From assembly GCA_030390025.1 (NCBI GenBank), contig CM059439.1:63798001-63862000 (forward strand): a stretch of 64,000 bases of DNA, read 5' to 3'. The first letter of the stretch is position 1. The number at the start of each line of letters is the position of its first letter. This document shows, in pieces, positions 1-64,000 of the stretch. Both the position numbers and the translations under genes were made by a program. The DNA is from Squalus acanthias (Eukaryota). The notes under the pieces are model-generated. The model made no database searches, had not been told where the DNA came from, and worked only from the letters and a program-made list of their open reading frames with translations.

Positions 1-1079
1 ACAGCTGGATGTGATGCATTGCTTAATTACACCCAGGCAATGTAGGTCCAAGCTCTTTTCAGCAGTATTTCAATGGCGTAAAAGTTTATTTTGCTGAGCT
101 TATGTTTTCGGAGTAGAATATTTTATATGTAGCTGTTTTGACACGCATCGTTTATCATCAGTATTTCAAACACTACTTTTATTTAAAAGGACAAACCTAA
201 AGTTCACCCTTTTCTGATCTAAACTACAGGAAATAATTATACAGACACTGAATTGAAATGCCTGGAAACTTAATTTAGGCCGGCACTTTATACATTCAAC
301 TCTCTCTCTCTCGAGGCTTGGAGCAGAGAATCCTTCCGATAGCTTGTATTTTAGGAGGAGTTCTAACGAACATTATTGATTCAACACTTCTTGTGGTTAA
401 AAGCTGGCAATTGTTATAGCTCCAATGTGTACAGGAATGATCTGTCAACCTGTGGTGTGGTTTAACATATTTCAACTGGTACATTAGGCTGTTGAGCTAA
501 TGGCAAGTCTTGATCTGGATTAGTTTCCCCCTCCTCAACCCCCCTTCCCCTGAAGGCCATGTTAAGATACAATCCCATAAGTGCTGGCATCCCTCTGCTG
601 CCTTATCCAGATAGCTTTTTCTTGTCTTCAACCGACATAGAGCCTGCACTGGTGTCAGTGGGGTGCTTGCACTAGTTATTCTCTACCTATGGGTCTCTCA
701 GCTGGCAACAACCCCACTTTAAACACACTGGATTGGCTGAGACTGGCTGGTTTCCCCCCCACCCCCCCCCCCCCAAATCGGCTTTCTGTACACCTGCCTT
801 AACAAATCTGGCAGGTTTACAACACAGCTGCTGAATGAGATCTACATTTGGGGAACCAGCAGTACACACCCCCCCACTGACACCAACACCTACACACATC
901 CACACAAACTCCAGCAAGAGTTGGATAGCAACCAGGAGCAGGAACCCCAGCTGCTTTTCCCCTCTCCTGAATCTGGATGCCAAAGCCAATCTTAGCACCC
1001 ATATTGATACCTTAGCTGGTAACCGCCAACACAGCACAGACCAAGGATTGAACCTAGGATCTGCCTGCTATACACAGAA

Positions 1080-1237
1080 TCACAATGATAGAGCACGGGA
1101 GGCCATTCAGCCAGCTCTTTGGTAGAGCTATCCAATTATTCCCACTCCCCTACTCTTTCCCCATAGCCCTGTATTTTTTTTCCCTTTAAGTATTTACCCA
1201 ACTCCCTTTTGAAAGTTACTATTGAATCAGCTTCCAT
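1080..1237 (-). mobile_element. Short CR1 LINE 3'-end fragment
   Basis: Reverse complement of a CR1 3' terminus (ggaggccattcagcc...tttccccatagccctg...ttttgaaagttactattgaatcagcttcc), similar to the CR1 3' ends at 4131 and 59543. Boundaries approximate. Confidence 0.6.
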
Positions 1238-1849
1238 GACTCAGTACCACAACAGAAAAGACACATTCACCCACCTAAGGATGAGGGGAAGCTGCCTTCA
1301 TATTTCCTCAAAAGGTGCTGAACTGCTGCTGCTGTCGGAAATGTTAGAAGACAGAACTTTCTCTTCGCCTACTTCCTCAGCCAGGTGACTCTGCAACTAC
1401 AGCTCTCAGTATCTTGATCACGTAAGCTTCATTGATCTCTTGCTGGGTCTATTGCTCTGGACAACTGCTCGTCACGTATATTCATACCACAAACCACCAG
1501 AAGTAACCTGCTGAATACTGAAATTTCTTGAGACAAAACTAGAATTGCAAACTATTCAGGGCTTCTGCTGGGGGAAAAGAAAAGGGAGCAGAAATGCTTC
1601 AAGGCCATAGGATGCCCTGCCAACTCTATTTCTGTCCTAACAGGAAGCCTGTGCATGTTTGTGGTTCTGCCTTTATTTTTTTCTTGGAGGGGGGGGGGCG
1701 GGGGGCTAAGTTTTCTAAACTTCTTCCAATCCCGAACACAGGCACCGGCAGAAGATTTTTTCCAGAACAGGAACACACCAACAAGCCTGTCTCTTTTTGC
1801 TAGCTTTCAACCTCATCTACCTGTTTTCTCACCATAGTCCTCAATGCTC

Positions 1850-2390
1850 GTTCTCTTCAGAATGTCATCCAATGGTCCCATTTATACCATTTACTCCAAT
1901 AGCCTTCCGTTACATTTTATTCCTTGGTTGGAAAGGCTCCACCCAACTTCCCTTTGCAATTCTCCCAATTTATTTTTCAATTCAAGTCATGTGGTATTTT
2001 AATCTTTTGCCATAGTGAACAATTTCCCGGAATCAACTTGTTCAATCCTCTTCATATTTTTGAAACTTTCAATTAAGTTACCTGGAAATCTCCTCTTCTC
2101 CAAATGAAAATCAGCCCAATTCCGTTATTTTTTCCTCATAACTTAAGATCCCGATACCTCATAATTGCTACTGCTCACCTCTATCCCCTCAGTGTAAAAA
2201 CATCTTTATGATCAGGTTATTAAATGGAATATATACGCTGGCCTTAGCAACTTCTGATGTATACCAGTCTAATCCGCTGCTAATTTAATCCAGTACCTTA
2301 TTTGCTTTTTTAACTACAATTAAAGCATTACAATGATTGATTCATAAATGTATCAACTATAACCCCTAGATCGGTTTCCTGAAGCACACC
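1850..2390 (-). mobile_element. Old, degenerate CR1 3' fragment
   Basis: Degenerate match to the CR1 RT C-terminal region (tttttgaaactttcaattaagttacct...ctcctcttctc...ttcctcataactt) seen in younger copies such as 59900-60000. Confidence 0.45.
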
Positions 2391-2714
2391 AAATATCTCT
2401 AAACTGAAAATAAAATTCTAATATTCCTGCAGAGGTTCTAGGACTTTACTATATAGTAGAAGCAGCTCACTGTAGGCAGCTTGAGACTGAGAGATGCAAT
2501 GGAGTATCTAGTTAATGGAATAACCAGAATTAAGGGTCATTAAACTTGAAGGGTAGACGTGCACGCTGATTACTACGTCTTGTATTAAAAGGCAGAGAGG
2601 GATTATTTCCCATTAACTAGTTTTGTTACTAGGTTGGTACCTGGACACTACAGGCAATACATTTAACTGTGGTTCAATATTCAGTTATATAAAACAGGGT
2701 TGTTTTACCAATGT

Positions 2715-2920
2715 CTGGGCCAACATTCATCCCTCAACTAAACATCACCAAAATCAGATTCATTGGTCCCTCATGTCTCAACTGCTTGTGTGACTTTGAT
2801 GTACACAACTATGCTGCTACGCTTGCATACATAACGGTGACAACACTTCAAAACTACACTGTGAAACACTTTGGAACATGCTGAGGACATGAAAAGTGCT
2901 CTATAAATGCAAGTTCCTCA
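2715..2920 (+). mobile_element. 3' half of a Deu-domain (SacSINE1-like) SINE
   Basis: ctgggccaacattcatccctcaac...gaggacatgaaaagtgctctataaatgcaag aligns with the 3' half of the copy at 16735-17180. Confidence 0.65.
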
Positions 2921-4222
2921 TTATCTTCATCACTATCACTGACAGACATGCAACCAATATTTCATCCTACTGTTACATGGCTCAAAGTTCTCGCAACGCA
3001 ACCTAGATTTGGAAAGACTAAACCTAATAATACCGTTGAATATTTTTTCACCATAGGTCAAATCGACACCGTATAAACATTTTTACACACCCACCATTAC
3101 GTCTTTACTGAAATCCTAGCATCAACAGAGGCATAATTCTGACATTAATCCTGTGTGCTCATAAATGTGAATGAGAAAAATAGGGAAAGGAGGCTCTATT
3201 CTACATTACGTTCAGTTATTGTTCGAATAACAGACAATGCACCACTTAAAAGATCAATACCACCACTGAACTTAACTGAGACGATACCTCTGTTCAGGTA
3301 AAGGGAATGCAAAGGTACATTTGAATATCATTTAAAATTGAAGCTGAACATTTTGTACAGTGTTAAACATGCCCCTACTAATTAGACAGAGACAGACTGC
3401 AGTCCTAAGGCTGCCTACCCGGTTTCTATTGTACCTCAGTAAAATCGCCAGGAGACATCAAGGTAGGGGGCAGCAATAGGGGCTCTATAATTGGCTTTGG
3501 TGCTTTGGGTTTTGGCGAAGGGGAAGGAAGAGAGGGAGGACACATATCAACCACAGTTTCCACTTTATGACCCCTATCAGAAAGTGTATGCCTATGGATA
3601 TTGCATAAGGATGGGATTAAGCTAGTTTATTATACCCTTCCCCCCCCCACCCCCGCCCAACAGTCATGCAGCCAGCTGATCCCCATCTAAGCACACATGA
3701 ATAGGCCACCAGAGAACCTTAGTAACCATTGTTCTTTACCCCAGTAAAAGGAACCACCTTCAAGGGGAGAAGAAAATATATATTTTAATTAAAAAGGTGT
3801 GCAATTGGAGGAATAAAAGGAATAATTAACACACATTAGAAACACTACAGATGAATTTTACTGTAGGTCAATCATAATTCAGTCCCTAAATCAACCCAGG
3901 GCGGGGATGGTCCAGCACTCAAAACTGAAAGGAACTGCAGAGTCCAATGTTCTGTTTTGTAGGAACCCAAAATAATTGAAGTGATGAGTTCACAGACAAC
4001 AGCAACGCAAATCCTTGCCTGTGGGCCAGCAAGAGGGTTTCAACACTTAATAAACATAGTGCGAGTTTGAAAAAAAGTACTTATTTACAAAATTTTACTC
4101 CTTTCTGTTTCTTGAGCCTCATTGAGGGTTACATAGATACATAGAAGATAGGAGCAGGAGTAGGCCATCCGGCCCTTCGAGCCTGCTCCGCCATTTAATG
4201 AGATCATGGCTGATCCTCCAAT

Positions 4223-7189
4223 TCAGTATCCCGTCCCCGCCTTCTCTCCGTAACCCTTAACCCCTTTTGCCTGTAGAAATATATCTAATTCCCTCTTAAA
4301 TATATTTAATGAGCTGGCGTACACTGCCCTCTGTGGCAATGAGTTCCACAGGTTCACCACCCTCTGAGTGAAGAAATTCCCCCTCATTTCTGTCCCAAAT
4401 GGTTTAGCCCTTATCCTTAAATTATGTCCTCTAGTTCTGTTCTCACCCGCCAAGGGAAACATTCCTTCTGCATCTAGTCTGTCTAGACCTGTCAGAATTT
4501 TATACACTTCTATGAGGTCCCCTCTCAATCTTCTAAACTCCAGTGTGTACATCCCTAAACTACATAGTCTCTCCTCATAGGTCAATCCCGCCATTCCTGG
4601 TATCAGCCTGGTGAATCGCCGCTGCACCCCCTCCATGGCAAGAACATCTTTCCTCAGATGAGGCGACCAAAACTGTACACAGTACTCGAGGTGTGGTCTC
4701 ACCAGTGCCCTGTACAGCTGCAGCAAGGTATCCCTGTTCCTGTATTCCAACCCTTTTGCTATGAAGGCCAGCATACCGTTTGCCTTCTTGACCGCCTGTT
4801 GCACCTGCATGCTCGCCTTCAGTGACTGGTGTACAAGAACACCCAGGTCTCTCTGTACTTCCCCCTCTCCCAATTTATTGCCATTTAAATAATAATTTGC
4901 CCTCCCGTTCCTGCACCCAAGGTGGATAACTTCGCACTTGTCCACATTATAGTGCATCTGCCATTTATCCGCCCAATCACCCAGTCTGTCCAAATCGCTC
5001 TGGAGCTTCCTGGTCTCCTCCTCTGAGCCCACCCCCCCTCCTAGTTTAGTGTCGTCTGCAAATTTGGAAATGCTGCATCCGACTCCCTGATCCAGGTCAT
5101 TAATGTAAATTGTGAACAGCTGGGGACCCAGGACAGATCCCTGTGGTACCCCACTTGTTACTGCCTGCCATTCAGAAAATGAGCCGTTTATTCCAACTCT
5201 CTGTTTTCTATCTGATAGCCAGTTCTCTATCCACGTCAATACTTCCCCCTTTATCCCATGAGCTTCAATTTTCCATGCTAATCTTTTATGTGGGACCTTA
5301 TCGAAGGCCTTTTGGAAGTCCAGGTACACCACATCTACTGGCTCTCCCCCATCTATTTTACCAGTTACTCCCTCAAAAAATTCCAATAGATTAGTCAAGC
5401 ACGATTTACCCTTTGTAAATCCATGTTGACTCTGTCCTATCCTGTCCCCATTTGCTAAGTGCTCCGCTATTTCATCCTTAATGATGGACTCCAGCATTTT
5501 GCCCATAACTGATGTAAGGCTTACAGGTCTGTAATTACCTGCTTTTTCCCTACCCCCCTTTTTAAATAGTGGGGTAACGTTAGCTACCCTCCAATCCATG
5601 GGCACTGTTCCCGAGTCTAATGAATTCTGAAAAATCATACTTAGTGCATCCGCTATCTCTAGGGCCACCTCCTTCAGTACCCTAGGATGCATGTTATCAG
5701 GCCCTGGGGATTTGTCCGCCTTCAATCCCTTTAGCTTCCTTAACACCATATCCTTAGAGATATTGATTTGCGTCAGTTCCTCCTTTGCCAATGTCCCTAT
5801 TTTTCCCGATATCCCAGGGAGGTTTTTTGTGTCTTCCTTCGTAAAGACTGACCCAAAGTATGCATTTAGTTGGTCTGCCATTTCCTTATTTCCCGTTATA
5901 TATTCCCCTGTATCTGACTGCAATGGACCAACTTTGGTTTTCACCAGTCTTTTCCTCTTGATATACTTATAAAAGCTTTTGGAGTTAGTTTTTATATTTT
6001 CCGCCAGCTTGCTTTCGTAAGCTATTTTGCCCCTCTTGATTAAGCCCTTTGTCCTCCTTTGCTCTATCTTAAACTGTTCCCAATCTTCCGCTCTGGCGCT
6101 TTTTTTGGCTATTTTATACGCCCTGTCTTTGGATTTTATGCTGTCTCTAATTTCCCCTGTTATCCACGGTTGAGTCACCTTTTTAGATTTCCTTTTATGC
6201 CAGATTGGTATAAACAATTTTTGCAATTTTGTCATTCTATCTTTAAATGCTTGCCATTGTTTATCTACCTCCAGTCCTCCCAGGAACGTTGTCCAATCAG
6301 ACCTGCTCAGTTCCCGTCTAATGGCATCATAATTCCCCTGGTTTAAATTCAGGACCTTAGTCTCTGAGTCAATTTCTTCGCTCTCCATTTCGAGTGAGAA
6401 ATCGATCATGTTATGATCGCTCTGACCCAAGGGTCCCCGTACAACAAGATTACTAATTAGTCCCTTCTCATTGCACAGTACCCAGTCCAATATAGCCTGT
6501 TCCCGAGTTGGTTCCTCGACATATTGATCCAGATAACCATCCCTTAAACACTCAAGGAATTCCTCCTCCTCATTATTTTTACTGATTAGGCTAGTCCAAT
6601 CTATATGCAAGTTAAAGTCACCTATGATGACAGCTGTGCTCTTATTGCACGCTTCTCTAATTTCCCTCGTGATGCCCTCCCCAACCTCTATTTTACTATT
6701 TGGAGGCCTATATACCACTCCTATTAATGTTTTTCGCCCCTCGCTATTTCTTAGCTCCACCCATATAGATTCTGTATTAACTGAGTTAATATCCTTCCTT
6801 TCAATTGCATTTATCCCCTCTTTTACCAGCAATGCTACCCCTCCTCCCTTTCTTTTTTGTCGATCCTTCCTAAATACTGAATACCCCTGTATGTTAAGCT
6901 CCCAGCCCTGCTCACCCTGCAACCATGTTTCCGTAATCCCAATTAGATCATAATTATTAACCTCTATTTCCACAGCTAATTCATCTACCTTGTTCCTGAT
7001 GCTTCTCGCATTAAGGTATAAAACCCTCAGGCTTTTTTTATGCTCACATTTTTTATGAATTAGTTTGGCCCTTTGTTTTTTGTTCCTCACCCTTTTACCA
7101 TTTATTTCTGTCTGCCTTTCACTTTCCTCTATTTCACTACATAGGTTTCTAGCCCCCTGCCATACTAGTTTAAATGCTCCCGAACTGCT
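4223..7189 (-). CDS. CR1 ORF2: APE-type endonuclease plus reverse transcriptase, uninterrupted
   Basis: EN motifs YLNARS, GITETW, VYRPP, GDFN, SDH; RT motifs [36 protein letters not shown]. The track's 955-aa ORF starts at a GTG (7090). The stop-free frame extends up to 7189, and the first in-frame ATG is at 6409 (residue 228 of the track ORF). Confidence 0.95.
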   Translation of the reverse strand, partial: SSSGAFKLVWQGARNLCSEIEESERQTEINGKRVRNKKQRAKLIHKKCEHKKSLRVLYLNARSIRNKVDELAVEIEVNNYDLIGITETWLQGEQGWELNIQGYSVFRKDRQKRKGGGVALLVKEGINAIERKDINSVNTESIWVELRNSEGRKTLIGVVYRPPNSKIEVGEGITREIREACNKSTAVIIGDFNLHIDWTSLISKNNEEEEFLECLRDGYLDQYVEEPTREQAILDWVLCNEKGLISNLVVRGPLGQSDHNMIDFSLEMESEEIDSETKVLNLNQGNYDAIRRELSRSDWTTFLGGLEVDKQWQAFKDRMTKLQKLFIPIWHKRKSKKVTQPWITGEIRDSIKSKDRAYKIAKKSARAEDWEQFKIEQRRTKGLIKRGKIAYESKLAENIKTNSKSFYKYIKRKRLVKTKVGPLQSDTGEYITGNKEMADQLNAYFGSVFTKEDTKNLPGISGKIGTLAKEELTQINISKDMVLRKLKGLKADKSPGPDNMHPRVLKEVALEIADALSMIFQNSLDSGTVPMDWRVANVTPLFKKGGREKAGNYRPVSLTSVMGKMLESIIKDEIAEHLANGDRIGQSQHGFTKGKSCLTNLLEFFEGVTGKIDGGEPVDVVYLDFQKAFDKVPHKRLAWKIEAHGIKGEVLTWIENWLSDRKQRVGINGSFSEWQAVTSGVPQGSVLGPQLFTIYINDLDQGVGCSISKFADDTKLGGGVGSEEETRKLQSDLDRLGDWADKWQMHYNVDKCEVIHLGCRNGRANYYLNGNKLGEGEVQRDLGVLVHQSLKASMQVQQAVKKANGMLAFIAKGLEYRNRDTLLQLYRALVRPHLEYCVQFWSPHLRKDVLAMEGVQRRFTRLIPGMAGLTYEERLCSLGMYTLEFRRLRGDLIEVYKILTGLDRLDAEGMFPLAGENRTRGHNLRIRAKPFGTEMRGNFFTQRVVNLWNSLPQRAVYASSLNIFKRELDIFLQAKGVKGYGEKAGTGY

Positions 7190-7760
7190 TTATCAAAAAT
7201 TACCCCGAGAACATCAGTTCCATCTTTGCACAGGTGTAGACCGTCCCTTTTGTATAGGTCACACCTACCACAAAACTGGTTCCAATGCCTCAAAAATTTA
7301 AAACCCTCCCTCTTACACCACTGCTCAAGCCACGTATTTAGCCTAACTATCCTGTTCTCTGTACTCTTACTAGCACGTGGCACTGGTAGTAATCCAGAGA
7401 TTACTACCTTCGAGGTCCTACTTTTTAGCTTGGCTCCTAACTCCCTAAATTCTACTTGTAGGACCTCTTTCCTTTTTTTAGCTACGTCGTTAGTACCAAC
7501 ATGTATCACGACAACTGGCTGTTCCCCCTCCCCCTCCAGAATGTTCTGCACCCGCGCCGAGACATCCTTGACCCTTGCACCAGGGAGGCAACATACCATC
7601 CTGGAGTCTCGGTCGCGACCACAGAAACCCCTATCTATTCCCCTTACAATCGAATCCCCTATTACTATAGCCCTGCCACTCTTTTTCCCTCCCTTCTTTG
7701 CAACAGAGCCAGTCATGGTGCCATGAGCCTGGCTGCTGGTGCCTTCCCCCGATGAGTCAT
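7165..7760 (-). CDS. CR1 ORF1, C-terminal SGNH/GDSL esterase domain
   Basis: SGNH blocks GDSIVR, PGA, HVGTND and DGLHL; ends ...EHLN* (TAG at 7167-7165). An esterase domain is typical of vertebrate CR1 ORF1. Confidence 0.9.
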
Positions 7761-8078
7761 CCCCCCCCCGACAACAGCACCTAAGGCGGTGAACCTGTTG
7801 CTAAGGGAGACAACCCCAGGGGATTTCTGCACTACCTTCCTGCCCTTGCTCTGCCTTTTGGTCACCCATGTACTATCTACGCTGGCCTTAACCTGCGGTG
7901 TGACCAACTCACTAAATGTGCTATCCACAACCCTCTCAGAATCGTGGATGCTCCAAAGTGAGTCCATCCGCAGCTCAAGGGCCGTCATGCGGTCCCACAT
8001 GAGCTGCAGCTGGACACACTTCCCGCACACATGGTTGTCAGGGACACAGAAAGCGTCCCTGATTTCCCACATGTTGCA
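7761..8078 (-). CDS. CR1 ORF1, N-terminal Cys-rich (zinc-finger-like)/coiled-coil part, out of frame with the esterase part at a G9 run
   Basis: CNMWE...VPDNHVCGKCVQLQL...LELRMDSLW...SNRFTAL is the CR1 ORF1 N-terminal pattern. The frame changes at the C9 run 7761-7769 (plus strand). Confidence 0.8.
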
Positions 8079-11000
8079 CCTGGAGTTTGTGCATCTAACA
8101 TTGGAATTGCCTACAAGGTTCAACAAAACAATATTCTCCACTCTTGCCGCTCAATTTCCTCCCTCCATCACAAGGGGTGGGTAGATTGAGCTTCTGATTC
8201 CTCCCAGTGGGTTCTTCTCCAAAAAAGGGCACAGCACTTCACTAATAGTGGAGAGCTTCTTGGTATGAGGCGTTGAGTGCTTTGAGTTTTAGGGACTCAC
8301 TTGTGCAGTACAGCACGAAAGCTGAACAGCAGATCCAGAGCTCAATCTAGACCTCCAATAGTCTCTCTTCTTGGGAGCCACCAAGTATTCTTACTAAACC
8401 CATTGGCTTCAAAATTCTATTTGTTCTGTTTACACTACGCTGGGTACTGGGAACTGTCTGAAAGACCAGTGCTCCCATCAAGTCCTTTAACCACCACAGA
8501 TGTTCTCACAAGCATGTAAAGGCCAATTGATCCAAGAAGCCCAGCTCTTTTTGGTCAGGTCAACCCCATTTCTCGTCGCAAGATTAAATTCTTTCTCCAG
8601 AAAGGTATCCAGTTGCTCCTCAACACTTCTTTTATTTCTCCAAATCATCCACACACCTCCCCCCCGCCCTCCAGGACAGTGACTCCTGCTGGAGTGCAAA
8701 TCCACATGTGCCAGCAACTTTCCAGTGCTTCACCCATGGAGTTATTCATGACATTGAGCCTAGGTAACAAGTGTTGGCAAGATATTCATGGCCATGACAG
8801 CAAGCCCGTTCCCACCCTCTCCACATGCATGTCCAGCAGGGAGTCACAGGATAGTGATCAGGGGTGGAAGAAAGTGACCCCTCTCCCGGTTGCCATTAAA
8901 CATCATGAATTTAGGATGAACAACTTGTAGATGGATTCCACACAAGCACGTGATGATTAACATGGGCAGTACCACCCTCACCCCACCCCTATTCTGTCCC
9001 AACCACCCTACAAGTGTATTTAAATAAGATCAACATCTAAAATAACAGCTTTTGCTGGCATGTTTGGAGAAAGCTGTAGGAGAAGTGATTTACTTAAAAT
9101 AAGAACGGCACGCTAATACCCTCAACACCTGCTTGCTATAATTTCTGAAATGTACACAATCAGCAACTTGGGTAGAAACTGGGAGAATTCGCATGATAAA
9201 CTGAGCAGCCAGTTTATGAAGCTAGCTGGCTCCTCTAATGGCAGAGTGTCTAAATGCACAGGTTAAATGGACATTCAAAAGGAAACACCAAAGAGTGGCG
9301 GGAGTATATGAACTATATCCTAGCATAGTAAGAATTTTTGGTGGGAGGTGGGGGTGGAAAGAGACAACTAGAAAGCCAGACACAGAGAAAGAGAAGATAG
9401 GAGAGAAGGCTACAGGACTGGAAAAACAAAATACACAAAAAACTTCCCTCAGGGCATTCATACCAAGACTGGAGTTGAAATACTACCAAAATCTGGCAAT
9501 TTTAATTCAATGAACAGTCATTAAACTAATTGAAGTCAACGTGAATGAACTGCAGGTTGAAAATGAATTTACAGAAAGCAGCAGGGCAAGGGTTATCAGT
9601 CAATGTGCGGTGGGATCGGTGATATCTTCCTGCTGCTTTGTACAGCTGGGAATCTGAAGTGAATTACACATTCCATCAAGCAGGATACACATCTCACCTT
9701 TACCCAGTTCTAAGCACTTCTGATCGTTTCCATGTCCAAGGATTCACCTCAGATCTGCAACATACCAGGCAGCTTGTGCTCACATCTCAAGATCCATCAA
9801 ATCAAAGCTAGTCTCCGAATATTACAATTTAACTCGATCTCACATTTCACAATAAAATAGGCTCATCTTGAAGACTAGTTCCTCTATTACACATTATATG
9901 AATGCAGTCACTGAATGTGGTCAATCTCTCAGAAAACTTCTATAACCTTCCATTATCAATTTTACAATCTCATCTGCATGTTTACACTTTCCATAAGCAG
10001 TAAGTACACACCCGCAAGACAGGATTGTGCTCAAGCAATATTAATCTACATCCTACAAGGATTTAAAATTATGATAGCTTATTGCAAGCTGTTAGAGATT
10101 GTTATAGAAGAAATCCTGAACATTTGTGTCAAACGGCAAGAACAAACCACCCAAATATTCCAAAATCTCTGGCACAGCTTAAAAAAAGTTAAAACTCTAC
10201 AGATGATTTGGCACCAAATTCTGTTTCAATAGGAAACAGACATGACCGGCGCCCAGCACAGCAGCTGCAGAAAACAAGAGTTCATCGAGAGATGCTACAG
10301 CCGCTGCATTCCAACTCCCATCTCTATGGGCTGAATGGTGCAATAACATGGAAATGTGTTTCCAAAAAAATACAACTGCAGAGCAGCAGTTATAACTGCA
10401 GAGCAGCAGCAGCAAGAATCGAAGTGATGCTCTGTATTTACTAAAACAGATATACAGAAGTATTGTGACAGCCACCACCACACAGGAATTCTCCGGTTGC
10501 TGCAGTCAACTTCAAGTAAAAGTTGAAGAACCTCAAAGCTTTCACTGAACCCAGCATCGACCAGAAACCTGCCTTTTCGTATCTGTTTACGCATTAATGT
10601 TTCAAAGGGTGTGCAGCACAAATATGGAACGCAAAGGAAAAAACATCTAGCTTTCAGAGATTTGGTTTCCTGTGTATTTAAAAAAAAACGATTTTAGCCA
10701 TTTAACAATTTCCTGATATTCAACTTAAAAGCATCATCTTCAGCACAGATCTGTTCTTCAAAGCAAAGGAATCAAAGCTCAAACACAGCACAATCGCTCC
10801 TCTTTTCTCTCAACCCACTCTCCATTTTAGAATACTTCACACCACTGACTAGTGACCTGCTCCCAAGGCCGTCTCGTCAGGGCTTCCCCCCTTACTCTGA
10901 AGAACGGTCTTACCTCCACTTGACATCAAGGCTAAGATCAGGAAATCATCTCATGGGCAACTGTAGTCAGGGGCCCACCATTTATCACTTTGCTCTCTCA

Positions 11001-11353
11001 CCTCTCCCCCTTGCACTATTAAATCAATTTGAGGAAAGCAAAATCTCATTTGTGGTTTTCACTAATACAGTAGTTTATTACTTAACCAATACCTGTACTG
11101 ACCACACAAACAACCTACATTGACGACACACATGTTGCTTTTCCTCATCAACACACTTTTCAACCCCCTTTCCCATAAACATTCACCGTCTCCTATCACC
11201 TAAAATACAGTTCCATTCTCTAGGTGATGTAGCACATTAATGTTCAGCTATGCCAGGTTTCAGGGCTACTGTGCCCTAGCCACACCCTCAACATGGAGAG
11301 GATGTGATCATGCACTTGCAATTTCCTACACAGCAGGGTCCTGATCTCAGCTG

Positions 11354-11356
<3 letters not shown>

Positions 11357-11418
<62 letters not shown>
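11357..11418. repeat. (GA)31 microsatellite
   Basis: Perfect dinucleotide run read directly. Confidence 0.98.
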
Positions 11419-11420
<2 letters not shown>

Positions 11421-11518
11421 ACTCCATAGAAAGGAAAAGACAAACTGTAATGGGACCGCACCCCCACCCTCCCCTCCCCCCGCGCGCGCACAGCGCTGTA
11501 GGACAGCTTGTAGCATTC

Positions 11519-11687
11519 TTTTCACACTCTATTTTGAAGTTAGAATATGGGCTTCCCAGACATGTGCAATCTCAAAATACAACTTCTAACTCCGCTTCAT
11601 AGCATGATTAATGAATTGAGGACCACAATGTATTCCCTGAAGCAGAAAGAGAAAAACTATATAAAAGTCAGAGATACGATTCTTATG
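11519..11687 (+). repeat. ~170-bp direct repeat, copy 1 (copy 2 at ~13524-13688)
   Basis: tttcacactctatt.tgaagttagaa.atgggcttcccagacatg...ctgaagcagaaa...aactatataaaagt...agatacgattct occurs twice, roughly 80-85% identical by eye. Confidence 0.9.
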
Positions 11688-12331
11688 TAGCATTAAATTA
11701 CAAATTAGAAAATCATTTGCCTCTTCAAGTGTGATAATTTGTCAAAAAAGTTGATCATATGCTAATAGCTTCAGATCTATTATCACAGCCATAATTACAA
11801 GCAGAGCTTCGAGAACCTCACACTTACACAAAAAGATCACACACTAGTGTGCAGATAGCACACAGACTGCTCAATCACCCCCCCCCCCCCTGCAGTAGAA
11901 ATTTAAAATAACTTCTTAGCATTTGCATTACTGAACAGTCAAGCGATTACACATCAGCCAAGCAGCAAGTAAATTCCATCTGCCATTTCTGAGAAAAATC
12001 ATGCAATTCCTACAAAAAAAAATCAAGAGCAAAATTCTCAATAATGGAGCAGTCAACAAGCACACCAGGAATTGCTACTTAGGTTCTTTTAAAAAATACA
12101 TTAAAAATATATTTTTTTAAATTGAAGAATTTGTTTGCAATCATTCCGTATGGTCATCAGTTACAAGATTTACACTTATTTCTTAAATTTTCAGCTTATT
12201 CCATTGAAACTTTTGATCTTCTTGGTTGATGTGTAATCGCTTGACTGTTCAGTAAAGTAAATGCTGAGAAGTTATTTTAAATGTCTACTGGCAGGTTGGG
12301 GGGGGGGGGGCGGGGAGAATTGAGCAGTCCG

Positions 12332-13147
12332 TGTGCTATCACTTATTAATGACTTAGATGAAAGGATAGAGAGCCACATATCCAAGTTTGCTGATGACAC
12401 AAAGATAGGTGGCATTGTAAGCAGTGTAGATGGAAACATAAAATTAAAGATATTAATAGCTTAAGTGAATGGGGAAAAACTGTGGCAAATGGATTTCAAG
12501 TGTGAGGTCATCCACTTTGGACTGAAAAAGATTAGAACAGGGTGCTTTCTAAATGGTGAAAAGCTAAAAACAGTGGAGGTCCAAAGAGACTGCAGCTATA
12601 CAAAAGCCCTGGTTAGACCACACCTGGAGTACTGTGTTTGGTTTTGGGCGCCTTAGGAAGGATATATTGGCCTTGGAGGGAGTGCAGTGTAGATTTACTA
12701 GAATGATACCCGGACTCCAAGGGCTAAATTACAAGGAGAGATTACACAAACTAGGGTTGTGTTCCCTGGAATTTAGAAGATTAAGGGGTGACTTGATCGA
12801 AGTTTTCAAAATAGGGTAGGTAGAGAGAAATTATTTCCGCTGGTTGGGGAATCTAGGGCTAGGAGACATAACCTAAAAACTAAAGCCAGGCCTTTCAGGA
12901 GTGAAGTTAGGAAACACTTCTACACGCAAAGGGTGAGAGTTTGGAACTCTCTTCTGCAAACGGCAGTTGATGCTGGGTCAATTGTTAATTTTAAATCTGA
13001 GATTGATAGATTTCAGTTAACCAAAGGTATTAAGGGATATGGGGCAAAGGCGGGTATACGGAGTTAGGTCACAGATCAGCCACGATCTCATTGAATGACG
13101 GAACAGGCTCGTGGGGCTAACTGGCCTACTCCTGTTCCTATGTTCCT
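12332..13147 (+). mobile_element. 5'-truncated, internally deleted CR1 LINE
   Basis: RT remnants (KFADDTK, KALVRPHLEYC, ALEGVQCRFTRMIPG) and 3' tail cctgttcctatgttccta. Confidence 0.92.
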
Positions 13148-13523
13148 ATCTTCTCCCTCCTGCATTTTTAAGACAAACTCTCCTTGGCCTTTAGCGGCGG
13201 AGGCAGCCAATGGCTTTCTTCAAGGTTGCCGCCAACGCTCTTCGAAATTGTACAACTGGAAAGAAAGAAAAGCTAGTCCAGCAACTAAGGGGATGTCACA
13301 AGTTAGTTCAAAATCAGTCATATTTGACATGGTCACAAATTAATACAATTGGAAAGAAGTGGCAAATGGTCTCCTTCTGTGCTCTATGATTCGAGTACTT
13401 TAAGTCTTTCTTTTACTCTTAGCCCTGCATCATATCAAAGAGTCCCTGTGAATCCTCTATGCAGATTAACAAATCTATGTGCGATTAATATATATTGGTC
13501 CAAATCTATGTGAAGCTCTTTAC

Positions 13524-13688
13524 TTTTCACACTCTATTCTGAAGTTAGAAAATGGGCTTCCCAGACATGCGCAAACTCAAAAAACACTTAACTCAACTTC
13601 ATATAGTTATTAATGAATTAAGGACCATAATGTATTCGCTGAAGCAGAAAAAGAAACTATATAAAAGTACAGATACGATTCTCATATG
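13524..13688 (+). repeat. ~170-bp direct repeat, copy 2
   Basis: Aligns with 11519-11687. Confidence 0.9.
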
Positions 13689-14450
13689 GTCTCACAAAGC
13701 AAGCCAGAACCAAGAAATAAACCAACGTAAAAATCCAAAAGTGCCGCAGCACTGAGTCGAAACGTTACTGGTGTGTGCGCGTGTGATAATCAGAGATGTG
13801 AACTCAGTCACTCACAAATAGAATAGTGCTTTGAGGAGGGGAATACGCAAGTTTTGCTTTAAGAATCTATTTTACATTGGCTCGTTTAGTTCCGATTTGT
13901 GAGCCTGCTCCCTGGATTTACATTACCAAATCTCTCTCCCTTATCCTGATGGCAGAACCAAAGACCCACAAAAAAACTGGATACCAAATTCTGCTGCAGA
14001 GAAGCAAGGCAGATTATTAGTGTAAATGGAGGGAAGGAAGAAAAGGGGGTGATGAAGAATTTTATTTTTATAATTCAGATGGCACCCATGACTTCCAACT
14101 GTGTCCCATAACTCTGCCAACCTCTAGAATGGAATAAAAAACAAGTTCATCTAACCAACACAAATAATTTGAACTAGATCAGAGAAAATAAGGAGATAGG
14201 GAGCAGGAAGGAGTATACTGCAGTAGGTTTTACTGACAGGGTTATAGCAAACACAGATACACTTGGATTTGTAGCCAGTAAACCCTGGACCATCACAGCT
14301 CCCCCTTTTATACACAATTTTCTTCTTCCTTCCCCCATGTGAAGTCAGGATGGTGTGATGGGTTTGGGCAGTGAACAGTGCGACAGCCATCTTCACCCTC
14401 CCACCCCACAAGTCCGCAAATTGGAGCCCCACATCCAAGAGGGAAGGCTA

Positions 14451-15583
14451 CCAAGGGTCCACACAAGGGACCGTTAGCTAAAATTAAAGCTCATGGAATC
14501 GACGGCAAATTATTGACCTGGTTAGGCGGTAGAAGGCAGAGTAGGGATAATGGGTATGTACTCGAATTGGAAGGAAGTGACTAGTGGTGTCCCACAAGGA
14601 TCTGTGCTGGGGCCTCAACTATTCACTATATTTATTAATGACTTAGATAACACAATAGAGAGCCAAGTTTGCCAATGACACAAAGACTGGTGGTATAGTA
14701 AGCAGTGTAGAGGGGAGCATAAAATTACAAAGAGGCATTTATAGATTAAGTGAGTGGCCAAAACTGGCAGATGGATTTCAGGTAAGTGTGAGGTCATCCA
14801 TTTTGGACCAAAAAAGGATCGAACCGAGTATTATTTAAAGGCCAGTAACAGTGGAGGTCCAAAGAGATTTAGGGGTCCATGTATACAGATCACTAAAATG
14901 TAGTAGTCAGGTACAAAAATTAATCAAAAAGGATAATGGAATGTTAGCCTTTATAACTAGAGAGCTAGAATATAAAGGGGAGGAAGTCTTGCTACAGCTA
15001 TACAAAGCCTTGGTTAGACCACATCTGGAGTACTGTGTACAGTTCTGGGCACTGCACCTTAGAAAGGATACACTGGCCTTGGAAGGAGTGCAGCACAGAT
15101 ACACCAGAATGTTACCAGGGCTCCAGGGGATAGATTATGAGGAGAGATTACATAAACTAGTTTTCTATTCCTTGGAATAAAGAAGGTTAAGGGGTGATTT
15201 GATTGTGGTTTTTTGGATTTTAAAAGGAATTGATAGGGTAGATAGAAACTTTTTCCGCTGTTTTGGGGGTGGCGGGCGCGGGTGAGTGTAGGACAAGGGG
15301 ACATAACCTTAAAATCAGGGCCAGGCCATTCAGAACATAAGTAAAGAAACACTTCACACAAATGGTAGAAGTGTGGAACGCTCTCCCACAAAAAGCAGTA
15401 GATGCTAGCTCAATTAATAATTTTAAATCTGAGATAGATAGATTTTTGTTAGACAAGGGTACAAAAAGATATGGAACCAAGGCAGGTGGATTGAGTTAAG
15501 ATACAGATCTGCCATGATCTCATTGAATGGAGGAACAGGCTCAAGGGGCTGAACGGTCAACTCCTGCTCCCACGTTCCGATGT
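14451..15583 (+). mobile_element. 5'-truncated, frameshifted CR1 LINE
   Basis: [26 protein letters not shown] and LYKALVRPHLEYCVQFW remnants; 3' end ctcctgctcccacgttccgatgt. Confidence 0.92.
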
Positions 15584-16734
15584 ACCTCGGACAACTTTGC
15601 GATAATCAAACTTTACATCAAAAACATAAACAAACCAACAACGAACAATCTACTCTGCCAAGGCAACATCAGCCATACTGATGGTATCTTGTTCTGTTGA
15701 TACCAAAAGAAGCAAAGGCGAGGATTAAAACACTGGAACCATCACCACAGGTCAAAAGGAAGAGGCACGGCTCAGAACACCATTAACCTCCAAGCTTAGT
15801 CACCATTAAATCCAATGTTATCAAATCACAGCTCAAAAGGAATAAGCTCCAAGACAAGGCTTCTCTATACAAAACAAAACCAAGCAGCAAACCACGGATT
15901 CTGAACTGTAACCAGATTTAATTGCACTGCTACAGAGGAGCCAACAGCACAGTCCAAGGATCACATGGAGGGAGGCCTTCCTGCTCGCTTTGCCTAATTT
16001 ACCCAGTGAGCCCTCATTTTCAGTCATTCCCCTTCACCTCCCAAAATATTTAATCTTAACATACAGCTGGGAGCCACCACACACCAAAAACACCTCGCAT
16101 CCAGACCAGTGAAACAGCACTGAATTTTCATAGCTCAGCCGTCTCTCAGCCAGCTTCCTGGAGCAGCCCGGATACAGATAAATCTATGGAGCCACTCACT
16201 TGACTAGTTCTAATCACTTGATGTTTACAAAGCAGCTGCTGGCTGCATACAGAGACCAAAAAAACAGCAGCAGGCCTCAATGCAGATGGGAAATAAATTC
16301 CTTCAATCAGACCAGAGTGGGATTTTTTTATTTTTTATTTTAACGGTGCAGGTACTTTACATTGAAACCCTCTTTACAGTTGGATAAAGGAGTTAGAACA
16401 AAAAATACCCCACCTGTTAGCTCAGATGTGTAATAATTTGTTGCATGCACTGGAGACACCAACCTAAACAGAACTACTTTCCTGTGAGCCAACAGCAGTT
16501 TTAAACAGCTGGCAGCTTCATCTCACCAACAATACTAACTCCCTCAATGTTGCAAAGCACCAACAAATAAAAATATCACCAACACTGCAGCCATTGAAAA
16601 AAATGTAAACATCAGCACAACAAAACCAAAGAAATCTCTAAATAACTAATCAGCACACATTCCACGACACACAAACCCTCCCTCCATCACTGCTTCCTCC
16701 AAAAGACAAATGCCATTTGCGGTACTACAATTTG

Positions 16735-17180
16735 TCAGCCTTGACTCAGTGGTAGCTCTCTCGCCTCAGTCAGAACGTTGTGGGTTTAAGTCCCACTCCA
16801 GAGACTCGAGGACATAATCTAGGCTAACACTCCAGTGCAGTAGAGGGAGTGTTGCACTGTCAGAGGTGCTATCTTTCAGATGAGGCCCAGTCTGCCCTCT
16901 CAGGTGGACGTAAAAGATCCCACGACACTATTTTGAAGAAGAGCAGGGGCGTTCTCCCCAGGGTCCTGGCCAATATTTATCCCTCAAATCAACATAATTA
17001 AAAAACAGGTTATCTGGTCATTATCACATTGCTGTTTGCGGGAGCTTACTGGGCAAATTGGCTGCCACGTTTCCTACATTCCAACAGTGAGTAAACTTCA
17101 AAACTACTTCATTGGCTGAAAAGCGCTTTGAGACGCCCTGAGGTCGTGAAAGGTGTGACATAAATGCGAGTCTTTTTCTT
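16735..17180 (+). mobile_element. Full-length tRNA-derived Deu-domain SINE (SacSINE1/AmnSINE1-related)
   Basis: tRNA-like head (box A-like gactcagtggtagc, box B-like ggtttaagtccc), Deu-type core (ccagtgcagtagagggag...ctgtcagaggtgc...gaagaagagcagggg...cctggccaatatttatccctca) and L2-like tail (ataaatgcgagtc). Family name from recalled consensus. Confidence 0.8.
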
Positions 17181-17979
17181 TACAATATAGAAACACTTCA
17201 CTCAACATACCGGTTTTTAGTTTTTAGTTTTTAGTTTTAGCACACAAGTTGTACAATCCGATTATCTCATCACTCACGTGGTCTCCCTTGACATATTTCT
17301 ACAACTTCCCATGCAGTCTGCTCTATACAAATCAATACATTTTGAAGGGAAAGCCTAGTATCTACAAGGGTCTGCAGAATTGCTATCACTGCTGCATTCC
17401 AAATCAAGGTTCATGCCCATTATTGGAAACAGTCAAAAGGAATATTTCCAAGTGCTTGGGACCATTTAAACCGACATCGGGAGGGACATAGATTCAACGG
17501 TTCATATGGATCAGTCTATTTAAACTCTTGGTCTGTAGAAAGTTAGAAAGAGAGAGAAACAGGATGTTCCGATTTGGATCCAGGTCCTTCACATCAGGAT
17601 GTCACAAAAAAAGCAGGGGTTTTTTTTTGCGTGATTGTGGGCAGTTTGAAAGATCAAGTAAAGAACCTGCTTTAAAAGCAAAAAACAATCAGGGAGAGAG
17701 ATTTGGAAGCAACTTTACTCAAGTAATAGATTGCTAGTTAGAATCAATTCCCTCTCAAAAAATAAAAATCACTCACAATTGGGAAACAGTTGAACACAGC
17801 AAATTAAAGACACCCAACCAGCAGTCGGATATATATACCTCTTTAGACTCAAGAATATAGCTGCAAAAACCCATGTGATTTTAAATTCACTCGAAAAACG
17901 TTACGGATAGGCAGGGTGTTGGTTCAGAGACAGCCTGAGAACAAGGGGATGCAAATTCATCATTAAATACACCAGCTAA

Positions 17980-18112
17980 CTGATGAAAGGTCATCGCTCT
18001 GAAACGTTAACTCTCTTTCTCTCTCCACGGCTGCTGCCTGGCCTGCTGAGTTTTTCCAGCGTTTTCTGTTGTTATTTCGGATTTCCAGCATCCGCAGTAT
18101 TTTGCTATTGTA
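17980..18112 (+). mobile_element. Penelope-like element terminal remnant with minimal hammerhead-type core
   Basis: CTGATGA-AAGGTCATCGCTCT-GAAACGTTAAC followed by ctctccac..gctgcctggcctgctgag..tccagc..ttttctg..atttc.gatttccagcatccgcagtattttg. Related copies at ~25225, 29736, 34740 and 48890. Confidence 0.65.
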
Positions 18113-19599
18113 TAACTGTAGTGGACCTGCCTGGCTGACTGCAGAAGGAAAAGCCCAAACCTAGTGTGAAGTTTCTGCGCCCACGGCTTTCATTTGCCGC
18201 TGTGGTCACACAGCACTTCAGTGAGGCTTTTTCCAAATCACCTTTGGTGCTTGCATTTTTTTAAAAACTGCCGCCTATTAATTTAGGATCAACTTCAGAT
18301 AGCAGATGAGAACCAGCGCTCATTGGGGGAAAATAAACAACAGAGAAAAAGAAAGCAAGCACAAAACAAAATCCGAGCAGGAAACTTGGAACCCTGTCCT
18401 GCAGACTGCAACATTATGCTTCGAGAATGTCAGCTCTGAACCTAAAGGGAAGAGGAGCCGAGCCAAAAGAAATGCATGCATAACTAAAGAGCCGCAACCT
18501 CCCAAAATGGTGAAAGAAAGAAACCCTACCTCTCCTCTAGTCACCTGCCAGTTGCTAAGGCAATGTTATCTTGTACTATCAATGTGTGTTTACATGTGCT
18601 GAAGTGGCTGCACCACACTAAGGCTGACAGAAACTTGTACTTCGCTAGAAATGCGAAACCAAAGTTATGAAAGCAGATTTAATTCTGCAGGGGTTTACTT
18701 CCAAGTTTATTCTAAAGATGTAAAACTTAGGGACTGGTGGGTACTGAGTTCATCTGCTCCCTCACATCTCCCCTTACAGTTACAGAATATTAACAATTTT
18801 ACAACCTCCCATGACACTGTTCACACAGTAAAAAAAAAGAAATGGTACATGTCGCCCTCCTGTTAACTGTCTCCGGGTTTGTGTTCCACCCTCTAATTCT
18901 GTCACTCTCACTAGCTCTGCTCAAAATAGAATACATTCTATTGGCACTGGCTGTTGTAACAGAGGGTCACTATTTCTAGATTCTGTTTGAAAAGTTGAAT
19001 TGTAAAATTTATTCCATAGCTTCCATCAGCATTTCTGAAAATATGAACAAATTAAATGCTGGTTAAAGATTTGTAATTAGCATTTCTTTTAATGCCAGGA
19101 TTTCACCCACCCCCCACCCCCTGCAAATAAAAAGACACAGGCCATTAGCTGGGGGACAGGGTAGAAAGAGAAAGAAAAAGGGTTAAAAGAGGCTTCTACT
19201 GCCTACTTCCCCAAAGCCAGTTAGACAGAGGCATAGAAAGTAACACAGAATAGTTCTTCGAGGTGCATTCTCAGCCTAGGACACGTTGATGGGAAGGTGG
19301 GAGGAAAGAGAAATAACTTTTTTTTACAATTTTCATCCCTCTACTTTAGGTGCTGACCCTTGCTGGGGCTCAGTTCCACAGTGCTGACCATCCTCCGGGA
19401 ACACACCCAAGTGGCCATTTCTCATGCGAGGGCATAGACCCCAGCTGGCCAGCAGTTCAATTCGAGCATCATGGAGGTGTGGGAGGAGTGGGAGGGGGAG
19501 GGGGAGAATTACAGCTGAGCCCAATCCTGTCCTCACCCAACATCTACAAGCACACTTTTTCCAACACAGGTCACTAGACCATGTACTCCTGTTCCTGAG

Positions 19600-20260
19600 T
19601 ATTATCCAGTTACCTCAGCTAGAAAATGCAACCTTAGTATTCCATCTGACCCTGAACTGAGCTTCAAACTTCATCCTCCACACCAGCAAGACTATTTACT
19701 TCCACCTTTCCAATACCGAATTCCTTCACCGCTACTTTTACACCCATTGCCGCCGAAACCCTCATCCACACCTTTGTCAACTCCAGCTTTTGACAACTTT
19801 AACTCCCTCCCTGCCAGCCTCCAAAGTGCCACCTTCCACAAGCACCAACACTCACTTCCTATCTCGCATAAAGTCCTCACTTACCACCTCAGTCTCACTA
19901 ACCTACACAGGCTCCCCATGCGCTCACAACGATTACAAAATTCTCATGCTGGTCGATGAATCCCTCCATGGCCTTTCTCCACTCGGCTCCTGCATCTTTC
20001 TCAAGACCCATTCCTCAGCTCGCAACCTTCGATTTTCTGACATGGACCTTCTTTACGTCCCTCCTACCCTCCACTCCATCGGTGGCAGAGACTTCAGTCA
20101 TTCCACCCCAGCACTCTGGAGCTCCCTCCCTCCCACCTTGTGACAAAGCCTCAACACTATCTCTTCAAATGCATTTTGGGTCACCTCCCCAATTCCTGTT
20201 TAGTCTGAATCGTCTCTCTTCACCACCACCCCTCCCCCATTAGACACCTAGGGACATCTC
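19600..20260 (+). mobile_element. Degenerate L2-clade LINE 3' fragment
   Basis: gaccctgaactgagcttcaaac...ccgaaaccctcatccacacctttgtc...ggtggcagagacttcag...ctctggagctccctcc is colinear with the L2 at 26703-28680. Confidence 0.7.
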
Positions 20261-22865
20261 ACTACACTCACTACCATACCACATGGTCCATTTACCTACA
20301 GATAACTTTATCCATGCTTAGCCTGTATTTTGAAAGAAGGAAAAAGTGGAATTGGCTGTAATGAAGACTCTCACTTCAAAGCATCTGAGGTTATATGACC
20401 CAATCTGATTTGAGACAAATCAGATCTGTTTCAGTGCAACTCCACAGGGGTACCAATCTTTCTGCCTGCCAATATACTCAGGCTGAGGAATGGGTCTTGA
20501 GAAACCGCATTTCACCTCTCAGTGCTTAACAAGTTCATCTATTCTACGCACTACGTCACCTCCACATAGAACACCTCTGAAATGCACACACCTCTGAAAT
20601 GCACACCATAATCTACTTCAGTTGAAATTTTCTTCATCATGAGGATTCTGTACGAGACCAATTTGAGTGCCTGCTTTCAGAAAGCAATATTTGTGAAGCT
20701 ATCCCAATTGATTGGATGAAACTATACACTGCCGAATCGTGGGCTTAAACTATCCCTCCACAGAGCAGCACATTATACAAGAGTGAGTCAGTGTACAGAA
20801 ACTCCACGAGCAATGGGCAGGAAGATTCTTCTCTTTCATGTCCCTGCCTGGAAGGTGTCCACCAACTTACACATTGTAGCATTTATACCTGTCAAATGAC
20901 AACCATATTGTTATTTAAGCCGGTCCCTGCTGAGATTTTACTGGTTCCTCAATAAAATTATTTATCCATAACTTCAAACTCCACACATTCAACAGATCAC
21001 ACAATACAGCAAACCCATCTCGATCCCACTCTCACAGCGGCAAAAGAACTTGACATTAAATGCAACTTTATGGAATTTAACAAGATTAAGATAGTCAAAT
21101 GTTACAACCAGCGGGAAGGCAAGAATATGAAATAAAATGGTAAGTACATCATTACTGGCCATAGTTTGGTGCAGAGTCCCAACAGAAGTCTGGGAAACTC
21201 AAAACACCAGCACTGCATTATAATGCAACTTTGTCATAGCTGAACAGAGCAAAGGGATCGGGAGGGCAGACGGGCAGAGAGGACAGAGGACAGGAAGTAT
21301 GTGCATCGAGGGAAAATATATTTGCTGTCATTTTTAAAAAAAATGTAAATTGTTTAAAAACTCAAAACATATTAAGTCAGATGCAAATCAGTCGGGTGTC
21401 TCTCCCTTTGAAAAACAAATGCGTTTTATATAAAAAATTCTAATTTTGGAAACTACAACTTCATGCAAATATTGCCAAACAATAAGAAAATTGCTCTCAA
21501 TCCTCAAAATTGTTTCTCATAAAAAAAAACTTCTGAAGTCTGGCTCCTCTCGAATAACAAAGCAGACATTTTTCTGAAGACACAAGGTGGCATTCTTTCA
21601 ACTTTATCGACAACACTCGAAGCTACAAAGCTGGTGCTGAAATAAAACACATCGTGAAGTGCTGTTCAATCTAATTCCCTTGGCAACCCCTATGGCCCTG
21701 CTCATGCCCTTTTAGCAAGAGCAGAACCAGATGACAGATCGAGTACCAAGTAGCTGCATGTGTCAGCAGGATGGAATGAACAACCCGCGTGGGCTGTGAA
21801 GCTGCAGAACAGTCTAGTGGTGACAACCCCACCGCAGCAGGAAGCTGGCCTCGGATCCACATTCACCACCTCCCTGGAACTGCCTTCATTTGCCCGTCCG
21901 CCAGGGCAGCAATCATCATTCATCCAAATAACAATCCCCCTCTTCCCTTTCTGTCCCCTTCCTCTCCTCCTCCTCCTCCTCCACCCCCGCCCTCCAACAC
22001 AAACACACAAAAAGCAAACTGCACTGCATCTGCTCTCAAACTACTGAGACACACTGGATCCCTGTGCCAGACAACACAGTGTACGAGGTGCATGTACACA
22101 GTACCCCTTGCACCTAAATTAATCTTGAAGAAAGAATATGTTTAACAAGAAACACACAGCTGGGATCCTCCTTTACCTGCAGTCTGTATACATTTAGGAA
22201 ATTAAATGCAGATTAAAAACGTTAATAGAATTTTCTGAAGCATCTAGATACTCAGAGAGTTCACTTTCTTTGTTCAAACTGTTTATAAACACCTCCCCCA
22301 CCCCGGGTTTTTCAGTGCACTGCCCGATGTGTAGTGGGACCTTGCTGGTTTGTGTGGTTCCAGTTCTGTCCCCGGTCCTTGCTGAGCCTGCCAATTTTGA
22401 CCAAGTGATGGTAGGGGGTGCAATTGTCCTGAACGCTCCTAGGTTAGGGAACAACTATAATTCCTCCTGCTTGCTATCCAACAACCTTGCTGGCAGGTGC
22501 ACATATGGGAACACCAAAGGAGGGGAGGATCAGGCTCACTTGTGATGGCTCCCATAGTTGAATAACCTGCCAATGATCACGGTCAAAGCTCACACATCAG
22601 GAATGGTCAAGTTGCTCCCCTATGCAATAGGTCAGCTGGTTAATGCAATCAACAGCGGAGCCATAATTCTAGCAAGGGCCCAGGCTTGACCTCTAATCCA
22701 AATTGGCTTTTGTCACCTGGGGTGACCGTAGAGGCACTACAATTGTCCTAGGTATACACTTCTGGCTGCTATGCAGCATCTTACAGAAGTGAACACGTAG
22801 ATCTCCGGCAATGACTGGGTTGGGTTTGGCTGTGATGTTCCCTTGTAGTCCAATGGCCTGGCAAC

Positions 22866-23033
22866 CAATGTTCCCTCTAAGCTGTGTGCGTGCGCACCGT
22901 AATCGGCAAGAAACCGCGCAGGCCGCTCACAAGCTTTTCCATTTGAAATACCGCACATGCGCAGAAATTTAAAGGGACCGTGCACTGAAATAAACAGGCC
23001 CCGCACAACAAAGACAATTTAGAGGGAACATTG
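22866..23033. mobile_element. 168-bp non-autonomous hAT DNA transposon (MITE)
   Basis: Perfect 15-bp TIRs CAATGTTCCCTCTAA (22866-22880) and TTAGAGGGAACATTG (23019-23033). Perfect 8-bp TSD CTGGCAAC at 22858-22865 and 23034-23041. Confidence 0.93.
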
Positions 23034-24482
23034 CTGGCAACACTCACCCATCTAAGCTCACACAAGAAAGGCCTTTTGGACGAAATACCAGAAAGCAATG
23101 GAACTGTATCCCTCCAAGTAGTCAAAGCCTTTGGGTGGTGGGACAAGGAGGAAATGGGAACTGGCAGAAAAGAATATCCACTTAAGCGAGGTACCAGAGG
23201 GCTACTGGTACCACACCCCATCATAAGTCCATGCCTTTGAGAGAGGGTTTGAGCTATTTGGGGAAGGCTGGGGGTGGGGGGGGGAGAAAGAAGAGTGAAA
23301 TTAAAAAACAATGCAGATGTACTACAGAGATCCAGGCAGACCAGAGAGAGGCTGCAGCACCAACAGATGTCAACTGTACTGGCCAACATTACTCGACACA
23401 CTGGCATGCACTGAGGGTCTTTTGTGCAAGGTAGTGTATGGTTGTCTCACTGACATGCATTCATGGCCTTGCAGACATTACCTTCTTTTTGCACAAACGC
23501 CAAGATATTCGTCCAATGGGGGAAGCAGAGCCAAGCCAGTCCTGTCTGCGGTCCAGAACCGTGGCCAACTTTTCCCCTCCCTAGCTCAGGGGCACGGAGG
23601 GCAAATGTACAGATTACTGCATGTTTAAGACTAATATTACAATTAAGAACTACACTCGTGAAAGATGCACATTGTTTCAACAATACAGTGTTTGTATGAA
23701 CCCCACCTGTAATTTAAGCCAGTCATGAGAGTGGGGCACACCCCCTTCATCTAGTTTGAGGTAGCCTGTGTATACACAAAGTATTTCAATTCAGTAGACA
23801 GCAGCAAACTACCTGCGTTGACTTAAAGCATAATTAACTTCAGCAAAACAATCTTCCCGCAATTATAACCTGTATGGAACATTTATTCCCCAGCTTTAGA
23901 ACCAAGCAAGTTTTACATAATTAGCAATGTCTTGCACACAATAATTCAGATTGCAGATTTCCCAATAGCTCAGTGGGTAAATGCAACATATGGTGTGGTA
24001 CTGAACTGTACAGATCATGAAAGTCTCAAATTTGATGCCTCATATGTGCTGAGTGAGCACATCTTAGCCTGGACAGCAGCGAGAGTGATACAATTGGCTG
24101 TAGTGCCCTTGAAAAAGGGTAGGGGGGAAATAGTGCTCCTACTAGCTATCCAGTGACACCACCCACTCTCTGCAAGGGTCGGCACTCTGATTACCCAAAA
24201 TATTCAAAGAGTGAAATCATGTCCAATACCAAGAAAGCAATTTTGCCAACTAGTTGAACTATTGCCTCATCTTTATGACACGACTATCTGTGCTAATAGT
24301 CTTTGGTCTCGTTAAATGATATGGACCCGATGAACTAACCCTGGAATATTTTTACTCAGAGAGCCAAAGATCCCCTGCAACAGCTAGAGATTAGTTTTTT
24401 AAAAATCAAAACCATTCCCTCAATGGCACATTGGGATGTGGGACTGAGTGAGCCACACAGTGCAGAAATGCCCAATTTTCCA

Positions 24483-24800
24483 TACCTGCACTCTGCTGAG
24501 TTAACTGAGTTTCTGCCTCCATGTCCCCAGGGTGTGGTTTGGGGGGCGGGGGGGGGGAGGAGATGTGCAACAAAAGAAAAATCGGCCGAAATTCCCACTC
24601 CTGATTACTATGCAGTGACCCCTGTTCGAAAGTACACATGGGAACATTGGGTGAGGACAGGATCTGGTCAGGTTGCTACTCTCCCCAGTTAAATATCCCT
24701 CTGGCACTCGGCATCAAGAGCTACATGTGAAGGAAGGCAAATTTGGGCAAGGTACCAGAGTCCAGCAGCCATGTACTTCAGCACCTTCAGGAAAGAGAAA
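24483..24800 (+). mobile_element. Copy of the abundant unclassified tRNA-headed SINE family
   Basis: Shares ctgctgagtta.ctga...cctga..actat.cagtgacccctg...gaaagt...gtgaggacaggatc...gaagga.ggc.a.ttggg.aaggtaccagag with about 20 other copies in the window. Confidence 0.65.
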
Positions 24801-26702
24801 ATCGAGGGGGGAATCAAAGCCCTGCAAAAAGTCAGTAAAAGACGAGAAGTAATTACACCCAAATTATAATAACTGCAGACACGCTCAAAAGTCACCAATG
24901 ACCATTTATTCCATGCACTGAATCCGGTTGGCAACAGATACACCTGCAGCTAACTTAGTTCGGAGGACAAGGTCACCTCCATTTTGCTGGCTTTAAGTAC
25001 TCCTGGCACCAAAAAATGTACTTACTTACTGCTGCACAAGCCAACCTCATTCTGTGTGCAGGAGGCAAATGCAAGCAACAAGTTAACTTCCCTGCTTTAC
25101 CAGCAACCCATGGGTAGGTTAAGCAAGACAACAATTTACTTCAACCTTTGAAGAGCTGTTCCATAAAATATCAGATTACTTTATGCAGCCATGTAGAATA
25201 TTAAATCACCAAGACTTTGCATTTCTGACGAGGGTCTCCCCATGAAACATTAACCTCTTTTCTCATTTTATTGCATTATTTTGCTTTTATTTAGCACTTC
25301 CGATTTACCAGACTGTTTATAGATAGAGAAGCTTCCTGTCCACAATTCCATCATCACTTCACTGTGAATACAAAGGAACCACTTAATTTTCCAAGGGCCT
25401 GGTCCTCAGCATCAAGGAACATCTCAAAGATTATCAATTTACATCTTATTTTTGAGATAAGCTTGAGAAAAGAAAAACACTTTAGAAACAAGAGTTTTCT
25501 ATATAAAAATGAAGAAACCTACCAGCTCAGAAATCATTTTGCTACACAGCTTAATTTTTCACTTACGATTATATGTTCTCTCTCCTCTGAATATATCGCA
25601 AGTCAATGTATCCTCTATAATTAATAAATAGATCCAATCCTACATGGCCATTTCTAGTTTTCACCACCTCCCCAAACACAGGTCAACAGCAATGCATCTG
25701 CTGTCAAAATGCTGCTGCTGATTTCGCAAAGTTAATGGTCCTCTGGGTTAAACAGAAAGCATTCATTTTGTAAGGTATTTTTGCTCCTCTTTGCAGATGC
25801 AAGGAAACCAAATATTAGAGTTTACAATTATTTGGTGCCTTAGTTTTCCCCTTTCACACCATGTTTACTATTGACAAGTACCAGAAACTCATGTCTGAAT
25901 GAGGTATTAATGCTCAGAAAACTGTGCCACCAAATTATCACCTCACAAACAGATAGGCAATGGTTAGCACAGTGCTCTGGCAATTCCCTCCCATCTCGCT
26001 CTTTTGCAAGCAGGTACTGACTGAAAAAAATCCAAAGCCAAATTGAGGGTTACTTCAGATATCATCCACACTGGGGAGAAGGCAGGTTGAGGGAATGTGC
26101 GAGTCGACAGGAATAATGGGACTTTTAGCTTCAGATCTGAACCCATGCCAAGGTGCAAGTTTTCTCTTCATCGCTCCAAATTGGGCCGAGGTACATCCTG
26201 GGCCAAGCCGGAAATTGGGAGCTCACCACATTTACCATAGAGAGAGAAAAAAAGCACAAGGTTCATCTAAATTAACATCAAGGCAGACATTTTTGTAATA
26301 AAGGAGGGGTTTGATTGATTCAGTCAGCATTTTAAAAAAAAAATCAGAAAAATGTGTGAGTCTCCCCCTCACCCACCCCCCTCCAGTTTGGCCTAGAGTT
26401 TTTTTTCAAATGACTTTTTTGCCTCTCCCAGGAGATTGCATGGCTGGTGGGTGGGTAATCAGATGGGGGTCATGGCATGCCTAAGTTGCACCATGATGGT
26501 ATGGGACAGGCTTAATGTACAAGCTGGTCTTTTCCTGTCTGTTGTTTTTGCACAGTTGTAATATGTTAACACTGAATTAGAACAAAGTGTTACTGTACAG
26601 GCCCTGCAAAAGAAACATCCCAACCCTGCAGAGCTTTTGAAAGAAAAGTGTCATTATATAAACTTGCAAGCATTTAATCTGCGTATTTCACACCCTGAAA
26701 CT

Positions 26703-28680
26703 AACAATAACGTGCATTTATGTAGCGCCTTTAACATAGAAAGATGTCCAAAGCTGCTTCACAGAGGTACAACTGGACAAAATTGGATGCTGAACCAAAG
26801 GAGGTATTAGGGGCGGTGTCGAAAAGCTTGTTTACAGGTGGGTTTTAAGTAGTAGAAGAATGTGGAGGGGTTCAGGGAGGGAATTCCAGAGGATGAGTCT
26901 CCACCACTGAAGACACTTCTGCCAATAGCTGGGCAATAAAAAGAGAGAGGGTTGTGCCAGATTCGGAGAAGCAGAGAGTTCTTGGGAGTGGTGGAGGGAG
27001 GGGGTGCAAGGTCGGAGGAGATTACAGAGATAGGGAGGGGGGAAGGCCATGAAGGGATTTAAACACAAGAATGAGAATTTTAAATTGGAGGTGTTGGGAG
27101 GGCTGGGTGCTAAAGTAGGTCAGCAAAGGCAGGAGTGATGGGTGAGTGGTACAGGATACGGGCAGAGTTTTGTATGAGCTGACAGTTACAGAGCATGGAG
27201 GACGAGAGGCCAGACAGGAGAGCATTGGCATAGTTGTGTCTGGAGGCAACAAAGGCATGGATGAGAGTTTCAGCAGCAGATGGGCGATGTTACAGAGATG
27301 GAAGTAGGCCATCTTTGTGATGGAGAAGATAGAGTTGGAAGCTCAGCTCGAATAGAATGTCGTGGCTGCGAACAGTCTAATATAACCTGACAGTGACCGC
27401 GGAGGGAAATGGAGTCGGTGGCAAAAGCATAGAGTTTTTGCAGGAGGGTCAAAGACGATGTCTTCAGTCTTCCCAATGTTTAATTGGAGGAAATTGCGGT
27501 TCATCCGGGACTGGATATCAAACTAGAGAGAGGCAGTGGAAGGGTTGAGAGAGGTGGTGGAGACGTACAGCTGGGTGTCATTAGTGTACATGTGGAAGCT
27601 AACCTCATGTCTGCGGATGATGTCACTAGGGTAGCATGTAGATGAAGTTGTCGAGGGGGCCCAAGGATAGATCCTTGGGGACTTTGAGGCAACAGTGCAA
27701 GGGCCAGAAGAGATGCCGTTGCTGGCGATGCACTGGCTATGACTTGATAGGTAAAAGTGAAACCAAGTTGGACAACAGAGAGGCATTGGAAGAATATGGC
27801 GTGATTGACCGTGTCAAAGAGCGAAAATGCACCATGGTCACAGGGACAGAGGATGTAATTTGTGACTTGGATCGGCACTGTTTCAGTGCTGTGGCAGGAG
27901 GAGAAACCTGAAGAAACTCAAACATGGAGTTGCAGAAAAGGTGGACATAGATTTGGAAGGCAACACATTCAACAACTTTGGAGAAGAAAGGGAGGTTGGA
28001 GATGGGGTGTTAGTTTGCAAGAATAAAGGGGTTGAGGGTAAGTATTTTGAAGGGGGGTGGTCGGCTGTTTTAAAAGAGAGGGAGCTATTTACAATGTCAG
28101 CCAGCATGGGGGCCCAAGAAGGGAAGTTGGGTGGTCAGCGGTTTAGTGGGAATGGGGTCAAGGGAGCAGGAGGTGGAACTCAGACAAAATCAGCTCGAGA
28201 AGATTGCAGCATCAGGGCTCGGGCAAAGGGAAGCTTTAGCTCCACCACTGGCGGCCGTGCCTTCATCTGCCAAGGCCCTAAAGCTCTGGAATTCGCTCCC
28301 TAAACCTCTCCGCCTTTCTTTCCTTCTTTAAGACGTTCCTTAAAACCTACCTCTCATCTACCCTAATATCTCCTTTTGTGACTCGGTGTTAAGTTATGTT
28401 TGATAACGCTCCTGTGAAGCACCTTGGGAAATTTCACTACATTAAAGGCACTATATAAATACAAGCTGCTGCTGTTGTTGTTGGAGGCAAACGGAAGTGG
28501 CGGGAAGCAGCAGAGGCAGCTGATCAGAAAGTCTCAATCTTAGTGACAAAGAAATCCATGAACTCCTCGCAATTGGTGTGGGGGGGGTGGGGGGTGCTGT
28601 AAGAGGCGTTTAAGGAGACGGTTGGTAGTAGAGACAAGAAGTCAGGGCACAAGAACATCAAAGGTGGAGGTGAGGCAGTG
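26703..28680 (-). mobile_element. L2-clade LINE (degenerate RT), with an oppositely oriented L2 3' fragment nested at ~28236-28482
   Basis: L2 3' end (aacaataacgtgcatttatgtagcgcctttaac) at 26703. Minus-strand ORF fragments carry FDTVNH, PQGSILGP and HMYTNDTQLY (degenerate YADD). The nested piece ends ataaatacaagctgctgctgttgttg. Confidence 0.88.
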
Positions 28681-29449
28681 GTTCATTTAGATATCTTAAT
28701 TTTTTTTTAAACTGTCAAAAATGCAGATAAAATTTGTAGAAATCATTCAGGAAATAGTCAAGATGTCAATAACATTTAGAGTGGCTGCAGGTCAATGTAT
28801 GATTTTCAAATGTGAGAATTACATTCCAAGTTATAATTGTGGTACAAACCAAATGCAAATGAAACATTTCTGTGTTTCACCTGAAGTGAGGGAATTTGTG
28901 CTGAAGTACAATATCTACAGGTGCAGTCTGCCTGATGATACACCAATGCTGTCCCAGATGAGTTCCATAAAGAACAGACAAAAGGAAGTCATTTGTCAGG
29001 TCTGGCGAGAATCTGGGAAGGAGGAACATCCCTTCCTACAGACATGTAAACAGAGCACGGGGCCAGTACTGAACTATGAGAAAGGTACTTACAACAGTTT
29101 GGTTAAGATCTGATGAAGAACTTTTGAAGTGATAATTTAGTGTTTGCTGACAAACCAGGCAGCAATGCAAGATAAATCCTTGGCATCTGGCGCAGCTCTG
29201 GGGGAGGGGGAAGGGGTTAATAAGAGAATTTAAAAATGAAGTCCTAGCTTCTAACAAAGAAACTTCCTGAATGGCAAAGAATCTCCACAATTTCACAAAG
29301 TAGGCATAAAACCAGATAATTTTTAAGTCACTCCTTAAGAGGTTTCAAAACTCAGGAATATTTTTAGGCCCACTGAAAACAGACCATAGGGATGCTGCAA
29401 TTTAATTTATTTAGCACCTTTCACGAGTCAGCTGCTGGACCCTACGAAG

Positions 29450-29727
29450 GGTTCAGTAGGTAAATGCCCTGCATGGTGTGAAATGGAGCCATACAGACTA
29501 GGAAGGTCACAGGGTCTGCCGAGTTAGCTGATCTTAGCTGGGGTGACTGTAGGGGCGCTGCAACTGGCCTCTGTAGTACAGTCTGGGAAGGGGTGGGGGG
29601 GTTGAAATTAGCCAAGATCCCCACTCCTGATCACCATCCAGTGACCTCTGCTGGAAAGTGCACATTGGGCGAGGACAGAATCAGCCTCAGTTACAACATC
29701 CTCTATAGTCAAGTCTGCCGACACTTA
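29450..29727 (+). mobile_element. tRNA-headed SINE copy (unclassified family)
   Basis: Head ggttcagtaggtaaatgc...gagccatacagactaggaaggtcacagg...gagttagctgatc and core ccatccagtgacctctgctggaaagtg...gaggacagaatc. Confidence 0.7.
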
Positions 29728-29735
29728 TACAACAC

Positions 29736-29885
29736 CAAAATACTGCGGATGCTGGAAATCTGAAATAAAAACAGAAAATGCTGCAAATACTCAGCAGGTC
29801 AGGCAGCATCTGTAGAGAGAAACTGCTTCTCGCTCTACAGATGCTGCCTGACCTACTGAGTATTTCCAGCATTTTCTGTTTTTAT
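29736..29885. mobile_element. Inverted pair of Penelope-like termini forming a 53-bp-arm hairpin
   Basis: Arms 29765-29817 and 29833-29885 are reverse complements with 2 mismatches. Sequence matches the family at 18020-18110. Confidence 0.85.
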
Positions 29886-32069
29886 GTCTGTCAACACTTG
29901 TTTAGGTTCCACCTGGATCGTCTAAATTTGGTATTTTGGTGGCAAACACAGGCCAAACCACAGTGCTTTTTAAATCCGACTCACATTTGTCAAAATTAAG
30001 TACACTTAATAACAAACCAACATGCACTTTAAGGTTAGGTTTATTGTGCTGATATACTTATTGCAATTAGCTAACCGAATACAAATATTAGGTTAATAAC
30101 CTAATATTTAGTATCCAGCAATCCTCGCTAAAGCCATTCTCTCCTCCGCTCAGCAAGTGAATGTTTTACAAGTGCCAAAACAAATCCAATCTCAGTAAAG
30201 ATTGTGAAATTCTGGAAGTGGAAAGTGCCTTACACTCCACTTCCCCCTTCCTCCCCCCCTCCACCCCACTGTGCATCAGGGTTTAACACTGAGCGCTCGC
30301 TAGAAATCTCAGCAGGGTCATGGCTAACTAACCCTCCCCCAACATTCTAAACTCCAAAAAAAGCAAATAAATCCAGATACAACACCACTTCAGAAAGCAA
30401 GGATAGAGTTTACGATGTTTCACCAAGAGCACATAAGGGACAGATGCCCTGTTTGAATAGAAGAGCCCAAATAACTGGAGGTTTTTTTTGTGGTTCACAA
30501 AGCAAGTCATGCTGCAGCCCCCGATACGAATTGCAAATTTCCCTCTTTTGTCTTCCTTTTGTCCTTTAGAAACAGAGATTGTGGAAAGAAGCTGGACTGA
30601 GGCCCGAACACCATCAAAAGCTACAAATTTGTTATTAGGTCTTTTACCCGAGGAAAGGCTGCTGACCCCACCCTCCAAAACCCTACCCTTCTCCCCCAGC
30701 GAGGGTCAGACACCTCAGGGTGCGACTGAGCCAGCAATAGCTGCCCCCAAGCTAACACAAAGGCAGATCAGAGTGCTGGCCCCTATTACACGTGGCCATG
30801 TCATCCTGGGAGCACACCATGAGCAACATTCTACAAACAAAAGGCAGCTCGCACTGGGCAGCAGCTATGCACTGCTCTGCGAAAATCAAACAAACACTCA
30901 TTTTAGCTCAAAGTGTGCGCGCAGGGTGGGGGGGGGGGATTTCTTGCTCCGTTAGCAATATTTTAAACCAGTGGGGGTGGGGGGGAAATCAAGCGCTGGA
31001 CTGTGTCTCTTCAACCAGTTGTTGCATTGTGCTGATAAACAACACTACCACCCAAAGCTCAGAGGAGGCCGGTCGGTCTTCACATCTCACATTGAGTGCC
31101 ATCACCATGCAGAAGACTAATCCGATGGGTCGTTCTAATTTACTGTTTTTATTCAGAATTGTTTGGAAATATTAGGGTTGAATACGGCAAACATTTTCCA
31201 GTAACTATTAAGGCCAGAAACTTCTCAAATGTATTAAATTTACACACTTATCTGTGTGAAACATTAGCTAAAACTCAGGTAAACCAGGGAAGGCGGGATG
31301 GGTAAACATGAGAATCACTGCCAGGGCTTGTCTCTAAACACTGGTGCATAGCGATTCCAGGATCGTGGAGGAGCAGAGCTGAAAGGAAACCCTAGGCTGT
31401 TGACATCCCAGTGCATCTGTTCCATGCATCCTGCGTATCACAGCCTTACTTCTGAGGGCTGCTGGATTAAATCTAGAACCACCCAGGAACCTGTACAGAA
31501 CGCATGACCTTTAATCTGACTGTGGTGGGAGTTCATAGATTGTCTTCCCAGTTCTAAAAAGTAAAAGGATTCCTTTATTTAATAAATAAGCACCGTTTAA
31601 CACGTGTCAAATTTCTATTAGATTTCCGTAGTTTTATTTGTGTAACTTTATGGTGAGGAAGGAGGGAAACAGATTTTCGGCTGCAAAAAAGCCTCAAAAT
31701 GTAGGTTTCTGTAAGATTTTTTTTAATAAAACCGATAGAGGAACTCAACTACGCACTCCTTTTTAAATTTTACTCACTCAGTTCTATTATCTGTCGAACA
31801 CCCCATCCATTTTAGTGAATAATTGAGGTTCCACTACTCCTTGTATTTGACTACTAATGTGCAGTTTTGGGAGCCGCTTTTAAAGATAGCCTAAGAAAGG
31901 GGCCATTCCTCTTGGATGGAAAAGATTTTTTTTTAAGTTATCGTTTACAGGACCTATTTTCCCATCCTTCTGCCTTGTCCTGGAGTGTGTTGGAGATCCT
32001 GTTGTACTTGGATATTTCCATGTTCCTTCCAGTGAAACTTCATCAGAGTTCTCAAATTCTTTGAAAGGC

Positions 32070-32200
32070 AATTAAATAGTTGCTTAAAAGAGAGATATTT
32101 AAAAAAAGAGTATGGGAAGCATGGGATTATACTAGGTAGCTTAGGGAGAAAAACACTGGCACAGACTTGATGGACCTAATAACCTATTTCTATGATTCTT
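32070..32200 (+). mobile_element. Short degenerate CR1 3' end
   Basis: gtatgggaagcatgggatta...actggcacagacttgatggacctaataacctatttctatgattct ends in a CR1-type 8-mer tail. Confidence 0.55.
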
Positions 32201-32857
32201 TCGCCTTTAAGAGCACTGACTGTACTATAGGAACATACACAGTATCCACTGTTTGCGTTCATTTTAATAACAGTAGACATTTTGTTGACATGAATGTTGA
32301 TATTTGCATGGGTCATTCAGGTTTCAAGACAAACGAAAGATTCCTACTCACGTTAATTCTGGTGCAAAATGAGCACTCCTAGCTAACTGGGGTGTTCGAT
32401 CTCAGCTGTGGTAGCAGTTGGACCACTACTAGTGGCCTCAGCACCTTTGAGCTAATGATGAAAAGTGTCAGCCAGGGTACCCACTTCCAATCACTACCCA
32501 GTGACATACGAGCACATCAGTTGAGGGCAGGATCGGCCTCTCCTGGGATGCCATACACGGTCAATTAGCCTGCTGACATTCTCAATCTGGGATCACACAT
32601 ACAAAGAATGGCCACTTGGATGATGTACCAGGAGGTCCTCACAGAACGGGATTCCAACACAACTCAACTCCTCCAGGAAAGGAGGGGGGAGAAGAAAGAG
32701 AAAAATATTTTTGAAGTTCAATAGTAAAAGCTCTGCGGCTACATGACGTTAAATGCACTGAAATGGTTCACCGTACAAGTTTTGTTTTGCTGGGGTAATG
32801 AGTTTTAAGACATTTGTCTACATAATTCCCCACATACCATTACCAGTGATTGGGCAT

Positions 32858-33282
32858 CACCTTGGCGCAGTTGGTCAATACGCTAGCTTCTGGATTCAAG
32901 CCGCACTCCGGGACTTGAGCTCATAATCAAGGCTGACACTCCAGTGCAGTACTGAGGGAGTAACTGCATTGCCAGAGGTGCTGTCCTTCAGATGAGACAT
33001 TAAACTAAGGACCAGGTAAGTTACTTGTTCCAGTGGTTCAAGTGAATGTTGAAGATCCAATTGAATGACTTGAAGAGGAGGAAAGTGTTCCAGCCCTCTC
33101 TACCACCACCAAAAATAATTAATGGGCCCATCATCTCACTGCTGTTTGTGGATTCTTGCTGTCCAGAAAATGGCTACCACGTTTGCCCTCAACAGTAACA
33201 GCACTTCAAATTAATTAATTGTTGGTGAAGCCCTTTAGAACATGACGCACATAAGATGCCATATAAGTGCAACTCTCTTTTT
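32858..33282 (+). mobile_element. Diverged Deu-domain (SacSINE1-like) SINE
   Basis: ggcgcagttggtc...ggattcaagcc...ggctgacactccagtgcagtactgagggag...tcagatgagacattaaac...ataagtgcaactc aligns with 16735-17180. Confidence 0.75.
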
Positions 33283-34998
33283 TTGATAACTCTACCATTT
33301 CAGGGAGGTGCTCCTCAGGGGCGGGGAACCCACAGAGGCGCAGTACAGCCACCACAGCTCCTCTCGTGCATCTCATGCCAGCCAGTTACAGCAGTGTCAA
33401 CAGTAGTATACAATCTAGTGTCAGCAGGGATGGCAAGTGACAGAGGCGCCTGGTGCTTGGGGTGGGGGCGGGGGGGGGGGGGGGGGGAATGAGAGCAAAG
33501 GATTATGTATTTTGTAAATTTAACGCATCCCAACATTTAGAACACACCCGAGGTAAAATACGCAGACTATTTTCAATGTTCTGCCTGACATTGAAAGTTA
33601 TCAGAGTTACACCCAAGACAGCTTCTGTGTACTGTCAGCAAGCCATTAGTCAGCAATTTTCCTCACAGAACACTTAACTGTACCTCCTTCATACAAGTGA
33701 ATCTATTCATCCACAAATTCACACAGAATGAAACATCTCACAAAAGTTTCAATTAAGTTCACTACAGAAAGGTTTCAAAACAATTTGCATTCGAATCCCA
33801 ATAAACTGACACCATACTTCAACCCACCAACCTGAGCAATTCCTTATGCCACATCAGCACCTGCACATTTGAGGCACTCTACGAGTTCCAACAATGATCA
33901 GTTATAAATGATCTCAGAGCACAAATTTGAAACTTTTGTTCCCAAAATAGGACTTATTTCCTTTAACCATCCAGTTTAAACAAAATACTGTAGTACAGTC
34001 CCAGTTGTCACTTGGTTTCACACACTTTTTTTCGCCCTCTTTTTCTTGCCATTTTCGCTTTCCTGCCTCTTTTGAAGATGATTCGTTACTGGGTCACAGT
34101 TCCACAAGTGTTCTCAGGTACATTTCCCAAACAGGCAGCAGTCATGGATCAGCTTTGCCAATGTTGATTTCAGTGGGTACCAAAACTGACCCAGATCAAG
34201 TTCTCACTGGAGATCCACACATATGCACTTTCCAGCAAGACCCATGTGGAACAGAAAACCTGGCTCATTTTCCCCTCCCTAACTCGGGTAAAAATAAGGC
34301 CCATTATAGTGACCCCCACCCTGCCACGGCACCCACATCCCAGCTGAATTCAGCCGTCAGCTTGAGGATCAAATCTGGGATTTCTGGTTTGTACAGCTCA
34401 GCTACTTGCAGAGCTATTGGGGGAGCTGTAAAAAAAAACCTAACACATCCAACCATCTGTTGCATGTGTAACACCAGAGTATCAGCCATACAATGCTGTA
34501 TCAAGTGTTTACTTGCATCACTGATACCATTTCCAAGATACCAGGAGTATAAACATACTGGCCGGTTGCCTGGGACGGTTTGGCCATTCAGCGCCTTTTA
34601 CATCCCTACCTTAGGCTTCAGATGATGCAGTCTCGTTTGCACTACACAGCCCACTTCTGACGCTGCACTGTTACCTAGGATCAGTACTCAAATCTGTACA
34701 AACAAACTTGGCAGAACTGCTCCCCTTTCCTCCACGGGTAAAACATTAACCTGTCCCTACTCTTTCCAATGCTAATCCACCCGCAATACATTTCCACCAT
34801 TCAGTGCTTTTATTCCAAAATTCTGGTTTTTTTTTTTTAATTTTTACTAAAATCTGCAAATATGTTTAAGCCAAATTAATCTGATGTATAACAAATGCTG
34901 CTCAGCCATGACTACAGTCCACTCTAGGATACTGGGTTAAGGAACCTGAAGGGTTGATTCTTCTCCATTTACGCTCCGTTTCTTCCCCTACTCTACAG

Positions 34999-35135
34999 TT
35001 GTATGCAACTGTCCCGTGTTTTAGCAAGAGACAGCTATTTATGATGTATGTGACGTCAGTCTAACTTCACTGCTCTGCTTAGCCTGTGTGGATTACTGAT
35101 GGTACAGATTGGAGTGGGTTTAATATACCCATTTA
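34999..35135 (+). repeat. 137-bp inverted duplication, left arm
   Basis: Reverse complement of 37622-37758 with 4 substitutions counted by eye. Contains the palindrome TGACGTCA. Confidence 0.95.
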
Positions 35136-35740
35136 TTAGTGTTTCAATAATCTCTACACACCTACCTTGTCTGCTCCCTACATTAGAAATTTCCAGAGTG
35201 TAGCTTCCACAACAGAAGTCTCCTTTAAAAGTTGATTTCAAAGCTCCCCCTGTGGCGCAGACGATAAATGGGTTACTCCACACGGTACTGAGTCAAAAAG
35301 ACTTGCATTCATCGCGCGTCTTTCACGAACTCAGGACGTTCCAAAGTGCCTTAAACCCAATGAAGTAGAGAGCAGAAGGCCGCACGCACGTTCAATTCCC
35401 GCATCTGTGCCGAGTTAGCTGAACTCAGCCAGGGTGATAATAGGGTCACTAAAATTAGTCTCAGCAACACCGAGCCAGGGAAAAGGAAATTTAATGGCCA
35501 TCACTGGAAAGTGCATGCTGGATGACAACAGCATCAGATTCGTCTGGCATACCTTCCACAGTCAAATAGCCTGCCAATAATGTCTGCTGAGGCTCACACA
35601 GGAAGAAGGTCCACTTGGGCGAGGTACGCAAGTGCTGCTTTTACTTGTGGAACTGAGCAATGACCTGTCAGCGCCTTCAAGACTGGAGGGGAAAGGCAGA
35701 CAAAGAGATTCTACCTGCTGCTAACCCTGGGGAAGGTGCT

Positions 35741-36591
35741 GCTCAGGCTACAGGACGATATAGACGGGTTGGTCAGATGGGCAGAACAGTGGCAAATGGA
35801 ATTTAACCCTGAAAAGTGTGAGGTGATGCATTTTGGGAGGACTAACAAGGCAAGGGAATACACAATGAATGGTAGGACCCTAGGAAGGACAGAGGGACCT
35901 TGATGTGCATGTACATAGATCCCTGAAGGCAGCAGGACAGGTAGATAAGGTGGTTAAAAAGGCATATGGGTTACTTATATTCTATGCCTCGGCTAATGAA
36001 GGCAAGAGCAGGGAGGTTATGATGGAGCTGTACAAAACGCTAGTTAGGCCACAGCTGGAATACTGTGTGCAGTTCTGGTCACCACACTATAGGAAGGATG
36101 TGATTGCATTAGAGAGGGTGCAGAGGAGATTCACCAGGATGTTACCTGGGCTGGAGCACTTCAGCTATGAAGAGACTGGACAGGCTGGGGTTGTTTTCCA
36201 TAGAGCAGAAAAGGCTGAGGGGGGACCTGATTGAGGTGTACAAAATTATGAGGGGCATAGATAGGGTAGATAGAAAGGAACTTTTCCCCTTAGTAGAGGG
36301 GTCAATAACCAGGGGGCATAGTTTCAAGGTAAGGGGCAGGAGGTTTAGAGGGGATTTGAGGAAAAACTTTTTCACCCAGAGGGTAGTTGGAATCTGGAAC
36401 TCTCTGCCTGAAAGGGTGGTAGAGGCAGGAACCCTCACAACATTCAAGAAGCATTTAGATGAGCACTTGAAACGCCATAGCATACAAGGCTACGGACCAA
36501 GTGCTGGAAAATGGGATTAAACTAGATAGTGCTTGATGGCCGGCGCAGACACGATGGGCCTCTTTCTGTGCTGTATAACTCTGACTCTATG
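35741..36591 (+). mobile_element. 5'-truncated CR1 LINE (different subfamily from 4131-8078)
   Basis: LYKTLVRPQLEYCVQFWSPHYRKDVIALERVQRRFTRMLPG...RGDLIEVYKIM...QGYGPSAGKWD; tail ctgtgctgtataactctgactctatg. Confidence 0.93.
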
Positions 36592-37621
36592 GACACATGG
36601 AACAACTGACAGGAGGCCATCAACTAATAGGGTGGAAATGCCACAACTTCGCGTACTCAAAACAACATTCCCTCTTGGTCACTATATATACAGTATTTTT
36701 TTAATTAAATCCAAGCAGTACAGAATATAGGGAAACTTATAAGCATTCTAACAACATTTTAGTAATATCGCCCATTAATGCACAATGAAAATGAGTTATA
36801 ACCAGCTAACGAGTCCATCATTTTCACTAGTTTTCAAAGTAATTTTTACTGAACTGTGTCTAATGATTCAAAACAATGCAAAGCCAACTTGGCGGTCACC
36901 CGTCACATCTGAATGTCGTACTCCAGCCAAAACCTACGGCAATACTAAACCGCAGCAACTAACTGATCCATTTCTAGTCATTATGGTTAAAGAATTCCTT
37001 CCACAAAATGAAGTTCAAGCCTCAGAAATTCAAAGTCTCAATTACACACTCCTCACACGAGTAATGGTATAGTTGGTGCATGTTACAGAACGCAGTACAC
37101 CAGGCTGCACCCACAATGACCATTACAACAGAACTCCAACAGAAAACTGTTCAAGACAAACAAGAGCTTCGCGATGCTGCACAGTTGGTAAATGCACCAC
37201 TGGTGTGGAACTGAGCAATACAGACTTGGAAAGCCCACAGTTTGACCGACGATTTGTCCTGACTTAGCCAACCTCAGCTGAGACATCAGCAGGACGCTTC
37301 CATCGGTAGCACTACCTCAGAGTTGGCGATGGCAAAAAAAAATCCAAGTTCCAGTGCTGAACGCTATCTAGTGACTCTTGCAGGAAGAGATCGCGTGCGG
37401 ACAACTGGCAAGCCAGGACTAGCCTCAACCATCAGTGTCTCATGGACCCATAGCCTGCCAATGCTCGCTGCCTGTGATCACTCTTCATGAATATACCCTT
37501 GGACCAGAAGGAGCCTGGTAGCTGCACCCCAGCTTAAGTCAATGGCTTTGGGGCTGGCAGCAAGAAAAAGAACTGACATATAATTGCACATTTCAATTTT
37601 GAACCAAATGGGTGCTCTGAT

Positions 37622-37758
37622 TAAATGGGTATATTAAACCCACTCCAATCCGTACTATCAGTAATCCACACAGGCTAAGCAGAGCAGTGAAGTTAGACTG
37701 ACGTCACATAAATCATAAATAGCCGTCTCTTGCTAAAACACGGGACAGTTGCATACAA
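37622..37758 (-). repeat. 137-bp inverted duplication, right arm
   Basis: Reverse complement of 34999-35135. Confidence 0.95.
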
Positions 37759-40700
37759 GTACAGCAGACAGGACAAAGCGGTGATAAACCTCAGCTAACA
37801 GCACCTCCTCCAATGGCTGAGTAGGTAAACACATCATCCAGTAAAGCACTACCTCACCCAGACTAGAGGGTCTCAAATTTAAATCTCAGTCAGGTAATCT
37901 CTGCCGCCGGTGTAGCAATTAGGATAATTGGTTTTATGTTCCTAGGCTGGAGGCAAAAAACAAAATCACGACAGGTTCTTGCTCCTATTCATTATCCAGT
38001 GATCCCTGCCAGAAAATGTTCATACATATCAGGTGAAAACAGGCTCTGCTGCTGCTCCCACAGTCAAATAGTCCATCGACACACACAAGAATGAGCACTT
38101 GGGGAGATGTTGACTTCTGTTGAACCACACCCTTTTAGCTGGAGCTGTACTTGGGTCCCAATTTTGAGGGTCTGAGAGAAAGCAAAACAGGAAATCGCTT
38201 GCAACGGAAATTTGATACACACAGAAGTTATGTCATCAATTTATAGCCAGATGTATACAAACCATTGAAAATTTGCATAAAAACATTATTTGGTGCTAAT
38301 TGTGACATTAACTCATGTGACCAGATTTTAACTATTAGGACGATGGCATAATGAGGACTTGTACAGTGGTTCTGGATACCTGAAACAGGCAAATCACTTA
38401 AAAGAACCTTGAGGGAGAATGCAAGCATCCTTACAGCAAAGGTTGATACTGCACTATTCAACTGTAGAAGTGAATGCTCTACAATGCAATCTACTCACGC
38501 GTAGACATACAAGAAGCAAACTGTAGTCCCTCTGGGCACACTTACGGCAGAGACACAGTACACCCGGTCTTAATTGCAATCTCTATTATAATGTATCCAG
38601 TCTATAAACAGTCATTGGAAAGCCACATTTTCATCGATCTGGCAAGCTGCCGTCGAGTACTTTGTTCACAACTGAATCTCAGGGCTCCAGCCTCGAGTGG
38701 ACTTTCACTAGAATGGCAGCTGCTTCTCAGGACCTCCTAGGACAATGTAAAGATGCCTTCTGACATTCTTAGAGAACCATAGGCCAAAGGGCCATGAAGG
38801 TAACCACACCAGCATTATGCAAACTCTGGTTTAGAATGCTATCAGCATTGGCACCAACGCTGAGCAATGATCTTTCAATTCTGGGCATTTACCCATTTCT
38901 TCCCAATATTCTCCCTGTAGGCACCAACTTCATCTTCATTCTTTATGCAGAAGCCTAGACAGTGAGCACCAGCATCATAGCCAAGCCCAATCCTGCTCTC
39001 GCCAAATGCCCAATTTCCAGTAGGAATCACGAGCTGATTTTACACGGTTCCAATCCAGAAGTGGGCAGCCCAGTTGTAACACCCTAACTGCTACCTCAAT
39101 CGAGAGCAGCTAACCCATCACAGACCACGATTAAATCTGGATGCTTCAGGTTTGGCTTTGTGCAACTCTAAGCAATGTTTTTATTTTAAAAACCTACCAA
39201 GTCATCAGGAAAGGTCGGAGCTAACCATCAAGTTCTGACTGCACACATGCCTGCTTTACATACAGGGAAGTCTAACCTTGGGACAAAGGTCATTCATAGA
39301 AGATTCTTTATTCTTTCAATTTTTCCTTTATCTTGTTGGCAGTGACTTATAATGGTGCACAGTTCCATGGGTACCAGCACCCTCTTGACTTCAAGGGTTT
39401 TGTATTCTTCCTGTGCTCATCAGCCACCCACACATCACTGGATAGCAAACAGAATCAAGACTTTCAGCCAATTTCCTCCTCTTAAAAAAACATTCCAATG
39501 AGTATGGAAGTCAATGGCAGCATCCTAACTGCTGTTCTGGTTGAAGATCAGCTAACTCACCAAGAGGATCGAAGCCAACATCATCCAGGTCTGTATCGCT
39601 CAATACCACAAAAACAATGCCTTTAGCCACTGAGCTGCTGGGAATCAGACAAGATTCTTTCACCTAATGCTTTTTTTGCTCAAAACTGAGAAGTCTTGTC
39701 TGTAATTACCAACACTTTTGTTCAAAATTAGTCATGTTAGATGCTTTTACATTGCAAAGAAACATGTTTCCATGATAGCTACCCATTATAAGCCATCCAA
39801 TACGTACGGCAGACTAAACACAGAACCTGCCAAAATATTCAGATAAGTTAAGATTTACATAAGCAACTTTAACAATGAAGGTTTTAAAACTTAGTGTGAC
39901 CTAGAGTTTTATAGACACCTTCCGCTTATATTGGGGTAATGTAAATCTATTTTTTTTTTTAAAAGCACAAGAAATGCAAAATACTCAATTTTGTGCCACT
40001 AAGGGAGTGTCTGTACATGCTATACACACAAGACCAGAAACACAGAATAAGTCACAATGTCAAACTGCATTTTTCTAGGGCGTTGCAGAATATTGCAGCA
40101 TTGCAACATTATGCGGCATATATGCTTCAACGCCTTTTCCTAAAAGTTTGGTAAACTATCGTTACTCAACCGGTCACTTTAGCCTGGCTCCAACCACTCA
40201 GTTCCACCTGCAGTACAGTTAATCATAAACAGGTTGTTGTCACCTGGCCAACACATAAAACCTTGTGCCAGGGTTATAAATTTTCTAGGCTCTAGCACAG
40301 TCACGCTGGGGAGGTGCAGCTCTCACTCTTACGCAGGCACATTGAGTCTACTTCATGTTCCATTAGCAAGCAGATGAGAGAAAAGAGCCCAACTCGGAGC
40401 TGAACCATACAAACAGTCATCATTAGACTACAGAGCACACCCAAACAGCAGCGGCAGTACGATGACCAGGCTTTACCTACTAAAAAGCATCACATAACAT
40501 CTATCGACAGATATTCTGTGCATTCCGAGCTTCACGTTGGATGTTCCATTTTTTTAACTTCTGTCTGCATATAAGCATCTGTCCAGACCAAATTGTTTAA
40601 TTTGAAATAAGAGCAGTTATGTGAAACAAATTAATTCTTGAAACAGCTTTACACACACTAACGTGATAATGTTTTCCAAAATAAATGACTCCCACAAAGG

Positions 40701-41754
40701 CAGCTTGCTCTTGTAGCGCAAGCTTTACACTGAGAAAGCAGTTTGTACTATTTATCATTCACTATCACTGACATACTTAGTTATGACACCCCAGTGCCCA
40801 AGTGTTAACTATGCAGAGCATGTGTCAGCAGCCAGTCGAACCCATCTACGAAAACAGACGTTCACCAGGGAAGAACAGCAAAGCAAACTAAAAAATCTGT
40901 TACAAACTCTGCTCCAATACGCATCTCATTCTCACTCAATCCACAATCACCAAGTGCCTTCAAAGAATGCTCACATTAAAGTCTATTTCTGTTAGGTTGC
41001 CAAACTATAAAAGTTTCCATTTTCTTTTTTCATCACAGGAGTCTACTTTAAAAACTTAATTTTTGATCGGCATAAAAATTATTTCCATTCTGTGACAAAC
41101 ACATTCCCATAGCTTGTTCTTAAATTATGCAGAACAATCTCCAACGTATGATACTGAAAGTTTCGATGTTAGATCTTAGATACAAAGCAGGCTGATCCTG
41201 GACTCTTTCACTGCACTGATGTGCTCCAGGCACCTGCTGAAAATCATTACATGTACCAGTACGCAGGCAAGACAATAACCAAAAGGCAACAGCGGCAAAT
41301 AATCCTTCCTATGAGCAAACCAGATTTCAAGGTTTACGCAAAACTATAACAAACCCACGGTAGCTCAACTACCTTTAAATAAAAATGTCCACAAGGAGTC
41401 ATACCAACAGTGTTTTAATGTCACTGTAAATTTTTCTCAATCCTTTCTTTGCATTTGCTTATTGTTACGCACCCAACAAAGCCAAACCAAATCTCTTACT
41501 AGTCAACCAATGTTCATTCAGGCCAGAAATCCATAATCAATCATTTTTGAACTGTATACCAGTAAGTTCTAGAACAGGATTTGTATTTGATACAGATTTA
41601 GAACAATGAAATTCCTCCCCAAAATAATTAAGAATCTGCAAACAAGCATCAACACTGTCAACTCCAGAAATGACACCATTTGGCAGCCACTCTCTACACA
41701 ACAGAATTATTTAACCATACAATTATTCAAAGGAATTTAAAAAAAAACACTCAC

Positions 41755-41839
41755 ATAATCATGGAAGGCTTTTGCTTCACTCGAATGTTCACATGTATCT
41801 CGCCTTTCAGGAGCTGCACAGTAAAGGTCCCAAAATACA
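41755..41839 (-). CDS. SSBP3: SSBP3 coding exon 4 (85 bp): (C)[28 protein letters not shown]
   Basis: Acceptor ttttctcccccag, donor GTGAGT; phase matches exon 3. As recalled, [10 protein letters not shown] matches SSBP3 rather than SSBP2 (ERRET) or SSBP4. Missed by the ORF track. Confidence 0.96.
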
Positions 41840-44800
41840 CTGGGGGAGAAAAAAAAGTTGTGTTACTAATTATTTCTCTTATTCTAAAATGCATAAGACA
41901 ATCATCTACTCCAGGCAAGCACATGCAAAACACACACGCAGTGTTCAGTTAACAAAGATCATTAGGTTGCAATGCACTGTGCTCATGTGAATAATACACA
42001 GCTCTTAATGATAAGCTGTATAAATACAGGATGTATACAGGCAACAAAACCACAAGAACAGCTACAATTTTCAATAAGTAGTTAATAAATTCATGGCTTT
42101 AAAAAGCAGCGGATTCAAGAAAATATAACTCAGTTCACGTTGATATTTATAGCAACTGAGCAAAAAAAAAGTAATATTACTTAGGCTGAGTATCAAGTAA
42201 ATTGATGCTCATAGTACTTGACTGCAAACACTAACTGCGAGGAAACAGTTACAATTCCAACCCATCAGCTTCTCAGTCTGCTTCAAGGCGTCTGCTCAGT
42301 CCCATTCATGCTGTGTGCTGCGCATTCACAAATCCCCAGGTTCCGCCCCGGGCCTGTACCTGCAGGTGCTCAACTAAAACATTTACCTGACTGAACCTGT
42401 AAATTTGCAAACTAGTCAGTCATTATTCCATATAATTAGTGTCCCGTTGACATCTCTCCAACTCGTACTATATATACACACATCACAGCCCTCAAACTGA
42501 AATCCTGCCTTATTTTAACAGACCTACTTGGAACAGTTTCTAATTACTAGTAATTAGGGACAGCAGATTATTGTAAACATGATTAAAAATCATGATTTCA
42601 CCCCCCACCAACTTTGTCAGAAATTCTACCCCCTCTGAATCCTGTCCTGAAAGCACAAATACATGTTGAGGTACAATTCCACAGGCATCAGCAGCCTTCC
42701 AAAGGACCAGACAGTTCGTCTAAACAGTGGCAGCAAGTTATTCCACCATAACAACATCTCAGGTAAATCTCATCTTATGCTTACCCCACTCACAAACACA
42801 GATTCTCAGATAAATACAGAGAGCAGCCATTCGCCCCATCTAGTTCATCCATAAAACCGACAATCTCCCATCTGGCTGCCTCTTGATTACTCCCAAGCTT
42901 TGACTTCCACCACCACCTAGCTGGAAGACCATTCCAAGTATTGATTACTTTTTGTGTGTAGTGCTACCTGATGGTCCAGAACTTGGTTTTTGTCGCTTTG
43001 TACTCACGGCTCAGTCCTGCAGCTGTGGTTTAACTACAACCTTTTCTATTCCACTTGATATTTTATTGACACCTCTCATATCCCCTTTCATGCACCTCCA
43101 TTCAACACACACACCCTTCCAGCAGGAGTCAATGGATAACAATCAGTAGCTCTAGCTAGTTCTTCCCCTCCCTAGCCTGGGGTCACTGAGGACAACCACC
43201 CAGGCTGAGATTAGCAGAGACACAGATTGAACCTGGAACTTCCCTGGTCTATATGGCTCAATCTTACACTGGACAGTGCATCTAACCTGCTCATCTTTCA
43301 GGAAGCTTAGTAGTACTAATCACTAAAAATATTAAACATTGCTCTTTTAGACCACTTGCTCCCAGGCCAATGCTGCCTTTTAGCTGACTCCTAGGTCACA
43401 GGCCATCAGGCAAAGCTCACCACCTTCACTCAACTCCTCCCCGCAACAGCGCAGATGAGATCACAAACAACATTTGGGGGGGGGGGGGGGGGGGGGGTTG
43501 GTTTAAGGTCGAACATGCATGTCTGTGGCATTGTGCAGTAGTGCTTAGCCTGTCAATAGATTTTTTTGTACAGTAACCAAAAACATGAACCTTTACACCA
43601 GAACTTTTAGGATAGAAGTAAAATACAAACATGTGATTACTATTCTCACAATTATGTGCAAGACATAATTACATAGACTCGCGGAAGTCCGAAGGGACTT
43701 TAAAACCTATATAGAAATCCAACAGGTTCCAAACATTAGGTGGTATGCACCTGGGATTGCATAAACACAATTTCAAGTCATCAATCACTTTTCTAAAAGC
43801 GTAAGCAGGCAGATCAGTAGCAGTTAGAAAATCAGAATAAATAAGTACACCTTCTAGTTGCCGTTAGATGATGAACCAAGACAATATTTATTAACGCAAC
43901 ACACAAACAGCCAAATCACAGTCAGCATACTTCACAATCAGCATGCTTCACAATCTATGTCCCACTGAAGACCCAAGACTTTTAACAACATTTACAAGGA
44001 CCCTACCACTGAGAGCCTAGAACAGGGGTGGAAAAACATTCAAACGTTTGTACTGTAGACGCTCCCAAAAATCAAGGCAAACATCAGCTGATCAAATGTG
44101 ACAAAAAGAAAGCAATACTAAAATGACACACTTAGCACATTTCCCTACCAACATTCCTGGGAAGTCTTATTACATCCCAATTTACATATAATCAGAAAAG
44201 TAAATGATCTTTTTTGGGTGGGGGAGTGGGAAGACAGCGCTATTAAATTCTATAAAGTGCGATATAGCTTGCATTTGTGACATTCAGTACCAATACATCA
44301 CACCCTATGAAGAAATGGGTCCCAAGTTTGATTTGCTACGTAGCGAAGAACAATGGTACTGTATGGAGGTGCCAATCAAACGCACATGTGCTTCCCAACG
44401 TGAGAGATGGAGGTGTTGAAAATGGGAAACGCACCCCCTGGGCTTCCTTCAGGCGCCTTAACTTCCAGCCCACAGTGACTGATGGAAACCTGCGAGCAGG
44501 TTGACTACAGCAAATAACTTAAGACCGCCCAAAATTTTACATATAAACAACATACAAATGCAAGTACACGAATGAATAAATGTTTACCAACACTTTAACT
44601 CTATAGCAGTTTACACAAATACAAATTGCTCCACACCAAAAATCTGTTTATTCAAAAGACAATTTTACACATCTCAGTCTGGTAATGTACAGACAGCAGT
44701 CCTGTTTATGCTATGGAACTTCCAATTCACTTTAAATATGTCCAGGTTTAAATGACAGATTCCCTTGTATCTTTCCCACCTCCATATTTCCCACCCCCAT

Positions 44801-46146
44801 ATATCCCCAAACAGCTGCCACTTCCTCTTTTAGTTTCAGCAGGACTGTGTGGGTGGCTCCGAAGCTGCGATCAGCATCACTCTGTAATCAGTTAATAGGA
44901 GGAATACCACTGTGGGGACTCCTCTCAGTTTTTCACTCCAAGATGATGCACTAAAATGCCAGTAAAATGCCACCCAGCTGAAAAATTCAACAGTTCTCCC
45001 TCATCCCACCACCCTCAAAGCAGAGGGACCAACACCATCTAGCCCTATCCTTCTAATTACCCAACAAGCCAATAGACAAAACTAATCCCAATAAAATTAT
45101 CCTGGTATGAACTGAGCCACAGAATGCAGAGACCCCAGGTCTGATTCTCCAGTCTGTACTGGGTTGGATCTCAACCAAGGGGGGGGGGGGGGGGGGGCAA
45201 CGCTTTAAGGGGTGGGGGTTGGAGAGACGTTAATTAGCCATGGCTTCCATTCACCTACTTGAAAATGGGCATGTGTGGACATCGGGCAAAGACCCAATTA
45301 GACTCATCTGCAATACCCTTCATGATTAAATAGACTGCCAATACAAGTCTAGGCTCCCACATGAAGAATGGCTTCTTGGATGAGGAGCTGGATAACTGCT
45401 ATCACCTGTGGAACCACAACTCCGCAAGAGGCAAAATGTTCATTAAAAGGAGAGAAAAATTGGAAGCTGCTTTTTTTCTTAGGGATAAAAAGAAAGTCCT
45501 CATGACTGGATTCAACCTCCAAGGTGAAGATAAGCACTGAAGCAGCATAATTACCCAACAGCTCTAATAACCCACCTAAACACAGCCAGGTTTTCTATCC
45601 ACTTTAACAAAGTAACGATAGATACAAGAGCATGAGGTTTTTTTCAAATTTAAACCCACATAATAAACTGGTGTAACTGTACACAGCACCAGAGAGGCTT
45701 AAATCCAACAGCAAAGCAATGAGAGTTTGTAAGCACTATGCAGTACAGTAAGGGGGTGGGGGAAGATACATAGGTGAAATTTCTGTCACTGCAATTGCTA
45801 CAAAATGATCTCATGTACATTTGAAATCCTAACGTGTACCTGCATGGCTCAAAATGTAATTTTGAAAACAACCCATGAAAGCTATTTAAAAGAAAACAGA
45901 GCTAATAAACTGCAAACTATTTAATGAAAGGATGTTTAATCAGCACCAAAACTTCCGATTTTATCAAGGAGATGCCTGTTGCTACTATAGCCCATTGTTG
46001 ATCTCCATTATCAGTATTTTTTGGTACAATGTTGTCAAGAAGTTCCAAGAGAAAACACAGAATCAAAGTATCTATATTTATCACTGGGAGCGATGATGGG
46101 AACTCTGCACAAGCCCAATGTGGGACACTTAAAATTATCTACTTAC

Positions 46147-46208
46147 CACCACCAGGAGTGTAAAAACCCAGGAGGTTCTCCTAATGTAATATTTTTCTCC
46201 CATCGTAT
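46147..46208 (-). CDS. SSBP3: SSBP3 coding exon 3 (62 bp): [20 protein letters not shown](C)
   Basis: Acceptor tatgttttgcag, donor GTAAGT; LUFS-domain peptide. Confidence 0.97.
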
Positions 46209-46434
46209 CTGCAAAACATAAACAACAAAAAAAAACACACTCAGAATAAGTACAGAAGAAAAAGGGGGCGAGGGAGTGGGGGGCAGGTTGCATTCAGAAC
46301 TAGTCAGTTGAATAGAATTTTTTTTGTTTTGTAGCCACAATAAATGGCAAAAGGTTAACACAATTCAAAATGGAGGCGAGATTGTCCGCCTGAGAAACAA
46401 AGGCTAAAGCGGAGTGATGGAGACATGCAGTTAC

Positions 46435-46507
46435 CTCTGAGAGGAAGGTCTGTGCAGATTTCTGTGCCCCGACATGAAGCAGATATTCGTACACGTACAG
46501 AGCCAAC
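46435..46507 (-). CDS. SSBP3: SSBP3 coding exon 2 (73 bp): (K)[24 protein letters not shown], LisH motif
   Basis: Acceptor ccttcgcccgcag, donor GTAACT; canonical SSBP/SSDP LisH sequence. Confidence 0.97.
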
Positions 46508-46826
46508 CTGCGGGCGAAGGAGACACAAAGGAGCCGGTTACAAGGCTTTCTATTTATTGCAGCGGGAATGCAGAGAGAGGGAGAGAGAGCAAGAGAGGAG
46601 CTGGGGGTTTGTCAGCGAGCGGCGCTGCACCCAGCCAGCCCCGCCGGACACAATGTTTCATTCAGTTTCTTTAAAGAAGCGGAAACGCACAGCGTGCGAG
46701 TCAAAAACATAATAATAATGAAAAGAGATTTAATCCCCGGGATTTGCAGCGGCCGCTGTCCGGCCCCGGGGAGCCAGTAAACGGTGAGAAATCTCTTATT
46801 TTTTCAAACACCAAAATTAAACTTAC

Positions 46827-46882
46827 TTTTCTCGAGCCTGCCCGTCCGAGGGCACCGCCGAACCTTTGCTTTTGGCGAACAT
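46827..46882 (-). CDS. SSBP3: SSBP3 coding exon 1 (56 bp CDS): MFAKSKGSAVPSDGQARE(K)
   Basis: ATG at 46882-46880, donor GTAAGT at 46826-46821; N-terminus typical of SSBP3. Exons 1-4 total 276 nt = 92 codons with no stop. Confidence 0.96.
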
Positions 46883-46920
46883 GCTTTTTGGGGAAGGAGC
46901 TGCCTGGCGTCGGGCACCTG

Positions 46921-46949
46921 TCAAACCATCAAACCCGGGGCGACCCCAT
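46921..46949 (-). other. Two tandem upstream ORFs (MGSPRV*, MV*) overlapping at TGATG in the probable SSBP3 5' leader
   Basis: ATG GGG TCG CCC CGG GTT TGA (46949-46929) and ATG GTT TGA (46929-46921); the second stop is 38 nt upstream of the main ATG. Inclusion in the mRNA depends on the unknown TSS. Confidence 0.55.
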
Positions 46950-49779
46950 CGCCGCGTCCGCGCACGCAGCCCAGCCCCGGCAGCGGAAAGGGCGGCCTCG
47001 GCCCCGCCTTCGGCGCGAGAGCGGCAGGGGGCTCGGCCAATCGGCTGCCGGTGCCATGCGTCAATCTCTCCCGCTGGCCAATCGGTACCTTCCTCGCCGC
47101 GTCAATCACCCGCAGGCCGCTCTCCCCCTGCGCCAATCAAACTCAGGCAGGTGGGCGGGAGTTTCCCGCTGGAGTGACTGGCCAGTTTGGTTACAGAGAC
47201 GGACTGCGCTGATTGGTCGGCTGCTGAGATACATCGACAGGGGGAGCCTGGAAACTGCGTGCCCAGGAGTTTCTAACACCCCCCCCCTCCCCTTACGCTA
47301 TTCCAGGCTAGGGCGGCATCCCCCCGCTTGGCGGCAGCTGTAAAAACCTGGGACGGAGTGGTGCATTCGGCAGAAAGTCCAAACAAAAATTAAACAAAAT
47401 CCCATTGTTTTAACGCTCAAATCTTTTTCTCTCGCATTCATTTTTGTTTTGGTTAAACGTTCTGGATATTACATTATTTTCTAGTTATTTTTCCCATAGT
47501 AATTGATGTCTTTTCGTTGCTTATCAAAAATGCAATGTTTCTGCTTTAACAAAGTCGACCGCCCCCCCCCAACCCCCTCGGGCAGTGAAAAGGAGATGTT
47601 AGGTTCATACAGAGTTAAGTGCAGAGCTGTACAAAACCGGATTCTGATTACTCGGTTTTAAATCAATGTTGCAAAACCCTAACGCACATGAACAAAAGCG
47701 CATGCAACGCAAAGCATATGGTTCAGGTAAAAATATAACGCGTGGCGAGGTAGTTAGCCCAGAATAGAGCTGCACAAAAGTGACTGCACCGTCATTAATT
47801 ATTCGCGATGTTCTAATATCTTTATTTTTGTGTGGTAGAATATATTTTGCCCCCTTTTAAGGCTCCCTGGTGCGAATAGGAGAATGAGAAATGCAACAGT
47901 TTGGAACTGATCGAAACCGGTTTGCATGCACGTGATGTGCAGTAGTTTTCCATTCAGATGGATCGGATCCTATAGACTGCAACTCATTCTGGAACAGGCA
48001 CTGGGAGCGGTGGCGTTTACCAGTTTGCTAAATCCTTCTAGTTAGTAACAATATCAGACCCCCCATTCAATAGCAGTGAAAAAGCCCGAGCCATCCTGTG
48101 CACAATCAATGCGAGGCTTAACCGTCTAGACCCAATGTTTAACTTCTCCAGCTTCCAGGATGGTTTATAGTAAATTATTCAGAACCGGCTTCCTGTGTGC
48201 ATGAAGTATAAACATATCTAGATTAATCGGTAATTTCTGTGACCACAACCAGAATTATTGTTCGAATCCATGCATCTTGCCTTAGGTCGATTTTAAATTA
48301 CGTGTGTGTGTGTGTTTATACAAGGTCTGTTTGTTTGTATATTGCAGTACATATAACCGTGTAACCACAAAGAAATACAACCCATTTTAAACGCTTTGCG
48401 AATACTATTTCTGAAACAGACAAAACCATCCCTTTTTAAAGATGTTACAATTCTCAGTTCAGAACTTGAATTAATTACCTTTGTGAACAATGACTTCACT
48501 GATTTTTTTTAAGGGGAAAAAAAGTAGAAATCTTGAACCATATCCCGGGATCTTTATTTTAAACCTGGCATCAGCATTAAATGTACCGCACAAAAACGCT
48601 CCAACGCACCACGACTTGGCTTTTAGGTGTATTGTATAGACAACTTAAAAATGCTCTATTTACTGTCTTTTAATGCCAGCCTACAGAGTCTGAATTCGGG
48701 GACACTGAGAAGTGTACATACACGAACCTAAAAATACCGGCTGTAATTTGCATAACCACAGCCCATGCAAGCTGCAACTGAATACCAGTACAGTACTGTG
48801 ATGCTTTTTTCCAACCTTGCCTATTAAAGTCGTCTAGCACCACATTCTACTGAGCTATAGGGGCAGACGATCTAGGTTCAATTGCTACTCTGACAAAGGT
48901 TCTACATCTAGAACTTAACTTGCCTTTCTCTTTTCAGGTGCCCGCGGACCTGCTACCTGTTTCCAGTATTTTTGGTTTTTCAGATTTCTTGTATTTGCAT
49001 TTTTTTCATATTCGAATTAACTGATCTCAACAAGATTTGCAGCCGTCCTTTAAAGTCGTCAGAAACAAACTGCCGGCTCCTTTTGTTTTAGTGTTTTATT
49101 TTTTAAAGTAGGCATATTATTTCATAAAAAGCTGTAGTTTAAGCATACAATGTAATTGCAGACTTGAAGTCCAATCATGAAATAAGGGGCGTTTCACACA
49201 AAGCATTTTCATGGTTCTTGGTCAGCTAAACAATCTTCAAAGTCCTCCATTTGTCATTATTGCTTCATTTGAGTTCTTGTGATTTCAAGCAACTTCTGTG
49301 CAAGTGAGGTCTCTTTGGGGTCGAGTCAGCTCAAAGGTTGCACACCTAACAATGGGAGATTAGAACTGAGCCGATCCTCTCTGGCAGACTCAACAATTTG
49401 ATACTTGAGACAGATACAGTATGCCAGGGCACTCTTTATGATTGGCGAGCTTGGTTGGCTCAGCGCTGGGACCTGGAAGGATACCTGTCACTGGGGCCTG
49501 AGACTCTTCACACTTGCTTCCAGATAATCTCTAAAGTAGGGAGGCTGTAACTGGACAAACAGTTCACTGGTGCTCTGTGTGCAGTTTTAGCTGGTTAAAC
49601 TCCAGCAGTACCCCATCACAAGTTTGGGGATCCCGAACTCTAAGTTTTATGAACTTAAGTAAATGGGTGTATGCTTATGGGAAGAGAGTGTGCACTCCAA
49701 ATGAGACAAATGGAAACTATACTTACATGGATTTCCTAATAGTTTAGTTTGGAGATTCTTAAGCATGGTGATGGGATTC

Positions 49780-51450
49780 CACATTTAATAGGCTTGTGAC
49801 CAAGTTAAAAAAGGAACATGTGATCTGCAGAATGAATTTATTGGCCAGCAATAAATTCACAAATGATAGTGGCTGAAAAAGTTTTGGAGGTTGTCCATTA
49901 AGTTTCACACACATGTAGGATTTGAGTGTAGACACATGGATAGACAATCGTATATAGATAGCAATATTGTTCTTTGGACTAAACCTATACTTGCAATCCA
50001 CATTCATTGCAGGCAGTGTGTCCATGCAAATAAAAAAGCTTTTCTGAGCTTCAGGACACCATTTTGTCCTCCAATCCCAAAACTGCTTGTGTAGATAACT
50101 GAAACTTAGAAGAGAGTTCCTGAACTTCTCTTTCTCCATACAAAATTAATTATTCACATTTGGTGAGAATGCCAGGTTCACCAGATATTAAAGATGGTAA
50201 TTAGTCCTTTGTCTGCCTCAGGAACACAGTATTTATCTATGTTTCCAGACAGGTTTCAAAAACGTTTTGGCAATGGATTGACACATGTTGCAATGCCTCC
50301 TTCGTAAATGAGAAAAAAAACAGACTCTATACTGTTGCTTTCTGAGCTTCTGAAGCAAAACCACATAGCTGTTCTTTCATTGCCTGGAAAATTGCTGACT
50401 TGCCAAAGTAAGAGATTGTGTACAGTCACGATGTTCATGTCTTTTTTTCTGTTAAAGCTTCTGATAAGTCTTTCAGTTCTAGAAGTGATCTGTTCATCAC
50501 ACATTTTTTACAGATGCACTAAAAGTAATCTTCAAGCCCTTGCACTTGCTTCTCTCCTGTGCATCTCATAATGTATCTTTGAAAGTCTCTTCAAAGTGTT
50601 TGCATAATGCAGGGTGGGAGTTCCAGGCAGCATTGGAAACTTAGAATCACCCAATGAGATTCAAGAATTTTGCCAATCTTTTGCAGTTTGACTCCTAGCT
50701 CTCTTTTATTCTTGTAGTCATGCTGTTCAATGAATACAGTGATTCAATAAAAGACTTGAAGCAATTGATGCCATAAACCTCTTCAATTGTGGCCCCTACA
50801 GCCAGTTCAAGATGATGAACTAAGCAGTCCCAGGTAATGACTGAGCTTGGAAACTCATTCTTAAACAGCCACAGCTCCTTTGTTTTATTCCAAACATCAC
50901 AAGCGCACTATCACTGCACATTCTTATCCAAATTTCTTGCAGATCTCTCATTATCCCACAACTTTCAAAGTATACTAGAAGATCTAAGTTGATTATAGTG
51001 GCTGTGGCTCTACTAAGTTCAATCAAGCCAAAGAAGACAGTGATCAGTTTATCATTTCAAAACAAGCCATGCAAATACAAAATCAATGTAGACAGGTTAC
51101 TGATGATTGTGCTTTCATCAATGAAAACAGTTGTTGATACCCCATTGACTTTTTTTCAGAACTTCCTTAGCTGCCAAATGTGCTCCAGGATTTTTTTTGC
51201 AAGTGTTTCATTATGAAAATTACTTTCTTCTCTGATTTTTCCTTCAGCCCATTCTTTTGACAAATGCAGTCTCTACACATTAGCTTACACTTTCAATGGA
51301 GAGGTCCTCACAAGCTTTGATATTTCTGCAGACTGAGCATTCCAGACAGGAATTCTCCAAAACTAGTTATGGATATGCCCCTTTGAAATATTGTACACCT
51401 ATTGCTCACTGCTCCTGGAATCAGGGGGCTGAGCACAAACCAGAGATTCA
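49780..51450 (-). pseudogene. Fossil hAT-superfamily transposase (KIAA1586/ZNF862-like), disrupted
   Basis: Ordered minus-strand motifs: VFIDESTIISNLSTLILYL (D at 51119-51117), CSDSALVMFG (~50918), WDCLVHHLELAV (CxxH, 50832-50797), KIGKILESHWV (RW-motif region, ~50680-50650) and a C-terminal TLPAMNVDCKYRFS...MCVKLNGQPPKLFQP dimerisation-like segment. Ends and TIRs not found. Confidence 0.78.
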
Positions 51451-52539
51451 GCAAGGCATCCCAAGGTCAGTCCTGGTTCGCATCTCTGTGTTCTGGCCTA
51501 TCTTGTTCAGAAATGTGTTCGTTCTGGCTGTCGAGGTCAGATTTAGTCACAATCAAAGTTTCACAGACAGATGCTCCCTGCAATTGGTTGCTTACTGTGT
51601 AGGATGTTTCGTTTCAAGGTTTATAATTTACCCATGTTGTTTCTTTGCATTAGACAGGTATGAGAACAGAGTTGTTTGCAAAAAGTAGAGGTGTGGCAAT
51701 GTTCATTTTAACTCTCACTGCCGAAATTTAATTTAGATAATTTTTTGCTCATTTGAGTTTATTACTGAATTTTCAATGATTGAAATAGTGAATTCTAACT
51801 CAATTGCCATATTTTTCTGGTGTATCTCCCAGCCTCCTAACTACAATGTGGGGCAAATGCCCCTAAATTGTGACAATGTGACACAAAAACCAAGTAAGTG
51901 CATAAATTAGAATACAGGTATATATCACTTTGAACTGTCCAATACTGCTCCCTAATACATGGATATAAGGCAGACAACACGATGAAACTTATAAAGCTAT
52001 TACTGTTCAATGGTGAACTGAGGGCTGACCTTTTTGAAAAGCCCTGTGTGATCAATAGTTGACCATCTGCTATATTTTCAAACTAGTATGACATTATGTG
52101 AACTGTGAGGTCTTCCCTTACATGGAAAATAACACAACAACAGACCTAAGATAATGATGGAGAGCAAGCTAACGTCGGATTTTGCAAGCCACTGTTGGTT
52201 ATTGGATTGTAACTTTTTGGTTCTGCTTACTTTTTGATGAGGTGCAGGGTGCCTTGTTCCCTCTGTGCACCCTTATCTGCTGCGTAGAAAGTGAGTGTTC
52301 ATACTGCTCTGTGTTACTTGATATCCTGTCTCCACCCTTGGCTGTCATCACCATCTCCACCACTCTGCATGCACTGTGCTAAGGCACCCATTGGCAGGCA
52401 CTAGCATGGCCTGCTTCCACCCATTCGCTAACACCACTGAGAATACAAAACACTGTTCTGACTACTTAAGGGGTAGTAACAGAACTCTGATTGGAGGCCT
52501 AGTGTGATCCACTTCAATTTGCCATAAAAACAGTTCAAG

Positions 52540-53145
52540 TCTCTGAGATGTGGTGTACATTAAGCACAGGCAGGCAGTATAGGTGCTATGATTGGCATCA
52601 GAAACCTTGAGCTAAGGAGGGGAAATCAGCCAATGTTCCCACTCCCTTTCATTCTCCACATTCTGAAAAGTGTGCAAGTGGATGTCACTTGTGATGCCCT
52701 TACAGTTAAATAGTGTGCCAACATTCATTCTCTGGGCTTGCTCACACATGAGGAATGGCCACTTGGACACGGTATCAGAAGGTGACTAACACCCGTGGAA
52801 CCATATAATTCCACAGGCACATGTTTCCCTCTAGTATCGCACCTAAGGATCATTCTTAATATGTAAACCAGCCTTTTCAACTGTGGGATCATCACAGACA
52901 ACTCAATCCTCTTTTCACCTGATATACCCCCAACTTGCACTTCTCAGCAGGTGACACTGGATAGGGATCAGGAGTCAGAACCGTAGATGATTTGCCCTTT
53001 CCCTAGACCAGAAAGACTGAAGTAATTTGAACCAACTAAGTTCAGCTATCTCAGTGCAGGCAAGGGATCAAACCTGGGACTTCCCTGGCCTGTATGGCTC
53101 AGTACCAAACCAGATAGTGAAATTTCTCATGAAACCACTGAGCAG
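52540..53145. mobile_element. Two tRNA-headed SINE copies in inverted, tail-to-tail arrangement
   Basis: Plus copy ~52540-52820 (gggaaatcagcc...gctcacacatgaggaatggccacttgg) and minus copy ~52880-53145 (cactggatagggatcaggag...gggatcaaacctgggac...gtatggctcagtacca). Confidence 0.65.
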
Positions 53146-55789
53146 CCTTATTTTCAGTTTTTATGAGTTGTATTTCCTCATTTTTGTTTAAAGGCCATTT
53201 TGTGTTGCCTTTAAACCTGTTCAGAAGAAGAGTTTTTTTCTGTTTGAATGGATAAGATTGTAGCATAATAGGTTCCTCGAAGTTTCCTTTGATCAGTGGC
53301 CAATGTAAAGGGCAGTTTCAGGATCAGGATGCTTCATTAGTTACAGGATGAATGTTCCTTTATATTTCCAGTTCAATGTATCATACTGAAATTAACAAAT
53401 TGCTTATTGCAGTTGAGACTCAAGCTAGTGTACCTGAAGACCTGTGATCTTCTGTGACAATGCTCAAAGTCTACACTCTGCTTTCAGTTTTTTAAGGAAG
53501 GTCCATGATACTGAATGTGTTCAGAATTTTAGATCTCTGCTGTCTCAGCCAATACAGATCGGCTCAAATCCATTAAAATATGGGAACAGGAATGAAATCT
53601 CACCTGAGTTTAATCAATATTCCCACAATGTTCCAGGGTTTATACAAAATAGAGGACAGAGCACAGGAAACAGCAGGGTGTATGGAGACTGGAAGGTTAT
53701 ATAAAGGATACACTGTGGGGATCCACTGGGGATGCAGAGGGCACAGCATGATACACAGAGTATAATGTAGTAAAGAATATATTGGGGGGAAGATGTTCAT
53801 TTATTATTTCCCTACCCGCAAGGTGTGTTCTTCTTAGACTGCGGTGTACCCTTTATTTGCCATTCTGTAACCTCTATATCCCACAGTGTAACATTTATAC
53901 CACCACTTCTGCTGCCCCCACGGTGTATCCCTTGTGACTCCATTCCAGTTGTGCTGACTCAGGCTGCGGGCAGGGAAGCTGTGGTATTAATGAGCTGTTA
54001 CAGGAAGTTCCCTTTTAACAGGATTGCCTTTGAGGTTACTGCAATCTAATGGCTGCCATGACCAAAACAAACAGTAGCAAATTTGTGTTTTGAACAAACC
54101 TAAACGTTAAACAAACCAACATTTGCAAAAATTAAACAAATTAGTGAGTAGCATTGTAACCTACATCTAACTATGTGGTTGCAATTGAGAATCTCATTCA
54201 AGAGGAAATGTACTGTACCACTGTGGAACTAGCCATGTTGGGAGACCAAACATTCATTTTAAAATAAAACTTAAACTATTAAACACTGAATTTATTTTTG
54301 AATTGTTTATCACCCCTCTCCCCGAAAAGGTACTGACCGATTCTAAGGGTGTCCTGCCAATAATAGCTCTCCGTACTTTACTTAACTGGCCGTTCCTCAA
54401 GTGGGGAAGGTGGTGTGTGCTGCCAGGCCATTCAACTGCCTGGGGCAGCTGAGCCTGAATGTATTGCTATCTGACACATTGTGTAGCAGGAGTCACTGGA
54501 TAGTGATGAGGATCAGACGGAAACCTTGATTCATTCTTACCCCTCCCTAGCCAGAAGTAGAACCCTGTTGTTCAGCTAATTCAGCACTTACTCGGAATCA
54601 AATCTAGGATCTCCTTGGCGTGCATGGCTTGGTACTACACCAGGTGATGCATGTTTCCACTGCAGTCAGGAGGGCATACACCCTGCAGATTGACTGCCTG
54701 CCTTTGGGATTCACTGTCAACAGATGTACCATTGCAGAATCCTGCTTGAATGGACATTTTGTACTTTGATGATTTCACAGTACGCCCACACATGCACCAT
54801 GACTCAACAGTGATTAAACCAGAGGACATATGTCCAGACCCCAAATGCTGTATTATTAAAGGTCATTGTTGCAACCCTAACTTCCCGGAATAGCAAGGAA
54901 TACTATGTTGACTAATGAAGTAACTGTGCTGTGCAGCATTTGTATCCCTGCAGCTTGAACTTGTGTAATTCCTTTCTTTATTTTTTTTCAGTCACACTCC
55001 TCGAACCATGCATTGACTATGGCCACAAGGACAGGCAGCTCACCTCAGTATTCTGCCAATATTGTCCTGAGTGAGCTATGAGAAATTGGACAAGGATAAG
55101 GCAGGGGATATCACACTTTCCGATTTTGCTATTCCACCCCACTCCCATACCGAGCCTCGACGGGATCCCTCTCCACAGTAGCATGTCAAGATCAGAAACT
55201 CTGCAGAATGGAGGAGCTGATATTGCATTTTCCCATTCCTTTCCTCCATGCCCTATAATACTGCACTATGCTGTTTCATTATCAGGGTATGCATGACCAG
55301 TGAGGTGATAACATCATGGCATTGATGATCTCACTATGCCTAAAGCAAGAAAAAACTTGCATTTATATGGTGCCTTTCACAACCCCAGGACGTCCCAAAG
55401 CGCTTTACAGCCAATGAAGTACTTTGAAGTGTAGTCACTGTTGTAGGAGGAAGACAACAAAGCTTAGCTCCCTAGATGATTTATCCAATGAGTTATACAG
55501 ACCAGAAGATTTGGTCTCCAATCTGTACTGAGCTAGCTAATCTTAAATGGGGCAGCGGCAGGGACACTACAATTGGCTTCATCATCTCGAGGGTTAGGGA
55601 GGTGAAAATCAGGCAAGGTTCCTGCTGCTGATCTCTATCCAGGGACCCCTGCTGCAAGTGCTTGTGTGTGGACACCAGGTAAGGACAGAATCAGGTGTGG
55701 CTATGTTGCCCCCATGGTAGAATCCCTTTAGTACAGCTTTTAGCCACCCACAGCTATTCCGATTCTACAGGTGATTCTAACCACCTCTT

Positions 55790-56450
55790 TGACTACTTGC
55801 ATAGGCTAAACCCAGCTATGCACAACCTGTCATTTGATAATGAGTATAACTTCAAACCCACATCTACTCCATCACCAAGACCACATCCAGTCCATCACCA
55901 AACCCACATCCAGTCCATCACCAAGACCAGCTTTTTTTTACCTCCATATCACCTACCTCTGTCCTTCCCCCCACCTCCATCTCTGCTGAAACTCTCAGCT
56001 GTGTCTTCATCATCTGTAGGCTCAACGTCTCCAGTGCTCTTCTCACTGGCCTTGCAAGCTCCATCCTACATAAACACCAATTCATCCAGACTTAGTCCTG
56101 CTCACTTATTGCCTTGGTCTTTGCAGACCCTCACTGGCTCCCCACCCCAATGCATCGATTTTACAATCATTGTCGTTGTTTAGAAATATTTTCATCGTCT
56201 CCTTCGACCCTACACCCCAGTTGACCCCTTCTACTCTTCTGGGTCTGGACTATTGTGATCCCTCACACCCCCCTCCACCATCAAGGGCGGAGCCTTGACA
56301 TCAGCATCACTCTGCTCTGGAATTCTCTACCCAAACCTCTCCTCCCCCTTACAACAGTGACTCCACTTCAAAAGTACTTCATTGGCTGTAAAGTGCTTTG
56401 AGACGTCCGGTGGTCGTGAAAGGCGCAACATAAATGCAAGTCTTTCTTTC
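55790..56450 (+). mobile_element. Degenerate L2 3' fragment followed by a Deu-SINE 3' tail (~56350-56450)
   Basis: cttcaaacccacatc...ccatcaccaagacc...ctgctgaaactctc...ctctggaattctctacccaaacctctcc, then acaacagtgact.cacttcaaaagtacttcattggctgtaaagtgctttgag...ataaatgcaagtc. Confidence 0.7.
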
Positions 56451-56869
56451 CTCCACCTTTAAAAGCTTCCAACACCTTGAAAAATCTCGTCTTGCGAAGT
56501 CTCACTATATTTATAAATGGAAGTTCTTGTTGAGTAGCCTCAGTAGAAAAGCTCACACGTTAAAAAAACACCCACTTGAACCAGTTACTGAGGGCTGACC
56601 AGAGGCTGTGGAACCACGCACCAACAAACAGGTGGGGCGAAAATTAGCCCCAAGAAAGCTACTAAAAATAACCTGCCTTTGAATTGGTTAGAAATAAGTT
56701 CAGCACCACAGGAGCAGAGATTTATTTGCATTAAACATTTTTCTCCCCAAACAGCTTTACCATGAAGGTTGATTGTGGAACTAAATGTTTTGAAAACATT
56801 GGAGCCCAGCAGGTTGGGATTGGGTCCGAGTGAGAGGGGAAGATTTACCGCTCTTCCAGAGTTTGCAAA

Positions 56870-57500
56870 GCACCGGCTGCATAGTCGGTCCGTAACCCTC
56901 CAGCCCCGGGGGTCCCGGTATAGACCCTCCAGCCCCGGTATAGACCCTCCAGTCCCGGTATAGACCCGGGGGTCCCGGTATAGACCCTCCAGCCCCGGTA
57001 TAGACCCGGGGGTCCCGGTATAGACCCTCCAGCCCCGGTATAGACCCGGGGGTCCCGGTATAGATCCTATAGACCCGGGGGTCCCGGTATAGACAGACCC
57101 TCCAGCCCCGGGGGTCCCGGTATAGACCCGGGGGTCCCGGTATAGACCCGGGGGTCCCGGTATAGACCCTCCAGCCCCGGGGGTCCCGGTATAGTAACTC
57201 CCACCACCTTCTTCACCCCGGGAGAGACGGCACCGATCCCAGCAACACGTCCCTGAGCCCAGATCGGCCCCAGGAATAACTTGGGGGTGGTTTCCGAGCA
57301 GAGGCAGGCGGTCGGACCGGCCCGGTGTGGCCGGTTACCGAGTCCCGGCCGCTTCGTGTGTGTGTGTGCGGGCCAGCCCCTCCCCAGCCGGCTGGCCTGA
57401 CCATCCCAACCCCTCCCCAGCCGGCCCAGTGGGAGGGAGCCGCTCGGCCGCTGTGGTGGGACCGAGTTCAGACCGCTCCTGCCAGGCACACAACTTTCTC
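56870..57500. promoter_or_regulatory. Second CpG island ~10 kb upstream of SSBP3 exon 1 (candidate distal promoter)
   Basis: High GC and CpG density in an otherwise CpG-depleted window; function inferred only. Confidence 0.5.
56897..57192. repeat. GC-rich minisatellite made of two interchangeable ~20-bp units
   Basis: Units GGTATAGACCCTCCAGCCCC and GGTATAGACCCGGGGGTCCC interspersed, about 13 units. Confidence 0.92.
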
Positions 57501-57950
57501 CCTCTCGCCCCCTCCTCCTCCCCGCACTCTCCGCCCTTCCCTCTGATTCTCCCAAGTTTCTCTCTGGCTGTTTGTCTTGTTGATTTTTTTTCCTGTCCCC
57601 CTCTCTCCCTGTCGTTTCGGTCGATCTTATTCTCATCTCACTTTTTTTCTCCCTATTTCTCTGTCCCTCCCTCTTTCACTCATGCACTCTCTCTATTTCT
57701 CGCACCCTCCCTCCTTTCTCTCACCCTCCCTTCCTCTTTCTCATCCTCCCTCCCTCTATCTCTCTCACTCTCCCTCTTTCACCACTCCCTCTATTTCTCT
57801 CCTTCTTCCACTCTCCCTCTTTCTCTCCATCTTTCACTCTCCCTCTTTCACCACTCCCTCTATTTCTCTCCCCCCCCCCTCTTTCTCTATCCCATCCACC
57901 CGCTTGTTCTTGCTCACCCCCTTTATTTCTCTTTTGTTTTTTCTCCATGT
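57490..57950. repeat. Polypyrimidine/polypurine low-complexity tract with an internal ~37-bp direct repeat
   Basis: Nearly all C/T on the plus strand; cactctccctctttcaccactccctctatttctctcc occurs at ~57766 and ~57835. Confidence 0.85.
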
Positions 57951-58290
57951 TTCGGCCTGGAGAGTCGTGACCAGGGAAAGTTTCTGTTCCATTTTACGCA
58001 CCCCTTTCTCTTCAACCTGCTTGCAATTTGCTACATCCGAAATATTTGAATCTCCATATTTTACACCAGATTTATTTCTGATCAACAAACAAAAGATTTT
58101 TTGAATAGCTCCCAGTGTAAAAGAATTCAAGTTAAAAATCGAGCTTAAAGCTCTTTAACACAAGAGTGAGGGAGGTGGAACAATAAACCGCTCCATACAT
58201 TGTGTAAATTGCACATTGCGATAAAGACGCTGATGTTTGACAGAACCCGCTGCCTCAGAGCCCGAAAGACACATTTAAAGTGTGAGCGAC

Positions 58291-58305
58291 GCGCCATCTG
58301 GTGGC
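58291..58305 (-). promoter_or_regulatory. Candidate CTCF binding site
   Basis: GCGCCATCTGGTGGC is the reverse complement of GCCACCAGATGGCGC, a near-consensus CTCF core, in a locally CpG-retaining non-repeat patch. Confidence 0.65.
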
Positions 58306-58339
58306 AGCTGTAGACCACACGTCCGGGAAGGACATCACT

Positions 58340-58745
58340 TAATCTGCAATTAATGCTGCAGATAAAATCTGCAGTTAATGCTATAGGTACAATCAATTTA
58401 TTGCTATAAGAATATTTTGTCGTCGATGTTCTAGGGGGAAAACACAGATAATGCTACGGATTCGAACCATCTAGCAACAATCTGCTGTTCACGTTACAGA
58501 TAGGAACAATTTGTAGTCAAATAAGTATAAGCAGTGTTCATGCTACACGCGCAATCTACAGTTATGCTATAGAAATGATCGCAGGTAATGCTTTAGGAAA
58601 CCTGCAGTTAATACTATAGGAATAATTAATGGTGCAATGCTATAAATCTACAGTCATTGTTTTAGGTACAGTACAGTTAAACTATAGGAATAATCACCAG
58701 TATTGCTGCAGGAAATCTGCAGTCATTGCTGTAGGCACAATCTGC
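58340..58745. repeat. Degenerate ~25-bp tandem array
   Basis: Recurring variants of aatctgcagttaatgctatagg(t/a)ac. Confidence 0.65.
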
Positions 58746-59542
58746 TTCCAACAGTGCTTTTGTTTTTTTAGACACAGACAAAACAATCTAATTGTTCTGA
58801 AAGCAAATCTTATAATGACAGACTATATTTAGGCTAACAAGTAGATACAGGAAGCAGCCTCAAATTACAAATTGTACATTTTCATGTTTTGGCATGAATA
58901 TCTTTTTTGAAGGTGTGTTTTGCAGAATGCAATTCCAGTTTATACCTGCTGAATTCAGACAAGAAAGCTTGCTTCAGCAATGATGGAATAAAAGGACTGT
59001 AAGATAGTTTGAATCAGTCATAAGGATAATAACAACCCTTGGAGGGACTGTCTGCAGAACTGCTGAAAAGGATTTGATCTGGGAAAACCTGTGGTCAGAT
59101 TAGAATTTTTCCTTCTCCAATTTCCCTCTGATTTTTACCCCTCCTTTCCGGAAGGTGGAGACTCATCCTGGCACACAGTTCTGTCGTGCCAGAAGCAATT
59201 TCTTCATGTTTGTTCAGAAGTGAGTCCTGGAGGATTTTTCCCCACCCTCGCCTAAGCCTACAATTGATGCCAATTGTAGCCCCCACTACTGCTGCTCCAG
59301 TTAACCCAGTACAGACCACGGATTGAATCTGGGACTTTCCTGATCTTTATGATTCATTACTAGACCAGGCAATGCTTTAATGGACTAAGCCACTGGGAAG
59401 CCCTTTGTTTTTTGTAATATGTTTAAGGTACACAACATTTGTATTTCTGATTTTCATTGAGTACAGTGACTTTATTAAAGATAATCCAAAGCTTTCCTGG
59501 GTTATCTAATCCTTGACTTGGCAAACTTCACAGAGTTCAGTC

Positions 59543-60120
59543 TAAGAACATAAGAACATAGGAACACAGGAACAGGAGTAGGCCATTCGGCCCCTCGAGC
59601 CTGTTCTGCCACTCAATGAGATCATGGCTGATCTGCAACCTAACTCCATAAACCTGCCTTTGGCCCATATCCCTTAATACCTTTGGTTAACAAAAAGCTA
59701 TCAATCTCAGATTTAAAATTAACAATTGATCTAACACCAATTGCTGTTTGAGGAAGAGAGTTCCAAACTTCTACCACCCTTTGTGTGTAGAAGTGTTTCC
59801 TAATTTCACTCCTGAAAGGTTTGGCTCTAATTTTAAGACTATGCCCCCTCGTCCTAGAATCCCCAACCAGCGGAAATAGTTTCTCTCTATTGACTCTATC
59901 TGTTCCCCTTAATATCTTGAAAACTTCAATCAAATCACCTCTTAACCTTCTAAATTCTAGGGAATATAACCCTAATTTGTGTAATCTCTCCTCGTAACTT
60001 AACCCTTGAAGTCCGGATATCATTCTGGTAAACCTACGCTGCACTCCCTCTAAGGCCAATATATCTTTCCTAAGGTGTGGTGGCCAGAACTGCTCACAGT
60101 AGTCCTGGTGTGGTCTAACC
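59543..60120 (-). mobile_element. 5'-truncated young CR1 LINE
   Basis: Open C-terminal ORF2 (ALEGVQRRFTRMISG...KGYGPKAGLWS) and 8-mer tail (plus strand taagaaca taagaaca taggaaca). Confidence 0.94.
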
Positions 60121-60439
60121 TGGTCTCAGCACCTCTATGGAAGGAAAAAAAAATCATCCTGATCACTATTCAGCAACTTTTGTTGAAATGTACATGTTTG
60201 TGGGCATCAGGTGAGAACGTGATCAGGCTCTGCTGTGATGTCATTAACAGTTGAATAGCCTAGAGTCAAACATGAAAAATGGTCATTTGGATGATGCAGT
60301 GGAGCGCAGCTTGTGCCTGTGGACTGTGCTGCAGCATGCATCAGCACTTTCAGAAGAGGCAGAAAATTGGAAGGAAAAAGCTGGTAATTGATAGTAATGT
60401 ACTTGACACTGATTGTATAACAAGGGTTTAAAAAAATAA

Positions 60440-60780
60440 AAAATCCTAGGAGACCCCAGATGACTGAGAAGTAGCTAACCTGGCACCAATTAATAAGAGG
60501 ATTTGGGAATTCTAGACCAGTGAGCTTGACCTCAGATGTTGTAAAACTATTTGTGAGTATTGTAAAGGACACAGTTCAGGGTTGGCCTTTGAAAATGAAG
60601 ATGAGACATAAACCTAGCATTGATTTACAAATGAGAGGTCATATAGTACAAGTTAACTAGACTTTTTTTTCCCTGGAGAATGCAATTTAGCATTTGGGGA
60701 CACACCAAAAAAGCAACATTTTGTTTGACTTTCAAAAGACATTTGATAAAGTACCTCCTAGGAGGCGATGTTTGAGGTAG
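60440..60780 (+). mobile_element. Old internal CR1 RT fragment
   Basis: gggaattctagaccagtgagcttgacctcag (G-N-x-R-P-V-S-L-T-S) and gactttcaaaagacatttgataaagtacct (DFQKxFDKVP). Confidence 0.7.
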
Positions 60781-60884
60781 GGAAGGTGCAATTTCATAGT
60801 AATGAAATACCTCGCAAACTGGAACAAACAATGTTTTGACAGCAGAAATTGGAAGAAATTATAAATATTCATTATTTGAGGCCC

Positions 60885-61257
60885 TACAAAGGCACAGTGA
60901 GTAAATGTGCTGCATGGTCTTGGACTGTACAGACCAAGAAAGTCCCAGGTTCAATCCCCAACCTGTGCTGAGTTAGCTGATCTCAGTCCAGACAGAAGTA
61001 GGTATGATGCAATGGTGCCAATCCCATCCTCATCGGCCATCCAACTATGAGCACTTTCCAACAGGAGTCACTGGATAGCCATCAGAGCACTGACTAGTCT
61101 TTTGCTTCTTAGCCCAAGGGCACTGAGGCCAATTATAGCTCCTCTGCTACTGCTCTGGTTACAATCAGCTAACACAGACGAGGGATCAAACCTGGGATCT
61201 TCCTGATCTATATTGCTTAGTGACAAACTGGTCAGTGCATTTACCCACTGAGCCATT
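60885..61257. mobile_element. Adjacent inverted pair of tRNA-headed SINE 5' halves
   Basis: Plus copy ~60885-61015 and minus copy ~61030-61257. The minus copy has box A-like TGGCTCAGTGGGTAA (61255-61241) and box B-like GGTTTGATCCC (61192-61182). Confidence 0.7.
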
Positions 61258-61417
61258 GATAGAAAAGGGGAAACTCTTAATTTGTCAGTTCTTCAATTCT
61301 TTGATATTGGGGCAGAAACTTCGTTAGTCACCAACATGTCCATTGTGCAACTGAGACTTCTCCCTCTGCATGCTTAGCCCACCCAAGCAATAGGCTCACT
61401 TAGAATTGCATGAATAG

Positions 61418-61890
61418 GGAACTTGATGGTAAGGTTGGTTAGATACTGGCCTTTCACCTCTGGAATTGGGATGAAATCCAGACCAGACTGAATGAATTAA
61501 AGTCTCCTCTCTAAGTAATCTGCCTATATGGGTCCTTCTATGTGAAATGAGTTTGGACAGTCTCAATTTTATTTCTTAGCAGGCATGGACTGACAGTACA
61601 AAACTGCTCCTAATTTGACATTAAATGGCAATCTCACCCAGAAATTTATGCAAAATTAGGAGCAGTCTGGCTAGTGTTGGAAATGGAAAACTTGTCACGT
61701 TGGTGCAGTATGGAGTGATTTTCTGTAGTTGCAGCTGAGGCATGATGTTGAGGCATAGAGGGAGCTTTACTCTGCACCTGGCTGTGCTATACCTGATCTG
61801 AGAGTGCTTGATGCTGACGCTAGATGCCTGAAATGGGGACATTTTCATTCCCCAGCAATAACATCTCTCACCTTGGTGAGCACAAAAACG
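61418..61890 (+). mobile_element. LF-SINE-related element, apparently full length
   Basis: Colinear blocks resembling the LF-SINE consensus as recalled: gcctttcacctct, aatccag.ccag, tatgtgaaatgagtt, gtctca, gttgaggca, tgct.tacctg, tail cacctt...gagcac.aaa. Confidence 0.6.
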
Positions 61891-62079
61891 TTTTAAGAAC
61901 AGCAAACCAAAAAATGCACCGATTCGTCAAACATGGTCAGACCTTTACATAGTCAACTCCAGACGTCATTCCGATGTCCTGTTACCTGCGTCATGCTGTT
62001 TTCATCTTGCACTTCCAGCAAATTGCAACTCAAAAAATCATCGCGATTAAACATGCAAGGGCAAGTCTAACTATAACTA

Positions 62080-62485
62080 CACAACAACTTGTATTTATAT
62101 AGCGCCTTTAACATAGTAAAATGTCCCAAGGCGCTTCACAGGAGTATTAAAAGACAAAAAATTTGACACTGAACCACATAAGGAGAAATTAAGGCAGGTG
62201 ACCAAAAGCTTGGTCAAAAAGGTAGGTTTTAAGGAGCGTCTTAAAGGAGAAAGGAGAGGCAGAGAGGTTTAGGCAGAGAATTCCAGAGCTTAGGGCCTAG
62301 GCAACAGAAGACACGGCCACCAATGGTTTAGCGATTATAATCAGGGATGCTCAAGAGGGCAGAATTAGAGGAGCACAGATATCTTGGGGCAGGGGGGGGG
62401 AGTTGTGGGGCTGGAAGAGATTACAGAGATAGGGAGGGGCGTGGCCATGGAAGGATTTGAAAACAATGACGAGAATTTTGAAAAC
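62080..62485 (-). mobile_element. L2-clade LINE 3' end
   Basis: acaacaacttgtatttatatagcgcctttaac...tcccaaggcgcttcacagg...agagaattccagagcttagggcc..., same family as the 26703 end. Confidence 0.85.
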
Positions 62486-64000
62486 TAATGGCAGATGCCC
62501 TGCTACAGCAAAATCTGGCCCATTATGCCTCATCTTTGTTCTACAGTTCTAAGTTTGTTCTAGGTAAAGGAAGTAGGTTCTTATTTGCTCAGATCTACAT
62601 GGACCTGTTGAGTACAGATATTAACTGAAATAATAAGTGTTATCACTTTATATAGTATTCAGCATAGCAATGTGTGGAGATTTGTAATTATAAAGCCGCA
62701 AAGGAATTGAAAGAAACATATAAAACTGCTGCAATGAAACTGTACAAATATATTTTACAAAACAACTTGTAAATGAAATAATTTATCTGGGTAAAGGTTT
62801 GTGGAGCATAGAATTCAGAAAAGCCCATATCATTGCCCTATCAGTAAAAAGAAAATATTTGTAAAGCACAGCCTTGGAAAAAAAGTTTTTAAGAGCTCAG
62901 CTGGGAGAGATGACATTTGGGTGGAATAGAAATAACAAAAAACTTAAACCTTAACTTCAGTTATTTAATGGTTACATCAAGCCCTACTGATTGCCCAAGT
63001 TACTGCTACCCTATGTTTTCATTTTCAGAAATCCTCGGCTCAGTTTCCACCAGGTGTTTGCAAATGTATATAATTTAGCTTAATTTCAAATTAATTTCTC
63101 ACAGAAATTGTTTTTAAATGTGTTTGTAGGGTTTGTGAAAAAAATCTTAAAAAGAGGATTATCATATCATACACTAGGGAGTAATGAAAGTCCCACTGTT
63201 TGTAGAGTGTGGAGCAAAGGAGCCTGTGAGTGGAACCTATCTGAGATAATGATCTGACCAATCTATACACTGTCTGAAGGTTGGACTGCATCTTTGGGAA
63301 GGACTTTTACTGGGTTGTACAACCTCTGTTTCTGGCAAAGTTCTGTCTGGTTTCTAGCATCCCCAGGTGTGCAGTTTAGTTACATAGATTGGTCAGATTA
63401 TCTCATACATGTTCCATTCACTGTCTCTTTAGCTCCACATTCAAAGGAACACATGTACAAACAGAAGAGTGTTCATTGCTCCCTAGTGTAGCTATGACAT
63501 ACCTCTCTTTGTAACAAAGATTGAGGCTTTACTCAGGAATATTGCTCTCCATCTTGAGAAACAGAATAGAAACTGTTGAAATTAAGTATTTTTCATCTCA
63601 TCATAAACAACCTGCTCCCCACCAATTATTATAATCCAGTAATTAGAATGAAACTTCATAATAGGCAGCTCCAGAGACAGCAGAATCCATCCAGTGGAGG
63701 TTAAGCACACCTATATTCTTCTCCCACTTTTCTTGGCATCTCTTAGCTATTGAAAGCTGAATGTGCTGATTCAATCAGATTGGCTGGCAGGTTCCTCTCG
63801 GCTGACCCTCAGACGAATTGTGCCAAATGCTGGAACTTCAATGATAAGATCTCCAGGATCTGAATGCTCTCTGGAGCAGGATGACCATGAGAATTTTCAG
63901 CCACAAAGTTGAGCACGGAGCAGTTGAAGGAACTAGAAGCCTCTGTTCCAGGTCTGCTTTGAAACCTGAGGCTCCAATATCTGTGAGCGAGCAACCTTGG

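Follow-up and report, generated by a model that had tools for sequence, protein, structure and literature searches.

How LINEs translate their second open reading frame is called an open question in a review of these elements (PMC3894237), and several described systems offer points of comparison (this review and the sources PMC5009743, PMC5911963 and PMC1965478 are cited from partial texts). Mammalian L1, which uses AUG-independent initiation, and SART1, which uses UAAUG coupling, face the problem of a low ORF2 yield from a bicistronic RNA, and both make a separate ORF2 protein by re-initiation (PMC3894237, PMC5009743, PMC1965478). In coronavirus ORF1a/1b and retroviral gag-pol, a slippery heptamer in the appropriate phase lies close to the end of the upstream ORF, and the polymerase ORF continues in the -1 frame (PMC5009743). 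U_UUA_AAC, the heptamer of coronavirus ORF1a/1b, ranks with the most shift-prone heptamers on mammalian ribosomes, and some systems have linear frameshift stimulators 12-15 nt downstream (PMC5009743); in the arteriviruses, with nsp1beta/PCBP, the cardioviruses and Semliki Forest virus, a motif that is conserved and unstructured lies about 11-15 nt downstream (PMC5009743). Among non-LTR elements with an APE-type endonuclease, TRE5-A and TRE3-A of Dictyostelium are stated to require a -1 frameshift for ORF2 (PMC5911963).

The element described here belongs to the CR1 group, whose members dominate the retrotransposons of most vertebrates (PMC13343379, partial text). It resembles the viral cassettes in its heptamer and phase, in an upstream ORF that ends near the site and in a polymerase ORF in -1. 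Unlike them, it is a non-LTR element of a host genome, its stop codon follows the heptamer directly, and no pseudoknot or hairpin stands 5-9 nt downstream; instead, positions +11 to +15 hold a conserved G-run. TRE5-A and TRE3-A differ from it as amoeba elements of the L1 clade without an esterase ORF1, and the arterivirus, cardiovirus and Semliki Forest virus signals differ in that the CR1 candidate motif is G-rich and has no known trans-acting factor. Whereas L1 and SART1 make a free ORF2 protein, the lack of an in-frame start and the slippery overlap in CR1 point to a fusion. We propose, with a probability that we put at roughly 0.8 on the sequence evidence, that ORF2 of CR1 LINEs with an esterase ORF1 is translated by programmed -1 frameshifting at U_UUA_AAC, which would produce a fusion of ORF1, endonuclease and reverse transcriptase.

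Our literature searches turned up no account of CR1 frameshifting; Kajikawa 1997 (turtle CR1), Haas 1997 (chicken CR1), Kapitonov and Jurka 2003, Marschalek 1992 and the Repbase entries lay outside them, and any of these sources may have described the overlap or the slippery heptamer before. The words "frameshift" and "overlap" are absent from the text of PMC13343379, and "frameshift" is absent from its supplement and from PMC3905857 and PMC2612034, while PMC4255032 uses it for a broken copy only; "CR1" does not occur in the 300,000 characters of PMC5009743 that were available.

The CR1 copy and its ORF1/ORF2 junction

The window, a stretch of 64,000 nucleotides of Squalus acanthias DNA, carries on its minus strand, as do all features below, a copy of a CR1-type LINE at 4129..8078, delimited by blastn to the intact copies L013 and L237. 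The copy matches a very young CR1 family of high copy number at about 99% identity; in genome G000, 150 family matches were scored among 68,376 candidates, with an identity of 99-100% in all 150. An ORF1 remnant at 7165..8078, present as two ORF pieces, combines a Cys-rich N-terminal part with a C-terminal SGNH/GDSL esterase (PF13472, E=1.7e-11), the ORF1 type of vertebrate CR1 and L2 (PMC13343379, partial text). ORF2 (4223..7189; 988 codons stop to stop) contains an APE endonuclease at about 7012-6413, where the Pfam match ends at residue 259 (~6413), and a reverse transcriptase at about 5554-4922, these two domains being matched by PF03372, PF14529 and PF00078. The 3' UTR (4129..4222) forms a stable stem-loop (z = -2.47 vs shuffles) and ends in a short tandem-repeat tail without poly(A). 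The element thus has the endonuclease and reverse transcriptase, the ORF1 esterase and the 3' end that characterize CR1, and the label that we give it is a judgement from this domain content and from by-eye likeness to CR1-named entries in the supplement of PMC13343379. The window copy itself is dead, through two defects that the earlier note had missed: compared with L013 and L237 it is 5'-truncated, beginning 36 nt inside ORF1, and compared with L013 it has two surplus bases at the G-run 7769-7761 that put ORF1, 316 codons stop to stop in intact copies, out of frame. The frameshift claim therefore applies to the family and not to this copy.

An earlier note on this DNA had placed the end of ORF1, CAT TTA AAC TAG, at 7176-7165, and re-reading the minus strand shows this to be correct. 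The heptamer T_TTA_AAC, the candidate site of the -1 shift, occupies 7168..7174 in the X_XXY_YYZ phase with ORF1, and the stop TAG (TAA in most sister lineages) follows immediately 3' at 7165..7167. The ORF2 frame is closed by a TAA at 7190..7192, 22 nt upstream of the ORF1 coding end, and is open from 7189 to 4223, in agreement with the 25-nt overlap, stop included, given in the note. From the heptamer the -1 frame runs open for 983 codons, beginning with a basic linker of about 45 codons that lacks ATG (7034..7164), and the first Met is codon 255. The claim that no ORF2-frame ATG precedes 6409 holds as well, and this position lies just past the SDH motif of the endonuclease. As the note said, the third frame holds the ATG at 7163, but this is not the only one nearby, since others occur at 7142 (third frame) and 7101 (ORF1 frame); all three lie outside the ORF2 frame. 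Across the family, TTTAAAC followed by TAG is present in 30 of 30 copies, an in-frame AUG upstream of the endonuclease is absent, and the first Met is codon 255 in 25 of the 30, so that ORF2 cannot be reached from an AUG of its own.

A missing AUG does not by itself force a frameshift, since mammalian L1 ORF2 is translated without needing one (PMC5009743, PMC1965478) and tolerates other sense codons in place of its AUG (PMC1965478). Ribosomes could likewise terminate at the ORF1 stop and restart near it on a non-AUG codon or a linker Met of the ORF2 frame, to give a free ORF2 protein. We regard such a restart as unlikely. The nearest ATG, at 7163, does not share the ORF2 frame; copy L009 has it mutated, and most sister lineages lack it. 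An ORF2-frame AUG overlapping or adjoining the ORF1 stop, as in SART1, was not found. A fixed slippery heptamer, with ORF2 one base back and no usable start, makes it likely that a ribosomal slip produces the copying enzyme.

Conservation of the heptamer and of the -1 frame

Copies were gathered by protein searches, and the expected end of ORF1 was placed by an anchor that excludes its last 12 residues. The heptamer stands at this position in 184 of 192 distinct loci, from lineages up to 45% apart, and the eight loci without it are single-base changes in single copies. The heptamer alone is not rare, as TTTAAAC occurs 19 times in the window, including a second in-phase occurrence inside ORF2 at 6347-6341. 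This internal heptamer serves as a control, albeit a small one in which 4 of 11 copies passed the filter (open for at least 330 codons), and it is not kept in any of three other lineages, unlike the one at the junction.

Base-level conservation was examined in 14 representatives, all of them real copies and up to about 48% apart. Of 147 columns, 12 have an invariant third codon position, four of them being the last four codons; the codon is fixed in one of 11 invariant Leu columns and in one of three invariant Asn columns, in both cases the terminal one. All 14 read TTA AAC, with none of the synonymous Leu-Asn variation that would destroy the heptamer. Its first T is constant although the codon to which it belongs switches among His, Gly, Ala, Asp and Tyr; around its unchanging wobble bases, both the residue before it and the stop codon after it (TAA in 10 of the 14) vary. 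The chance of three fixed wobble bases is roughly (8/143)^3, or about 2e-4, if independence is assumed. The heptamer is thus conserved beyond what the amino acids require.

Leu-Asn at the end of ORF1 is invariant at the protein level, and one could speculate that the motif is kept for the protein, or for a non-translational job as a TATA-like internal promoter or a protein-binding site, with ORF2 translated from a shorter transcript or by internal entry. Protein constraint cannot fix wobble bases, however, a DNA motif would have no reason to keep codon phase directly ahead of a stop, and a shorter transcript would still lack the AUG in the window family; we consider these explanations highly improbable. 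Two shark CR1 entries of the library also carry TTTAAAC followed by TA in their 5' regions, a hint that the motif may have a non-translational role.

The earlier note had named an inconsistent ORF2 frame as a refuting condition. Among sublineages with several copies ORF2 stands in -1 throughout (10 of 10), and their linkers measure 113, 113, 128, 134, 158, 167, 176, 185, 185 and 239 nt, each length giving -1. Linker length and sequence differ between lineages, and 120 of 130 copies of modal length have an open linker. In five of the ten sublineages represented by one copy ORF2 is not in -1, which is probably due to indels in old copies. A shuffle test of linker openness gave chances of 0.0025-0.54 (11 of 12 under 0.12), to which we attach little weight because the copies were chosen as intact. 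The stop in the ORF2 frame lies 22 nt before the end of ORF1 in most lineages and only 10 nt in some, and entry into ORF2 is therefore confined to the junction or later. An open linker in a constant frame would likewise be expected from a restart beside the stop, and an in-frame Met, at unaligned positions, is present in 7 of 12 representative sister linkers, making AUG re-initiation possible in those lineages. The other five linkers have no Met, and re-initiation leaves unexplained why the X_XXY_YYZ bases are fixed while the stop and the residue before the heptamer vary.

Judged from these sequences, the TTTAAAC junction is a trait of the CR1 family and not an oddity of a single copy. In the published library (PMC13343379 supplement), TTTAAAC-type ORF1 endings occur in 12 species, from chimaera to crocodilians, in a motif-led search that has no denominator and in which the frames of the consensus sequences formed no part of the match; 18 of its 23 motif matches lie at CR1-group ORF1 ends, as judged by eye. 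The ORF1 proteins of a duck cluster and of alligator also finish in Leu-Asn, birds being known from protein ends alone. A metagenome scan returned one close relative (L031) and 79 distant loci, with no relatives in viral contigs or prokaryote genome contigs. One could tentatively extend the proposal to a single -1 cassette, made up of U_UUA_AAC, the adjoining stop and a structure-free stimulating G-run, that jawed-vertebrate CR1 has kept since before the split of sharks and bony vertebrates and that gives a Gag-Pol-like ORF1-EN-RT fusion, while distant esterase LINEs, among them L034-L106 with their UGA-C junctions, would fuse through UGA-C readthrough; recoding rather than re-initiation would then rule this LINE branch. 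This wider picture is possible, though we would not bet on it.

The region downstream of the candidate slip site

The earlier note had recognized no strong pseudoknot downstream of the heptamer, and both folding and a comparison of 14 lineages bear this out. The window sequence folds no better than shuffles (z = 0.15 and -0.07), giving no sign of a conserved 3' structure, and no stem is shared among the 14 lineages (z from -1.10 to +2.09). The folds and stem listing contain no pseudoknot or hairpin of the classical kind, starting 5-9 nt downstream, and a duplex scan found no common long-range pairing partner: the 3' UTR pairs with the G-run in the window family only, and the same stretch of the 3' UTR forms a hairpin of its own. 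A two-tier G-quadruplex pattern fits nine of the 14 lineages, the window family not among them. That no structural stimulator was found counts in favour of re-initiation.

What is conserved downstream is the G-run itself (7153..7157 in the window), at a fixed distance from the heptamer, with G at positions +11 to +15 in 14, 13, 13, 13 and 11 of the 14 representatives, respectively. The run also codes for Gly in the ORF2 frame, and it is weak or missing in some library entries (SquAca_CR1-17a, AmiCal_CR1-1). The stimulator of the proposed frameshift might be this linear G-run, 11-15 nt downstream, rather than a local RNA fold.

Predicted product and RNA reads

The frameshift reading put forward in the earlier note is supported by the anatomy of the junction, its base-level conservation, the open -1 linker and the missing AUG in the family, from which we infer frameshifting itself. 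The sequence conditions under which the note would have given the reading up (an in-frame AUG ahead of the endonuclease, synonymous change in the Leu-Asn codons, an inconsistent ORF2 frame) were checked and did not refute it. Most ribosomes would stop at the ORF1 stop and release ORF1p, while in a minority the tRNA-Leu and tRNA-Asn paired to the heptamer would slip back and reading would continue in -1. The product would be a fusion of ORF1, linker, endonuclease and reverse transcriptase of about 1,300 residues, made at a low fixed ratio to ORF1p, like Gag-Pol to Gag. The G-run could perhaps act as a binding site for a protein or for the ribosome, and the adjacent stop codon possibly helps. 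In the standard tandem-slippage model the fusion keeps the zero-frame residues at the slip site, here Leu-Asn. The transframe peptides EHLK... and EHFK... named in the earlier note thus need correction: tandem slippage predicts EHLN-LVWQG, EHLK would require slippage of a single tRNA, and EHFK is no more than the conceptual -1 translation.

A conserved frameshift, if true, would answer the question of ORF2 translation for the CR1 group, and a reporter of about 100 nt could put it to the test. The CR1 enzyme would then have to be seen as fused to ORF1, with consequences for annotation, for the design of CR1 retrotransposition assays and for ideas on the recruitment of the reverse transcriptase to its own RNP. 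A natural frameshift stimulator without local RNA structure may be gained as well.

ORF1 and ORF2 could also be brought into one frame at the RNA level, through splicing or through a polymerase that slips and adds one base. The TAG stop of the window family resembles a splice acceptor, but with TAA in 10 of the 14 representatives there is no conserved AG to serve as one. In two RNA read sets, with a depth of about 80-100 each and low-share runs left out, no joint, indel or substitution was listed at the heptamer at a threshold of 2 in 100 and 3 reads. We regard an altered RNA as very improbable. Read starts, which bear on a shorter transcript, cluster near the junction at L013 1798 and 1851, each cluster in one run and not recurring in the other, although reads from mixed copies make this a weak test.

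For polymerase slippage one could point to genomic copies in which ORF1 and ORF2 are fused in frame by one extra G in an upstream G-run (L224, L231-L236). We considered these copies as proof of a working fusion and rejected them as homopolymer indels: they stem from changes in the length of the run in two lineages with a G-run at that place, where the run also varies to other lengths.

Junction of ORF1 and ORF2 in the window copy and its family

The LINE copy lies on the minus strand at 8078-4129 and joins the 3′ end of ORF1 (CAT TTA AAC TAG, 7176-7165), the C-terminal part of which is an SGNH esterase, to an ORF2 with APE endonuclease and reverse-transcriptase domains that is open for 988 codons (7189-4223, minus strand). 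The ORF2 frame is closed upstream by a stop at 7192-7190 and offers no ATG until 6409, past the endonuclease; the earlier note had placed all three features correctly, and its claim that AUG initiation would come too late for the endonuclease is borne out on the window sequence. Because this copy begins 36 nt inside ORF1 and carries two extra bases at a G-run of ORF1, it is dead, and the question therefore concerns its family. Older related ORF2 3′ fragments, 64-67% identical, occur at four places in the window (12590-13145, 14480-15570, 35883-36416 and 59548-60120).

In a protein search of the 3.7 Gb genome, all 150 scored of 68,376 candidates were 99-100% identical. TTTAAAC TAG was present in 30/30 fetched loci, the -1 frame was open across all 502 codons covered in 22 of them, and the first Met was codon 255 in 25; of the other five, three meet a stop sooner and two carry a Met that is private or derived from a frameshift. 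The lack of an in-frame start before the endonuclease extends to the family, and the junction is therefore what a family with very high recent activity carries and no defect of a single copy. Sequencing runs of six organisms (X1-X8 and X17-X22) also contain a near-identical junction region, at 86-94% of sampled words; this points to close relatives or to a recent passage of the family from species to species. Among named ORF1 relatives, those of sharks and rays are closest. One shark-type CR1 ORF1, P0009, 58% identical to the family, carries a bacterial name in NCBI, likely through contamination of that record.

One alternative is that the two frames are joined at the RNA level. Two raw RNA data sets of an organism that has the family cover the junction continuously, and over 2.9 kb they list no splice joint at that place. 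At 80% likeness neither substitutions nor indels nor joints are listed for the heptamer and the first two stop bases (TA); differences do occur at the codon preceding the heptamer and at the third stop base. As both strands and many copies are pooled in these reads, they say little about transcript starts and argue against splicing or slippage in the RNA at the few-percent level. Joining of this kind fits less well than frameshifting, and we consider it very improbable.

Conservation of the heptamer

To the 200 loci collected from the genome with four divergent ORF1 queries ending in Leu-Asn, one query not so ending, and a fetch of chosen regions, we added L031, a locus from a metagenome contig. 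The anchor used to locate the ORF1 end excluded the 12 terminal residues; the Leu-Asn queries may favour those amino acids but cannot favour codon choice. The loci fall into nine lineages, whose esterase DNA differs from that of the window family by up to 45%. The heptamer stood at the expected ORF1 end in 184 of 192 distinct loci, and the other eight differ by single-base changes, each in single copies. Across 14 real representative copies, 12 of 147 columns have an invariant third codon position, and the final four codons of ORF1 supply four of them. Among 11 invariant Leu columns and three Asn columns, the codon is fixed only in the terminal ones, TTA and AAC respectively, and the heptamer keeps its first T while the codon holding that base varies (His, Gly, Ala, Asp, Tyr). 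The stop that follows is TAA in ten representatives and TAG in four. A second in-phase TTTAAAC within ORF2 (6347-6341, minus strand), serving as control, is absent from each of three other lineages. The heptamer at the junction is kept beyond amino-acid constraint, a point that the earlier note had asked to be tested, and the junction is a real, deeply conserved candidate recoding signal. A non-translational role for the motif would be a poorer account of it than frameshifting, and has very little probability in our estimate.

Linker, reading frame and candidate stimulator

The distance from heptamer to endonuclease varies among lineages. The expectation that ORF2 is consistently in -1 held in all ten sublineages in which two or more copies have the modal length (113-239 nt) and failed in five of the ten seen through a single copy, which we infer to reflect indels in old copies. 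The linker is open in 120/130 modal-length copies. Re-initiation of ORF2, as in L1, would account for this openness and leaves the fixed bases before the stop unexplained; we regard it as unlikely. We favour -1 ribosomal slippage at the heptamer, at a probability of roughly 0.8: ribosomes would slip back one base and produce an ORF1-EN-RT fusion, with EHLN-LVWQG as the junction predicted for tandem slippage. A strict no-AUG rule is contradicted by Met at unaligned positions in 7 of 12 representative linkers; the other five, the window family's included, have none. The ORF2 frame of most lineages has an upstream stop, 22 or 10 nt short of where ORF1 ends. The stop at 22 nt (7192-7190 in the window) is conserved, and its wobble T is the same whether the codon is for Asp, Ala, Thr or Leu; it may guard against out-of-frame entry from upstream. 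In L224/L238 and L231-L236 one additional G in the G-run just before the heptamer fuses ORF1 and ORF2 (up to about 1,290 codons), and these copies were treated as homopolymer indels.

The earlier note had seen no strong downstream pseudoknot, and indeed local folds at the junction did not beat shuffles, nor was a stem or long-range partner common to the lineages found. A two-tier G-quadruplex pattern matches 9/14 lineages, the window family not among them. Downstream, the 14 representatives have two conserved features, a G-run (+11 to +15) and a GG (+18/19), the run also coding for glycine in the ORF2 frame. The review PMC5009743 counts U_UUA_AAC as one of the sites most prone to shifting and reports stimulators at 12-15 nt that are linear and depend on factors; by analogy, our guess is that the G-run could be such a stimulator.

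Other vertebrates and distant elements

Leu-Asn terminates nearly all full-length ORF1 proteins of cartilaginous fishes, and is found in alligator P0075 and in a cluster containing a duck protein; teleost full-length ORF1 proteins, which we take to be ZfL2-like, do not end in this way. In the supplementary consensus library of PMC13343379, a motif-led search, which has no denominator, gave 23 matches to heptamer plus stop. Eighteen, placed by eye and not by reading frame, stand where an ORF1 closes or immediately ahead of the endonuclease. They come from 12 species (elephant shark, three rays and sharks, dogfish, bowfin, halosaur, coelacanth, bullfrog, bearded dragon, alligator and crocodile; five names checked, the others taken from abbreviations), the halosaur entry being labelled Crack. 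The other five comprise two matches inside 5′ regions of CR1 and three unrelated ones. A similar G-run follows the motif in most, not all, of these library entries. When the same material was searched from the DGLH codons upstream, 11 entries covered an ORF1 3′ region, of which 10 had the heptamer at its end and the remaining one was cut off, a test that is not independent because its anchors derive partly from the earlier motif matches. The shark CR1 entries SquAca_CR1-3 and SquAca_CR1-18 of this supplement carry TTTAAAC+TA upstream of ORF1, in the 5′ region.

Frameshifting by -1 on U_UUA_AAC is textbook knowledge for viruses. According to the review PMC5911963, Dictyostelium TRE5-A and TRE3-A require a -1 frameshift, so the mechanism is neither new nor wholly new among non-LTR elements. 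The literature searched gave no report of it in vertebrate CR1; an earlier remark may stand in the CR1 papers of 1997 on chicken and turtle, in Kapitonov and Jurka 2003 or in Repbase, which lie outside that literature. Of the 36 esterase-LINE loci from metagenomes that match an endonuclease, L031 being one, 17 have an ORF2 that is open in frame 0 directly past the ORF1 stop; this stop is TGA in 16 and TGA-C in 13, and many of the linkers contain Met. TGA-C is a readthrough-type context. The junctions within L034-L106 (e.g. L036, L040, L042, L050, L060 and L105), with ORF1 ending TGA-CTA or TGA-CCA, are candidates for programmed stop-codon readthrough and lend indirect support to fusion as a strategy.
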